Shown here: positions 1 to 64,000 of the stretch, one piece after another
How positions within the stretch are numbered: the first letter of the stretch is position 1
Layout of the letters: the number at the start of each line of letters is the position of its first letter
Assembly: GCF_038025025.1 (NCBI RefSeq)
Contig: NW_027117339.1
Span: 1,302,001-1,366,000 of the forward strand
From: Phyllosticta citribraziliensis
Lineage: Eukaryota
Length of the DNA stretch: 64,000 nucleotides
Reading direction: 5' to 3'
The notes under the pieces: generated by a model
Seen by the model: only the letters and a program-made list of their open reading frames with translations
What the model was told of the DNA's origin: nothing
Databases searched by the model: none
Made by a program: the position numbers and the translations under genes

Positions 1-301
1 CTCTATCCTTCATCCTCAGCTTGGCCTCCAGCAGCTCGATGCTGGTGGTTTGCGTGACGATGCCGTTGAAGAGGAGGCCGTCGGCGTCTGCATGCTGGAC
101 GTGGTGCTTGAGGTCGTCTGCGCTGCCGATGCGCACGTCACCAACCCAGAACCCCAGCCGAGAACGAACGCCAGGCTCGCGAGCGAGAGGCCTGATATAC
201 TGGTGGTGGTTTTGTCGCTGGGACATGCTGGTAGAGGTTTCTGGCGTGCTGGATGCCGACTGCACACTTCCAGACTTCGTGATCTGGTCCATGGAGCTCA
301 T
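1..301 (-). CDS. Hypothetical protein, N-terminal part; runs off the left edge of the window
   Basis: ATG at 301 in AACAATG context. Open for 100 codons to the window edge (MSSMDQITKSGSVQ...RLGFWVGDVRIGSADDLKHHVQHADADGLLFNGIVTQTTSIELLEAKLRMKDR). Absent from the ORF track because no stop lies in the window. No family recognised. Confidence 0.5.
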   Translation of the reverse strand, partial: MSSMDQITKSGSVQSASSTPETSTSMSQRQNHHQYIRPLAREPGVRSRLGFWVGDVRIGSADDLKHHVQHADADGLLFNGIVTQTTSIELLEAKLRMKDR

Positions 302-3300
302 TGTTTATACGTAGCTGGTTGGAAAGAAATTGAACGGGAGAAGGGAGAGAATGACAGAACTTTTGCCGGGTGTAAGGGTCAAAGGTTGCGGTTGAGACTT
401 GATCGAGTCGACTCGGTTGCGGTGCTTGGTTGCGACGGCGGTGGTGGTGGAAAGCTGTGACAGGGTCGACGGACTTCGAAAATCAATACCACTGTGCGCG
501 TCGAGATTTTCCAGCCTAGCAGCCAGAAGGAAGGCGCAACCACTAAGCAGAGAAAATTTCAAGCCTTTGACAAAAACATGACAGCTCCGACTTTGAAATG
601 TTAATTTCGCAATGTATACACCTGATAGGGGACTCGTGATGACTATCCACTGCTCCTAATCATGATTCGCCACGAGGAAACAGCTGGGAATTTTCTCGCA
701 GGCAAGCTTCAGCGCATCGCTCTATAAGCGAGAGAATGAGTTCAACGCGAGAGCCTTGCTGTTATTCTAGCTATGGTGACCATCTTTTACAGGAGAGTCA
801 GCGGGAGTGTTCATCCTCAGCAGGAGGTTCAAACTTACAATCCCAATTCTTTCCTTGGCCACAGAGGTAGAAACCTCCTGGCCTCCCGGTCCCGCTTCTA
901 CTTTGAAACTTGATATCGATGTCCGACCCTCAACGCCTTCCAGCTTGCAGCTTTGGGTTCTTGATCGGCAACCTCAGGTGTGGTACATCGCGTCTCCAAT
1001 AACACTCGGGGCTGGTGACACAGCCATCATTGTCAAGGGCCATCTCTCCGACAAGATAAAAGGTATGAATGGCGCAAGGCTCTGCGCGGGAAAACACTTC
1101 TCTGCCCAAGAACATGATAAACGAACTGCTTCCCATTTTCAGATTAAATGATGGCGGAAAAAAGGGCTTCCCATGGAAGGCTTCCTCGTTTCCAGACTGC
1201 TTTTTCCAAGACTCAAGCGAGAAAGATGACGATTCATCATTTGCCAAATCTACAGTGCCTCGCTGTAAAGATTTGGCCTCAGCAGCGGATGGCACCTGGT
1301 ATTATACCTACCTTTCCTACAGGTTGCCGCAAGCAATTGCCTTTGCGACCAGCTTGCCACGAGAGCAATCTGGATCCAAGCCGACAATCGGCGTATGGCA
1401 ACGCGAACTGTTTCCAGCCGCCACACGAGACGAGATTGCTACGAAAGAAAGAACGAACCAGCCAGCTCGCATGGCAACGAGACAATGGCATGTGCGACGG
1501 AATCGGTAAAGACAGGCTCGACGAAAAAAGTCTTGAGATGCGAGTTGACCAAGCAAAAGAGCAGCAAGGCGCTGGCAAAGAGGCATGCTTGCGTTCATGA
1601 CTGGCTGGTCAGTTGAGGGAGGTACAGTGGAAACTAGACTTGGGCTTCGAGCGATAAGGCCGCATGCGAAGAGAAAGCGACGACAGCGAGGGAGAGGAAA
1701 GACGTTACGAAAAAGAAACCTCGCATCCTACTAGAGACAGCAGCAGAGCCACCACCATCGATGCAGCCGCCTGTCTCAGATGGCGAAGAAATTCAGCCAC
1801 CGCAAGCGCGTGGGAGATCGGCTGGCTGGATTACCGCACTGGCTGCCGGGAAAAGCCATTCTCACAGGGCTAGTCAAGCCAGCAAAACAAACAAGAACGA
1901 CAGCCAGCCACCGTGTCTCGCTTCGGCAAGGGCAGACAAGACAGTGTCTAGGCAATGCTACCACTTTTTCAGCGCATTTTCTGATGCCAATACAGCAAGT
2001 GCCCGCGGTTTTCCCCCTCCTCTTTCTCTCGAATGATGGACGTCAAGCGCCGCGATATTTCCTACAAGAGTGATGATGAGCAACGGATGGCGATTGCAAT
2101 TTAGTGCGAGGTAAGAGGGAATTCAGGGACATGCGGTCGTAAAGATGGCGCTGCTGCAGAAAAAAGACGCACGATGCGGTTGCCCGTGGTGTTGAGTCTA
2201 AAGAGTGGGATAGATGAGGGGTCGAAAGCGCCAACCGAGAAAACATACGCAGCAGGCGGTGACAACGACAACAAGCACAACGCGTGGCGGACATGATGAC
2301 TGCTTTGTCTCCGGAATCGTTCGAGATTGATGCAAGGCTTGAGATGAGGACGTGGGATTTGTTTGTTACCTCTATTTTCCCAGTGTACAACGCACACAGC
2401 AGCGCCGACGGGTGTCGACATTGTATGGCATGGCACAGCATACTGTGATGGAGCACTGTGGGGAACAGAGAGCCGGCCTCGCCACGCGCTGCACTGCAGA
2501 GAGGCTGGTGGACGGAGATGAGGGCGGCTAGATGCGACGAGCAGTACATGGTACAGATGTACCTTGGATACGAGTGGGCGGCGATTGCTGCGGGGCGTAT
2601 CATGAAGGAACGGCGCTCGAGGAAGTACAGTAGAATCATGACGTATGAACAGGTCGAAAGGGAAGGCGATGGAGAGAATTCGCGTCCCCAACCTCTTGCT
2701 GTTGCGGTGGTTGGTTGGTCTAGGCCTTGCGCAAGATACAGCATCGCTGGCCTCAGATCTGAACCGTGGAGACGGCACAAAGAGATAACATGGTGGTGGC
2801 GGCGAGCAGGCAGGCAGGCAGGCCCTGTGCCGTGACGTGTGGATACATGGGCACAGCAACAGGCTAGGCAAAGGATTTGCTGCTGCATGTAGACAGCGGA
2901 GCGGGTCCAAAGATGACCCGCATCCACCCCACGCGCAGCAGGGGCGGCGGATAACCGGAGCGCGCGCGCGTCTTTGAAGTCGCTGAAAGCGCATTGGGAA
3001 GCGCAAAAGTATATTATTTCGGGATGCTTGGCGGGGGTTGCTCGCGAAGTCGGCTGCAACATGGGAAACATGTACAGCCAGTTTCAATTTCATGAGCGTC
3101 CTCGGCTAAGTCTGACAGGGCCAATGAGAGCTGCAATTGACCATGGTACAGCGCATGCCTTGCTGCAACAAGCCGTGTTGTACAGCTGTTTGTAGATGTG
3201 GTGTCAGCGGTTACGTGGATGTCGAGGGCGTGGATGCAGGCAGGGTTCCGGTCGCCCGCCGTCTACCCTCGGCCATGTCGTCAAAGGTGGGCTGTGGCGT

Positions 3301-6264
3301 CAGAGACGACAGAATCCAGGTTCTGAAGAAGTCTCGTACGACCGGCCATGGGCTGCGGTGGAAGCTCATCTCAGCGCGGTGCAGGGCCTTTGCAGCGCCG
3401 CATCTGGCTATCGATTGGCCCCCATCGAGTGCGACTTGGCGCCGATGAGGATGCAGTTTGGGCATGGTCACCAAGTGTGCGGCTCATTGTTGCAATAGCG
3501 GCCAGTTCCAATGCCAGAGTCAGTCGAAAGGTAAAGCCGGGCGGTGAGGGAGGCTTCGACTCAGGAACAAAGAAAGCGTCGAAGCTTCAATGGAAACTCT
3601 GCCGTACCCGGACAGAGGTGAAACTTAGCTTGCCAAGCCGCGGCGCGACGCTTCCAGCTACGCGGACGAGCACTGCAAGCGGCACGAGGCGGGGTAAGAA
3701 AAAAAAAAAAAGCCTCCCTCCCTTGCAGTGTTACCTAAGAAAACTCCAGCAGTGAGGGAAATTTGGGCAAAAACGGATCCGTTTCCAACACCAGTCGCAG
3801 CGTCTCACTCCGGCCTCGACAAAGTCTGGGCCAACCGGTGAAAGCACCTCACCCGAGGTTGTGATTGCTCACGGCGCCTCGCGGGTTGACGGGACGGGAC
3901 GGGGGCCCTGTCTGATTCGCTGCTCTGTCTGCGAAACGGCATGGAGTATTGCCGTAAAAGGCCCTAGGTGCGGACGCTTCCAGTGATCCAGTCCTCAAAG
4001 ACCACATTTTGACAGGCCAACTGCTCCTCCACCTCCTGCGTCCCCGCCGATAAGCGCATCTTTTCTGGTGACGAGTAGACTTCACATGGAGAGGGATACC
4101 TGTGTAGACTCAGGTCCTCCGCGGAGGGACGCGAAGACAGGGAGGTGGCTGATAGACGCGTGTCGGTCAACCATGTCTTGATCTGAGGATGTCAGCGGCG
4201 GAGAGTGAAGTAAAATCGCGTCCCCTGTGAGGCTGGCCTTTCGTAAACAGATCATCCCTGGAGACGGACGGGGAATGTAGGGGTACAGCATGTCTTGCGC
4301 AGGCCAACGGACATTCCTGATTGGCAATAGTGCCGCCGTACGTCGAGAAGGTTTGCCCCAGACCATCTCGTGGTGAATCGCTTCCAACAACGGCAGTCCG
4401 AGCGCGGAAAGTAGGGGCAGCGTAGGTAGCAAAGGGGTAGAGTAGCCCATGCCTCGTCGGCAGCGAAGGCGGAATGGGTGCAAAGCAAGTCTGGAGCCAT
4501 GGTATGGCATGAGGGCAAATTGGCGCTCTCGTCTCTCCAAATTGAATGGTCGGTGCTAGCGACGAGGATGCTGAGGTGGAGCAGCATGGCCACAGGACCC
4601 CGGGCCGACCCCGCCCGCTGCCGTCGAACGGTCGACGATAAAGGCTGTGGGTGCGTGGGCGGTGTTTGTGTCGATTACCCCGGCCAATGCCAATGGTACG
4701 CTCTTGAAGCTTATGTGCATCGCGCTTCGAGGCGTGAGAGGCTTGCATGGCGTGGGGATGAGCTCTTGGGCAGTCTTGATTCCGTAAGATGGACCGGCCA
4801 AAGGCACTTGGCCTAGGGTCTGGAGCCATGCATCATGGCGCCAGCAGATCGAGGGTGACGTTTGTCTGTGAGAGGCCAAGACGGTTGATCTGCCAAACAT
4901 TCGATATCCACCCTTCGATCCAGAGCTTTCAAGGTGGTGATGCTCCCGGAGGCTCAGGAGAGCCGCGACCCCGATCCGGCATGGCGGATCCAACCAAGTG
5001 GAAGAACGGCATGGCGGCAGGGCGGACGGGACATCGGGGCATGCCGGGCATCGAGGACGAGAAGCTCGGCCATGGCACGCAAGTACCTATACATGTCGAT
5101 GAGCAGCAGAGATTTGGAAATGGAGAAAAATTTGCTTCGACGGGCAAGAAGAAAGAATTGAAAGGAAATTGAGGGGAGCACCCGTACACCGAGACGATGA
5201 TTGCGAGGGGCGACGTTTGCGGACTCGGGCCCATTGACGCGCTAAAAGAGAGTAGGAGGCACAATGGCATTGAAGCAGCAAGACGAGGCACAAGAAAGAG
5301 GGACGGCAAGGATTAGCGGGGCAACCAAGAGGGCAGGCGAAACCCCTTGGTTCCGTTCCTGAGGCACAGCACAGCAAAAGAGGGTCCAAGTGGTTTGAGG
5401 GTGCTGAGGTCTGATGTAGGCGCAAGGATGGGTTGGCGAGCGCCACAGGGGGGGGCGGGGAGAGCGAGGAGGGTCGGGGAACGTGCTCCCGGTCGCCGCA
5501 AGAGAATGGTCGCGGTAGCGGTGGCGACGGGCGGTGCCAGTCAGCACTTTTTTGAAGTTGAGGCAGACGGGGTGTTGGAAACGGTTGCCATTGGACAGCA
5601 ACCCCAGACCAAACCCCGCATCCGAACGCAGTCAAGACAAAGCCAAAACGCCAACTGGTAGGATTCCTGCGATGCATGCAGCGGTCAAAGGCCGACGATG
5701 CCTGTCGCCATGGACGTGGGAGGCCATTGTGCTTTGTGTTTGTGCTGCGGGTACCGTAGGCTTCGCGGAGACATTTTGAACACCATCGGGGGCGACCGGA
5801 CGGGCGAGTCGCAGAGTTTGCGCGGCGGCGACAGGGCTGAGCGAGGCGCCGCGACATTCTCTAGCTCGGCGCACCGGCGCTCAAACGGGGAGGCCGTTTG
5901 ATGCGTAGAGCTGCATGCGGGCGACACCAAGGATGCGACCGACGCGGTCTTATCGTGTGTGCGCGCGCTGCACGAGAGCGGAGGGAGGGAGGGAGGGAGG
6001 GAGGACCGGGGGGCCGGTGACCACGGCAGGCAGTAGAGCACAGTAGAAGATGAGGTTTGGCGTTCCCTTGCAGCAGCCGGCGGGAGCGCAGCGAGATGAT
6101 GGGCGATGAGGTCGAGGCAGCGGAGTGGAGTGGTTGCAGGCCAGTCGAGAGCGGTGGGCTTTGGGTTCCACCTCCAGCAGGCGCAGGCGCAGACGCAGAC
6201 GCAGGCGGTGAAGCACAAGAGGCGCGACCTGACGCGGGGCAGGGCAGGGGCCATGCAGCCAGCC

Positions 6265-6298
6265 CAGGGCAGGGCAGGGCAGGGCAGGGCAGGGCAGG
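6265..6298. repeat. (CAGGG)6 microsatellite
   Basis: Read directly from the sequence. Confidence 0.95.
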
Positions 6299-6317
6299 CC
6301 GTCGTTCCCGTCCTTTC

Positions 6318-6341
6318 TTGGGGTTGGGGTTGGGGTTGGGG
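6318..6341. repeat. (TTGGGG)4 microsatellite
   Basis: Read directly from the sequence. Confidence 0.95.
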
Positions 6342-6560
6342 TTGGAGCTGGAGTGCGGGAAAACAGTGTGGGATGGAGTGGGTGAAAGCCATGGCCACAG
6401 TCTTTCTTCATCCCCAGTTTACGACATTTGGATCTCCGTGATCCTCATCGCGTCAGGTCGTCGACCGGCAACGGACCAACGGCAACGGTGGCCACGGCGA
6501 TCCTCGTTCGCTAGATTCGACCTGAGCGCGCGGAGGACAGAAAAAAAGCCCAGACCCTAC

Positions 6561-6605
6561 TACCCTACCCTACCCTACCCTACCCTACCCTACCCTACCC
6601 TACCC
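6561..6605. repeat. (TACCC)9 microsatellite
   Basis: Read directly from the sequence. Confidence 0.95.
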
Positions 6606-7177
6606 TTCCGTTCGTTCCCTACGCCTGCCTGCGTGCCGCCTCCACTCTTCTCATCGCTCTGGCTCCAGTCCTGCCCTGTCCTGTCCTGGCCAATTGCCCT
6701 CTCCGCGTTCCGCAATTATCAACCGACGGGGTACTTACATAGTACCTGACCTACCTCCTCCCGGCGTCTCGTCTCGTCTCAATCCTCTCATCACCCTCCA
6801 TTGCCCTCCGCTCCCCTCTTCCCCGCATTGCGCGCCGCCGGGCAACCCCTTCTCACTCCCGCCCGCTCCCAGACGACTCGCCCTCGACCACGGTCCAGTG
6901 CCTAAGCTAAATCCTTGCCTTATCATCTCACCTACTTCTGCCACGCCCAATCCGGCCTTTGCTATAACTCCCGTCATCGTCCATCCTCCCTCGCAACTAG
7001 CCTCCGCCGTCGTCCCGGTCAACATTCCTCTGCCTCTCCAACTCCCCCTCCCAAGCCTCTTCCGGCTTGCACCGCTCCACCGCTGCAAGACGTTCATGTG
7101 GGGTACTCGCTGCTCATAACATCCCACGAGACTCTGCGGTTGCGTGAGACGTGCCAGAACAGACTCCCTCGACCACC

Positions 7178-8984
7178 ATGGCCCAAGTCCTCCCCGTCCA
7201 TGTCTCGGACGGTCAGTCTTACTTCTCGCCATCGCCTCTTCGTCGCTCGCCCGCCTCGCAAACACCTTTTCTCGTCCCTTCGTACTCTGGCCGGACATGT
7301 CCACCTGTCGCCGGCCCTTCCGAGTACACGACACCCCCAATCGCTCCTTCGTCGTCGCCTGTCGACCGCCAAGATCCGCCGCCTCTTCAATACCACTACA
7401 ATGCAAACGCATGCCGCATTCTGGACCGTCCTTCTCAGGACTCCATCGCCGACGAGGACCAAGACGACGGCCTGTCCTTTCCTGCCTACGACGACGACAT
7501 CTCGCCGATGGACCGCCGGAATCCGTTTGAGCAACAAGGGACCGACCAAAAGACCAAGGCCCAAACTTCCAGCGACCCCGCCACATGTCGCACAGACTCG
7601 GTTGTGTCCAACACCTCGACGCCTGAGCCACTGCCCAATGCCGAGGACGACACGGCAATAAAACCGGAACCCACCCGGCACGTCGACTATCTTTCTCACG
7701 AGTGGCGAGAAGAGGACATATGGTCCTCTTGGCGACACATCACCAGCAACCGCAAAACGTACGGTGAAAGGTCACGTTTGGAGAATGCGTCGTGGAGAAC
7801 GTGGGCAAAAGCCAAGTACCGCTTACGCACGGTTTCGCCCGAGACGCTCAACTGGTCAGTTTCGATTCGGTCAGCTGACGAATTATCACGCCGCCGTCAC
7901 GCCGCCCACGCGTTTTCTTCGGATCCGATGCTGATTGAAATATAGGCTCAAGGACTGTGATGTGACTTGGCTATACGGTCCATTGCAAACTGCATCTTGC
8001 AGTCCGCTATCCCATCCCGTGTCCGAGGCCAACAGTCGACTTTCCAAGAACAATTCCTTCATCAACAAGAAGCCGATTCTCAAAAAGCGAAGCATGTCCG
8101 AGGTCATGCTCCAGCGATCAATATCAAACTCGTCGCTGCTGAAGCAAGCTGCTTCGGCGGTTCAGGCCCAACAGTGTGGCGCACCTCTCCTCCGCGCACA
8201 TGAGAGGCCTTCATACGTTCGTGCCAATTCCGATTTTGTCTCGTCGACGCCGTCAAAAAGTACAAGTCGAGACGCCACCGACTACTCCACCTCCCGGTCC
8301 ACCTCAGGCCTCCACACACCAGGCGACTGTGAGAGAAAACACATCAGGTTTGACGACAAGGTCGAGCAGTGCATTGCCGTTGATTGCAAAGAAGGGGACG
8401 ATTACGACGAAGAAGCGTGGAGAGAACAGGACGGCGAAGACTCGTCAGACGAGGGTTTGGAGATGAAGACGAAGCCAAGAAGGTTATCGCGGAACAATTC
8501 CCGAACAGGAAGCTTTGGACCGGAAAACAAGACGATAGCTAAGCTGCCTGATACCACGCTCAAGTACCGCGACTCGCCCGAGGTTCCTGATCAGCCCGTC
8601 GCACACTCGTTAGGTTTCTGGAGGTCAAGCCGCCTGTCTCCATCGTCGTCGCAAGAAACCATCCGACCAACTCAGGCAGCAAACAACTTTCTTCTGGGCG
8701 ACGACGACGACGACGACGACGATGACATGTCGTGGGAGCCTTCCAACGCATTTGTTAGCCGGCGCGACAGCGTAGCCGTGACTCATGATAGGCTTTCACG
8801 GCCCGAAGATGATGAGGGCGAAGGCAGCAGCGGACTTCGGCGGACGCCATCTGGAATGTTTATGCCGTACGTGGAAGATGAGGACGACATTGTGGCCGCG
8901 GGACTGTTCGGCAAAGTTGTCGACACTGTCAACACGGCCAAGGACATTGCCCATGTCATCTGGAATGTCGGATGGCGCAGCTGA
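7178..8984 (+). CDS. REG1: Protein phosphatase 1 regulatory subunit Reg1 (resistance to glucose repression protein 1)
   Basis: Exons 7178-7854 and 7946-8984; intron GTCAGT...TATAG. The spliced protein has the DUF1752-type block HVDYLSHEWREEDIWSSWR...RLENASWRTWAK...VSPETLNW|LKDCDVTWLYGP, then KPILKKRSMSE, an RVxF PP1-docking motif (KHIRF) and the C-terminal VDTVNTAKDIAHVIWNVGW. Confidence 0.88.
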
Positions 8985-9985
8985 CAGACATGATTTTTTT
9001 TGTTCTTTTCTTGTTATTTCACATTACGAGTCGGAAGCAATTTCACTAACAGCATTGGGCCCGGATCAACGGTGTTACACGGATTAATACTCGGTTTTCC
9101 TTGCAAGGGGAAAACTCATACGGGACGGGGCAAGGAGAACTGGGAGATTTGGGGACCCGGAGCAATCGAGAGAGTACTGCGCATTTCCCTTCGTCTCTGG
9201 GGCTGAACAACACATCTGGCATCGGTCCGCAGTGCTACTGCTGATGAGACGACTCGGGGGAGACGGGAGGCTGGAGCGGCGCCAACGACGTCTGTAATCT
9301 ACCAACGAAATCCGGTCGATCCGATGCGGTTTTCTACATGGCTGTTACGCGCGTTGGGCGGTTTGGCTGGTGCTTTCGAGCCGGTCGCTGCGGTTTTGGT
9401 GTGGCAGGAGGCGCAGCTACTGGCCTTGCCATTTTGGGCGGTGAGACCTCATGGGCCAACTGAGGTAGAAATCTCACCCCCCGCCTTGTGTTTCTAGCTT
9501 GGACAAAAAGGAGTGAAGCGCGTATCTAGTACAGGAGAAGTCACGGTAGCTAGTTGCATAAATGTATGTTAGGAGTCGACGTAGACGACGCATTTTTAAC
9601 CATCAACCACTTAGAAAAAGGCTTGCTCTCGTTTTGATTTCACAGAGCACACGGACCTACGAAATCACGACAAAAAATTGCACGAGAAATGTGCATGGAG
9701 GGTGGATATGCTGGAGAAGAGGTTGGAAAACCTTGAAACGAACGTTTGCACGACGGTCGCACGGCGGTAGGACTGGACCTCAGGTTGCGTCATGTCGCGG
9801 CGGGGCTGGATCCGCGACTCTGGATGCTCAAGCGGTGACGGCACGGCGGCCATGGCGGTCGAGATGCTGAGAGGTTGAGTGGAGGTGAGGTGGTGGAGCA
9901 AGCACCGGATTCGATCGGCGGCGTTCCCCCCTCGCCCTCGCTCGCGCCCTCGCCCTTGCTTGGAGCACCATGGGGGTTATCAACG

Positions 9986-9986
<1 letters not shown>

Positions 9987-10019
<33 letters not shown>
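9987..10019. repeat. Poly-G homopolymer (33 nt)
   Basis: Read directly. The length may be affected by assembly error. Confidence 0.9.
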
Positions 10020-10020
<1 letters not shown>

Positions 10021-10797
10021 AAGCACGGGGCACGTACGCCATGCGTGGGATATCTGTGCTACGCGGCGCCGTTGAAGTCTTTTTTAAAATTGTTGCCGTT
10101 GCACACACTGCAAACTGGTACAAGGCTTGTGGTCGATTGGCGCGATCGTGAGGACTTGCCTCTCAGGGAACGGCAGAGCTCAGCTTCCTGTGCGAGATGG
10201 CGGGCATGATGACGGCGTCCGTGTAGATTTCATGATCGGCCGTCGATAAAGCTCTCAGGCTGATGGTTCACCCGCAGTAGAGAGTTGCGACTAGGCCCGA
10301 CCAATCCTTGGTCGCTGATTCTGCGCACCATGCATCTCTGGCGCCCTGCCAATACAGCTCTTGGGCTACCGGTGAGCTGAGCTTGACAAGTGCGCTCTGA
10401 TATCAATGCGGCACGGGTGGCTCTGGGTAGATGCACCTGTCTTCCGTCCTATGCTGTTTTGTCTCGTCCTGGCCGTTGGTGTGCGACCGACTTCGAGTGG
10501 TCGGTAGCATCTGATTGTGGATGGGTGGGTGGGTGGATGTGGCTCACCATGGCGTGGTCTGTGTGGCCTGGGGCAAGTCGCGCGCGCGCGTCCCGGTCCC
10601 TGAAGATCATCCCTCCCGACCCCGACCCCGACCCTGACACCGACCCCGATCCGACTCTCAACACCAACCGACGCGCCGACAACGCATCTATCCCAAGAAT
10701 GTTCTGAACCTGCAGCAGCCACACCACCGTCATTCACTAGTAGCAGCAGTCGCAGCAGTAGCCGCCTACATCGCCTCGTCCCCCTGCCTGCGCTACC

Positions 10798-13296
10798 ATG
10801 GAGAATGTCGACATCTCCGACCTCGTCGAGCGCTTGGGCTCCGATGACGACTCTGGCCGCAAGATGGCCGCCTTCAAGCTGCAGTCCGTCATTGGTGATC
10901 CGTCATTCGCCGACGTCTTCGAGGCAGAGGGCGGCTTACCCAAGCTGCGCTACCTCTGCCTCCACGCGCACGGTAACACGCTGGCTTACGCGCTGACATC
11001 CTTTTCGCGCTTGCTGGAGCTCGACAAGGGCTGGGACCACGTCAATCAGGACCTCATTGAGCGCGTACGTCACGATTGCAACCTGCCCGCCATGGAGCAT
11101 CAACAAGCTGACAATTGTCCCTGAATCGTAGACTGTCGAGCTTGTCGTGAGCCAGCCACTAGTCAACATTCTCCGCGGCGCCATGTCCATCCTCGTCGCC
11201 ATTGTTTCACATCCGTACTACCGCGCCGCGCCCCCCGGAAACTTTGGCTTTCGCGCCCTCAAGCCCGCCGTTGCCATCTACCCGCAGTTTCTCGAGATGC
11301 TCGTGGCGCGCCTATCTTCGGCGGACCACGCCCTTTGCGCCAACGCCCTGCAGTTGATCAATTCGCTCATGCGCGATGCCATCACCAACGACAGCGAAAA
11401 CGAATGGCACAAGTTTATCAAGAAGTTGCAGGATCTAGGAGTCATCTCGGCCGCATATGTTCTCATGCAGGGTTCCGCTTTGCAGGACTTGGCGCATCCT
11501 CTCTTTGAATTCCAGACCCTGAGCAAGGTGCTTTTGCGCAAGTGGAGAGAGGTCAAGGTTGAGCTGGAGAAATCCGAGCATAGGCGCGCCCTCAAAGGGT
11601 TGCATCTGGCCAGCAAGCCCGAGAGGCTGCTGAGCACCAAGAGCAGAGACGGCGGCAGTAGAAGACATCACCCTGAGAAATGGCGGCGGCTGGGATTTGA
11701 GAGCGAGAGTCCCGGGTGGGAGTTTGAGCATACGGGATATCTAGGCTTGATGGACTTGTCCGACTTTGTCCGCACGCACGAGGACGCGTTCCAGAAGCTG
11801 TTGCTCGAGCAGTCGAACCAGCCTGCAGAGCAACGATGCCCCATCGCTCGCGCAAGCCTCGCAGTGACGACCATCTTGTATGACCATTTCGAGGTTGACA
11901 AATCCGACCACGATGACAGGGAGCGCTACGCCATTTTGGAGTCTCGCACCAATTTTGATCGTGCGTTTCGGCCCTTGATACTTCAGTGGTCCAGGCTACA
12001 CACCAGCGGCTTGCAAGCCTTCTTGCGGCTCTGGCAAGCAACGGGGGCAGAGATTGAAGATTTTGATAAGGTCGAGGAGCTGGTAAGAATATTGATCGAG
12101 CAAGTAGTGGGACAAGCTCCCCGTCAAAAGGACCTCCAGGAGGTCGAGGACGATGTTGCGGAGTATGATTATCAGAAGCTTCGCGAACTTCAGATGCAGC
12201 TTCTCGAACTTACGTACGAGGAAGCATGGGGTCAACATCTACGGTAAGTCCGCGCCTTCCATCAAAGAGGTCGCTTCAGTCTGACGCACCATTTCAGCCA
12301 AGTGAGAGAAGAGCTCAACCATGAGGCTCTGCAATTTGTCAAGGAACAGAGGATACGATGTCTCCTTGCGGGAGCATGGTTTCCTCATACCATGGGCTAC
12401 AGGGAAGACACTGGCCCCATCACCAAAGAGCAGTTGAACAGGACACATCCGACATCATGGCGCTATGCGCGACTCTCACACAATAGGAGGTTCCTGCACT
12501 TCGCTGATTTCCTAAACAAGACCGATCAGGAGCTCAGGCTTGACCAGCTAGGCAACAAGAGTAAGGGACAACATCTTTGAATGATATCCCAGATACTAAA
12601 CCGCACACAGTCGACCTCGCAACCATCTCATCAGTCGTGTCCAATGTCAGCGCCAGCGCTCCGTCGACTGCCTCATCAGCAACGACGCTCCGCGACCTAC
12701 CCAGCACGACATCAACCAAAATCACCGTCTACGGCTACCCGCCCGCCGACACGCAACAGCAGCAGCAACACCGCACGCACTCGCCCAATCCCAAGCCTTC
12801 GTCGTCAAGGCACCGCGCCGAGCCATCTTCGGCCGCCGCCTCGACTCACAACGGCACCACGACGCAGCATCAGCACGCCGCCAACGGCTCCGTCAGCGGG
12901 ACGACGACAACCACGGCAACAGGCGTATCTAGCAGTACAGCAGCAGCAGCCGCCGCCGCGGCAAAAGAAACAGTGCTCTTGCAACTGCATCCGCCGACGC
13001 ACGTCGCGGCGTCCGAGTGGCTGGACGGCCTGCTCATGCTGCTCAACCAGCAGCCCATCACGGCCGACACGCACAAGCTCGTCCAGGCCGTCGGCGGCTA
13101 CGGTCTCAAGATCCGTCTTCTCAACGTTCGCCTGGAGGATCTGCCGCCGGTTGGCGTTGCGGAGGGAGACGCTGGGGAGGTGGGCGTGGCAGCGGGGTCC
13201 GGGGCGGGTGCGGCGAAGGCTGGCATTGAGTTGCCGAGTCGGGAAGGTCTCGACGAGGATTATTGGTATGATGTTGGTGGTATGGATGGGCCGTAA
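10798..13296 (+). CDS. ELMO/CED-12 family protein (ARM-like N-terminus, ELMO domain, C-terminal PH domain)
   Basis: Exons 10798-11064, 11132-12243, 12298-12560, 12611-13296, all GT-AG and frame-consistent. Motifs: WRRLGF...GYLGLMDL, CPIARAS, ALQFVKEQRIRCLLAGAWF, WRYARLSHNRRFLHFADF, SEWLDGLLMLL. Confidence 0.88.
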
Positions 13297-14597
13297 GTGG
13301 GTCGGGTGAGTGTTGAGCTTGAGGTCAGGTGAGCGGAGTGAGGGGCGAGAGGGTAAGAATTGGGATCTCTTTTCCACGTTCTTTCTCTTCTTGTCCTGAT
13401 GTTTTACTACCAATCTTACCTTCTTCCCTTTTTTGTTCCCGTATATCTTGCTGTTCTTTCTCTTTTACTTCGTCTCTCATCCATCTTTCCCTCTCTTTCT
13501 CACTCTCCGCATCTCTGAGACCGCATACAAGATAGACAGACAGGTCAGGTCATTGGGTGGATGGACGCATGAACAAATGTATGGGTGGGTGTGCGGGCGG
13601 TTGGACACATGAGATTGACTCGTACAATCAGTTGGACGGATGGATGGACAGATACCCGCACACGTACACGCTTTTTGTGGCCTTTGGTATGCTCTTCGTT
13701 GGATTCTTTCCTGCCGTAATGTTGTCGATACATGTATAGTTTTGTGTGCACGTTTATTGGGCTGGAACTATGAATATGATCTAGACGCAGGAATACAAGG
13801 ACAGTACACGCTAAGGGAAACGAGAAAGCAAGGGGTTAAGACGGACGGGCCAAATCAGATCAGATCGCGTTTGGTGTATCGAAACTCTTGAAGTTTCGTG
13901 AGTGTCGGATGAACCCGTTGGATGATGAGCTGCTGAGAAGTGTGTGCGCTACATACATACCTATGCCTTTTCGGTGAAATGGACGTGCCGCGCTACCGTA
14001 CTTTTCACTCTCAACTCTTGTCTCTCCTTCAAGTCCACGAAAGGATTCGAGATGCCGGCAGGAGCCAACCGATGATAGGGAGAGATGAGCACGGAGATAA
14101 GTGGGTGAGTTGAGCTGCTAGGTAGGTACTTGTAGGTGGTAAGCAAGAAGCTCACGAAGGGTAGTTCCGAGGCTTGATTGCGAAGTCGTGGCATGCACAA
14201 CGAGAGCAAGGAATGACCGCCCACCAGGGAGTATTCATTTGCTCTGACAGAGGACTGATAGGGAGCCTGCTTGGATAGATGGCCAACAGGGAGCGTTCGA
14301 GCGACCGTGAGAGTAGTAATTGGGAATTTGCATGTGCCACTGCTTTTACTATCAAGACTATCAAGCCTCTTTCGCAGATTGCTGATTTCTTTCCAATTTC
14401 GTCTGCAATCAAGGCTCACTCATTCATCATTATTGCTCAGCTCGAAGACACCTTTACTTCATGCAACCCACAGCGTCAACATAACGCTCCAGCTTCCCTT
14501 GAACACCTAGACCACCTCCCCCTAAACAACCACCATCAATTTACAACCTCCCCCTCGGTTTCCCTTCGCCGCCATCATCTCCATTTCCTCCACCAAG

Positions 14598-15930
14598 TCA
14601 CCTCCTGGAGTCGACGGCATTGCGCAGGTTGCGAATGACCTCAGCGGGGTCGTTGGCGCCAAATACGGCGCTGCCGGCCACAATGACGTTGGCGCCCGCG
14701 TCGGCAGCCTTGTCAATCGTCTTCTCCGACAGTCCGCCGTCGACCTCGACGTGCAGGTCTGGGTACCGCTCGCGCACGGCCGTCACCTTGGGCAGCTGGT
14801 CTGCCATGAAGGATTGCCCGCCAAAGCCTGGCTCGACCGTCATGACGAGGACCATCTGGGAAGGGGGCGTTAGTGATTTATGGGTCTGGACACAAGGATC
14901 GGGAGGTCGTCGATTGGGAGCGCTGGCTGGATAGGTGGAGTAGGTGACGCCGAGGAGTTGAGCGGACGAACGAGCGCATGTGGCGCTTAGAGGTATAGGT
15001 GGGTAGGCGGAAAAAGACATCGCGCCCTGATGCAGGAACAATCTCTGATCCCATACGACCACTTCCTCGTCTAAGCGCCGCGCCGCATACATCGCCTCCT
15101 CGCCGCATCGCGTACCTGACGCCCACCTACCCCTTGCACTATTGCGCCTCGCCGCGCGCCCCAGGGCATACAGAGGAGACGGGGAACCAAGCCACTCACA
15201 TCCGGCACCTCATCCTTGTTCGGGTTCTCAAGAATGTCCCACAGTACATCGACGGGCGTCTTGGGCTTGATGGCAATGCCGGCCAGCAGGCCCTCGTCGT
15301 GGATGAACTTGATGAGCTCCTTGGGGCTGGTTTTGGCGTCTGTCACGCCGGATGGGCTATCGGCGGCCGTCGAGTTGATGGCGGCTTCGTAGTGGAAGCA
15401 GTACAGGTTGCAGCCGGCCGATTTGAATTCGCGGACCCATCTCTTGGGCTGTTTGGCGTCGTCGCCTGTCTGTCAGCTACCTGGACTGCTCCAATTCCTT
15501 TTGTTTTCCATGAGACGTGCACTCGCTTTGGGAATGGTGTGTGTGGCACGGGTAACGCGGTTTAGCGCCCGTATAGCTGGGACTTGGTGGAGTACCACGG
15601 GCAATGCCACCATGCAGGTGCGAATGGCACGCTTGGTTGCTTGCTCGCTTCGAGTCGTGCGCCAGAATCGGAGCATCATGTCCGTACCTCAGCAATCATC
15701 ATGTGGCAGTCAAATGTGCCACGACCGTGGGCCTCCTTGGGCGGTTCGACGTGCCGCCTGATCTTGGTGACGACGGGGGCGCCAAAGGTAATGTTTGGCA
15801 CAAAGTGGCCGTCCATAATGTCGACGTGCAGCCAGTCGGCGCCCTGGGCAATGGTGTCGGAGCATGCCTGGCCTAGGGCGGCGAAGTCGGCGGAGAGGAT
15901 GCTGGGAGCTATTATCGCGGGCGGCGCCAT
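14598..15930 (-). CDS. RPE1: Ribulose-phosphate 3-epimerase
   Basis: Exons 15930-15688, 15448-15200, 14855-14598; introns of 239 and 344 nt. Motifs: [75 protein letters not shown]. Confidence 0.96.
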
Positions 15931-17236
15931 GGTGGAGGTTCTGGTTCGAGGATTCAGTGGCTGGCAGTGGAGGAGAGAGGTTTGCGAAAAGTGATGATGG
16001 CGGAGAAGACGGGAGACGGTAGAGGCTTGCGGAGTGACGTCGGAGGGGCAGTTTTGGCTTTGGTGGGGCAGCCGCTGGTCGGCCTTTTCGGGCTTCGACG
16101 GCACAGTCCACGCCATACCATGCCATGCTTCCTCACCTTTCGATAGAGCACTCGATGGTCTCGAACCATCGGCGGCTACTGCCAACCAGGTTTGTCAAAC
16201 GTCCACATGGCCAGCTTCCTTGCTAACTCGCATAGAAGTTCTGGCATCGACAGAGCAGCTGCTGGCCGAGCCAAGTCCGTAGCCGCAGCGCGAATCATTC
16301 GCGATTACAAAACAACTGCGCTTGGGGCGTCAAGACCAGACTGATGACCACGTCCAGTCCCTCGGTCGCCGGCACCATGTCCAAATTGACAGGTTGAGAA
16401 AGAGCTGAGCTTGAGACTGGCCGTCGTCAGGCGACATGGCCTGCTCTGAACAGGGCGACGCCGAACAGTCATGGACCTCGCACCGCCGACAGCATGGCCA
16501 TGCATGACAATATATCGACAGGCTCGAAGCAGACGCGGCGACGGCACTTTGAGAACTGCGGCCGAGCTGGCCGCGCTGTCTGGCAGAGATTGGCTGGCGA
16601 CTGTCGTGTGTTGCCGCCCAAATAATCACCACCCCCGGATGCAGGTCGACGCTCGGGCCGCAGGCGCTTGCAGCTTTCGTCTGTGTGGGCCAATCGCGAC
16701 CTTCAACACCATGTGCTTGCATACACGCCCACTCGTCACCGTCGTACTCTCCGACGCCTGCTCTATCCTCGTTGGCTCTGCTCACCATTTCTCTGCCGGC
16801 CCGTGGGCTTCCCTGTCAACCGCCATGCTGTGCCCTGGTCAGGGCCACACAGGCAGCCAGAAGAGGCTCCCGCCTTGCCGCTGATCTTTGCCATGTTTCC
16901 TCTTTGTTCCTACAGAAGCGCTGGCCTCGAGTGGTCGGAGCAGACTTTTTCATGCATCCTGTAAGCCACCCGGGGCCGCAGCAGAGGTGCCTGCTCTCAT
17001 AACTTCCGCCAGCCCTCGACTTTGTGCAAACTTCATTCCTTCTACTCTTTTTGGATTTTGCCCATTCCCTCTCTTGTTTCATTGTGGTTTCCGTTGACCG
17101 GACCTCGTCGTTCTTTGGCGCCTAGTATTCCCATCATCCGTTGAACGGCCTACATCTACGCCTCTTAATAATACCCAATTTCATACGCCCTCAATAAGAC
17201 TCACATCCCTATTTGGAGCGTCAATCTTGTCCGACA

Positions 17237-20200
17237 ATGGAACATTTCACGCTCCCCGCCTCGACTTATAGCACAAGACTATCCAACACCCAAGACATGT
17301 CGTCCCCGCAGGCCCGGAGGACTACAATTAATACTGTAATCGAAGACTCGCCTCAGATCGACCAAGGCTATTTCTTCAATCAATACCCACCCGTTCCTCA
17401 AAGACCCGCCATGTTCTCGACAATCCAACCATCCCCATCGTACAGCGAAGACCTCCCGACCCCCACAGGACCGGCCCAAACCCAGTCTGCGCAATCCGAA
17501 TGGCCGCTCTCGCCGACGCCGCGTCACAGCATATCTCCCAAGTGGCGAAAGAATAGGGATGATCCAGACTTCGACTCGTTATACGACTTGACGGATGACG
17601 ATATCGCTGAAGAGGTGCCGCTCAAGTGCTCCAACTCAGTCAAGAAGGTTGCAGGAGGATCCAGCAGCAACTCCAGCAGAGCGAGGTCAAGCCGATCAAG
17701 GTACCCTTCGCTGGTCATCCCATCTCCTGCCAACTGGCCCACCATCGAGAAGCTTCAAAGCGCCGTGTCACCTGCGTCCTATGTACTGCCGGCGTCGGGT
17801 CCAGCCAGGGATGTGCTCAACATGCTGGCTTCGCGCAAGCTTCACAGCCCCGGAACCAACAGTGCACCATCGCTCGATGGCAGTCTTTCGTCGGAGGAGT
17901 TGGAGCATTTGAGCTGTCCGTCAACCCCCGACAACAGCTCTGAGAATGACAAGGAGATCGATTACCTCGGCCCTGTACAGCTTAACCACGAAGCCATGGA
18001 GACATTGCACCACCTTTCAGGTGATCAAGGCAATGTCAACGTGGATCAGGTCATCGAAGTCTTTGAGGGAGAGATGGAACAAGTTGTCGGGGGCCCTCGT
18101 CGCTCTGGATCAGTCGAAAGACTTTATGCTCCACAGGCCCCGCTCAGTCCAAGATCAGATGCTCTATCGGCTCTTTCCATCCCTTCTCCCGGCGGCTTCT
18201 TCTCTTCTTTGCAAGGGTCGGCACGTCACACATGGAGCATTCCTCCTCGCCCACACGGTGAGCCTGGACCCTCCACGTCTGTGGCCGAAAACTTTTACGG
18301 AGTTCCCTGGCGCGATGCTCCCAACGACATTGTCGAGCAGGTGGTGGAAGTTCCCGCAGACTTTGGCAACACAGGAGAGCCTACGCCCTCCGGGATTGAT
18401 GGCCTTACTTCCCCGCTGGGTGAAATCCTGGAAATCAGACCAAGCGAGACGGTGTACGAATACAACGAGCACTATGCGAGCGAGCTCGCTCAGCTTGGAC
18501 GCAAAAACTTGAGCCGGACCAGCCTCTGGCTTTCCGCTCAGGAGACTTGGCTCCAGGGAGTGTTGAGCCCAAGTTCGCCAACAGACGTCAAGTCAGCTCT
18601 CGACGAAATTACTTCGCCGTCGAAGAAGTCTGTCCGATTTGCTGATATTGTCTTTCCCGAGATTACCGCTACAACAATTAGAATTCCCACCAAGGACACC
18701 ACGTTCCTCGAAGCCGTCGAATATCTCCGCGAGTTCAATGGCAGGGTCGACGCTTTTATTCACCGTCTTGCCCGCACCGAGGCGATCCATCTGCGCCGCC
18801 GCTGCATGCCCAAGGTCTTCCGCAAGCAGCTTCTGGGTCGCTTCGAGGTCAACACCCCTTCCCATGTCCCGTCAAGCCGTCCCGTCTCTCAATTCTACGC
18901 GGACGACCCAAGCGAGCACAAGGAGCAGATTACTAAGGCTCAAAGGGAGCAGCAAGTACTTGAGCTGATGCGCCCCAACTTTTGGGTCCTCGAAGCCACT
19001 AGGCTTCTGCATGGTGGACGCCTTTTCGTCTCTCCAGCATGGAAGGTCCTTCAGCACACGCGCGACAAATTGACCACTCGCGTTCTAGACCTCGGTGGCC
19101 AGGCAGTTGGCGACTGGGGATGGCACGTCGCCCTCGACTTTCCCCGTAGCCGCGTCATTACTGCGACAACGAGCACTGCTCCGGACGCCTCGACAACTGT
19201 CAAGACCGAGGACGAGGAGCGCGAAGTTGCTGGCCCCTCGAACCACAGTCGTATGCTCGTACCTAACCTATGGACCCTTCCCTTTCCCTCAGGTCACTTC
19301 GATGTTGTCTCGGCGCGCTCCCTGCAGACCATTCTTCGCACAAGCATCCCCACGACCGCCAACCCCGAGCGCTGTGACGAGTATGACCTTTGCTTGCGCG
19401 AGTGCATGCGCGTCCTCAAGCCCGGTGGATACCTCGAGTTCCGTGTGCAAGACGCCGATCTGTTGCACGCTCCGTCGGGTAGCCGTGCACAGGCACTATC
19501 CGTCGAGTTTGGCTTCAACCTTCTCACGCGCGGCTACGATGCCATGCCTAGCAAGACTTTCCTTTCCCGTTTGGAGGACGCCGGTTTTGGCGAGGTCCGT
19601 CGCATGTGGTCGGCGTGTCCCTTTCCTCGTACCGCTGGCAAGTGGACCGAAAAGCTCAATGTCGGTGCGGACCCGTCAATGGAAGTGTCATCGCCGCTCG
19701 ACATGCCCGCCACGACGCCGTCGACGAGGCCTCGGGCTGGCACGACAGGGAGCAGGAGTTCTAGCTCTGACACGGTCGTGCCGGAACGCACCATCGCCGG
19801 CAATGGCGACGTTTTGCCTGCCGCTACTCCCAAGCAAGACGCTGCTGTCGCCGAGTCGCTACCGGCTGTTGTTCCTGCTACGTCCAGTCGGCCTTCGGCC
19901 AAGCACTTCCGCAGCATGAGCGGCACTTCTATCTTGAAGGTGCTGGTTGGTGGTGGTAGCCACAGCAGCAGTATCAACGAAGTTGTGCGATCTCCTCCCT
20001 CGCAGCCCCTTCCCACCCCCCCGCAGCCCCTGCCCCAGCAGCCAGCTGAGCCAGTCGCTGCGGAGGAGAATGCCGACGACGACGGTGAGCCCTCGGGCTC
20101 GACAACCGACGCCCGCGACGTGGCCGGTCTCGTGGGCGCGTGGGCCTGGGAAAAGTGGCTCGCTCGCCTCCAGGCACAGATGGCCAAGGAGCAGGAGCAG

Positions 20201-20323
20201 CAGGGCCAAGGGTTGGGCACCACGTTTGCTGCTGAGGATGCGGTGGCGCGAGCCATTGAAGAGGGTGCCAAGGACGGCGCCGCGTGGAGGGTACTTGAGG
20301 GATGGGCGAGGAAGGCGTGGTAG
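17237..20323 (+). CDS. Large S/P-rich protein with a C-terminal class I SAM-dependent methyltransferase-like domain
   Basis: Single ORF of about 1030 aa, first ATG at 17237. Motifs: VLDLGGQ..DW, TLPFPSGHFDVVSARSL, ECMRVLKPGGYLEF. The N-terminal ~550 aa look disordered. Confidence 0.8.
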   Translation: MEHFTLPASTYSTRLSNTQDMSSPQARRTTINTVIEDSPQIDQGYFFNQYPPVPQRPAMFSTIQPSPSYSEDLPTPTGPAQTQSAQSEWPLSPTPRHSISPKWRKNRDDPDFDSLYDLTDDDIAEEVPLKCSNSVKKVAGGSSSNSSRARSSRSRYPSLVIPSPANWPTIEKLQSAVSPASYVLPASGPARDVLNMLASRKLHSPGTNSAPSLDGSLSSEELEHLSCPSTPDNSSENDKEIDYLGPVQLNHEAMETLHHLSGDQGNVNVDQVIEVFEGEMEQVVGGPRRSGSVERLYAPQAPLSPRSDALSALSIPSPGGFFSSLQGSARHTWSIPPRPHGEPGPSTSVAENFYGVPWRDAPNDIVEQVVEVPADFGNTGEPTPSGIDGLTSPLGEILEIRPSETVYEYNEHYASELAQLGRKNLSRTSLWLSAQETWLQGVLSPSSPTDVKSALDEITSPSKKSVRFADIVFPEITATTIRIPTKDTTFLEAVEYLREFNGRVDAFIHRLARTEAIHLRRRCMPKVFRKQLLGRFEVNTPSHVPSSRPVSQFYADDPSEHKEQITKAQREQQVLELMRPNFWVLEATRLLHGGRLFVSPAWKVLQHTRDKLTTRVLDLGGQAVGDWGWHVALDFPRSRVITATTSTAPDASTTVKTEDEEREVAGPSNHSRMLVPNLWTLPFPSGHFDVVSARSLQTILRTSIPTTANPERCDEYDLCLRECMRVLKPGGYLEFRVQDADLLHAPSGSRAQALSVEFGFNLLTRGYDAMPSKTFLSRLEDAGFGEVRRMWSACPFPRTAGKWTEKLNVGADPSMEVSSPLDMPATTPSTRPRAGTTGSRSSSSDTVVPERTIAGNGDVLPAATPKQDAAVAESLPAVVPATSSRPSAKHFRSMSGTSILKVLVGGGSHSSSINEVVRSPPSQPLPTPPQPLPQQPAEPVAAEENADDDGEPSGSTTDARDVAGLVGAWAWEKWLARLQAQMAKEQEQQGQGLGTTFAAEDAVARAIEEGAKDGAAWRVLEGWARKAW

Positions 20324-23300
20324 GCGTAGTAGGTCTTGAAGTGAATGATCATTGGTGCAGGGAGAGAGGAAGTGGAGTTAGGCCCTGGTGTTCTTGATAT
20401 TTGTTTATCCCTTTTCACCCCCCTTTTTCATTATTTGTGTAGGCGAGTTGGGTTTGCTGTTGGTGCGACTGGTTTCGCGCAGGCAGGCACATACATACCA
20501 CTAAAACAACCAAAAAAGAAAGAAAAAAACATAAGTTCGGTTCTTGTATATATTATGATTTGTTCTATCCGATTCCACTTGTGTTGTCTTGTCATCTTGA
20601 ACAAAAGCAATGGTTTCCCTACTGATCAATGACTAGGACGACTTACACGCACGGCGGCGGCCTGTCTATCACCTGTCTGTCTGCTCGTCGTGTCTCACTC
20701 GTCCCACATCACTCACCAGTCAACAGTCACCAGTCAATCAGTCAGTCAGTCAGCCCTACCTCCCGGGGCCATGTTTAAAATCCAACCGACAGAAGAGCTA
20801 AGCAACCATGATCCGCATCCATCCACCCGGGCCGTTTGTTCCTTCCTTCCTTTCTTCCTCCCGACCTACCTTCAAAGCTGCCAGCCCATCTACCCAACAC
20901 TACGGTTCCGTCGTTCCGTCTTTCCACCATGCCTCTCGTTAGCATGAGGATGACCAAATGCATGCAGGCAGAGAACGGGTTCATGAGTCCCCGGAGCGAG
21001 GGGAGAGAAGGATTTAGGTAGGGCTGAGCTGAGATGAGATATGCTCTGCAGGCGGCAGACAGAAGGGCGGACGGGCAATGGGTTGATCGGTCGGATAGAG
21101 CAAGGGAACCGAGGTGGAAAATCGTAGGCGGACGGACGGGCTGTTCTGGGACCAATTTGGGTGTGAGACCAAGCATTGAGAGAGAGAGAGAGAGAAGGAC
21201 GAGAGGGAAACGTCTCTGTGTGTCTGTGTGACAGTCACTGTTGCTTTCCCATTTCACTAGTCGTTGACGAGGTCGTCGTTCGAATGCTCAAAATGACAGA
21301 CCGTCGGCTTATACTGTCCCCGCCGGCTCATATGTCCACGCCAAAGTTAAAGTCAAAACGTAGGAGAGTAACAAGCAGAGTATCCCAAACCGCGCCTACA
21401 ATGCTTCATTAAGCATACAAACCAGCAAGTGCTAACCGGCCTCACCCTCCGCACAAACCAAATCCGCTCACTCAGTCTCCTCGTCATAGTCGTCGTCGCC
21501 ATCATCGTCGTCACCGCCAAGCCAAGGCGCTCTTCCACTTCAAGCACCAAGCCGCAGACAAGAAGTTCGCACTCAAAGACCTAACTTCCTCCTCTTCATG
21601 TTGTCAACTTCGTCGTAATTGCCAACAGTAGCCAGTGATCAAGGCCAAATTCATCCTTGAGAGGCCGCGTATGCAGTAGTATAACCACCTACAGAGCGTC
21701 TTTTTTACCATCTGTCCGAGACACCAAGACCGAGAGTTTCGGACTCTTGGGGGGATTGCAAGTCAAAAACAAGACCGGTGGCTGACAAGAAGAGAAAAAC
21801 CAACCGCAATGTAGACGCAAGGAGCAAGGAGCAAGGAGCAAGCGAAAGCGAGAGAGAGACGTGCAGAGGAAAGTGAAATAATAGAAAAAATTAAGCTGTC
21901 AGGTCACCCAATTCACCCTGCCCCTGCCTCACCCCCTGTCGCGGTATAGTAGGGATGTTTAGAGCGTACTATACCAAGGCGATGGGAGCAATGGTGGCTG
22001 TGCGCGTCCGTGGTTGGCTGGTCAAGCCATAACACAAACATGAGGAAGGTAGCATGGCAGAATGCAGCAAGGGTTTGGGCTGGCTGGATGTGCATGTATC
22101 GTGGTCGAATCCTATATCCATCCATCCATGGCGGCAAAGCTTCCCCGCAAACCGGTCCCGGTGCCATCGAGCAGCGGGGGATCGAGTGAAGCAGCCAACG
22201 GCGCGCGCCGTTTCAGCTTGGGCTCCTTCAGCCCTGTCCGACCGTCTGGGACCGCGGTTGCATCGAGGGTGAATACACACCGGTAGGCTTTTGAGTGATG
22301 GAAACAGACAATGGATGTTGGCTGTTCAGTAAGCCGGAGACCGAGCCACACGGCACGCCTAAAGAAAGACAGGGGCATTTCTTGGTGTTTTGTTGGTGTG
22401 CGTGTGTGCTGTTCCAGCCGCTGCGCTGAGCAACGTACCAAGATGCCCAACCATCTGCTTTGTGTGTTATGTGTCGCAGCCGGGCCAGTGACAATGCAGT
22501 TGAGCCAACCAGTAGATTACACGGTCATTGGGCCGACATGTCGTCGACGGCAACGACGGCGGCGTTGATTTTGATGTGGACGGGCACGATGATTGGCGAT
22601 ATCCCCTCGTGTCGAAACCAAGGCGCGTGCGGTGGGTGGTGTTTCGCCGTCGAGGTGCCTAGAGGGCGAGGGATGGGGGCGGCGTTGCATGGGGGATGCA
22701 TGGCTGGGCGGGTGGCTGCAGAGTCGGCGGCAAGACGGGACAAGACCTTGGGCGACGCGAATGAGCCACGAAAGGCACGATCGTCTACAAATGGGGGAGG
22801 CCGGATGAGAATAGAAATGGTTAGAAGAATAGCCTACCGTCCAGACGTCAGCACTGGCAACCGTCTGCTTTTCAATCGTCGTTGTTCTCAACTGTTTGAT
22901 CTGCGTGGACCACCCCAGAGAAAGAGAAGATCCCTTCTGAGCCTCGGCCTCGCAACGCTTTGTTCCTGTGACGTTTCGCTGACGTCCAGAGACCTTCAAA
23001 CGAATTGATTGATTGCTGGTCTCCGCGTTTTTGGAAACGTTGGCTCGTTGCCCGGCTCTGTCTCCACCCTTTTCCCCCACGTCGTCGACCAATTCGGAAC
23101 CAACTATCAGGCCTCTTGTTAGGTTCACAGCCTCTTCCTTTGCTCTCCACCTTCAATCTTTTGCTGCTCAATAATTACAATCGTCGAGGCCTTGTCACGC
23201 GCGCGCCTTGTTCTACTCCACCGCTCTTCCTGCCCCGCGTAGAATAAAAAAATCCATCACGACCACCACGGCATTCCTCGACCACATCCCATTCCACGAC

Positions 23301-23440
23301 CGACCACCTGCCTCATCAAGATTGTAAGAGGTTGCACCTCCAACCTCACGGATTGCAATCGACCTGGATTATATCCACGACAATTCCAATCACGCAAGAA
23401 CCGCTTCAACCAAAACCTTTCCCTTCCATTACACGCAACA

Positions 23441-23926
23441 ATGTCTCTGTCAACATCGCCGTCGCCGAAACCTCTGTCTTTCCTCGCCCTTTTTGCTACG
23501 ACCTTCATCCTCTTCCTGCTATGCGCTTGTCCCGCTTCTGCTCTCGCCGTGCCCTATGCTCCCGCACGCGCAAAGGCTTTGGCTGCCGTTAGAGGTACGT
23601 CGTGGTGGAATTTCTTTCCGCAGCACCAAACTAATCAGACTTCAGACACCGCTGTCGAGTCCGCACATTCGATACCCATAGCAGTGCCCGGATCCAAAAA
23701 CCTCCCCTTTGAGCTCCCGCCTTGTGAGGACGAGGCTGCTTGTGCCGAAGCTCTGTGGCGCGCTGGAAGCCGCGTGAACGCCCATGCCAAGGAGGAGATC
23801 ACCGATGACGATACCCACAAGGCCAGTGGCGGCAGTCGCGGCCAGAACCGCAACACGGCTTTGACGGAGCAGTTGAATGCGCGTCGCAGGCCGGGCGAAG
23901 CGCCCGAGTGGAGCCGTATCTTCTAA
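23441..23926 (+). CDS. Small putatively secreted protein (~144 aa spliced), unknown family
   Basis: N-terminal hydrophobic signal-like segment (LSFLALFATTFILFLLCACPASALA). Canonical 51-nt intron 23595-23645 (GTACGT...CTAAT...TTCAG) that preserves frame. Confidence 0.6.
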   Translation: MSLSTSPSPKPLSFLALFATTFILFLLCACPASALAVPYAPARAKALAAVRGTSWWNFFPQHQTNQTSDTAVESAHSIPIAVPGSKNLPFELPPCEDEAACAEALWRAGSRVNAHAKEEITDDDTHKASGGSRGQNRNTALTEQLNARRRPGEAPEWSRIF

Positions 23927-25572
23927 AGCCTCGAGGTCATCACTTCGGACGAATGTCTCTGCTGTTGTTCTTTTCCTTGTCGAAAGAAGGAGGAGACGAA
24001 TTGCCGTTCTTGTTGCTCGCTTTGCGAACAAACAAGAAGTCAGGTACATGGGAACTGGACACGGGCGCCGAATGATACGACGTATGAAGGAATGAGATTG
24101 AGTTTTGGTTTCCGGGATTCGATCGAACCACACACAGTCCAGTTGCGAAAGAGGTTGACAAGAATGAAAGTCGAGCCTGAGTCGGCACAACGTAGAGTTC
24201 TTCTTGGTATATAAGTGACTGGAGTTGGAAAGATGAATCGAGGTATCGCCGTTAAAAGCGTAGTAGGAAAGAAAGTAGACGGTAGGAAAAGGAATCCCAC
24301 CAGCCTACCTGTGACCGTGCTGCTCGTGTGAGGTTGTCAGCGCACGGTTCCCTGACTTCTCTTGCTGCTCCTCTCCAAGGCGTGGAAGCGCCAGTAAAAA
24401 CATCAGTCGCCCTATCATCCTGCAGTCATAGCCTCATGGTAGCGCAAGGCTGCTAAACCTATTTCTCGTGTTCGATAAAACATCATGTGTAGTGTTTGAA
24501 GGCTTTCTAAACGGATTCGAGGCGCGCAGTCGACCGACATACCTGTTGCTGTCATGCAACAATGGATGGCCACCTTGAAGACGGATGCTCGTTAGTAAAT
24601 TACCTTGAGGATAGCGAATTAACAAACGAAGAAGAGTTCAATGGTATCAGAAATACCACTACACTGGTGTGCAAACACTGCCCGGCCTTGAGATGGGCTA
24701 TGATACCGGATTGAAATATCATGCAAAGGGAATGAGCAGTTGAAAGATCGTGAGAGGAGCAGCATACCTTGTCTGCGACTGGTCTTGAAGCAATGCTGGC
24801 CATGCACGACGAGACATCGACATTACGATGGCTTAGCACTGGTCGTTAGCACTGAGACAGAAAGAAGCGCACATTCCATCGCCAAGCTTCAAGACTTTCA
24901 GAATTACTGATACACGACGGAATCTCTGTCGCTTGACGGTAACATTGGGCGGCTCATATATTCCGGAGATGAGTTGGCATCAAGTCAAGGTGCGGCGTGC
25001 TTTGCGTGAAGTAGGAGGCGCGAAGAGAACGAACCTCTGAGATGGGATAAGTCTGCTGGCCTGGAAAGGCCGACATCCATCATGGAGACGATGTCGGAGG
25101 TGGGCTCAACCTACCCAAAGCTTCGGGGGACAGCATCCTACCTATATATGAAGACCAGTGCGGAGCCACGGAGACTCTGTACTCATGCCCGCGACTGGGG
25201 AGGCCCTTGACGTTCACAACCTTCTCGTGGATACATGTGTTTCAACTTGCCTGGATTGTGGTTGACCGAGGCGCGAGCAACCAACCTCTGGGCCTGGGCT
25301 TGTCCTTGAAACCAGTAGACAATGTGCATCTGTCCACGAGCGAAGTGTCAGAGTGTCGTCGCAGCGGTGGCGCCGAGAAAAGACCTTCCACTTCCTTACT
25401 CAGGTCCACCCCCTGCGCTCGTCACGTTGTGATAAGACCCACTGCGATCGGATGGTGCTCTGCCTTATCTGCACGTGACTCCGCCCACCCCGGCCGGAGC
25501 ACTCGTCGCGCATCATCGCAGGCCCAGACGCACCACCACATTACCAAGATCACCTCCTGGAACACCGCGAAG

Positions 25573-26268
25573 ATGCTGTTCTTCAGGTATGTCTCTCCCG
25601 AATTTTCATACCTCGCGACCACTGTCGCCTTGCAGAACGCCTACCCGCGCAGCTTTGATTCCTCCAACGATTGCGTCTATTTACTAACTAACCTCATCGC
25701 GGGACAACAGCTTCTTCAAAACCCTTGTCGACCATGAAGTAACGGTCGAGCTCAAGAACGACATCTCGATCCGTGGCACGCTCAAGAGCGTCGACCAATT
25801 CCTCAACATCAAGCTCGACGACATCCAGGTCGTCGAGGAGCTCAAGTACCCGCACCTGGTACGTCCCATCCCAATTCCCAGTCCAGCCTTTCCCCAGGCG
25901 ACCGCTGTCTCACTATCCGCGCCTCCGCGATGTTCTGCGCATACATGTTCGAGTGGGCGTGATTCTCGGCCTGCAGCGAAGGTCTCGGCGGCGCGCCGGC
26001 AGCGCCACGGCGCGACACAGCGAGCGACGTCGAGGATATCTTCTGCGCTCGAAGTACGAGGAGCTGACATCGTGGTCTACAGAGCTCGGTCAAGAACGTC
26101 TTCATCCGTGGTAGCGTCGTGCGCTACGTGCACCTCCCCGGCGGCGCAGTCGACACGGCATTGCTCGAGGACGCAACAAGAAGAGGTGAGAAGGCGTCAC
26201 CCTTCCCAACTCCACATGCTGACTCTGGTGCAGAAGCAGCACAATCATCGGCAAAGGCGAAGGCGTGA
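25573..26268 (+). CDS. LSM2: U6 snRNA-associated Sm-like protein LSm2
   Basis: Exons 25573-25586, 25711-25858, 26083-26185, 26234-26268. Spliced product: MLFFSFFKTLVDHEVTVELKNDISIRGTLKSVDQFLNIKLDDIQVVEELKYPHLSSVKNVFIRGSVVRYVHLPGGAVDTALLEDATRREAAQSSAKAKA. Confidence 0.96.
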
Positions 26269-27256
26269 GTGGCACGAAAATAGCGATTTCCGAATTGAAT
26301 AGGCGTCATACGACTTGCGATATCAGTTGAACGAGGTGGACGGCAGAATGCGAGGGCAGGCCAAAGAAGAAGAAGGCGGCGGAGACGAACGACACAGGGT
26401 TTGAAGAAGATATTGCCTGTGAAGAGGGCTAGCAGATGAAAGCCCCCCAATCTGCGAACACCATATCCGGTGTACAAGAAGCCAGGTCCGTTTCTGCTGA
26501 AGCATTTTGGAATAAAAGTCGAAAAAGTTTCCCTGCACAGCCTTCAACAGCGCGTCCGACATTACTCTCTGCAGATTCTTCATCCTGCCAGGCCTTGCTC
26601 CATTCTGCGTACCTCTGCCTGGAGAGCCTGGTCACAAACTTCGTGTTCGTGCTTGTCGAACATGTGCCTAGTACTTCTCGTCCTCAGATCTCACGCAGAC
26701 AGGCCTTGCCGGAAGCCCCATCTCTGGCGCTGCGTCTGTATCTCGGGAGCGTTTGTCCACGACCATAAATGAGGCTACGAAGCTATCATTAATTACTGCA
26801 GCCGGACCGAGCAAAAACCGCTTCCTTTTGCACGCAATGTTACATCTTGAATGAAGATCAAGGTGACGTCTATAAATAGGTCGACAGGGAACGGTTGTTT
26901 GGACCACGCCGAGAGTGGCGGTGGCTTGCCATGAATTTTTCCAGGGACCACGAGATCGTGTTTTCTCCTGCGGCAGACCCGGTATGCTCGGGGTCGAGCA
27001 ATTGAACACTAATCGTTGGAGGAAGCTCCCGGGATCAACTGCTGACCAGCTACCACAGCACGGTCGTGGAACCAGACAATATCTACTGACTGACGATTCG
27101 GGAGTTTGTCATTTGTGAATGGTGGAATGGGTATCTACACTGAATGAAATCAATCGCAAAAGCAAAGGCGCAAAGGACAGTTGCCTAATCCAAGTCAACA
27201 GCCGCTCCAACGAGAAAGAAGACGCTTTCGCCCTCCAACCCCCTTCCCTTCTATCC

Positions 27257-29722
27257 TCAAGCCCTCGGCCCTCCTTGGTGCGCTTCAGCCTCAACCTCCT
27301 CAACTTCAACTTTGCCCTTGCTCGTCCGCTGCCTCGCCTGATCACCTTGAATCTGCTGAATCTTACCCTCGATCTGCTCCTTGGCTGATGACACGCCATC
27401 GCCGACCTTGTGCGCCGAGTTAATCGCCCACGCCTTGGCCGCGTTGACCCTGTCCGCGAACCACGCCCACCAACCACCGTCTTCTTCCTTGTCTTCCTCA
27501 CCATCTTGCTCCTCTTCCCCAAGACCGCCATGCAGCTTCTGGTCCATAGCGCCCTGGCCGCCAGCGGGCGTCTCAATCGCAACGCCGGAGCCTACGTCGG
27601 GCATGTCGAGGTCTGGCTCCGACACCTTGGGGGCCGCGGGGTCGGTGTGTAGCGCAATCATGGGCGTGGCTAGGCCGGCGACGGCTACAGTTTTGGTTGC
27701 TGGCGAGGGGACTGGCGGAGGTGTCTGGGGAGGCGTCGGCGTGCTGAGGCCGGATTTGGGTGGGTCATCGGGGGCCTCCTGCGAAGGGGTGTCCGAGTGC
27801 AGACCGACGGGTTTGAGAGGTAGGCGGAGGGTGCCGTTGTTGGGTTTGGGTTCGGCGCCAATGGTGTCGCAGATGATGTTGTAGAGCTCAATATTTTCTA
27901 TGATGGGAAATTAGTGAGACACTTGGAAAGTGAGGGCCTGGCAACTTACGGAATGGCTCAAGCCTGCTGCCGGGAGCATGCGGGAAAGCGGGTCCCCTGG
28001 CGACAAATATCGCTCGCATGAGAGGATGCTCGTGGTCATATCCGTGAAGGCCCCTTGGCTCGTACTCGGCACCTGTGCGAAGACCCTCCTCGATATCAAA
28101 ATCCTCCTTGGTCACGATGGCCCAGCCCGTCTTGGGTACAATCCAGAGCGGTGCAATCCGGTCATTCTGGTGGAAGTAGTACCTCTCCGGCATATCTTTG
28201 TCTTTGAGATACACCTCAATGTTTGCATTGTGCTTGGCCTTGTACTTGAGTTTTTCATAGATGCTTTCGACCTCGTCGGGGTTCTTGGGGCGGAGACCGT
28301 ATAGTGGCCATCCATCTATGTGCTCAATCAAGGACGGGTCCACGAGGTCCTCGAACTGAATAAGACGAGAAACGTCTGTTGTGGCCATTCCGTGGTCCGA
28401 AACAATGACCACGTTGACAATCTCGGTAAGATTGCGGTCCTCCAGACCAGAGAGTAAACTCGCAAGCATGTTGTCCACATCGGTGATAGTCTGGCGAATT
28501 TCAGTACTATTTGGCCCGTACTTGTGGCCATCAGAATCAACAACGGGTACGTAGGCCGCGATGAGCTGCGGGCGTGGTTGGTCTGCCGCAGAACGCTCGC
28601 TTTCAGGGCCTGGAAGATCCAAGAACTGTAACATTCTGTCGACCTTTGCCGACAAAACCTCAGACCCATTGTACTTGTCAATATGAGCAGCTTGAAATTC
28701 TCCGACCTTGGCCTCAGAACCGGGCCACATGTGTACAGCGGTCCTGATTCCTTGGGCTTCGGCTGTGGCCCAAATGGGATCGCCTCCCCACCATTTGCTC
28801 TGCATGCTCACAGCAGTGTTGGTGTAGTAGAACTCCTCCTGCTGTTTCGGATCCCAAAAGGTGTTGCCGACAATCCCGTGGCTTTCCGGATAAAGACCAG
28901 TCACCATGGTGTAGTGATTGGGGAACGTGACGCTTGGAAAGCTGGGGAGCATGTACTGCGGCGAGATGCCCGTGTCGATAAAAGTTTGTAATGTTGGCGT
29001 GAGCTTGCGCTGGAGGAAATCGGCGCGAAATCCATCGAGAGAAATTAGGATCGTAGTTGGTGCGAAATGCGACGTGCCATTCCATCGCATCGGCTGCTCC
29101 TCGTAATGCTTGGTCGGACGGAAACCGGAGATGCGATACGCAAAGATGAACAGAACGAGGAAAAGAACAGCAACCGCAAGATATAGCAAGAAACGTATCC
29201 AGCGCGAAGACAATGGCTTCTGGCAACCGCGTCAGTTATAGTGCCAACAAGTACGTTTCTAGGCCCAATTACCTTGCGCCTCTCGCGGACGTCGCGCACT
29301 CTGTGCTTGGTGACCTCTGAAGATTCCCTAGATGAAGAGCTCAAGCGCCCGCCTTCTTCCATGAGCCGACTGTCTTCACCGGATCCAGGCCGTCGTCCGC
29401 GGGCTCCATCTCTCCTCGACTTACGTCTGTCGTTTCGGAACAGTTGTCGAAACCCACCCAGGGGCGTGCTGTTGCTGCTTGCGATGAGATTCTCTCGCTC
29501 CTCTTCTTCATGGAGAAGCTCCAGGTCTTCGCGACGAACTTCCGCCGAGGTCCTGTCCTTTTCCGCGTAGGCATCCTCCTCTTCTCCTTCGTATGCGGTG
29601 TCGCTGTCGGAGTTGGCGAGCATCGGCTGCGTGCCCTCGACATCTTCGCGCCTTCTGCGCTCTTCCTGCTTTCGGCTACTGTGTGGCATGGTGGGGGTTG
29701 TTTGGGCTGTCTGATCAAGCAT
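27257..29722 (-). CDS. NPP1: Ectonucleotide pyrophosphatase/phosphodiesterase (type I phosphodiesterase, membrane-anchored)
   Basis: Exons 29722-29273, 29219-27950, 27897-27257; the start could instead be 29689. A TM segment precedes ILISLDGFRAD, PSFPSVTFPNHYTMVTGLYPESHGIVGN, VSDHGM, GLHGYD, RAIFVARGPAF, QNIELYNIICD. Confidence 0.9.
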
Positions 29723-30164
29723 GATCCAGTAGACAGGTAGAGTGGGAGTTGTTAGAAACAGCCAGCCGTTTTAAGATTCAGGACGCGGATGCCGCGGTTC
29801 CGCGTAGCGGGATTGCCAGGATACTAGACTCAGGGCTGCGAGTTAGACGGGCTTGGTAGCTCGCAGTACGGAGGGTTAATACTTACTGTAGCCAATGCTG
29901 GGGCATGATCACTCCTTATGGTTACTGGCTCAACCTCTTCGAGGTCAGGGCGTAGGTTGGGCCCCGGTGGTATGCAGATCTATCGGCAACGACTTTAGTT
30001 CAGTTGTCGTCGGCAGGAGCGACATGATCCCTGCTCGTGCGCCAACGGTGCAGTGGGTGCACCCAAGCTACCACAAGTACCGTATACACCAACGCAACCT
30101 TTCCAACCACCCACCGCCATCTCAAGCTCCCCTCTCGCGGGATCGCAAATCTCCATCGACCACC

Positions 30165-31266
30165 ATGTCCAGAGTTGACCTCATCTACCCGCCGTCAAAC
30201 CTCCCGCCCACCTCCGTCCTCCGCCTCTCACAACTTGCACCGCGCGTCCTAAGCAGCTCGCCGCAATCCTCGCTGCCATGGCCGCTCTCCCTCATCTTCA
30301 ACACCGAGTCGCAAGAAGTCTGGGCAACGCATGAGAATCTCCTCCTTTGCTGTGTTCGCACCGGCGACGACCGGGCAGCACGGCAATGCCTGGAGCGATT
30401 AACAGCGCGATTCGGTGCCGAGAACCAAAGAGTCCAAGCGCTCAAGTTCCTGTATGAGAGCGCGACGGCAGCGGATGACAAGGCCTTGCGCGGGGTTCTA
30501 GAAGAGGTGGAGAGATTGGTCAGAGAAGATCCTACAAATCTCGTGCGTTCTAAACACTCAATCTTTCCGACATGGCACTAATCGCGAGATATAGCTGCTC
30601 CGAAAGCGCAGAGTAGCCGTTCTTCGCACCCTCAATCGCCCCGCCGAGGCGACTGTCGCCCTCGTTGATCTCCTGGACTTCTCTCCCACCGATGCCGAGT
30701 CTTGGGCTGAACTCTCCGACCTCTATCTAGCCCAAAACCTTTACTCGCAAGCCATCTTTGCCATGGAGGAGGTCCTCCTCATCACGCCGTTTGCCTGGAA
30801 CGCGCAAGCCCGCATGGGAGAGCTCCTTTACATCTTTGCTAACGCGATTGGGTCCAACGACGGCAGCTCATTCAAGAATCTGTGCGAGGGCATGCGGAGG
30901 TTCTGCCGCAGTGTCGAGCTTTGCGACGACTATCTGCGAGGCTACTACGGGCTGAAGCTGGTACGACCCCAAAAGCCTCAGAATATATGCATTTAAATTA
31001 TACTGACCACCATCCAGACCACGAAACATTTACTTGAAGTCCTCTCCAAAATCTCCACCAGGCAAGCCGTCGCCGACCCGCAATCCGGAGATCTCGCTCC
31101 ACCTACCACGGCCACGGTCGAGAAACTGCACGAGCTGGCGACGACCAAGCTCGCTGAGATAGTGCGCAAAAGCAATGCCAGGGAGTCGGGGTGGGATTAT
31201 GACACCGCGGAGGTGATCGCGGCTAGAGAGCTGCTAGACCGCGACAGCGCAGATGTGATACGATGA
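30165..31266 (+). CDS. EMC2: ER membrane protein complex subunit 2 (TPR protein, Oca3-like)
   Basis: Exons 30165-30542, 30595-30960, 31018-31266. Motifs: CLERLTARFG..N.RV, DPTNL..RKRRVA, SPTDAESWAELSDLY, AIFAMEEVLLITPFAWN, RFCRSVELCDDYLRGYYGLKL. Confidence 0.86.
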
Positions 31267-32243
31267 ACGCATGCGGACGACTGTGTTTCTTGGACGCTCG
31301 TGGAGCTGGATTCATGACGCATGCCCTGATTGGCATCAAGCGGATCCAGCTACAAAGTGAGGATTGGATGGCCAGCGAGGGCCAAAGCGAATGTCGAGGA
31401 AATTCCAAATACCGACAGAACGACAGAACATCGTCAATTGACACTATCAAAAGAATGAACTGTGCCGACTCTGTGCCCGATCAGGCTTTCATCGTTCTGA
31501 AAGCACATTCAAAGTGCCTAGGCTGTACTTGACGTTTCATCCTCCACTTGACATCTTCGCAGCCAGCTTCCCTTGACAACGATTCGATGCTTTATCTCGC
31601 TTCGAGCAGTTTGTGACACCGCCGAAGTCTGCCACTTCTTCAACGGAGCCCTAGAAAGAAATTAGCATCAAAACACCTTATCTTAATCTCTCCATACCAA
31701 ACGACCCCTTGCTTCCTACGCACGTTCACATTCACAACACAGGTAGACATTTCTTTGCGATGATGATGGTGGTGGAGCCAAGTCCGGCCGATTCAGGAAT
31801 CGGCCCATTATCTGATTTGGTTTGCTCTCTTTCGGGGCAACCCATAAGAGGAAGCAACGCCCCCAAAAACGTCTAGTAGTGGCACAAAACGCTCGCTATC
31901 ATAAAGCTCATCAAAGGGGGGGGAAACGAAAAGAGGAAAATAGGAGGCGCCTGCGTATCCCGTCTGCCCATACGTCCGCCGCTCCAGTGGGGAACAAAGG
32001 CCAGATTGTGTACCACCATCGCATGGCTTCTTTGGCTCCCACACCCACGTGAACGCCCTCGGCCACGCGCCTGTGTTGTTCCCTGGATGGCAAACCGCTC
32101 CCCAACATCCAAACCTTTGGACATTTATAGTATCACATATAGGAAAGAAGGCCTCCATTGGCGTGAAGAAAACAGGTGGTGAAAAGAATAAAGCACGCTC
32201 CTCAGGCCCCGAGCGTCGTAGGCTCGACCGCCTCGAGTACCGC

Positions 32244-35200
32244 TCATCGGCTGCCAACTTGGCTCTGCTGGCTGCCTTGAGCCTGCATGCCGGGTGCTCG
32301 TGGACTCCCCTGGTGGCCGTGAGGGTTTTGTGGCGTTGCACTCCTACTCTCGGGTCTCACGCTCCCAACACCCGGGCTAACTTGACCACCCTGACCCGAG
32401 TGTTGCTGCTGATGTTGCTGTCGTTGCAACATTTGCTGCCGCTGCAACTGTTGGAAAGCTTGGTGTTGAGCATTGCCGGGGCTCACACTGCCGCCAGCGG
32501 TTGCAAGGCCTGCGTGCTGCTGAAAGGGGCTCGGCGTCAAGTGCCCTGAGGCACTTGCTGCTGTGCCAGCTCCAGTAGCACCGGCTGCAGCGTTCAAGGC
32601 ATTCTGGCGCGCTGAGGCCATCTTTTGACTGATGCGGTCCGAAGCCATACGTGACGCTGCCTCGTGTGACAAGTTAGGATTTGAGACTCGAATCTCGTGC
32701 GTCAAGTTGGTAATTTGCGGAATGTGTCCGCTGGAGAGTGCCTGTGGAAGGGGACTCTGAACCGCGGCCGTCATTCGCGGGGATTCAGAAGAGCCTTGAA
32801 TGCCATTCATCCTGGGAGTGGTTGAATCTGTCCCGTTCATCTTGGGGGCTCCAATGGAGGCCGCAAGCATGGAAGCTGATGGCATATTGCCATTCATGGG
32901 CATGCCGGCCAAGTTGTTTCCTTGTGCCATCTGTTGCTGCTGCTGCTGCTGCTGTTGTTGTTGTTGCAGTTGAAGCCTCTGCTGATGTGTCAGGTTATTG
33001 AAGTTTTGTCTTTGCAGGGCCATGCGCATATCCTGAGTCTGCTGAGGCTGAAGACGTTGTCCCTGCATGTTCATTTGCATTTGTGCTTGCGGCATGCCCT
33101 GCACGCCCATTTGCATGCCAGGAACGCCGTTGGCCATTCCCTGCATCTGGGCTGGATGTGGGCGGCCTTGCATACCCATACTTGGATGTAGCTGCCCATT
33201 TTGCGCCCCTTGACCCGTATTGGGCTGACCGTGAGCGTTGCTGGGAGTTCCATTGCGCTGCTGCGCGGGTCCGCCAGGCTGACCAGGCATCTGACCGGGC
33301 CGCGCCATGGCTTGCTAAGATGGGATCAGCTTGGGCAGGATGGGGACTCTGGAGTGGTAGGCTCACTCTTTGCGCCATGAGCATCTGTCGCCGCATCTCC
33401 TCTTGACGCTCCTGCAGCTTCTGCTCACGGTCATACTTGAGTTTGGAAAACTCTTGGGGCGTGTAAACACTGGTCTTGACCGGAGCGGCTTCGTGAGCCT
33501 TGCGCATGGCAGCAGCTTTTGCGGCTGTGTCATGATTAGCGAAAATCCGCCAATGCAACGTGATCCCAACCTACCCTCCTGCTGCTTGTGGGCCGCAGTC
33601 TCACGCTTGCGGGCTTGCTTCCTCATTGCATCAATCAACGCCAAGTATCTCGTGTTTTTGCGTCTCTCAACGCGAATGGGCTGGGCTGTGCGGCGGCGCG
33701 GAGGATTCATTGGTTGGCCATTTTGCTGTGCTTGTTGTTGTTGGGCCGCTTGGTACTGTGCTGTCACGGTACGAGCAGCAGCCTCCAATCTCGCGTGGTA
33801 GGTCCGGAAGTAAGGAGTCTTGCCCATTTCGCCTGGGAGCCCTTCGAGCTGCATCCAGCGTTCGAAACATTCCCAAGGCGAGCGACGCTCGGCCCCTGCG
33901 GTGAACGTGGATGACTGAGCCAAAGCTGTCGCCACGAGCGACCAGTTGAATTGGTACTCCTTGACAAGCGCTCGAAGCCGCTGGTCCTCGTCCCACAACC
34001 ACAACGATGGATTTCTCGACTCGAAAAAGGCTGTAGACGGCATGGGAAATTCCGAGGGAGGTCTGAAAGCGTGTCCAGCATGTAATCGGTCCCGCACGTG
34101 TCGATTTTCTGGGAGAAACAATGCAACGTCTGATTTTTCGGGGGATAATCCAATCTTTGAGAAACGGAGGCTGGGAGTGGAAGCGTTCGATCGTTCAGAA
34201 GTTGTGCGCCTGTGAGTGCCCGGCGCCTCTTCATCCTCTTCAAATTCGTAGCGGCCTCGTTTGCGCGGAGGCTCCGTAGACTGAGGCACAAATTTAGAAG
34301 TGACAACCTTTGAGACCGGGATAATTTCTGTCTCTGGACGTGTTGGATGGCCAACAACTGAGGGAGACTCGAGGCCTTCGAGTTTGGATTCGTACAATGG
34401 AAGCTCCGAAAAGAGCTTCTCGGTGGCCGGAGTTTTGTCAACATTCGCAACCACGTCATCGTATCCCATAGAAAAGACCGCGGCCGGCGGCAATGACCCA
34501 TGAAGATTGAACGGGATCTCGTCGTCTTCCAGAAAAGACTCGCTTTCGGTCTCGGTCAATCCTGATGCAACAAGTTCAGGAGGGGAGGGAATGTCCTCCT
34601 CCATCTGGCCCGGGGCTGGGCGTTCGCGGCGCGGGCGCGTGACCTTTACCTGCAACGAAGCACGCTTCTCTGGGGAAGCAGTGACCCAGTCTGCGCACCA
34701 CCTGGCCATGTTGCGGGCTGTTGCCATCTTCCATTTCCTTTCTTCGCGAAAGTCCGTTCGCATCCATTTCATCTGGGCAAGGAGACTATCATGGAAAGAG
34801 GCAGGTCTAGGAGGCTCGGGAGACTTTTCCATTTGCCGCAGCGACCAGCGGTTGGCATGCTGTAGAGTGTAGATCCGCTTAAGAATCTTGTAGTCCTGCT
34901 GTTCCCGAATGCTAGCATACTTGTTGGATGTCGTGTAAGTTTTCGTCGCTCGCTCGAGAAGCTCGCGGCAAGAGTTAAATGGTTGTGAATGGGCCTGAAA
35001 ATCGAACATTCCAATCAAGTAGTCTTTGTCGGGGTCCTGCGATGCTCCTTGGAGCTCGGCCCAAGCCTTGTTTGTTGCCAAGCCGTCCCTCATTACTGGA
35101 GTTTTATCATGCTTCGCAAAAATGACACCAGTAGTCCTGCTCTTGACCTTTGTCCGAGGCTCAGAATTCCGCGTTCTCGCAGTAGCCGCGGACGGCGGAC

Positions 35201-36949
35201 ATTGAATGGTTGACCCACTGGCACCACTACGTACTGCGAGTTCAGATGGACAAGGTGGTTTTGTAGGCTGGTGGCTAGCCCGTCTAGATTTTGGCGCTTC
35301 CAGATCCTGATTCGCTTCCGGTTTGGCATCTTCCATAGTTGTGTCCGGAAAGCTAGGAGCAACTGAACTCCCTTGCCGCGGGGCAGGTTCATTACCATCA
35401 TCCCCTTGTCTTGAAGGCGTACTCTGGACAGCATTGTTGATCAATTCGGCAGGGACGCTCTCCTTGCTCGCATCCCGAGAAGGGGACGGCGTCTTTTGTT
35501 CTTGGCCGTCCTCAAGAACAGCACCCTTCGAAATCCTTGGCTCCAAGACAGCTTCAATCCCTTGTTTGGTCAGGTCGGAGTCGGGGAACTTGGGACTACT
35601 CGGAACAACATCTCGGACTTGTCTGATAGCCTGCTCCTCTTCAAGACGCAGTTGAGCGTCTGGTGTGGCGTGTGGCTCAGTCGCAGCCTCCTCTCCCTGG
35701 GTTTCAGGAAATGGTGAACCTGAGGCTTCAATGCGCTCACTGCTTGGTGTCTTGCTCGGAACGTTATGGAAAGTAGCTTCGTGCGCGGAAGCGTCGTCTG
35801 GGCTTGTTGCAGGAGAATGCTGCTCCGCTCGCGAGGTGTTGGCGGAGTGGGGACCCAATGTGGAGGATGGTGAAGAGGCGACTTCACCATTTCCATTTTC
35901 TCCTACAGCAGTCAGATGCTCCTCCTCCTTGCTTGTGCGTAGAGCTGCCCGTTCTTGAAGGCGTTCGCGTATTCGTTGCTCTTGAACTTCCTTCGGCGGC
36001 AAGTGAATGGTCTTTGGTCTTCTCACAGGTTTCTCCTGCGCCTTCTCCTGCGCCACTGAGTCGGTGCGATTGGGCGAAACATGTTTGAGAGGTGGGGCGA
36101 CTCTCAGGGGATTTGCGACAGGTTCATCGACTCCAGTCGTTGAGTCTCGCAGTACGGGCGCATTCGGTTTCTCCGGCTCAGTCGTGGGTTCCGATGGCGC
36201 GACAGGAGCGTGTTGGTCGTCGGTAGGGCGAGGTAATGATTCGTGCTCGGGAGACTTGGGTGGGGTAGTTGGAGCAGGTGGTGATGGCTTTTCAACATCC
36301 TTGGGGGGAGCCGGGGACGCGACACCGACTGGCGTTGGCACGTTTGCTGGACGGTCTTTGGCGCTCTCCGGAAGGTCACTGGTAGGAGGTGGATTAGGTT
36401 GAGAGGGCGTAGAGACTTCTATGGCTTGCTGTTGAGGAGAAGGTTGTGGGAGTTTGGTTGGTAGTCGAAAGAGAACAGGAAGCGGAAGAGATTCTTCTCG
36501 AAAGTAGCGACCTCTGGAGGTGCAGATGAGCATCCACGAATTAAAGCCGATGCAAATCGTGCAATGGAGAAGAGTCAAAGGTCAAACTTACTGTGCGATT
36601 TCATTTTCATCCAGAAAATTGGATTCGCGGGCATCAGGCGTCAGGGCGAGCTGGGTGGGTGGTGCCAGGCTTGAATTTATGTTTGCAGTGACGGTGTAGA
36701 GCTCCCGAAGCTTGCGTTTCCGCGATTCCCTAGAGTTGCTGCACGACCCGCCCCAAGTCAGCGACTGGAAATGAGATAACTCGACAACGCACGATCGAAA
36801 AAACACACGGAGCGATTTTTCTTTTTCGCATGGAAGCATAGAATAGATGCATGGGGAAATCTTTCACAAAAAGAGGGTTGTAACGTGACTTACAGTAACT
36901 CATGGCGTTTCGCTGCTTCCGCGCTCGAACGAAAGCTTTCTAGGGACAT
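32244..36949 (-). CDS. EAF1: NuA4 histone acetyltransferase complex scaffold Eaf1/Vid21
   Basis: Exons 36949-36894, 36738-36592, 36513-33575, 33524-33367, 33314-32244. N-terminal SRKRKLRELY; HSA domain (RIYTLQHANRWSLRQ, MKWMRTDFREERKWK); SANT/Myb region (WLWDEDQRLRALVKEYQFNWSLV...RRSPWECFERW); Q-rich tail. Confidence 0.92.
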
Positions 36950-37254
36950 ATGAGATGAATGCCCGATGGAACGACATCCGTCATGGGTATCAAGCGCCAC
37001 GGCGAGGTTTTGTGGCCAAAAAGTGCGAACACGGTGATGGATTCTGGTTCTTGGTGAGGATCGTGATTGCCGGGCGTCAAGTACTGGAGTTGTCGGCGAG
37101 GTCGGTGTCGCGCCGCCCCCGAGCAGCGCATGTCCCGCCGGGTAAGGGCGCGTTGTGACTTACCGCCCGCGGCAGAAAAGTTCCAGTCGCTGAGTCTCCC
37201 TCGTCTCCGTCTCAGCTAGCCCCAGTCCGCAAAAAACACCATCCTGCTCCGGAA

Positions 37255-38868
37255 ATGGCAAAGAGGAAGCTTGACGCTGTTGACGCTTCGGCGTCCAAGA
37301 AACCTCATCGCGCAGGCTCTTCGAATTCCGCCTCATCTCCCGATGCGCCCGCGGAACCCGTCTCTCTGCAAATCGTCACCGGCTCCTACGAGCGCGTCCT
37401 GCATGGTCTCATCGCAACAGTAGAGCCCCAGCCCCAGGCCCAGACCCAGACCCAGGACAAGCCCGCCAGTTCGGTCAAGTTCGCCGACACCTTTCTCTTC
37501 AACGCTCACGCCTCTGCCATCCGCTGCATCGCTCTCTCGCCGCCATCCGAGGGCTCAGATCCTCACTCCCAAAAAGTTATCCTAGCCAGCGGCAGCACCG
37601 ACGAGCGCATCAATCTCTACAACCTGTCGACCGCACCACCCCCCAAAAATGCTCAACCGTCGATACCTAGCCTTCATGGCACTGCAATCACCCAAAATCC
37701 GAAAAATCGAGAACTCGGAGCCCTGACGCACCACTCCGCGACCATTACCTGCCTCAAATTCCCCAGCCGCTCCAAGCTATTCTCCGGCGCAGACGACAAC
37801 TGTGTTTCGATATCAAGGACACGCGATTGGACCATGCTTTCGAGCATCAAAGCCCCAATACCCAAAGCGCAAGGAAGGCCGAGCGGAGACACCGCCGCGC
37901 CGGGCGAGGTTCCATCTGGCATCAACGACTTCGCAGTGCATCCCAGTCAAAAGCTCATGATCAGCGTGAGCAAAGGAGAAAAATGCATGAGGTTGTGGAA
38001 CGCCATGACCGGAAAGAAGGCCAGCGTTCTCACGTTTGACCGCGATCTGCTGCAAAATGTGGGCGAGGGTAGGTGGTCATCGGGCGAGGGGCGCAAGCTA
38101 GAATGGGATCCTGAAGGCGAAGAATGGGTAGTAGCTTTCGAGCGCGGCTTTGTCACATATGGCCTTGTAAGTCACCAACCCTGCCCAAATTCCCAAATTT
38201 ACCGCCCACTCCCCAGCGAAAACATGGGTACGTACCAGAAATGCTAACCAACTATGTCTCAGGATTCGCGCCCTAAAGCCCAAACCCTTCCCCGCCCAAT
38301 GACGAAGCTCCACCAACTGCACTACGTTCCCAACCTCCCGTCGTCTGCTGGCCCCGTTCTCGCCGTCTCGACCGAAGACGGCCGCATTCTCTTTTACTCT
38401 TCCGCCTCCACCGTCACCCCCGCCGCCTCTTCAGACGCCGTCAAGAAGGGCCGCGAAGTTTCGGTGCCCAGCTGCAGACTCCTTGCACAGCTTGGTGGGC
38501 GGACTGCAGGGCTCACCAGCCGCATCAAGGACTTTGAAATCCTACCCGTGGCGGAGGGCGCTGATCGGTACTTTATCATTACGGGCTGTAGTGATGGCGC
38601 AGTGCGAGTATGGCGTCTGAATGGAGAGGACCTGTTGTCTGAAATTGAGGAAAAGGACGAGGCGAGCGATGCCGTAAAAGAGAAGGGACCGAACGTCAGC
38701 AACACCCTGGGCGCGAAGCAGGTTGGTGAGCTACTGGGCGCGCACGAAGGCGGCAACCGCATTACGTGTCTGAAGGCCTTTGTTATGACAGGCGCACCGG
38801 AGGAGGCGGACGCCTCGAAGGAAGAGGAGGACGAAGCCTCAAGCAGCGATGACAGTGACAGCGAGTAA
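37255..38868 (+). CDS. MAK11: 60S ribosome biogenesis WD40 protein Mak11 (PAK1IP1-like)
   Basis: Exons 37255-38166 and 38263-38868. Motifs: MAKRK, QIVTGSYERVLHG, FLFNAH, LASGSTDERINLY, INDFAVHPS.KLMISVSKGEKCMRLWN, RIKDF, RITCL. Confidence 0.88.
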
Positions 38869-40281
38869 TTCCACCTGCATCAGCATCGGCATTGTCCAGC
38901 TTCAGCACTGCGGTTCTTTTGGTCTTGATTGTTGAAAAAAGCGCATGTTTGAGCGAGTTTCTGCCATGGCCTTTTTGCACCGCAACTCTAACGATACCCT
39001 CATCCACACGTAGTTTCATCCATCCAACCTAGCACCCTTCGCATCCCAATCCTTTTACGCGCCTCACTTTTTGGTTGCAAGATTGCAGCAGTGTTTCGAG
39101 ACTCTTCTTCCCAAGGGATTCGCACGTCTTCATCGCGCGCCTCACGCCACCATCTAGATCGCAGCACCCTTAGACGGAGGACTCCTTGCCCAACCAAGTA
39201 TAAAATTACCCCCCCTTCGAGTTGGTAGATTGTAAAAGTCGCCGATATCGCGTCGCGAACTTACCAAAGATTTTCTCTACTGGTGTAATTACTGAAAATG
39301 TTCTCCACGAAGGCATTCTTTACAGTAGCGCCGGGTTCTCTCAGCCGCAGCTAAAGGATCAGAGACGATATTTTTCACTTTCGAAAATTTCCTGTACAGA
39401 CTGCAAAAGCCAGCTATGCCATCAGGCTAACATGCCACCATCTAGGCTGTGGTGCGACACCCCATCACGAGGACCTTCCATTTTGCTTCTGGGCTGCGCC
39501 GAGGTGGTGGCGACCTATCGTACCTACCAACCGCCGGCGCGTTGACACCTCGTGTGTAAGGCACGGCAGGCAGACGAGGGAGCAGACGGACTGGTCCGTA
39601 GCCGGGAGCCGGACGGACCCGTGAGACCAACTCAAGGCAAGGTAGCTCTCCGTCCAAGATAGTTGCTGGCCAGACTAGCAGGGGAGGGGCGCTTTCGACT
39701 GTGTCTCATCAATCAGACGCGCTCGAGGCACGCGTCTGTGACCAATTTTATTTGTCTACTTTTTGGCCCCGTGGCGTTTCTGCCTTTAGCCATATGTTCA
39801 CTTCATGGCATGTTTGTGGATATCGCGGGGGGGACAGATGGGCACCTGACGACGCGTAGAAGCAGCCAGCAGCTCTTGCTCAAAAAAGGGGGAGAATATA
39901 GAAGCGCCAACAGCAACCATGGCGGCAGCTCTTCATGTCTTAAGTCCTGAAATTTCAAAATGGAAATGGTCAATTCTTCAACTTATGCTCTAAAGAGGTA
40001 TTCTAGTCGCGCAAATTCGCTTTCTCAATCTCGCTCATACGCTTCCCCTCATTCTGAACCAATCGTGTTCCAATCCAAGGCTATGGTGCCAGTCAAAGAA
40101 GACTCTTCAACACAGTAGCAGGAGATCGTGACGTGAGGGAGAAAATGGTGTTTGTACACAGTCTGTCTAAGTAAGAGGCGTCAATAGTCGTAATGATGAG
40201 TGGGTCCAAAGAGTGCTGGCCAAAAAAGAAGGAGCTGTGTCAAATTGGTTGGAGAGTTGGTGATTGGATCGAGCTTGCGGA

Positions 40282-42625
40282 TCATTTTGAATCGCAGTAC
40301 CCAGGAGCTTTCGCACTGTCGCCGTTGATCCAGCTGCTGATAGTAAGAGTGGACGTATAGGCCATGACAACCATGCCGAAGATGCAGAGAAAGACGTCGC
40401 TGAAGCGTTGCCAGAAGGTGCGAGCTACGGCGCGGTAATGCAACAGGGGCTGTCACTTTGGTTAGCATCTTTCTCGAGTTTGAAAGACTCTGGTAGGGAT
40501 GGCTCACCGGATAAATGTACACCAACGGCACACAAGCAAAGCTTCCAACAAGAGCAACAAACTTGTCCAAATCTCCAGCACCAACCCACGCAATCAAGGC
40601 GCAGGCAAAGACCATGCAGAAGCGGAAAATGTTCTTCTTCCACTTGATCCAGGGGTTGAACTTGCCCGTCTTGCTGAAGAGTTGCTGAGAACTAATCTCT
40701 ATCGCTGGGAAAATTTGCAGCGGAGTCGACAACAAGATGGCAAGGGAGTATATGAATTGAACGCCGTTGACAAACTTGTTGTCTTGCGGCATGTTGAGGA
40801 TGATGACGGTCTTGGTTTTTGAACCAAAAGCCGCGTATGACAGCGCGCCCATGCTGACGAAGATGACGGTAATGATCACCATGACGATGGCGAGGACGCG
40901 CGGGAATTTGGCGGGGTGCTTCATGCTGGATTGGATGGGGATGATTAAGCCGATGCCTTCGAATGTAAAGATTGCGGTGCCGATGAAGAGCGTCCAGCTG
41001 TTCGGGTTGAAGTTCTTGATGTCGGCGATGCCGTGCTGGGCAACAAGGGTCAAGATATCATAGTAGTACAGGTAGACCAGGCCCAGAACGATGAATGCAT
41101 CTGCGATCAAAGCGAGTTTTTGGATGTGGTTAATGTTGCGGTACAGCGACAGAGGGAGGAAGATGACCATTTGCATCAAGATCATCCACTTGATGTCGAT
41201 GAAGGTCTTGCATTTCGAGACAGCTTCAATGAAGGCCTGGAGATTTTCGGACACAAAGACGATGTATGCCGAGGAGAACCCGATTTGGCTGACCACGAGG
41301 GAGATGTTGATCAGGTTGCGCATCCACTTGCCGTACAAGTGGTAGCCCATGTCTCCAAAGGACGCATGCACGTACAAGCGAGTCGTGGTGAGCAGCACGA
41401 AGCAGTAGTAGCTGAGCGCTGCGACGAAGAGCAGAACGAGGTTGCTGAAGAGCATGCCACCGTTGAGAAAGGCTCTGGGCAAGAAGAGAACGCCGGTACC
41501 AACGAAAGACTTGAGGAGCAACATGGCAGCGCCAGAAGGACTGCCTTTGCCCGAAGACCTCTCTCTTTTTCTTCTCCGCTTCTGACCCGGCGCCAGAAGC
41601 GCACTGTGCTCGGTTGGACGTTCTCCCTCGTCGCTGGACTCACCGGCCGAGCCTTCGTAATTGTCGGACGAGAAATATTCGTCGGGCCCCAGTGCTTCGT
41701 CGTCCTCTTCGAGCTCCTCACCAGCAAAGTGTCCGTACAGACTGAGGAATTCGATGAAGTTATTGGTGAAGACCTGAGGGTTCTGCGTTGCTTGCCTGCT
41801 GACACCATTGGAAGGCCCGGACGGACCAGGAGAGGTGCTGTCTGCAGTCCTGCGAATGTAGTTTCTTCGGAACCCACCTGGTTGTTTGATGGTCTCGATG
41901 TCCAAATTCTGGTCTCTCGGCTTGGGGCGCGCGGCATGAAAGCTGCGACTTCTTCGGGTGTGTCCGCGAGCTTCGGCTTCTTGCTGTTCTGTCCAGCGGT
42001 AGATTTGCCTGTGGATATCTCCTCCCTGAAGCTGCAGACTGCTGAAATCTTCTTCGTCGACTGCATCGTCGTCGTAATCCGAACCCTGTATGGCGCTGCG
42101 CTTCGGAGACCCATAGACACCTGCAAGATTGGTGCCAGAACCCCCGCCCCCTACCAAGTGTCTCCTTACGATTTCATGGTCCTCCAACCGTGCGCCTGGA
42201 CTTCCGCCTTTTCCAGACCCCAGTGATCCATAATTTGGATTGGACAGACGGGCCGTTTGGTCAAGCGCTGGGGAGACAGAGCGGAGCGGAGGGGTGATGT
42301 TGCGGGGAGGTGTTCCCCCACTGTAGGAGCTCTTCAGGGCATTGGCCAAAGCTGATTCTCCAGGTCCCCGGTACGACGACTTGCCGCTCTCCAGGCCAGG
42401 GAGCGGGGTGCGCGATTCTGTCGCATCGTCTGTTTGCAGCTGTTGGGGGACAGGTACCTGGCGAACGGGCGGAGTGCCGACAGAGGGTATGGGAGAGCCG
42501 AGGCGAGCCATCGAGTTGGCTCTCAACGGTGAGCCATCTGGTTGGAGACGATCTCTCGTGTCCGACGACGAGTTAGGCGCAGGCACCGGCCGCGGCTGGG
42601 AGTCTTCGGAGCGCTGTTCAGACAT
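40282..42625 (-). CDS. AVT3: Vacuolar amino acid transporter, Avt3/Avt4 family
   Basis: Exons 42625-40508 and 40449-40282. Motifs: LQGGDIHRQIYRW, PGGFRR, NFIEFLSLYGHFAGEEL, LLKSFVGTGVLFLPRAFLNGG, FTFEGIGLIIPI, PLVYIYP|PLLHY. About 11 TM segments. AVT3 versus AVT4 not resolved. Confidence 0.85.
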
Positions 42626-43182
42626 GGCTTGCGGGATTTTCGACGGACTGCAGGCGAATTGTACGCAGATGATGCAGTATCAGCCGGACGAGGGAAGGCT
42701 GGTTTGAGCTTGGGAGCTCGGCGGGCGGCGGTAGTTGCGGCAGAGGCTCAGAGGAGCGTCAAGTGCGCGCAGCGAGACGCGGAGCTGTAGGGAGAGCCGG
42801 AGGTGATGAGGGCGCAGTGAAGAGGTTGAAGGGAGGTGGGAGACGACGGAGAGAACATGGCCATGCAGCGTGGATGGGATGCCTCGTCAACAACTGAACC
42901 TAACCGCGGCTGCGCACCTGGTCATGTCCGTGATTCAACGGGCCCTCTGATTCGCCGCCGGAGCCAAGGCCTGGACTTCATGCCGCTACCACTACCACAA
43001 AACACCGCAGCAGCACCATTAATCCTGCACATCCCTTGACTTTGCCCGTCGCCGTCAAGAAGGAAAAATCATGTCGGCCTCCAACGTCATTACCCGTCGC
43101 CGCTGTCTTTTGTCCATCTGTCGCGCCCACGCTCTGTGCTGACCCGCAGTCTACTCTGCTACCCTCGCTGCACTGGACGGTC

Positions 43183-46100
43183 ATGTCCTCTCGCATGCCT
43201 CCCAAGTCCCACTCCAACTTCGCCACAAGGTCCGCGCAGGACTCCACAAAACAGCTTACACGCCGCTGGTCCATCTACTCGATCCAGCAGACCGCCGAGA
43301 CTGACCCTCTGTTGGCTCCTCCACGAACACCGAAAAGCACAGGTACTTCGCGCCCAAGTAGTACCGGCTGGACGTCCTTCTTTTCAAATCTCCTCGGCAC
43401 CTCCAAGAACACGCCCTCGGCCAGCCGAGCGACGTCTCGGGCACCCTCAATTGCGCCATCGGTAGGACCCAGCGCGAGGAAGAAACGCCATGTCCGAAAT
43501 GTTTCCTCCGCCTCTGGGAGGCGGTCTGTCTCGAATGCGGAGACTGCCACGTCTGAAAAGATGACGACTTTCACAGGCGTCTTCGTTCCCACGACCTTGA
43601 ACGTTTTGAGCATACTGATGTTCCTCCGCTTTGGATTCATTCTTGGCCAAAGCGGACTTTTGGGCATGATGGGTAAGTCGAGGCACGTCCTGCTTTGTCT
43701 TTCATACCAGACGCTTTGTCTCCACCACTATTGCATTCAAAAACAAAGCCGAGGCCGAGCATCCAGCCTTATATCGCGTTTGTTCCACTGGGAGCCTTGG
43801 CTTACTTGGTCCCTGTCATTTGTGCACATTTGCGCCCCGTCTACTTTGATTTAAATACTCCGCCTGGGTGATGCTGATTGGCTGACAGGTATGCTCATTG
43901 CCTGTTACGCCATCAATCTCCTGACGACCTTGTCCATATCTGCCATTGCAACCAATGGCACTGTCCGTGGCGGCGGTGCCTACTACCTGATATCTCGTAG
44001 CCTTGGCCCTGAGTTTGGGGGCTCGATTGGCGTTGTCTTCTATCTAGGCTTCGTCCTCAACACAGGAATGAATGCCGTCGGTCTGGTCACCTGCTTCACG
44101 GGCAACTTTGGCTCCTCAACAGGGACCCTGGCGCACTGGCTGCCAGAAGGATTCTGGTGGCAATATCTGTGGTCAACAGCCGTCCTAGTCATATGTACTG
44201 CAATCTGCTTTGCAGGAAGTGGACTATTTGCCCGGTGCAGCAACGGCCTCCTCATAGTCCTCCTTGTTGCGACGTTTAGCATACCAGTCTCTGCTATAGC
44301 TCGTGCCCCTTTTGAGAGCAAGAAATTCGGCATAGAGTTTACTGGCTTGAGCCTTGACACTCTGAGAGGCAACATGCTGCCGCACCTGACTTCTGGAGCA
44401 GCCGGCAGTCAGCTAAAAGGACGAGAAACGTGGCAAGACTTGTTCGGAATTCTCTTCCCTGCCACTGGAGGCATCTTTGCGTGAGTTTGAAATCCTCTTT
44501 CCCGCTAGCCTTGACTCAATCTCGTAGGGGCGCATCCATGTCGGGCGATTTGAAAAGTCCTAGCAAATCAATTCCAAAAGGCACGCTCCATGGACTCGCC
44601 TTGACATTCGTCACATACACGGCCGTGATTCTGGCTATGGCGATGAGCGTGACGAGAGCTTCTCTATATCACAACGCTAATGTCATTCAGCTGGTGAGTG
44701 TCACAACATCTCTCATGTCTTGGGCCTTTGCTAATTGTAGACCAACATTTCCGAGACACTCATTCTATTGGGAGAGGTTGCTTCGACCTTTTTCTCCACC
44801 CTCATGGGTGTCATTGGCTCAGCCAAACTTCTCCAGGCCCTCGCGCGAGACAAGCTGATTCCCGGACTCTCGATATTCGGCAAGGGCACCAAGGGTGCTG
44901 ATGAGCCCATCTACGCCATCATCATCACTTACGCCCTTTCTCAAATTGTCATGCTCGCAGACATCAACCAGATCGCCTCGTTTGTTACCATGACTTATCT
45001 AATGACGTTCATGGTGACAAACTTGGCCTGCTTCTTGTTGAAGATTGCTTCGGCGCCCAACTTCCGGCCGTCATTTCACTACTTCAACTCGTGGACTGCC
45101 GCTATTGGCACTGTCATCAGTGCAGTCATCATGTTCTTCGTTGACGGCTTTTCGGCAACGATTTGTTTCATTATCCTTACTTTCATTTTCCTTCTCATTC
45201 ACTACACGACTCCACCAAAGCCATGGGGCGACGTCAGCCAGAGTCTGATTTACCATCAAGTCCGCAAGTATCTCTTGCGCCTCCGTCAGGAACATGTCAA
45301 GTTCTGGCGACCTCAGATCTTGCTCTTCATCAATGACCCACGGCGGCAGTACAAATTGATTCAATTCTGCAACTCCATAAAAAAAGGTGGTCTTTTCGTC
45401 CTCGGCCACGTCATCGTCACCAACGACTTTGCTGGTGCTGTTCCTGAAGCGAAAGCACAACAGACCGCCTGGAAGAAGTACATCGACTTTTCCAGGATTA
45501 AGGCATTCATCAATGTTGTAGTATCTCCGGACATTGAGTGGGGAACACGAAATGTAGTTCTCAGCGCAGGCCTCGGGGGCATGAAGCCTAACATGGTCTT
45601 CATGGGTTTTTACAATCTCAACGACCTTCGGACGCATCCTCTGGCGAAGCGTTGCTCCTCAGTCGCATCTCGACACAATAACCCACCAAACAACAGCCTG
45701 AAGCCGAAGAGCAAGAGAAAACAAGCCGAGGAGGACAAATTCAAGGGAACTCTGCCCACCGATGCCATCCGGAAAGAGAGTGCCGTCAATCCTCGCAGCT
45801 ACGTCACCATTCTTGAGGACTTGCTCTTGCGGTTGCAAATGAACGTGGCTATAGCCAAGGGCTTTCAAGATTTGGACCTACCATTTCCAAAACCCTCGAC
45901 GGTCGAAAAGTGCCTTGGCATGCTGCATATGCGAGAGGCAGAAGAAGAAGAAAACACGACCAAGTACATTGACCTGTGGCCCATCCAGATGGCAGCAGAG
46001 ATTGCAGCAGCTGGTCCAAAGAGCTCTCAGAGCGTCTTGACAACCAACTTTGATACATACACTCTAATTCTGCAGCTTGGATGTATATTGAGCACTGTAC

Positions 46101-47548
46101 CCTCCTGGCAGCGGGCTTATACACTTCGCGTTGCAGTCTTTGTCGAGTACGAGTCCGATGTCGATGAAGAGCGCCGTCGCGTAGCCACCCTGCTCGCCGA
46201 CCTCCGAATTGAAGCAGAAGTGCTGGTATTTTGGCTTGCCTCTGGAAACCTGCAGACGTATGAGATCATTGTCAACGGAAATGTGTCTCCCGAGTACGCC
46301 GAAGTTCCCAAGGAAGTGGAAGAATCATTGAAGGACGAATTCTGGTGGGAAGATATGCAACGTCTCCGCAAGAGCCAAAGAGAACCGGCCACGCCTCAAG
46401 AGGAAATTTCGCGTCTTGAAGGTTTCCTTGAGAGCGCGAGCAACTGGCCAGGCACTTCATTCCTGCAGGGAGATCACGACGCCAAGCCAAAGCGATTCGC
46501 CGACTTGAAAAAGGCCCTCAAGACAAGACGCAGGACAAGCATGAGAAGTTTGAGGCAATTTGGAGTCAATTTGAACATGCGCACGCACGGACTGGATTTG
46601 GCCGGCGCAGAGTATGCGAGCGAGGATGCGTTGACGACAAGTTCGGACTCGGATGTCGAAGACGAAAACGCCGTGGCCAGCACCAACGAGGAGCCCGACG
46701 AGGTTGCAAGCGAAAACGACGTCGACGAAATCGAGACATGGAGCTCTGATGAGGAAGACTTGTTGCCACTGCGACGAGCCATTAGTGATCAGAAGGACAC
46801 CAGAGACCTCGCGATGCCGAGGAAGGCCATTGGTCGCGGTATCATGCCACCCCAGCGAAGCATGCCAGGTACTGAAAACCAGCGTCCACCACATGCAGGG
46901 CAATCCAGCCAGCCGAGCAAGGACCTTGGACACCCTTCTGACGCCACAGTTCGCGAGCAAATCTTTCCCAAGTTTACCTCTCAAAAACTGCCAGAGACAC
47001 AAGTAGCCACCGATGAGACTACCGGCCCGTCAATCATGTTTGCCGAACCACATACAGCCGAAGACCAGCGCCTGCGAGCCTCCATCTATGCTCGCGGTAC
47101 CTCGCCTGCCCGTGGCACTGGAGCGTATGGTTATCAAGCCGACGGCGCTGCGGGAGAGTCTTCCCAAGCGCAAACGGCGGCCAAGACTTCGGCTTCCTCG
47201 ACACACAGCCGCAACGACAGCCGAAGTCAGGGCCAGAGCGTAAACCAAAGCCTAGTACTACCTCTAGCAGGCCTACCTCCCGTCGGAACGGCAGCCGCGT
47301 TACCGTTGTCCTTCAACGACCTGCCGTGTCGGGCGCAACACTTGATTCTGAACGAGTTGATCAAGAAGGAGAGCGGGGACGGGGAAACGGCTGTGGTGTT
47401 CACGACGCTGCCGAGTCCCGTCGAGGGGACCTGCGAGAGTGAAGAGTCTTCAGTGCAATACCTGAGCGATCTTGAGGTCTTGTGCGATGGGCTGCCGCCT
47501 GTCGTGCTTGTACACAGCAACAGCCTGACTGTGACTATGAATTTGTAA
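43183..47548 (+). CDS. VHC1: Cation-chloride cotransporter (SLC12 family), vacuolar Vhc1
   Basis: Exons 43183-43672, 43889-44480, 44528-44693, 44741-47548. Motifs: GVFVPTTLNVLSILMFLRFG, SAIATNGTVRGGGAYYLISRSLGPEFGGSIG, GASMSGDLK, PNFRPSF, HVKFWRPQILL, C-terminal LTVTMNL. Confidence 0.92.
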
Positions 47549-47809
47549 GGCGCGAGGGTCAGCGGGAGTAAAGTGCAAAAGCATGGGCATTAGATGGGCA
47601 GCATTATGGAGTTCTTGTTGCATTCTCTTCAAAAGCATGGAATCAAACAAGCTTCTATTTTCCGAATTTGACTCTGGGTACCTGGCACACAGCTTTCCTC
47701 CGTCCATTGACGAGCCACCATGACGGTTGCAATCGCCTCAGAGACCAAGGCGATCCGTGTCAATCCCAGATTAATGATTGCCAGCGCAGGCTAAAACCTC
47801 GGCAGCGAA

Positions 47810-48488
47810 TTAATCGCCCTTAGCAGGTTTGAAGAACTGATGGAGGGTCGTCTGTCTTGCTTCGAGTACCTGAACAGGCTTGAAGTATCGGTCGATAGTC
47901 ATCTGTCCGTTCTCCAGGCCCTTGTTTGCTGCGCCAGAAGTGTCTCCCGTCTCTGGTGTTGATTTGGCCACGGTATTCGCACTTCTACGAGCTGAAAGGG
48001 CCTTAAAGGACCATTTGACAATGTCCAGAAACGCGCGCATCTCGGTAATCACCTTGGTGTCGTTCGGATGCGGGTCCTCCCGTTCCTGTCGTCTGCGTTA
48101 GCCAACCTCTTCGTCTCCCAAGTTCGGTCTCTGCTCACAGATTGGACAGCTTCGTCGATCGCATTAACAGCATGAAGTGCGTTTGTAAAATGGTAGCGAG
48201 GACCTCCGCCAGGCAGCACGATGAGAAGGGCCTCGTATCTGGCTCTAGAGTACAGATCCAGGTCGCTGTGGAGGAGCACTTGTTCGGCCAGGTCGCGGGC
48301 GATGTCGGGACGTTCATCCACGACTTCCTCGTCGATCTGTTGTTTTTATCATTTCAGTCGACCGTCCCTCTGAATTCAGGTCTCGTTTTACGTACGGCTG
48401 CCTCCTCCGACTCTCTGAAAGCGCCGAGAGTACTTGAGCGCACAAGAAGGCTGAGAGCTCACATGAGCTCAGGGAAATCAGAGGGCAT
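47810..48488 (-). CDS. Orphan protein (172 aa) with tandem C-terminal PIP-box motifs
   Basis: Exons 48488-48463, 48414-48396, 48336-48139, 48085-47810, joined by three GT-AG introns (48, 59, 53 nt; the last has a GCTAAC branch point). All junctions keep frame. An upstream in-frame ATG is possible. Confidence 0.65.
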
Positions 48489-51319
48489 GTCGACGAACGC
48501 TTCTTCGACGTCCAAGGGAGTCGTGTTTGGTGGTGTCAGTGGCCAGGACGGACGATGGATGGAAGTTGAGAGGGCTTGGTTGAGCGGAGGACCGCAGATT
48601 TGTCTGACAGTGTGGTAAAGCAGGTGAACGGGTACCTTCCTCATCGGCGTGTTGACGCGCCGCCAGCTTGCGCATTTTGGCCTCACTTGCGCCGAAAAAG
48701 AGGAAGTCGTCCAACTCGGAGCATTCATCCCCCCACCTGCGCACACTACTTGATTCTGACCTTTTTCGTGCCGTCACCTGCTGATCCTTCTCCAGCATCT
48801 CGGTCTACCCTTTTCAACAAGTTTTCTTACTTCAGGCTAGCATGGACTTCAGTAGTCGGAAACGGCGTTCGTGCTCACACTCGCGACCACAGCGAGACTC
48901 CCACTTCGCAGACCTTTTGCAACAGAGAGCCACCAGCAAGAGGGTACACTACGATCGACGTTGAAGCAATCTCAAATCTGTTTTCTCCTTTTCAGGGAAA
49001 TCTTCAACGAGCTGGAGGCGGCGAACTGAGGAAAAAAAGGGTATTCTACGTAATCCTTTCGATCTGATGATGTTGAACGAATAGCTTACGTTGGCGGTTC
49101 CGACACGTAACAATTCCTTGACCACGTCCGTGGAGTGCGTAGATCCAGTGAAAGAGAGGGTAATCAAAAGAAGAGTATTGGAAATTCGGCCAGACGCGCA
49201 AAGAGATATCTCTTCTCTCGGGGCTCAATCTTCTCAAAACCGAGTCTTATCGAAATTCCGCAAATCACATCATCAAAGTACCAGGGTCCGGCTCTACGGT
49301 CAAGCTTTCCACCACGAATGACGACGCTCCTTGCCAACCAGATATTCACATCTGTCTCGCTTTATTTCCCACTACTCAATCAGCGCCGGGTACAACAGAG
49401 CGAGAGTCCGGACACGACAGCCGCGCCGCGCGCCCTCGCGCTTCGAGGGCCAACAACCTTAACTCTTTTTTCGGCCCCTCCCACGGCATCTCCCCAAACG
49501 CTTGCTTGATTCAAAGATATGCAAGCCATCGCCTTTCGATCGGAGACAAGCAAGAGGAGGGGGTAAGTGTTAGCCAAGCTTTCCGTACGCGCAGACAAAA
49601 GCGTGCAGCATGGAAGAACGCTTTGGGCCTGAATATTGGGTGGGACTACTCAGTCCGAGTCTGCGGTGTCCGCCAATAGCAGATTGCGTCTTCCGAAACA
49701 AAAGAAATGCGTTTTGAAATCCATCGAATCTTGTCATCTCGCCTTCTTTCTTGTTTACCCAGGAAAAGAGCGTGTCGCTATTTAGGATAGATGCGCCATC
49801 ATCCAACTCACCATGGCAAAAGTGCGTCTTCTTAGCTATAACGGCGAAGAGACGAACGGAGGAAACGAGAAACTTCGACACGCGACTCTTGAAACGCTGC
49901 TTAGCGGACGGGAGAGACGGTTTGAGTAATTTGCGGCTCCACTCTGCCTTCTCATCATACTCACCTCCCCAGCCCACGGTCTATCCGCGCCCGATCCAAG
50001 CCAATCGCATCATTCTACGCCAAAGCGATCTAAAAGACCGGCAAGCAAATGGACACGATTCAAAATCAAGCAATAATCAAGCACTCCCAATCCACTGATC
50101 GACGAACCAATTGTGGCTTAAAAAAAAAACAATACAACCACTCCTCCTAAAAGGAATCTCCCGCAGGCCAAAGCCGGCGACCAAGCGTGACCCTCGGTGG
50201 ACGGCTATCAGGCGACGAATGGAAGAGCGTGCGTGTGGAAAGGAGCGCGCGTCACACGAACCCGGCTCAGACGCAAACTTTCCAGACGCTCGAGCAGCAG
50301 CAGCAGCAGCAAACTCTAACTGCGTTGGGTGGCGCGCAGCATGAACGCAGCAATCGGTGTCTACAGGCTGGCCGACGGGCGGGAGAGGAAAAAAGACGCG
50401 TGCGATTGTACGGCAGGCCGGCAGGCGTGGAGCTAGCCGCGCCTGTTGTGGAAATTGCTAGCTCTGGGCAGACGAAAGGAAAGTCGGCGAATCCAGTTGG
50501 GCCAAGTATCCGATGCTCGTCGGATGGATGGGGCAAAGGAAATGGAGCGCAGACGGCGACGGACTGCCGGATGCACATCACTGCGATGGATGGTGACTCC
50601 GAGAGCCGACTGATCGACTGGGCCGACGGCCAGATGGAGCGTAGAGAGAAAGTGACGGAAGCCTTGGGACGCGGGTGAGAACCTTCTGCTTCAGTTCGCC
50701 CCGGGGGGCAGTCAGTCGGTCGGTGCAGCGTCGATTGTCAGTCGACTGGCTGGCGCTGGCCGGCTGGCTTGCTGGGTTATGCTGCAGGCGGCCAGAAGTG
50801 GCGCCAGAGAGAAAGGCAAGATTTCAGGTACGAAAGCTACTCTTGCACGGGGCGGACGGTCGACGAAGCTTATCAGACGCCCCTCACTCATCCCAATTCC
50901 CCCCATTCATGGAAGAGCAGGTTCGGGCGCGCGAGCGAGCCAGCCCTCGTGATCTGGACGTCTGCTACTGAATCCCAGATCTACTTTTCGTCGATTATTG
51001 GAAGCAGTTAAGCATACCTGAAAGTGGAGGTCAAGATGTATTGACAAGTGGAAACTGAAGTGCGTAATAAATGATGCTATTAAAAACTACCGTTATGGCA
51101 AGCCATCGTCACTAGTACGACGATGAGAGAAGCGAAGAAAAAGAGTCTGAGACACTTGCCGCCCGCCGTTTCGTTGCTTGCGAGAACAAACGCATAGACC
51201 CGTAGATCTAGGTAGAGCAACATGAACATCGCTAGAACATACATACTTCCTTGCGGAATTCACATACTGCTTTCCCTTGCCCTCGCATGGTAAATATCCC
51301 AATTTCGTGAAACCAATCT

Positions 51320-52063
51320 CTACATACCAAACGCCATGGCCGCAGCGACAGCTCCGGCGGCACCGACCATCTGCCCAATCGCGGCAGTTGCCGCAGCGCC
51401 AGTGAACACAGAGGGAGAAGTGGGCGTGCCGACCGGCGGCGTGTTGTTGCCTCCAGGAGGAATGATGCCAGTGGGGATGGTGACGTTTGGAGTGATGGGA
51501 GGCGTGACGGGGGGCGTCGTGACCGGCGTCGTAGGCGGCGTTGTCACACCAGCGGGAGCTCCAGCACCACCTTCCACATTACCCTGGACTCCACCCTGAG
51601 ATCCACCCTGAACGTTGCCTTGAAGGTTGCAGGCTTGTTTGGCCTTGTCTTGGAGGTCTGTCGATGATGTTAGTACGTTGTTATTTAGCAGTGTGATCAA
51701 GGACGACGCGAAAATGGTGGTGGATAGGTGCAACAGTGATACCGCTCGTCCCTTGAACGCAAGAAAACATGCTGGCGGGTTGACTGGATACGCGGAGGAC
51801 GGCGGAAACTCACCCAAGAGCTGATTTCCTTGGCAGGAACCGGGGTTTTGTGCCAGAGCCTGGACTAGGAAATTCGACACAAACCCGAAGCCAGCTCCGC
51901 AGACGCACTCGTAGTTATCCGCGGGCTTGCACGGGTTTTCGGGCGCTTGCATTGCTTGCTGGAAGTAGGTACCAGCACAAGACTCGGCGATGATTTTGAT
52001 GTCTATGGTGGCAGCCACCAAAGTGCCGAAGAAGGCGAGGGGGACGACGTTGGCGATTCTCAT
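51320..52063 (-). CDS. GPI-anchored cell-surface protein with a degenerate CFEM-like domain
   Basis: Signal peptide MRIANVVPLAFFGTLVAA; 6-Cys domain; P/T-rich stalk; GPI-like tail (FTGAAATAAIGQMVGAAGAVAAAMAFGM). Intron 51813-51658 (GTGAGT...CTAAC...CAG). Confidence 0.8.
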   Translation of the reverse strand: MRIANVVPLAFFGTLVAATIDIKIIAESCAGTYFQQAMQAPENPCKPADNYECVCGAGFGFVSNFLVQALAQNPGSCQGNQLLGEFPPSSAYPVNPPACFLAFKGRAVSLLHLSTTIFASSLITLLNNNVLTSSTDLQDKAKQACNLQGNVQGGSQGGVQGNVEGGAGAPAGVTTPPTTPVTTPPVTPPITPNVTIPTGIIPPGGNNTPPVGTPTSPSVFTGAAATAAIGQMVGAAGAVAAAMAFGM

Positions 52064-53486
52064 TTTCGTTGGTCGACCTTTGATGGAGGTGAAATGGCAG
52101 AACGACTGGAAGAGTTGTCAAGTGACAGGCAGGACCAGAATTTCAAGCGAACGTATGGGCGGCTGTAGGTGGAAGGTAAGAAGTGGGAAGGGCGAGAAGA
52201 TTTATACCGGCATCCGATAACGTTACGAGGTGCATGGTTGCCGTGCCAAGGTAGAGGCTGGTCTTTGAATCAGAATCTTGGGTACACCGGGTGACTTGAA
52301 GCTACGTTTGGCTGTCATTTTGCTTGGTTCCGAGCGAAGCCAATGCCGGAACGAGCGCAAAGGTGGTGTTTACGGCGCAGCGGTGGGTACCTGACAATCG
52401 AGCAACCCATTTCCTTGCCCGATCTATTCCGAAAGTGGTAACTATCCAGCCTCGAAGACGCCCTACCCGGCAACGACGACGACGTGTCAAAGCAATTGAT
52501 CGAACTGCCTGCCACCAATGCCGTTGGCAGTGCCGGTGGCAGCATCGGCGCCATGGTAGCCTGCAGTGCACAGACAGGGCTCGGCGAAGGCTTCCTGTCC
52601 AATGAGTAAGTTTGGAGACGTGAAGTTGTAGGCAGAAAACTATAAACCTGTCTTCCGAAATTGGACCGACCGCAACCTGTGTCCCGGGAGACGCAGTGAC
52701 GATGTTGGCTGAGGATAAAAATAGAGTTCAGCTTCAAGAAACATCTGCATCTGCAAGCAACCCAGCATTTCGAAGCGCAAGACAGTTCTCGCTCCGGCGG
52801 CATGCCCGTCATCAGCAAGAGTGGTCTGTTCAGCGTGGAATGAAACGCCAATCTGCGGATCGCAAACACCCTCAAGAAGTCCGTTTCGTCTCGAGCTTTG
52901 ATGTTGTGTGGGTGTGACTCGACGCAAGCTTAGCTTTGAGTCGGCATGCGGTGGTTGACGGCAATTACCCCAAAGTAAGGCGTCCGGAGTAACTGCTGCA
53001 GCTGTTGAGAGCCAATAGCTTGCGCCATCTCCATCATTTGAATTTTCAACGTCCGGGTCGCTGCTGCCGGTGTCGACATCCAACAGTGTGCAACTCCGCC
53101 TGGAGTGGATGGTCCATGTCAAGGGTAGTGCGCTGCGCCCATCACCGCTGGTAAACTCGGCTGTGCATGTTGATCCCCGGCGAGCTGACAATCCCCAGGT
53201 GGCGTAGAGGTGGTGGAAAGATGGCGAGGCAACGACAGGTGAGGCATCGTCGGCGCGGGAGGGCATCGAAGATTGTTGGCGGGGTTGGGCTTAAGGTTGA
53301 CGTCCAGACTGGGTATCGCTGTAAAAATCGACGAATGTCATTCGCAATGACGCGTCGGCCCTTTGAGCTTATTCACTGCAGCGCAAATAGGGATCACAAC
53401 TGTCCCAGACGCTCTCCTCGGTGTCATGGCAATCAGACACGTCGGCGCTTGTCGCATCGTCGCTTAACCGCACATCAAAGTCAGTA

Positions 53487-54306
53487 ATGTTCCAATCAAA
53501 AACGATTAGCTCCTTCGCCCTCCTTGCTCTCAGTGCCCTTTGTCCTGGATGGGGCAACCCGGATTCAAACTTCAAAGTTAAACGGGTGAGTGTCGTATCT
53601 TGACACGTCCAAGCACGAAACTTTCTTCTCAAAGCTGTTTTATAAGAGATTGTGAACAAGAGCGAACTGCACATACCTGTAATGACCTCATCTTGACGCT
53701 TGGTTATAGGGCCTACCTAATGTCGCTCCGAATCTCGAGCGGCGCGCTGCACATCCTGTCGAAATAGTGCAGCCGCAAAACAATGATCCCAATGTTCCGG
53801 ATTATATCGGTGCTATCCCTCCTGTTCCGGATGCGAAAAACGAAGTAGATGATGCTGTCGAGGCACAAAGACACGACTATTCGCCAGACGAAGATGCCCC
53901 TATTCTCAATGCCGGCGCACCTCCGCCCGAGGCGAATCCGCCCGATGAAGAAGGATTGCCCCCCATGACCGAGGGTACTCCCCTCAAGAACATTCCCACG
54001 GGGACTGTCAATGAGACTGGTCTCGTCGGATCGTATACGACACCAGGTGTGGCTGTTCCAACTACAACCGAGGGGGCAAATTTTAGCATCAGCGTGAGCA
54101 CAAGCGGCACCGTTGAGATTTCTGTGACGGTGTCCGTAAACACGACTGGAACCAGGCCGTTTGTCGCCACGGCAACTGGAACTGCAGGCAACAGAACTTC
54201 CCACGGGATACCGTCAGAGAAGATGATTGGGGCTTCCAACAATCTATGGATTGTCTTTGGCACGCTCTGGATGGGCCTGGGCGCCGGCGCTGGATTGTTT
54301 TGGTAA
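53487..54306 (+). CDS. Secreted or GPI-anchored P/T-rich protein, unknown family
   Basis: Exon 53487-53585 (signal peptide MFQSKTISSFALLALSALC...VKR), intron 53586-53709 (GTGAGT...TTATAG), exon 53710-54306 in frame with the 53767 ORF. Hydrophobic C-terminus SNNLWIVFGTLWMGLGAGAGLFW. Confidence 0.65.
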
Positions 54307-54648
54307 CATGCGAATCTTGGAACTAGGAGACTGTGATTGAGCAACGCGACCAAAGCGTGACAGACATGGTGAGAAAATGGAATAATGAAGCGGAAGATTG
54401 GATGAAAATGTACTTAGAGGAAGCGTGGTTACATCGATCCGATTGAGGAACCCTCCCAAAATGATGACACTTCCTTACCACTTGCGTACTGAACTCGGAG
54501 ATGATCTTCGTGATACAAACATCATCACCATGAGTGGAAACCCCTTGTGTCTAAAGACCTGCAGTATTCAGTTCACGTTTCCAGGCACATACCACCGCTT
54601 GCCAAGCTTCGTTCGGCATTGGATATCTTGCAAGCCGACGTTGCTTAC

Positions 54649-55665
54649 TCATATTTTCTCTGCTTCATCTAGGACTTCGTTCACCCTGAACGCGCTGTCA
54701 CCACGAGTGAACATTTCTAGGAGCTTCTTGCGGCTGCCTCCAGCTTCTTCAGCTTGCAAGCCATAGAATTTCTGTAGGCACATGAGCAACCATTTCCCTT
54801 CGTCTACCGACACACCACGATGGGGCATGACGTTGCCTTGGACAAGGACAAGACCCTTGGAACCGGCCATATCGGCGTGGAAAGAGACGGTCGTGTGTGG
54901 CGAAGAATATTCAGCGCGAAGCTTGTATTCGGCGAGGTGGGTGAAGAGCACCGTCGTGGTGTTTTCGGTGGGAAAGGTCCATTGCATAAAATGAATTTCG
55001 GCGCCTTGCTCTCCATTAGTTTCCCGCGGTAGGGGAAGAATGAACTGCGGGTGGCGGCGCGCGTTGTGATGGATGTTTTCCCACACGTCGGTAGTAAGGG
55101 CAGCACAGAGAGACTGCGAGTTACTGGCATGCCTAAGACGCCACAAGACTTCGATTTCCTTTTCAGGCAGGTCGGCAGTTTTTTGAACGTCGATGAAAGA
55201 GTCGAGGGTCTTTACGCCGGGTGGCGTCTTGGAGCCCGAAGCCGAGGGCTGCGTCGGGGGAGGTGGCGGAGTGAATGGCGGCGGGTTGGGTTGGGACGAA
55301 GCAGACGAGATTGCTGACTGCTGCTCAGGCGTCAACGGTGCCGTAGCGCCAGGGACAGAGGCCTTCTTTCGCAAGTCGTCGATTTTGTCCTTGTATGCTT
55401 GCTTGAGCTCGCCAATGTCCTTTTTGCCCTCTCTGTCAGCCCAGTGTCAGCCTCGGTGACCAGAGGTTTTTTGTATGACATGGCCCTACTCTTTCGCCTT
55501 GCGCTCCAGCTTCTCCTTGTACTTTGCCAGAACGCGTTCTTGGGTGCCGTGGGTCGCGAGGAAGCGCACGTCGTGGACTTGGGCCCATCGTCGGTGAGCG
55601 AAGCGAGGGACGGTCAATGGCCTTGTGAGGAAGTGCCGAACAGCGGGGACCCGAGCGGACGCCAT
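54649..55665 (-). CDS. ATP11: Mitochondrial F1-ATPase assembly chaperone Atp11
   Basis: Exons 55665-55490 and 55432-54649. Arg-rich presequence; KYKEKLERKAKEEG; KTLDSFID..K, IEVLWRLRH, HPQFILPLPR, GAEIHFMQW, LFTHLAEYK, LQKFYG. Confidence 0.92.
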
Positions 55666-56426
55666 GATGCGAGATGGGGTGGTTGGAATGATAGGACATT
55701 CTCTGGGTGCTTCGACTCGGAAATACCTACACGACAATGACGCCGTTCCGTTCCATGTCCGTAGCTTATCGCCGCAGTTATCGCCACGTGACTGTGGACG
55801 GAACCGGAATGGGCCGCGGGGCGGGAGTCGAGATGGGTGCTGCAGATGGAGCGGAACGACGAATGTAGGTTGTTTTAAGCTATGCCTGTAAGCATCTGGA
55901 TGAAATCATGTCGCATCGTGTGTGGCTGAAGTGACTGCTGAACCCCCCAGCTCACTTCTCGCCCTGTCACAAATGAGCCGATGAGGCCTACTTCTCGGTC
56001 GTGATTGGCTGCCTCGATCGCCTTCACGCAGGAGGCTGCATCTGTACGCTGCGAGGGCCAAAGAAGCTTTGGATTTGAGGCTTTCGGTTTTTTTTTCTTT
56101 TCTTTTCTTTTTCCACATTACGCCTGGCCAGACGACGGCCACATAAAACGGCTGCCGAAGACGTTGAGAATACAAAGTCGCACCGCAACGGTCCACGGCA
56201 GTCTTGGTTCCTGACCTGACAGGAGCGAGTGCTGCGCCGATCACCGCTTCCAGGTCCCTGCGGTGCTCTGCTGCGGCCAGGGACAACCCCAGATTTCCCA
56301 CCGACTTTCTCCATTTCTTTCTTCTCCAGCACCTCATTCTCTTGCTCTCCGCCTTTGTCTACCTTAGCATACCTCCCCCGCCATTGCCAATCTCGCAAGG
56401 CCACCTGCTGCGCCAGGGCCTAGACA

Positions 56427-58075
56427 ATGACCGCCGCCGCCGACGCGACTCTCGCCGTCGACACGTCTCAACTCAAAAAGACCGACACCGACAGTGAAAC
56501 CTCCGTACAGTCCCCAGACTCGCTCGCGAGCATCATGGCAGCTTCAGAGCTGAATGGAAACGGCGTCGTCAACCACGCGCGGACAAGCTCCACCCGCCGG
56601 AATTCGCTGCCTCTCATGCCTCCTTTCATGGTCTCTGCTCCAGGCAAAGTCATAGTCTATGGAGAGCACGCCGTCGTCCACGGCAAGGCAAGCCGCCCTC
56701 CCGCCATGCCTGTTGATCTGTCGCTAACATGTCACAGGCTGCCATTGCTGCTGCCATCTCTTTGCGCTCATATCTGCTCGTTAGCTTCCTCTCCAAATCC
56801 AAGCGCACCGTCTCATTGCGCTTCCCCGACATTGACCTCAACCACACCTGGAACATAGATGACCTGCCTTGGTCAATTTTCTCTGCCCCGGACAAAAAGA
56901 AATACTACTACGACCTTGTCACCTCCCTAGACCAAGACCTTGTCGACGCGCTGCAGCCGCATATCAAAGTCGTGTCGCAAGACCTGCCCGAGTCGATTCG
57001 CAAGATTCACCAGGCTTCCGCGAGCGCCTTCCTCTACCTTTTCCTCTCGCTCGGCTCTTCACGATCTTCGCCTTGTGTCTACACTCTTCGTTCCACCATA
57101 CCTATCGGCGCAGGCTTGGGAAGCAGCGCAAGTATTGGAGTCTGTCTGGCTGCGTCACTGCTACTCCAGATCAGAGCTCTGAGTGGCCCTCACCCAGACC
57201 AACCTTCTGCAGAGTCTGAAGTCCAGATTGAACGTATCAACAGATGGGCTTTTGTTGCGGAAATGTGCATTCATGGAAATCCCTCTGGCGTCGACAACAC
57301 TGTTTCGAGTGGCGGCAAGGCTGTCTTGTTCCGGAGGGAAGACTACGCAAAGCCACCCACCGTTATCCCTCTGCGCGACTTTCCGGAGCTCCCTCTTCTT
57401 CTCGTCAACACACGTCAATCGCGTAGCACAGCTATCGAAGTAGCCAAGGTCGGCACCTTGAGAAAGACCCATCCCGTCATCGCTTCGCATTTGCTAAATG
57501 CCATCAACGACGTCACCGAGTCTGCACACTCGCTCATCAGCCAGGAAAATTTCAATGCCCAGGATCCTGCGTCGTTGCAGCATCTCGGTGAGCTGATTTC
57601 AATCAACCATGGTCTCCTCGTCTCTCTTGGCGTCTCGCATCCCAAGTTGGAACGCATCCGAGCCCTCATTGACCACACCGGGATCGGGTGGACAAAGTTG
57701 ACCGGGGCGGGTGGTGGTGGATGCGCCATCACGATTTTGAAACCAGAAGCCAGCGGACGCGAGCCCTCATTAAACGGCGAGGGGGAGAAACTGGCCGAGA
57801 AGAGTGTCGTCCTGAGCAACCTCGAACGAAAGCTCGAGAGCGAAGGATTTGAAAAATTCGAAACAACCTTGGCCGGTGATGGTGTTGGTGTGCTATGGCC
57901 GGCAGTGTTGCACAATGGTTCGAGTGAGGAAGGAGGTGAGGAGATTGATCAGGAGAAGTTCCTCAGAGCTGAGGGCAACGCCGGAATCGAGCAGCTTGTC
58001 GGCGTCAACATTCGTTTGCCAGAAGGCGAAGGAGAAGGTGGTGTCAGGGAGGGTTGGAAGTTCTGGAGGCCGTAA
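56427..58075 (+). CDS. ERG12: Mevalonate kinase
   Basis: Exons 56427-56687 and 56738-58075 (GC-AG intron); the start could instead be 56535. GHMP motifs: SAPGKVIVYGEHAVVHGK|AAIA, PIGAGLGSSAS, HGNPSGVDN, KLTGAGGGGC. Confidence 0.95.
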
Positions 58076-58283
58076 CGACACGACCTAATGAGACCGACGT
58101 GTTCACGAAAAAAGACGTCTTGAAGCAGCATACTAGGACACGGCGATTTGGCACAATTCCTCAATTTCTCCAGCGAGTCCTTCTTTTCCACGCTGGCTTG
58201 TACTGCTCTTTTCCCTTCTTGTCGAAGTCTACGGTATAGCTGTAAATAATAGAACTTTTGTAATGGTTTCCAACACAACAAGG

Positions 58284-59168
58284 TCAGTGCAATTCGTACC
58301 GCACTTCTATCGCATCTTTGCTGTCTCCCCAAACCTTGTCCACATCCAGGCGCAACTCGAGCTCACCAAAATAGTTGGGACTCTCCGATGCCTTCACAAA
58401 GCCCAACTTCTCGAATAGCCTCACGCTCCTCGCGTTCTCCGCACCAATCTTGACCCGCAGATAGCTTAAGCGAGCACCACGCTTGGATTGGTCGCCCAAC
58501 GACGCGACGAACTCGCCCAGCACAGCGTCCAAATTGCGCCGCACGTACGTCAAGAATGCCTGCAGCACAGCGTGACCGAAGCCCTGGCCCTGGTGCGCCT
58601 TGGAAGCCACCATGATCTCGACCTCGCCAATCACGGGCACAGCCGTCGCCGCCGCCTCACCGACGTCCCGCGCTGCTTGCTGCCGCGCGCCATGCGCTTC
58701 CTCGTCCTCTACCTCCTCTTCCTCTGCCTCATCGTCCTCGACCAAAAACAAATTAACGTCTCCAATCATAGCCGCCGGCGCGTCGTGCTTGGTCCCCTGC
58801 ACAGCGGGCTCGGCCTCGGGCTCTTCTGCAGACAGCGCGGGCAGGACGGGGGCGGTGCAGGCGATGAAAGTCAGTTTGTCGGCGTCGCCGCGCCACGATG
58901 CTTGCATGGCGTACTCCTCGTCGAGCGTCAGTGGCTCCGATGCTGTGGCCTCGCGCAGCTCGGCATCTTGCATCCACTCATGGTAGGTGGGAACATGGTG
59001 AGGTGAGTACGGGACGAGGAGCGTCCGCGGGGTGAGAATGGCTGTTGGCCGTTTCGCGTCAGTCTTTCCTCGTCTGTCTGGAGTTGTGCTGGGGATGCGG
59101 GACGACTGGACAAGGATTGAGTAAGTCGGGGGGCGGGCAGACTTGCCGGTGTGCTCGTTCAATCGCAT
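58284..59168 (-). CDS. NAT9: GNAT family N-acetyltransferase, NAT9-like
   Basis: Exons 59168-59147 and 59041-58284 (GC-AG intron). Motifs: MRLNEHT|AILTPRTLLVPY..HHVPTYHEWM, TASEPLTLDEEYAMQASW..DADKLTFI, MIGDVNLF, GEVEIMVA, VKIG..N..S..LFEKLGF. Confidence 0.88.
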   Translation of the reverse strand: MRLNEHTGKSARPPTYSILVQSSRIPSTTPDRRGKTDAKRPTAILTPRTLLVPYSPHHVPTYHEWMQDAELREATASEPLTLDEEYAMQASWRGDADKLTFIACTAPVLPALSAEEPEAEPAVQGTKHDAPAAMIGDVNLFLVEDDEAEEEEVEDEEAHGARQQAARDVGEAAATAVPVIGEVEIMVASKAHQGQGFGHAVLQAFLTYVRRNLDAVLGEFVASLGDQSKRGARLSYLRVKIGAENARSVRLFEKLGFVKASESPNYFGELELRLDVDKVWGDSKDAIEVRYELH

Positions 59169-59401
59169 GATTGGTGGACTTCTGCGCTGCTCGATTGGCG
59201 AGGTGCACTCCTTGCGACTGACTTGGTGTTGGAAATTTTTGGTGCAGAGATGAGGTTGCAGGCCGAAGTCGGCGATCGGTTGGCGTGGAACGACTTGGTG
59301 CCGAGGATGACAGAGGAACTCTGGATCCTCGAGGACTTTTCCTACCATCCACAACCTCCATCCTCATAACGAGACTCCTGGCCCGTGTTCGACCGTGATA
59401 G

Positions 59402-59411
59402 ATGACGTCAT
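59402..59411. promoter_or_regulatory. Perfect CRE/ATF palindrome ATGACGTCAT in the NAT9 / ERG26-like divergent promoter
   Basis: Motif match only, in a 424-bp head-to-head intergenic region. Confidence 0.35.
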
Positions 59412-59592
59412 GTTGTAGCCGTCGGCCGTGCTGCTTGGTGCTGGTGGTGCGAAACCCTGCCCAAATTGGAACCCAGCACGCAGGTCTCATCCCCAACCTC
59501 CTCGAGCCGAACCGTCTCGTCCTCGCCTGAAACCCAATTTCTGCCGTCTCAAAAGACCCTGACCCAATCGATCGAGTCCACGTTGTCAACCC

Positions 59593-60936
59593 ATGCCACA
59601 CGAGCACGTCGTCGTCACCGGTGGCTGTGGCTTTCTCGGCTCCGCCATCGTTGACGCGTTTCTGGAGGCGCACCCGCAGTATCGTTACACGATCCTGGAC
59701 ATCCAGCCACCAGAGAAAGGCGCAGCAGTCAATGAGAAGGTCAATTACGCCCAGGTCGACCTTCGCGATGCCGCAGCAGTCAAAAGGGTTGTGCGCGAGA
59801 CGGCACCCACCGTCATAATTCATACGGCTGGGGTAGTTCCAGCTGGTTCGAAGCGGTACAGCAAGAGCGCGGCAGTAAGAAATGAGGTTTTTGGGGTCAA
59901 CGTGGGCGGCACGCGCAACATTCTCGACGCAGCCGGAGAGGTCGATTCTGTGAAAGCCATTGTGTACACGGGCAGCCTGACGGTAGTTGGAGACGACCTT
60001 GATACAGACTACCGCAATGTGGACGAGAGCGTGCAAATTGGGAGGGCAGAGCTGTTCTACGGGCAATCGAAAGTATTGGGTTCCTTCTCTTATGATCTTT
60101 CTTCCCAGTCTCCCCTTCGCCCTGATGCTACATCAAGTGACGAGCAGCTAATTCAGCATGAAATTCAAGGCCGCCGCCGAGCAACTCGTCCTGAATCCAG
60201 CAACTCCACACAGCTTTCTAACTTGTGCTCTCCGGCCCTCCGTCCTTTTTGGGCCCGGCGACCCCTCTCTACTGCCTCCTATTGCAGCTCTTGCACCCTC
60301 TACGTCTTCACCCTCACCATCCTCCTTGTTCTCGTCCTCCGTCTTTCAAATCCCCCTTTCAGTCGTGGCCCTGGGCCCCTGCACAAACCTCTACGACTTC
60401 ACCTACGTGACGAACGCTGCTGATGCGCACGTCCTCGCCGTCCGCAACCTGCTCCAAATCTCCAGATACGGCGACGATTCCTCTCCTTCTGCCGCCGGCC
60501 GCGCATTCTTCATCACAAACGACGCGCCGCTGCCCTTCCGCGACTTTTGCCGCGCCGTATGGGCTGAGCTCGGCCACGTGCCGCCCGCTGAGATACGCGT
60601 GCCGGCCATGGTGGCGCGGACGATGGGCCTTTGCGCCGACGCAGTGAGCGCGCTGACAGGGGCTGAATTCGCGTTGAGTGCCGGTGCCGTGAGAGATGCG
60701 CTGGGAACCAAGTATGCGAGTGGCAGGGCGGCGAGGGAAGTGTTGGGGTACAGTCCGAGGGTGGGCATGAAGGAAGGCGTGCGCCGAGCTGTTGAGGTAT
60801 GATACGACTCCGACTCCTTGCCCACTCACCCAGCCGTTTATTGCTTTGGATGATTGACCGTACACATCTGGAGCAGGACTACAAGCAGCAGACGGAGCCA
60901 CAAAGAAACAGCGAGGAAAAAGTGAAGCGTGGGTGA
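59593..60936 (+). CDS. 3-beta-hydroxysteroid dehydrogenase / C-3 sterol dehydrogenase (Erg26/NSDHL-like extended SDR)
   Basis: Exons 59593-60072, 60170-60796, 60877-60936; the intron-1 acceptor is AAG. Motifs: VVTGGCGFLG, IIHTAG, VNVGGTRN, catalytic YGQSK, TCALRPSVLFGPGD, YDFTYVTNAADAH, GRAFFITN. The C-terminal KVKRG matches the KxKxx ER-retrieval pattern. Orthology to ERG26 itself is unresolved. Confidence 0.85.
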
Positions 60937-61725
60937 GTGATTTGGCAGCAAAAATGGCAAAACAGTTCAGCCGCAGGCGAACCTGCGACCTACATCTGCC
61001 CGCAGGAGGGTAGGCGGATATAATACACCCTCCGGGTGCTCGACCTGCAGATCGAACCCCTGACCACCAGCCGACCAACCCCCCCAATCTGGCCCAGAAT
61101 CATTCCGCCAACTGGGTCATACTGCGCCTGAAGGGGCTGTCAGCTAGTGCGTTAGAGGAAGACTCGGATTTTTATTTATAAAGTAGCCTATTTTGCTGCC
61201 TGAGGTGCTTTTCGGTTTGAAGGGCGAGTTGCGGATCTGGAGGCTGTGTTGCTGCTGCGTTGTCGTCGCTGTATCGTAATGGCTGCTGTGGTGTTGATGC
61301 TGCCGTCGCCATCATCACCCATCGCGCCGCCGGCGCCACCACCTCACTTTCACCTCGCATCCCACACATCGTCTCTGCGAGTCCAAGTGGTTGGCTGTAC
61401 CAGCGAGCATACAAAATGTATACGTACTAAGACTTCGCAAACGCATACAGCAGTGTTGCCGTTGAATCTCGTCACTTTGACCTCTACGCGTCGGGCCCTA
61501 AACCCCTTCATTCCATTATTTGTCCGATTATGTGTCCCTCGACCCAGAAACCTCACACGACAAAGAAGGGTTCAAGTCCAGCCTCCCATATGCTACAGAT
61601 TACCCGCCCTGCAAAAGTGTTGCCTTCCTTTGCCACACGTGCCGTGTAAGCCCATCATCAACCCCAACCAAAGCTGACCTTGCGGTAGCTCTTCCTTGCG
61701 GCAGTTTCCGTCACGTTCCCAACCG

Positions 61726-64000
61726 CTACTCCAACACCTTGGCCAAAACCGCCTTGACATCTCCACTCCTCTCAGTTCCACTGCCAAGCTCGCGCCCTAC
61801 CATCTCCTTGACCCAAGCACCCTCATCACCTAACCACTTAGCGACTTTGACAATGGCTTCGGCGCGCTTGAGCCTCTGCGCCTCGCTGAGACCCTCGTAG
61901 CGCGGGTCGAACAAAAGCTTTTGCAGCACGTCGCGCAGCGCCGATTTGTCGATGTCGGAGGCGCCGCAGATCTCGACGAGCAGACCCAGGTTTTCAAAGA
62001 CAGCGACGTGAATAGGCGGGGAGTGGAGGGTATTGAGGCGCGCGGTCAAGGACAGAGCGCGAAGGATTGTTGGCGTAAGTTGATCCGCGGTTGGAAGGTA
62101 AGCAGGTTGGATGCTGGCTATGAGGGCGAAGATGGCCGAGGTGCTTGTTTTGTTGCGCCTATTGATGAGTAGAGGTGGTTAGTGCTCAGCGGTCTTCGCA
62201 GGGGAGGAGGATGACCTACACTTTTTCGTCTTTGCGCAAACCATCTCCGTCGTCAATATCCATCTCATCGCCGTCACCTTTTCCGGTGTACTCGTCAATG
62301 GTCGGCTCGATGATGTCCGCTACCATCCAACTCCTCTCAATGTCATCCCGTGCCCTGGCGACTCGCCCCAGCGGCTCAAAAGCGTACTGCCGGTACGTCT
62401 TGTTCTGTCGCTTTGACTCGCGAACAATAATCCTCCCAATCTCCTTTCGCACAGGCTCTTCAGGCCTCCACAATTGGCCGCTGCGCTCCACGAAGCGCGC
62501 GAACGCATTCAAGACCTCTTCTTTGCCCTCCCAGCTCTTACCATCTACGGCCTTCACCAGCGCCGGCCACACTATCTCGGCGTTTGCGCGCGTCATATCG
62601 TCCAAGGAGCTGGCGAGCGCATTGGAAGCTCCAGCGATAGCCTTCGCAGCCGCGTGCTTGAGTGCCCACTGCTGCGAGTCCAAGTACTTTTGGGCCAGCT
62701 CAACAATATCTTTGACGTAGAGTTGGACAGCCATGGAGCCACCCACATTGTCATCCCATGCGCGATTGAAGACCTCGGCCACGGGAGCAGCTGTATCGTG
62801 TTTTGCAACAAAGATGAACGGAAGCAACTCTGTGGAGAACGAGTTGAACTTGTCGGACGCATGTTTGGAGAAGGCAACAATGATGTCACCAGCTTCAACA
62901 CGGTGTCGTTCGCTGTCCGACTCAAAGTACATGCGCTTGGTGAAGGCGATTAAGGACATCAGTGCTTTGTCCGAAGCCAGGCGTGCGAGGTATCCTACGG
63001 CGGCGGCGTACGCAGCGGACACAGTCTCATTGCGGTCGTGAATGAACTTCTCAAGAAGCTTGAGGAAGTGATCGGCGTACGGTTTGAACAAAAAGCTCCG
63101 GCGAGTCGTCAAGGAGACGAGTACTCGGCTGGCGCCGACCTTCGAGGGAAGGCTCATGGCAGTCTTGATGGCGCTTTCGAGCCGTGGTTTCAAAGCCTCC
63201 ATGGACTCGGGGTCGAGATGATCGATGCAAGATTCGATGGCCTCCATGACTGGGGATTTCCTGATACCGCCAAGGCGTGCGTCGTCAATCTGTTGTTCTG
63301 TAAGCCCGTACTCCTTCGCCTTCATGTGCAGCATGTTGATCGATTCATGTTCCGTGTCGCTGAGGAAGGAGATGAGGCGCTCCACGAGTTCCGGAATGTA
63401 CTGGTTTAGAATCTTTGCACTGCTCTTCTTGATGATCTCCAGTAAAGTGTGCATGGCAAATGCTTGAGCCTCCTTCACACTTGATCCGATTCCAGAATTG
63501 GACATCAGAAAAGGGAGGACATGTGCGAGCATTTTATTAGCCTTTTTGGACGAACCGTCGCCAGATTCTAGGCTACGGGTCAAGATGCCAACCAAGACAC
63601 GAGCAAGACCAGCGGCGGCTTTCCGGACAGAGTCTTTGATGTCGTCCAGTACTTTGAAGCACGCAGTCCAGATGTCGCCCAGATATTTCTCGTACTAGAT
63701 TGAACCAGTCAGCAGGACAAATACTATGGGAGGAGGGATTTTCACCTTTTCGATTTCTCTGCCCTGGACGAGATCAGCTATCGCGGCACACGAAGCTTCT
63801 CTAGCACGCCACTCTCTGCCTAGAATGTTCTGCAACAGATCTTGCATGATGGCGTCAAAGTGTTGGTTCAGGGTGGCATTGGAGTCCTTGACAAGTGCAT
63901 CCCAAATGTCTTTCATAGAGCGTTGGACATTGGTATTCGGATCAAAGCTGATTTTGTCAGCTCCCTGTCATATCACCTCTCAATAGGGCGCTTACCGATA
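61726..64000 (-). CDS. ECM29: Proteasome adapter/scaffold Ecm29 (HEAT repeats), 3' part; continues beyond the right edge
   Basis: Exons 64000-63996 (partial), 63947-63746, 63694-62220, 62158-61726. Motifs: YR|FDPNTNVQRSMKDIW..LV, EWRAREASCAAIADL, FKVLDDIKDSVR, FIFVAKHD. Confidence 0.9.

Follow-up and report, generated by a model that had tools for sequence, protein, structure and literature searches.

A probable readthrough tail with a PTS1-like end behind the leaky UGA stop codon of RPE1 from a Phyllosticta-like fungus

Does the gene for ribulose-phosphate 3-epimerase (RPE1) at this locus encode, besides the annotated enzyme, a minor isoform that could be carried to peroxisomes by a tail behind a leaky stop codon? 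This idea was raised in a preliminary description of the DNA. It was analyzed here in the window, i.e. the whole 64-kb stretch of DNA under study, in RNA contigs and in orthologs of the gene.

The RPE1 gene lies on the minus strand and comprises three exons, which encode a protein of 249 amino acids. Exon 1 (15688-15930) begins with the ATG at 15930-15928 and covers positions 2-67 of the Pfam profile PF00834. Exon 2 (15200-15448) covers positions 69-127, and the coding part of exon 3 (14601-14855), which ends in ...NAVDSRR, covers positions 130-198. The match to this profile of 198 positions is full-length and collinear with E-values of 1.5e-21, 3.1e-07 and 4.3e-23 for exons 1 to 3. Both introns have GT..AG borders; they measure 239 nt (15449-15687) and 344 nt (14856-15199) and are seen as skips of the same lengths in RNA contigs of runs X1 and X5, which contain the junction 15688|15448 and the junctions on both sides of exon 2. 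In a protein search with RPE1, 7999 candidates were scored, of which 7994 were homologs at E ≤ 0.001; those of the best 120 homologs that bear a name are nearly all called RPE. As a whole, the protein shares 95% identity with a cluster whose representative is named for Phyllosticta citricarpa. The enzyme is probably the cytosolic RPE of a Phyllosticta-like (Botryosphaeriales) ascomycete; this identification belongs to the best explanation of the locus, which we consider probable as a whole.

The sequence around the end of the coding region is unambiguous. On the minus strand it reads GAC TCC AGG AGG TGA CTT GGT across the annotated stop (TGA at 14600-14598, with CTT 14595-14600). The frame then stays open for 18 codons (LGGGNGDDGGEGKPRGRL, 14544-14597), the last of them reading AAA CCG AGG GGG AGG TTG before a second stop, TAA (14541-14543), closes the extension. 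The encoded tail is a Gly/Asp-rich linker followed by K-P-R-G-R-L, and its terminal tripeptide GRL (GGG AGG TTG, 14544-14552) is a candidate PTS1, an end that also occurs, together with GKL, in homologs of the protein. The basic residues at -4 and -6 and the flexible linker agree with what is generally described for PTS1 signals. The tripeptide itself falls outside the canonical pattern [SAC][KRH][LM], and it is found on a list of 48 experimentally validated plant PTS1 tripeptides. In the preliminary description the stop and an in-frame tail ending in GRL had been placed at 14541-14600 and the stop had been assigned to the UGA-CU-type leaky contexts; all of this agrees exactly with the sequence. 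The same description had called TGA CTT a variant context, which is incorrect. The identical context is given for rpe1 (um04797) from Ustilago maydis by Stiebler et al. (2014, PLoS Genet 10:e1004685; Table S1).

The extension is inside the mRNA, because one contig of run X1 (record 1) crosses the stop and the tail unbroken; it covers 14367-14652 without a gap or a single difference. The rest of the 3'UTR (14367-14540) is transcribed to at least 14367 in this contig and to 14383 in the contig from X5, which is unspliced over 14383-14855. These RNA data are assembled contigs from four public runs (X1, X4, X5 and X6), with X4 and X6 filed under other organism labels. The latter two carry several diverged contigs, with 159 substitutions and 23 indels in addition to those listed; the alignment of one of them (X4 record 9) breaks off at 14543, where the TAA begins, and this can be taken as a hint at most. 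A minor contig of 154 nt in X1 (record 2) has 12 differences in 116 nt. It departs from the window at 14594, just past the stop, and is open in frame over the 30 letters shown.

How often would such an arrangement arise by chance? The UGA may simply terminate well, with a functionless tail and with GRL and CT as coincidences in a G-rich UTR. We consider this account of an ordinary 3'UTR unlikely, albeit far from negligible. It draws on the composition of the window, in which 54.2% of the intervals from one stop to the next (n = 3435) reach at least 18 codons and TGA CT makes up 2.3% of the stop triplets (79/3441). Ends that belong to the list of 48 stand directly before 1.7% of the window's stops (n = 3073), and in shuffles of the local 3'UTR such ends occurred at a rate of 1.07% (15936 usable of 20000 shuffles). 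Among a further 77 TGA CT sites from the window, two have an end of this type, namely SRL at 24042 on the minus strand and SSM at 33912 on the plus strand. Both were rejected as candidates and taken as chance, because the frames upstream of them are not protein-like. The non-canonical nature of GRL as a fungal PTS1 fits this account as well. Tail length, TGA CT and a PTS1-like end are each common, and a genome should therefore contain a few cases of this kind by coincidence. The RPE1 site by itself is weak evidence. It rises above chance through two things: the same gene is an already validated case in U. maydis, and the orthologs show the comparative pattern described below.

The closest comparison is with the sister organism of run X5, whose spliced contig of 1014 nt aligns to the window without an indel. 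Among the 14 of 16 differences that are listed for this piece of the contig, none affects TGA CTT, the reading frame, RGRL or the TAA; the 2 unlisted ones could lie in the extension. All 7 of the listed changes in the extension fall in the linker (7 in 60 nt) and 4 of them are non-synonymous. Elsewhere the contig has 4 changes in the 255 nt of exon 3 and 3 to 5 in the 158 nt downstream. The linker is not conserved, because it has accumulated 7 changes in 60 nt between the two organisms; that it changes faster than the flanking UTR is a point in favor of the ordinary 3'UTR. The conservation of the two ends of the tail is marginal as judged from this alignment. That all 7 changes miss the 24 nt of the two ends has a chance of (36/60)^7 or ~0.03, for a partition that was picked post hoc. 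A search with the read-through protein, in which the TGA was entered as W, gave no alignment of a homolog into the linker (coverage 79-89% of the query). The RNA that follows the stop has a minimum free energy of -21.7 kcal/mol compared with -19.2 ± 2.4 kcal/mol in shuffles (z = -1.06), which is nothing notable; the published UGA CU readthrough motif needs no stimulatory RNA structure.

More can be learned from the C-termini of more distant orthologs. Fifty of the best 120 homologs carry x-[KR]-[LIV] directly at the C-terminus, with GKL in 37, GKI in 3 and GRL in 2 cases. The two proteins with GRL are from Fonsecaea pedrosoi (P0035, 259 aa and P0036, 228 aa) and both end in ...GGAGRL. About 29 of the same 120 end in ...RR, as does the RPE1 studied here. 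The presence of GKL and GRL within the orthologs' own reading frame is left unexplained if GRL is an accident of an ordinary 3'UTR.

The stop contexts of RPE genes add to this argument. Among 14 fungal-like metagenomic RPE loci, TGA CT(G/T) follows all three that stop at ...RR (L005, L008 and L010) but none of the 11 that end otherwise. In the full set of 80 RPE loci TGA CT is confined to these three fungal loci of the ...RR type and is absent from the 77 others. Their tails are 4 to 6 residues long and end in PRL (L005) or ALL (L008 and L010). Together with GRL both tripeptides are on the list of 48, while behind other stops in RPE loci an end from the list occurs in only 1 of 65 extensions. 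PRL and ALL are the sole independent tests of the list, because the list was reached by searching for GRL. The tails of L008 and L010 can be compared directly. Exon 3 differs between these loci at 16/255 positions and the sequence just downstream of the extension at 11/46. Within the extension, counted with both stops, 1/24 positions differs (a K/R exchange), so that the tail evolves in the manner of coding sequence. The ...RR-type orthologs retain TGA CT as well as the terminal signal, in a small sample in which the independent lineages with DNA number three only, with L008 and L010 as close relatives. An ordinary 3'UTR explains neither the restriction of TGA CT to the ...RR-type loci with their PTS1-list ends nor the coding-like tail of L008 and L010 next to a variable UTR, and it leaves the case of the same gene in U. 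maydis aside.

The same loci bear on the alternative that GRL is attached by splicing. Removal of a mini-intron of 48 nt (AG|GTGACT...CCGAG|G, ~14599-14552) would link ...AGG AG with G GGG AGG TTG TAA and so produce the end R-R-G-R-L. The in-frame GT..AG interval exists, and its product would mimic the orthologs that end in ...RRGKL; moreover, a review describes PTS1s attached by alternative splicing for PGK in A. nidulans and GAPDH in U. maydis. The joint is missing, however, from all four runs, although both real introns are seen, and the contigs of X1 (record 1) and X5 are unspliced here. The interval is without a branch site of the CTRAC type (the real introns have CTGAC and CTAAC) and without a pyrimidine tract, and it would end in a disfavored GAG. 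The tails of L005, L008 and L010, with 4 to 6 codons, are shorter than any intron and cannot be introns, yet they too follow TGA CT. Contigs can hide rare isoforms, and therefore the missing joint does not fully exclude the mini-intron; on all these grounds it was set aside as extremely improbable.

A further possibility is that the tail is read and selected for a purpose other than peroxisomes, such as stability, oligomerization or another destination. Readthrough with other outcomes exists, for example in yeast PDE2, where according to a review the extension leads to degradation. ALL, and likewise any tripeptide with G at -3, are weak PTS1s at best. Human PEX5 retains binding to GKL, with a value of 1.42 versus 6.44 for SKL. 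In this human assay the exchange of SKL to GKL reduces the apparent Ka ~4.5-fold, and the predictor score drops by 8.5. This weakening by G at -3 counts against the peroxisomal reading of RPE1, as does the fact that GRL and ALL have been validated as PTS1s in plants only. Against a non-peroxisomal purpose stands the observation that the only feature common to the tails from the three lineages is their end, i.e. basic residues and then x-[KRL]-L, as a C-terminal targeting signal predicts. In addition GRL, PRL and ALL, as well as GKL of the orthologs, have experimental precedents as PTS1s. We therefore regard a purpose outside peroxisomes as quite improbable.

Together, these comparisons favor readthrough into a PTS1-like tail. 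In this explanation the UGA of RPE1, in its leaky UGA CU context, would be decoded at a low rate by a near-cognate tRNA. This would add the 18 codons and give rise to an RPE1 isoform of 268 amino acids with a new C-terminus, in which a flexible linker presents K-P-R-G-R-L. The latter would act as a weak, non-canonical PTS1 that is bound by Pex5, so that a minor fraction of RPE1 would be carried to peroxisomes. A physiological role, for example in a peroxisomal branch of the pentose-phosphate pathway, may be envisaged. Because of the comparative pattern, and because U. maydis rpe1 has the same mechanism and the same TGA CTT, RPE1 of this locus is probably another member of the known readthrough-PTS1 type. 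The proposal of a readthrough tail with a PTS1-like end is hence supported by sequence comparison, while the variant context has to be dropped.

A broader scheme is conceivable, which we offer as possible rather than probable. RPE1 in the Pezizomycotina might maintain a deliberately small peroxisomal fraction by means of two interchangeable devices, either a weak PTS1 of the type G-[KR]-L directly at the C-terminus or a PTS1 behind a leaky UGA CU, with lineages switching between the two. A locus of the Phyllosticta type would then combine both attenuators, the leaky stop and the weak GRL. GRL and ALL would be genuine fungal PTS1s that are missed by current predictors and annotations.

If the proposal holds, the known readthrough of Rpe1 would reach beyond a basidiomycete smut into Dothideomycete ascomycetes, and one gene would use either a weak PTS1 placed directly or one hidden behind the stop, depending on the lineage. 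GRL, and possibly ALL, would join the working repertoire of fungal PTS1s. Standard annotation ends at the UGA and would therefore overlook a second, differently localized isoform of RPE1. Readthrough of Rpe1 as such is already published and stated to be conserved in other fungi; the novelty is smaller than first implied, and no new question is opened since mechanism and gene alike are in the literature already.

The nearest known system is Rpe1 of U. maydis. Its extension ends in ...RRPAKL, has a PTS1 score of 12.7 and is classified as 'Targeted' (Stiebler et al. 2014, Table S1); it sends GFP to peroxisomes, and in U. maydis as well as in HeLa cells UGA CU is enough on its own to cause readthrough (Stiebler et al. 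2014). The RPE1 of this locus resembles it in the enzyme, the hexamer TGA CTT, the short tail and the basic residues before x-[KR]-L. It differs in that the smut tail carries a canonical AKL with demonstrated targeting of GFP, whereas here an ascomycete protein has a candidate GRL behind a Gly-rich linker; the two tails are not alignable. The same authors state that readthrough of Rpe1 is conserved in other fungi, which are named in their Fig. 2C, and that the PTS1 is inside the ORF in some species; the rpe1 entry of their supplementary text deals with U. maydis only. The mosaic of PTS1s inside the ORF and behind the stop among the homologs analyzed here matches this statement. A paper on peroxisomal 6-phosphogluconate dehydrogenase (PMC7214817) contains no mention of Rpe1.

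Similar arrangements are known from other enzymes. The PTS1 isoforms of fungal PGK, GAPDH and TPI, which arise by readthrough or alternative splicing (Freitag et al. 2012, Nature 485:522), likewise place a cryptic PTS1 on a cytosolic enzyme of core metabolism, and according to a review the mode of attachment varies by species in a mosaic manner; the enzymes are different from RPE1. Human LDHB and MDH1 (Stiebler et al. 2014; Schueren et al. 2014) share the UGA CU(A) context, a short extension that ends in a PTS1, and the dual cytosolic and peroxisomal location. Unlike RPE1 they are animal genes for unrelated enzymes, with CTA rather than CTT behind the stop. A parallel for the terminal signal itself is MpaH' from Penicillium brevicompactum, an unrelated hydrolase with the tripeptide GKL in its normal ORF and hence no readthrough. 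GFP-MpaH' is peroxisomal in Aspergillus and a construct without GKL is not (bioRxiv 10.1101/524025). This GKL, a working PTS1 in a filamentous ascomycete host, is one conservative step away from the GRL of RPE1.

The RPE1 gene for ribulose-phosphate 3-epimerase lies on the minus strand in three exons at 15930-15688, 15448-15200 and 14855-14601. Their translations are collinear with the PF00834 profile (length 198) and cover its positions 2-67, 69-127 and 130-198, respectively. The protein shares 95% identity with a cluster represented by a protein named for Phyllosticta citricarpa, and 86% with Macrophomina phaseolina, which points to a Dothideomycete of the Botryosphaeriales. The open reading frame ends in GAC TCC AGG AGG TGA, with the TGA at 14600-14598. 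This stop is followed by CTT and 17 more sense codons before a TAA at 14543-14541; the translation of this tail is LGGGNGDDGGEGKPRGRL. Re-reading of the minus strand reproduced exactly the sequence and coordinates that the preliminary description had reported for the stop and tail.

Assembled contigs from four public sequencing runs were aligned to 14200-16000; run X1 is identical to the window and run X5 comes from a sister organism. Spliced contigs of both contain the joints 14855|15200 (344 nt skipped) and 15448|15688 (239 nt skipped), which confirms both introns and indicates that these contigs are derived from RNA. Because one X1 contig runs unbroken from 14367 to 14652, with 0 differences and 0 gaps, the mRNA includes the stop and the entire tail, with a 3'UTR to at least 14367. 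It is highly improbable that 48 nt are instead removed as a mini-intron to give a product ending in R-R-G-R-L: no joint within the tail occurs in the contigs of any of the four runs, the splice signals are poor by our own reading of the sequence, and no intron could fit into the 4-6-codon tails of the orthologs. X1 also holds a 402-nt contig (14828-15229) that is window-identical and unspliced over both borders of intron 2, with a depth of 357 versus about 5452 for the spliced form; it stems from either pre-mRNA with the intron retained or DNA carry-over in this run. A low-depth 154-nt contig of X1 at 14594-14709 is a related sequence with 12 differences in 116 nt. It leaves the window sequence 6 nt past the TGA, its RPE frame is open over the 30 letters shown, and it may come from another relative with a different tail.

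Taken alone, the site is not beyond chance. In the window 54.2% of the stop-to-stop intervals (n=3435) are at least 18 codons long, and TGA CT accounts for 79 of 3441 stop triplets. For the C-terminal peroxisomal targeting signal (PTS1) we used 48 plant tripeptides validated by experiment, which include GRL, PRL and ALL (Reumann et al. 2012, Appendix Table A1); the list was located via a literature look-up of GRL. The fraction of stops preceded by a listed tripeptide is 1.7% in the window (n=3073) and 2.0% in the fungal loci (n=2301); among 15936 usable of 20000 shuffles of the local G-rich UTR it is 1.07%. Three of 78 TGA CT sites in the window have such an end, the RPE1 site being one, and a genome of an assumed ten thousand or so genes should hold a few such coincidences. 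The other two sites, at 24042 (-) ending in SRL and at 33912 (+) ending in SSM, are probably chance, because neither of the low-complexity frames upstream of them (98 and 116 codons) resembles a protein. The weak single-site statistics fit the view that the RPE1 tail is non-functional UTR.

The fast evolution of the linker also fits that view. The X5 contig covers 14383-14855 with 0 indels; 14 of the 16 differences of this contig piece from the window are listed, and all counts here are among those listed. The tail has at least seven, of which three are synonymous third-position changes (codons 3, 4 and 7) and four are replacements, at codons 9 (Gly to Cys), 11 (Glu to Gln), 13 (Lys to Asn) and 14 (Pro to Thr). 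This corresponds to 7 of 60 nt in the tail versus 4 of 255 in exon 3 and 3 to 5 of 158 downstream. All seven fall in the Gly/Asp-rich middle, more densely than in exon 3 and the UTR beyond. None of the differences listed affects TGA CTT, the following codon, the final four codons (R-G-R-L) or the TAA; thus the linker appears free to change while the two ends are kept. The evidence for conservation of the ends between the window and X5 is marginal (about 0.03 by our own arithmetic, with a partition chosen post hoc).

We compared the DNA of 80 RPE loci from metagenome contigs, 14 of which look fungal (exon 3 identity 70-84%). Three of the 14 stop at ...EKRR, namely L005, L008 and L010, for which the nearest named proteins are from Dothideomycetes sp. 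NU457, Aureobasidium pullulans and Elasticomyces elasticus. All three have TGA CT, and they are the only ones among the 80 loci to do so. Stop and tail read TGA CTG CCA CGG CTG TGA in L005 and TGA CTT GCA A(A/G)G GCA CTG CTG TGA in L008 and L010, so that the tails end in PRL, ALL and ALL. The remaining 11 fungal-like loci end in GKL (6), QKL, EKL, ANL, KEF or MSK, and TGA CT occurs in none of these 11. Of the 65 readable extensions that follow a stop other than TGA CT, only one has a listed PTS1 end; a Fisher test (own arithmetic) of this against the lineages not tied to the choice of the list (2 of 2) gives about 1.4e-3. Between the close relatives L008 and L010, exon 3 has 16 differences in 255 positions and the tail with its two stops has one in 24 (a K/R exchange), compared with 11 in the 46 positions directly 3' of the tail; the tail thus shows the pattern of coding sequence. 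Selection for a function other than peroxisomal import is improbable. If the tail were non-functional UTR, it would remain unexplained why TGA CT is confined to ...RR-type orthologs and why their tails have PTS1-type ends; we consider this view unlikely.

Among the best 120 RPE homologs, 50 end in x-[KR]-[LIV]: GKL (37), GKI (3), GRL (2), EKL (2) and, one apiece, RKL, QKL, RRL, GKV, TKI and NRL. Some 29 terminate at ...RR, the exact stop position of RPE1 in the window. In these homologs the C-termini form a mosaic across Pezizomycotina. The ...GKL enders are chiefly proteins named for Pleosporales, Sordariomycetes and some Eurotiomycetes; the ...RR enders are three residues shorter and chiefly named for Capnodiales-like fungi, Aureobasidium, lichen-forming fungi and Phyllosticta. 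Two Fonsecaea proteins end in ...RRGGAGRL, i.e. a Gly-rich linker and GRL within the open reading frame.

The proposal of a low-abundance peroxisomal RPE1, made by readthrough into a PTS1-like tail, is thus probably right in substance, judging from the comparative pattern. The gene model, the stop context, a tail frame that is open in the mRNA, and the pattern across orthologs are established; we infer the following course, together with any physiological role. The UGA in its UGA CU context would be decoded at low frequency by a near-cognate tRNA, yielding an isoform of 268 aa. Its flexible Gly/Asp-rich linker would offer K-P-R-G-R-L to Pex5, and a small fraction of RPE1 would be imported into peroxisomes. 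Apart from the short motif, RNA structure seems to play no part; nothing notable was found downstream of the stop (z = -1.06). As to glycine-type signals, an SKL-to-GKL exchange lowers human PEX5 binding and does not abolish it. In Aspergillus, MpaH' is directed to peroxisomes by a C-terminal GKL and loses this localization when GKL is deleted (bioRxiv 10.1101/524025).

The mechanism itself is already published. UGA CU suffices for readthrough both in U. maydis and in HeLa cells, and a U. maydis screen of ORFs ending in TGA CT found D-ribulose-5-phosphate 3-epimerase, um04797 (Stiebler et al. 2014, Table S1); the findings on this enzyme are restated in a review (Schueren and Thoms 2016). By genome comparison other fungi are alike, and some species carry the PTS1 within the normal ORF (Stiebler et al. 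2014). Besides that paper, our literature searches turned up none on readthrough of an ascomycete RPE1. The tail of um04797 (score 12.7) directs GFP to peroxisomes (Stiebler et al. 2014). TGA CTT is not a variant context, as the preliminary description had it, since this validated gene has the same one (Table S1 of that paper). The RPE1 locus would add a case to this known kind of readthrough: it shares TGA CTT with um04797, and its tail ends in GRL where that of um04797 ends in ...RRPAKL.

What the first reader, a model, noticed from the sequence alone, without database searches (positions are those of the whole stretch)
47810..48488. Hidden 4-exon orphan gene ending in two tandem PIP boxes: candidate novel PCNA-binding protein
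Seen: three frame-preserving GT-AG introns join ORF fragments into a 172-aa protein, MPSDFPELIESEEAAIDEEVVDERPDIARDLAEQVLLHSDLDLYSRARYEALL...KGLENGQMTIDRYFKPVQVLEARQTTLHQFFKPAKGD*. Its tail is a 17-aa duplication (LENGQMTIDRYFKPVQV / LEARQTTLHQFFKPAKG) that is also similar at DNA level. Each copy matches the PIP consensus Q-x-x-[ILM]-x-x-[FY]-[FY] (47882-47905 and 47831-47854). Established: C-terminal PIP boxes dock on PCNA, and a basic residue at +4 (K in the second copy) is part of the CRL4-Cdt2 PIP degron, although the degron's TD is absent here. Inference: a small lineage-restricted bivalent PCNA binder or competitor that could engage two protomers of the clamp. I recognise no family for its helical N-terminal region.
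Basis: partly seen in the sequence, partly recalled or inferred. Interest (0 to 1): 0.72.

Follow-up and report, generated by a model that had tools for sequence, protein, structure and literature searches.

The report
Broken copy of PCNA-tag gene family
This fungal gene is not an orphan but one of eight copies of an undescribed family of small helical proteins, some of which keep a conserved docking tag for the DNA sliding clamp PCNA; this copy is interrupted by an early stop codon and is probably no longer made.

Summary
The 172-aa model and both PIP boxes are in the sequence, and the 51-nt duplication is beyond chance. The gene is not an orphan: the genome (matching Phyllosticta citribraziliensis records) holds 8 family loci. 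Introns 2 and 3 sit at conserved positions in 4 of 4 paralogs modelled. A PIP box recurs in a paralog (two boxes) and in a P. capitalensis member (one box, at the C-terminus) at 27-33% core identity, so PCNA docking looks like a selected family trait (3 of 13 genes). The core folds as a TPR-like five-helix bundle. Intron 1 is doubtful: read through, it is the coding start of the orthologs (M-R-A-L-S-L-L), with TGA where they have Arg, and that T also forms the predicted GT donor. RNA contigs show none of the 3 predicted joints; they show a plus-strand intron from an antisense transcript, probably the neighbouring SLC12 gene's 3' end. The orthologs' models stop before the tail. Best reading: a recently broken copy of a lineage-restricted family of PCNA-tethered adaptors; rescue by a new intron is the rival. 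The degron is not supported. Binding is untested.

The parts
48463..48488 (-). Predicted exon 1 (upstream ATG). Unspliced it is a 9-codon ORF ending at TGA 48461-48459. Not conserved in orthologs.
   Evidence: ortholog starts; pLDDT <50 for residues 1-9
48459..48464 (-). ATG-TGA: the ATG matches the annotated start Met of the P. citricarpa ortholog; the TGA stands where both orthologs have Arg. Its T is also the T of the predicted GT donor.
48415..48462 (-). Predicted intron 1 (48 nt). Ancestrally coding: in-frame read matches orthologs 9/16 and holds the start of helix 1 (TLGAFR). No consensus branch site (CTCAA at -20).
48396..48414 (-). Predicted exon 2 (3' part of the ancestral first exon)
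48337..48395 (-). Intron 2, phase 0, position shared with 4 of 4 modelled paralogs
   Evidence: retained in the P0005 model
48139..48336 (-). Exon 3 (198 nt; 198, 207, 198, 198 nt in paralogs): helices 2-4 of the TPR-like core
48086..48138 (-). Intron 3, 53 nt, phase 0, branch site GCTAAC; position shared with 4 of 4 modelled paralogs (52-53 nt)
47810..48085 (-). Exon 4: helix 5, disordered linker, two PIP boxes, TAA. First in-frame Met after the early stop is at 48040 (76 aa to the stop).
47867..47917 (-). 51-nt unit 1, holding PIP box 1 QMTIDRYF (47905-47882)
47816..47866 (-). 51-nt unit 2, holding PIP box 2 QTTLHQFF (47854-47831), K at +4, no TD
48097..48149 (+). Plus-strand GT-AG intron (53 nt) skipped in one RNA-run contig; overlaps minus-strand intron 3 with an 11-nt offset. 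Its donor GTTAGC is the reverse complement of intron 3's branch site, and its branch-like GCTCAC that of intron 3's donor.
47549..48403 (+). Antisense-spliced stretch, on one contig with the SLC12 (cation-chloride cotransporter) mRNA whose stop is at 47548; probably its long 3' end
   Evidence: (upper end inferred from record length and the joint's side length)

Best explanation
The locus is a recently inactivated copy of a Phyllosticta multigene family of small, mostly acidic TPR-like proteins. In intact members a five-helix core acts as a protein-binding module (inferred from fold only), followed by a disordered linker and either PIP box(es) that dock on the PCNA interdomain-loop pocket or a KRGRES-type basic motif that looks like a nuclear signal (label from my own knowledge). 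The PIP-bearing members would tether a partner to replication or repair sites, or compete weakly for the clamp. Shown: family, conserved introns 2-3, motif recurrence, the stop, the predicted fold, the antisense joint. Inferred: PCNA binding, adaptor role, loss of the protein.
For: Read-through matches the orthologs' N-terminus 16/23 and 15/23, 9/16 inside 'intron 1', against 31/50 in exon 3. No modelled paralog has an intron there; paralog L106 carries the matching helix-1 stretch uninterrupted. Two public models skip the stop with different introns, 48 and 30 nt. Ortholog models end at 73 and 100 aa before the tail, so this branch seems dispensable. In fission yeasts, putative intronizations with changed splice signals were supported 1 time, disproved 50 times, no data 8 (PMC3629103 Table 1). 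The only joint seen at the locus is plus-strand. PIP boxes in L004 (2) and P. capitalensis P0018 (1) at 33% and 27% core identity; shuffle P 0.0005-0.008 per tail. The genome's PCNA keeps the pocket stretches 40-44 and 117-135 (pocket as defined in PMC6881253).
Against: Exons 3-4 are open for 157 codons with coding-like synonymous usage (43rd percentile of 90 coding windows; 6% of 328 non-coding windows score as high), so any loss is recent or the copy is alive. The 48-nt intron has a good donor and acceptor and a normal length for this genome, the upstream ATG is in frame, and other family introns also have non-consensus branch sites. The 172-aa form still folds. PIP boxes are absent from 10 of 13 genes seen, and the tree does not group the 3 bearers. 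Flank charges are 0, +1, +2, -6, -1, not the positive flanks linked to tight binding. Ortholog DNA could not be read.
Confidence: 0.55

Rival explanations
1. Intronization rescue: the change that made the stop also made a GT donor, the 48-nt segment is now spliced out, and the 172-aa two-PIP protein is made.
For: Fits the Catania and Lynch predictions: short, 3n, stop-containing, 5'-proximal (PMC2586383 passages). Stop and donor share one base. Frame and codon usage are intact downstream; fold kept, pLDDT about 90 over residues 11-120.
Against: Base rate of 1 supported to 50 disproved. An X1 contig contains the intron's letters (48405-49561, depth 18; only 10 letters on one side, strand unknown, may be DNA). 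No consensus branch site.
Confidence: 0.17
2. The motifs serve another partner that reads PIP-like motifs (Rev1-interacting RIR or Mlh1-interacting MIP) rather than PCNA.
For: PIP, RIR and MIP motifs overlap (PMC6881253). Flanks are near neutral or acidic.
Against: The position-1 Gln and position-4 aliphatic residue are present in 5 of 5 boxes (partly by construction of the scan); from my own knowledge RIR and MIP do not need them.
Confidence: 0.1
3. A short product is made by re-initiation at Met 48040 (76 aa: half of helix 5, linker, two PIP boxes) or by stop read-through, and acts as a PCNA competitor.
For: It is the first in-frame Met after the stop; both boxes are intact.
Against: It needs introns 2-3 spliced, and no such joint was seen; exon 3 is as well kept as exon 4, which a tail-only product would not require.
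Confidence: 0.08
4. The family is a fast-turnover conflict system (selfish element or its suppressors) that targets the clamp, and the host PCNA has diverged in step.
For: 8 dispersed and tandem copies at 23-52% core identity among the 6 aligned; repeated breakage; the PCNA exon is 70-75% identical to 54 fungal PCNA segments that are 77-99% identical among themselves.
Against: The PIP pocket itself is unchanged; no mobile-element domain among the flanking ORFs scanned; no close-relative control for the PCNA rate.
Confidence: 0.06
5. The second box is a CRL4-Cdt2 PIP degron giving S-phase destruction.
For: K at +4 of box 2.
Against: TD in 0 of 5 boxes; basic +4 in 1 of 5; P0018 ends before +4 (definition from PMC3973308).
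Confidence: 0.04

Closest known systems
Canonical PIP-box PCNA partners with a C-terminal box (p21, FEN1; motif as in PMC6881253)
   Same: Q-x-x-aliphatic-x-x-aromatic-aromatic in a disordered tail, at or near the C-terminus here and in P0018.
   Different: No enzyme or known domain attached; flanks not strongly basic; family found only in one fungal genus; binding unmeasured.
PIP-degron substrates of CRL4-Cdt2 (Cdt1, p21, Set8; fission-yeast Cdt1 has dual degrons, PMC3152358, seen as listing only)
   Same: Two PIP-type motifs in one small protein; K at +4 in one box.
   Different: No TD, +4 basic residue not conserved, no sequence relation found.
TPR/alpha-solenoid adaptors (Nro1 3msv Z 9.7, rmsd 2.3, 94 aligned; Sec-complex chain 7kak_F Z 9.7; Rap 6t3h Z 9.4; Cns1 6hft Z 9.2)
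   Same: Antiparallel helix pairs plus a long capping helix.
   Different: 5-17% identity, no Pfam TPR match, Foldseek best E 0.42; Z under 13 for helical bundles is non-specific, so no family can be named.
Intronization of stop-containing exon sequence (PMC2586383; S. pombe SPBC29A10.02 in PMC3629103)
   Same: Short 3n segment of former coding DNA, with an in-frame stop, bounded by GT-AG near the 5' end.
   Different: No transcript support here; most such predicted cases were annotation errors.

Membership tests
PIP-box PCNA-interacting proteins | Canonical motif Q-x-x-[LMIV]-x-x-[FY]-[FY] | tested here: met
   2 boxes here, 2 in L004, 1 in P0018; definition
PIP-box PCNA-interacting proteins | Motif in a disordered, accessible region | tested here: met
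   pLDDT <50 over 129-163 and 165-172
PIP-box PCNA-interacting proteins | Motif conserved above its surroundings in relatives | tested here: met
   3 of 13 genes, 2 species, linkers unalignable; ortholog tails could not be read; common origin of the boxes not resolved
PIP-box PCNA-interacting proteins | Positively charged flanks | tested here: inconclusive
   Net charge of box +/-7 residues: 0, +1, +2, -6, -1
PIP-box PCNA-interacting proteins | Physical binding to PCNA | not testable with these tools
PIP degron (CRL4-Cdt2) | TD at positions 5-6 | tested here: not met
   DR, HQ, DQ, FD, EE (definition)
PIP degron (CRL4-Cdt2) | K/R at +4 after the last aromatic | tested here: inconclusive
   1 of 5 boxes
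TPR-repeat proteins | Sequence match to a TPR profile | tested here: not met
   No TPR family among 9 members at E<=1; Atlas TPR clusters only at 0.80
TPR-repeat proteins | Stacked helix-turn-helix fold | tested here: inconclusive
   Best Z 9.7, many tied TPR-like rows; Foldseek none at E<=0.001
Expressed protein-coding gene (this copy) | Uninterrupted frame from the conserved start | tested here: not met
   TGA at 48461-48459
Expressed protein-coding gene (this copy) | Spliced transcript with the predicted joints | tested here: inconclusive
   0 of 3 joints in 2 contig sets; contigs show presence, not absence

The most novel reading that the evidence does not exclude
Phyllosticta has evolved its own fast-turnover family of TPR-like clamp adaptors alongside an unusually divergent PCNA, and at this locus a single base change created both a stop codon and a working splice donor (an intron being born), in a gene whose third intron is spliced in mirror image on both strands.
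Probability: 0.1. Interest if true: 0.7.

Novelty: new variant of a known kind. Interest (0 to 1): 0.38.

Why it matters
New PCNA partners usually come as enzymes with a tag. A genus-restricted family that joins a bare TPR-like core to gained and lost PIP tails would show clamp partners being invented and dropped within one fungal genus, and it gives two intact genes (L004, P0018) to test. For this locus the practical lesson is that the public 172-aa model probably hides a nonsense change. One RT-PCR would tell a broken gene from a newborn intron, which is rarely caught with transcript support.

Tried and rejected
Pfam: no family for exons 3 or 4 or P0001; only single-member hits at E 0.08-0.28 in the family. 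Word-index homolog searches: 1 of 66 and 1 of 80 candidates, self only; the profile search gave 5 of 6,662 and missed P0003, which was in the query, so absence outside Phyllosticta is weak. P0008 (limpet protocadherin, E 1.3e-4) was dropped as spurious. ESM Atlas: three unnamed Ascomycota clusters at 0.86-0.88 and TPR clusters at 0.80, leads only; the family may reach beyond the genus. PDB sequence search with the profile: best E 0.32. Foldseek PDB and viral: none at E<=0.001. Metagenome scan with P0001: 408 pattern matches, none confirmed. RNA: no RNA holder listed on record; run X2 has no cover over 47923-48756; neither counts as evidence. No second DNA copy in the genome; no Rfam match in the window; Tandem Repeats Finder does not call the 51-nt pair. 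Complex prediction with a stand-in fungal PCNA (L100, 168/244 identical) was not available: no verdict. Orthology of L004 and P0018 by tandem order was considered; the tree does not support it (P0018 pairs with P0006, 88/87). Earlier scan notes: nothing for this place, sequence or words; 8 of 189 notes shown for 'PIP box PCNA' concern archaeal and viral proteins. Literature: 'Phyllosticta'+'PCNA' 2 papers, both unrelated by title and abstract; two searches listed nothing on this family; and PMC8469720 passages gave symmetric introns but no case of one intron region spliced on both strands.

Full report
Observation. Joining minus-strand 48488-48463, 48414-48396, 48336-48139 and 48085-47810 across GT-AG introns of 48, 59 and 53 nt gives the stated 172-aa protein, with QMTIDRYF at residue 142 and QTTLHQFF at 159. 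The pattern occurs 5 times in 127,996 six-frame residues of the window, 2 of them here. None of 100,000 shuffles of the tail gives two boxes. The two 51-nt units match 32/51 and are the only place in the window reaching 31/51 at that lag, which I chose after the fact. The identical protein is a public Phyllosticta citribraziliensis model, probably predicted on this same assembly (contig lengths), so it adds no independent support. The gene lies convergent with an SLC12 transporter gene, 261 nt between the stops, among housekeeping genes.

Not an orphan. Exon 3 finds four paralogs in the own genome (E 3.9e-4 to 0.067); further queries bring the count to 8 loci. In the 4 that I modelled fully, a phase-0 intron precedes a 198-207-nt exon and a 52-53-nt phase-0 intron follows, as for introns 2 and 3 here. 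By eye L105 has both introns, L014 only the second and L106 neither in the core. A search of 1.84 billion representatives gave 7 hits: six Phyllosticta proteins and one limpet cadherin that I dropped. A profile search gave 5 of 6,662 candidates, all Phyllosticta, but it missed a member of its own query, and the Atlas offers three unnamed Ascomycota clusters at 0.86-0.88, so the range may be wider.

The PIP box is a family trait. Paralog L004 has QRTLDQFF and QMAIFDYF; P. capitalensis P0018/P0019 ends in QTVLEEYF plus three residues. Their cores are 33% and 27% identical to this one and the linkers do not align. P. capitalensis is the most distant of the sequenced citrus species (PMC9073689, passages). 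Shuffle probabilities per tail are 0.0005-0.008. In all, 3 of 13 distinct genes carry a box, 2 of 8 in this genome; 2 of the 13 are models that end before the tail. Several others end in a KRGRES-like basic motif. The tree groups this gene with P0003 and P0005 (92/93) but scatters the three PIP bearers, so one origin with losses is possible but not shown. Against tight binding, flank charges are 0, +1, +2, -6 and -1, while positive flanks raise affinity (PMC6881253, passages). The degron signature (PMC3973308, passages) fails: TD in 0 of 5 boxes, basic +4 in 1 of 5.

The first intron is the weak point. Read through, 48488-48396 has one stop: M-stop-ALSLLVRSSTLGAFRESEEAA from 48464. The P. citricarpa ortholog begins MRALSLLLPSNTIGSFEESEEAA and P. 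citriasiana has the same stretch. Identity is 16/23 and 15/23, 9/16 inside the supposed intron, against 31/50 in exon 3. The segment holds the start of helix 1, and L106 has the matching stretch without an intron. So this is former coding DNA. The T of the TGA is also the T of the predicted GT donor; one change from an Arg codon would give both (inference; ortholog DNA not seen). A second public model skips the same stop with a 30-nt intron. In fission yeasts such cases were supported once and disproved 50 times (PMC3629103, passages with Table 1), though the pattern is what the intronization hypothesis predicts (PMC2586383, passages). The ortholog models end at 73 and 100 aa, before helix 5 and the tail. 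Against a long-dead gene, exons 3-4 are open and keep coding-like synonymous usage (43rd percentile of 90 coding windows; 6% of 328 non-coding windows as high).

RNA. Two contig sets, guessed to be RNA, were laid on 40000-52500. They show 6 joints: 5 in neighbouring genes and none of the 3 predicted here. The sixth, in one X1 contig only, skips 48097-48149 with GT..AG on the plus strand; the piece up to 48096 has no other letters, so it is not the minus-strand intron misplaced. That contig is continuous with the SLC12 mRNA. Another contig (48405-49561, depth 18, near the 7-27 of the flanking bins) contains intron 1's letters but has no strand and may be DNA. Contigs drop rare forms, so a minor sense transcript is not excluded.

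Fold. AlphaFold2 on 9 sequences gives five helices (5-21, 25-36, 43-55, 61-82, 88-123) at pLDDT about 90 and a tail under 50. Foldseek finds nothing at E<=0.001 in the PDB or viral sets. The wide aligner's best Z is 9.7, with many tied TPR-like chains, which is non-specific for helical bundles. No Pfam TPR match. Cores are acidic in 10 of 11 rows; P0018 is +3.

The clamp. The genome has one PCNA match, about 68 kb away, with unchanged pocket stretches but a long branch overall. Only 9 residues, at most about 34-38 A, link the boxes; from my own recollection equivalent sites on neighbouring protomers lie further apart, which makes avidity or alternative use likelier than bridging within one ring.

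Mechanism and verdict. Most likely (0.55) intact family members are small nuclear adaptors in which a TPR-like core holds a partner and a PIP tail tethers it to PCNA, and this copy was recently broken by a stop codon. Rivals are rescue by a newborn intron (0.17), another motif reader (0.10), a short tail-only product (0.08), a conflict system (0.06) and a degron (0.04). It works like a PIP-box partner by motif and conservation; membership awaits binding. I found no description of the family in the open-access searches run (subscription papers are not covered, and no supplements were read). The family is new and testable, but the named protein is probably an annotation rescue: interest 0.38.

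Noticed in passing
window 48097-48149 (+) and 48086-48138 (-): Mirror-image introns: two 53-nt GT-AG introns on opposite strands, offset 11 nt, each one's donor being the reverse complement of the other's branch site. The plus one is seen in one RNA contig; the minus one is position-conserved in paralogs.
   Followed up: partly
window 47549-48403 (+): The SLC12 transporter contig runs about 850 nt past its stop, with an intron 549 nt after the stop, covering exons 3-4 of the PIP gene antisense. One contig does not prove one transcript.
   Followed up: partly
L008 (G000:C2:1418657, about 68 kb from the gene): The single PCNA match in the genome is a long branch: 70-75% identity to 54 distinct fungal PCNA segments that are 77-99% identical among themselves; 17 otherwise near-invariant positions differ, none in the pocket stretches 40-44 or 117-135. 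No close-relative control.
   Followed up: partly
L004:1880-2017: L004's two boxes resemble the window's in swapped order: L004 box 2 matches window box 1 at 7/12 aa, L004 box 1 matches window box 2 at 6/12, against 5/12 between the window's own two.
   Followed up: no
G000 C1:497028, 499959, 502236; C4:168524 and 170337: Family members sit as a tandem trio on C1 and a convergent pair on C4; downstream of L006 and L007 lie related low-complexity frames that some public models fuse to the core.
   Followed up: partly
P0006, P0014, P0015, L006 tails: Members without a PIP box often end in a KRGRES-like basic motif instead.
   Followed up: no
P0013, P0016, P0017: These P. capitalensis models appear to fuse the PIP-ending gene (P0018/P0019) to the last exon of its neighbour (P0006), hiding the terminal PIP box.
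   Followed up: partly
window 51073-52137 (-): Highly covered two-exon gene with a signal-like start, Cys-rich part and Pro/Thr-rich tail; no Pfam match for the ORF scanned.
   Followed up: no
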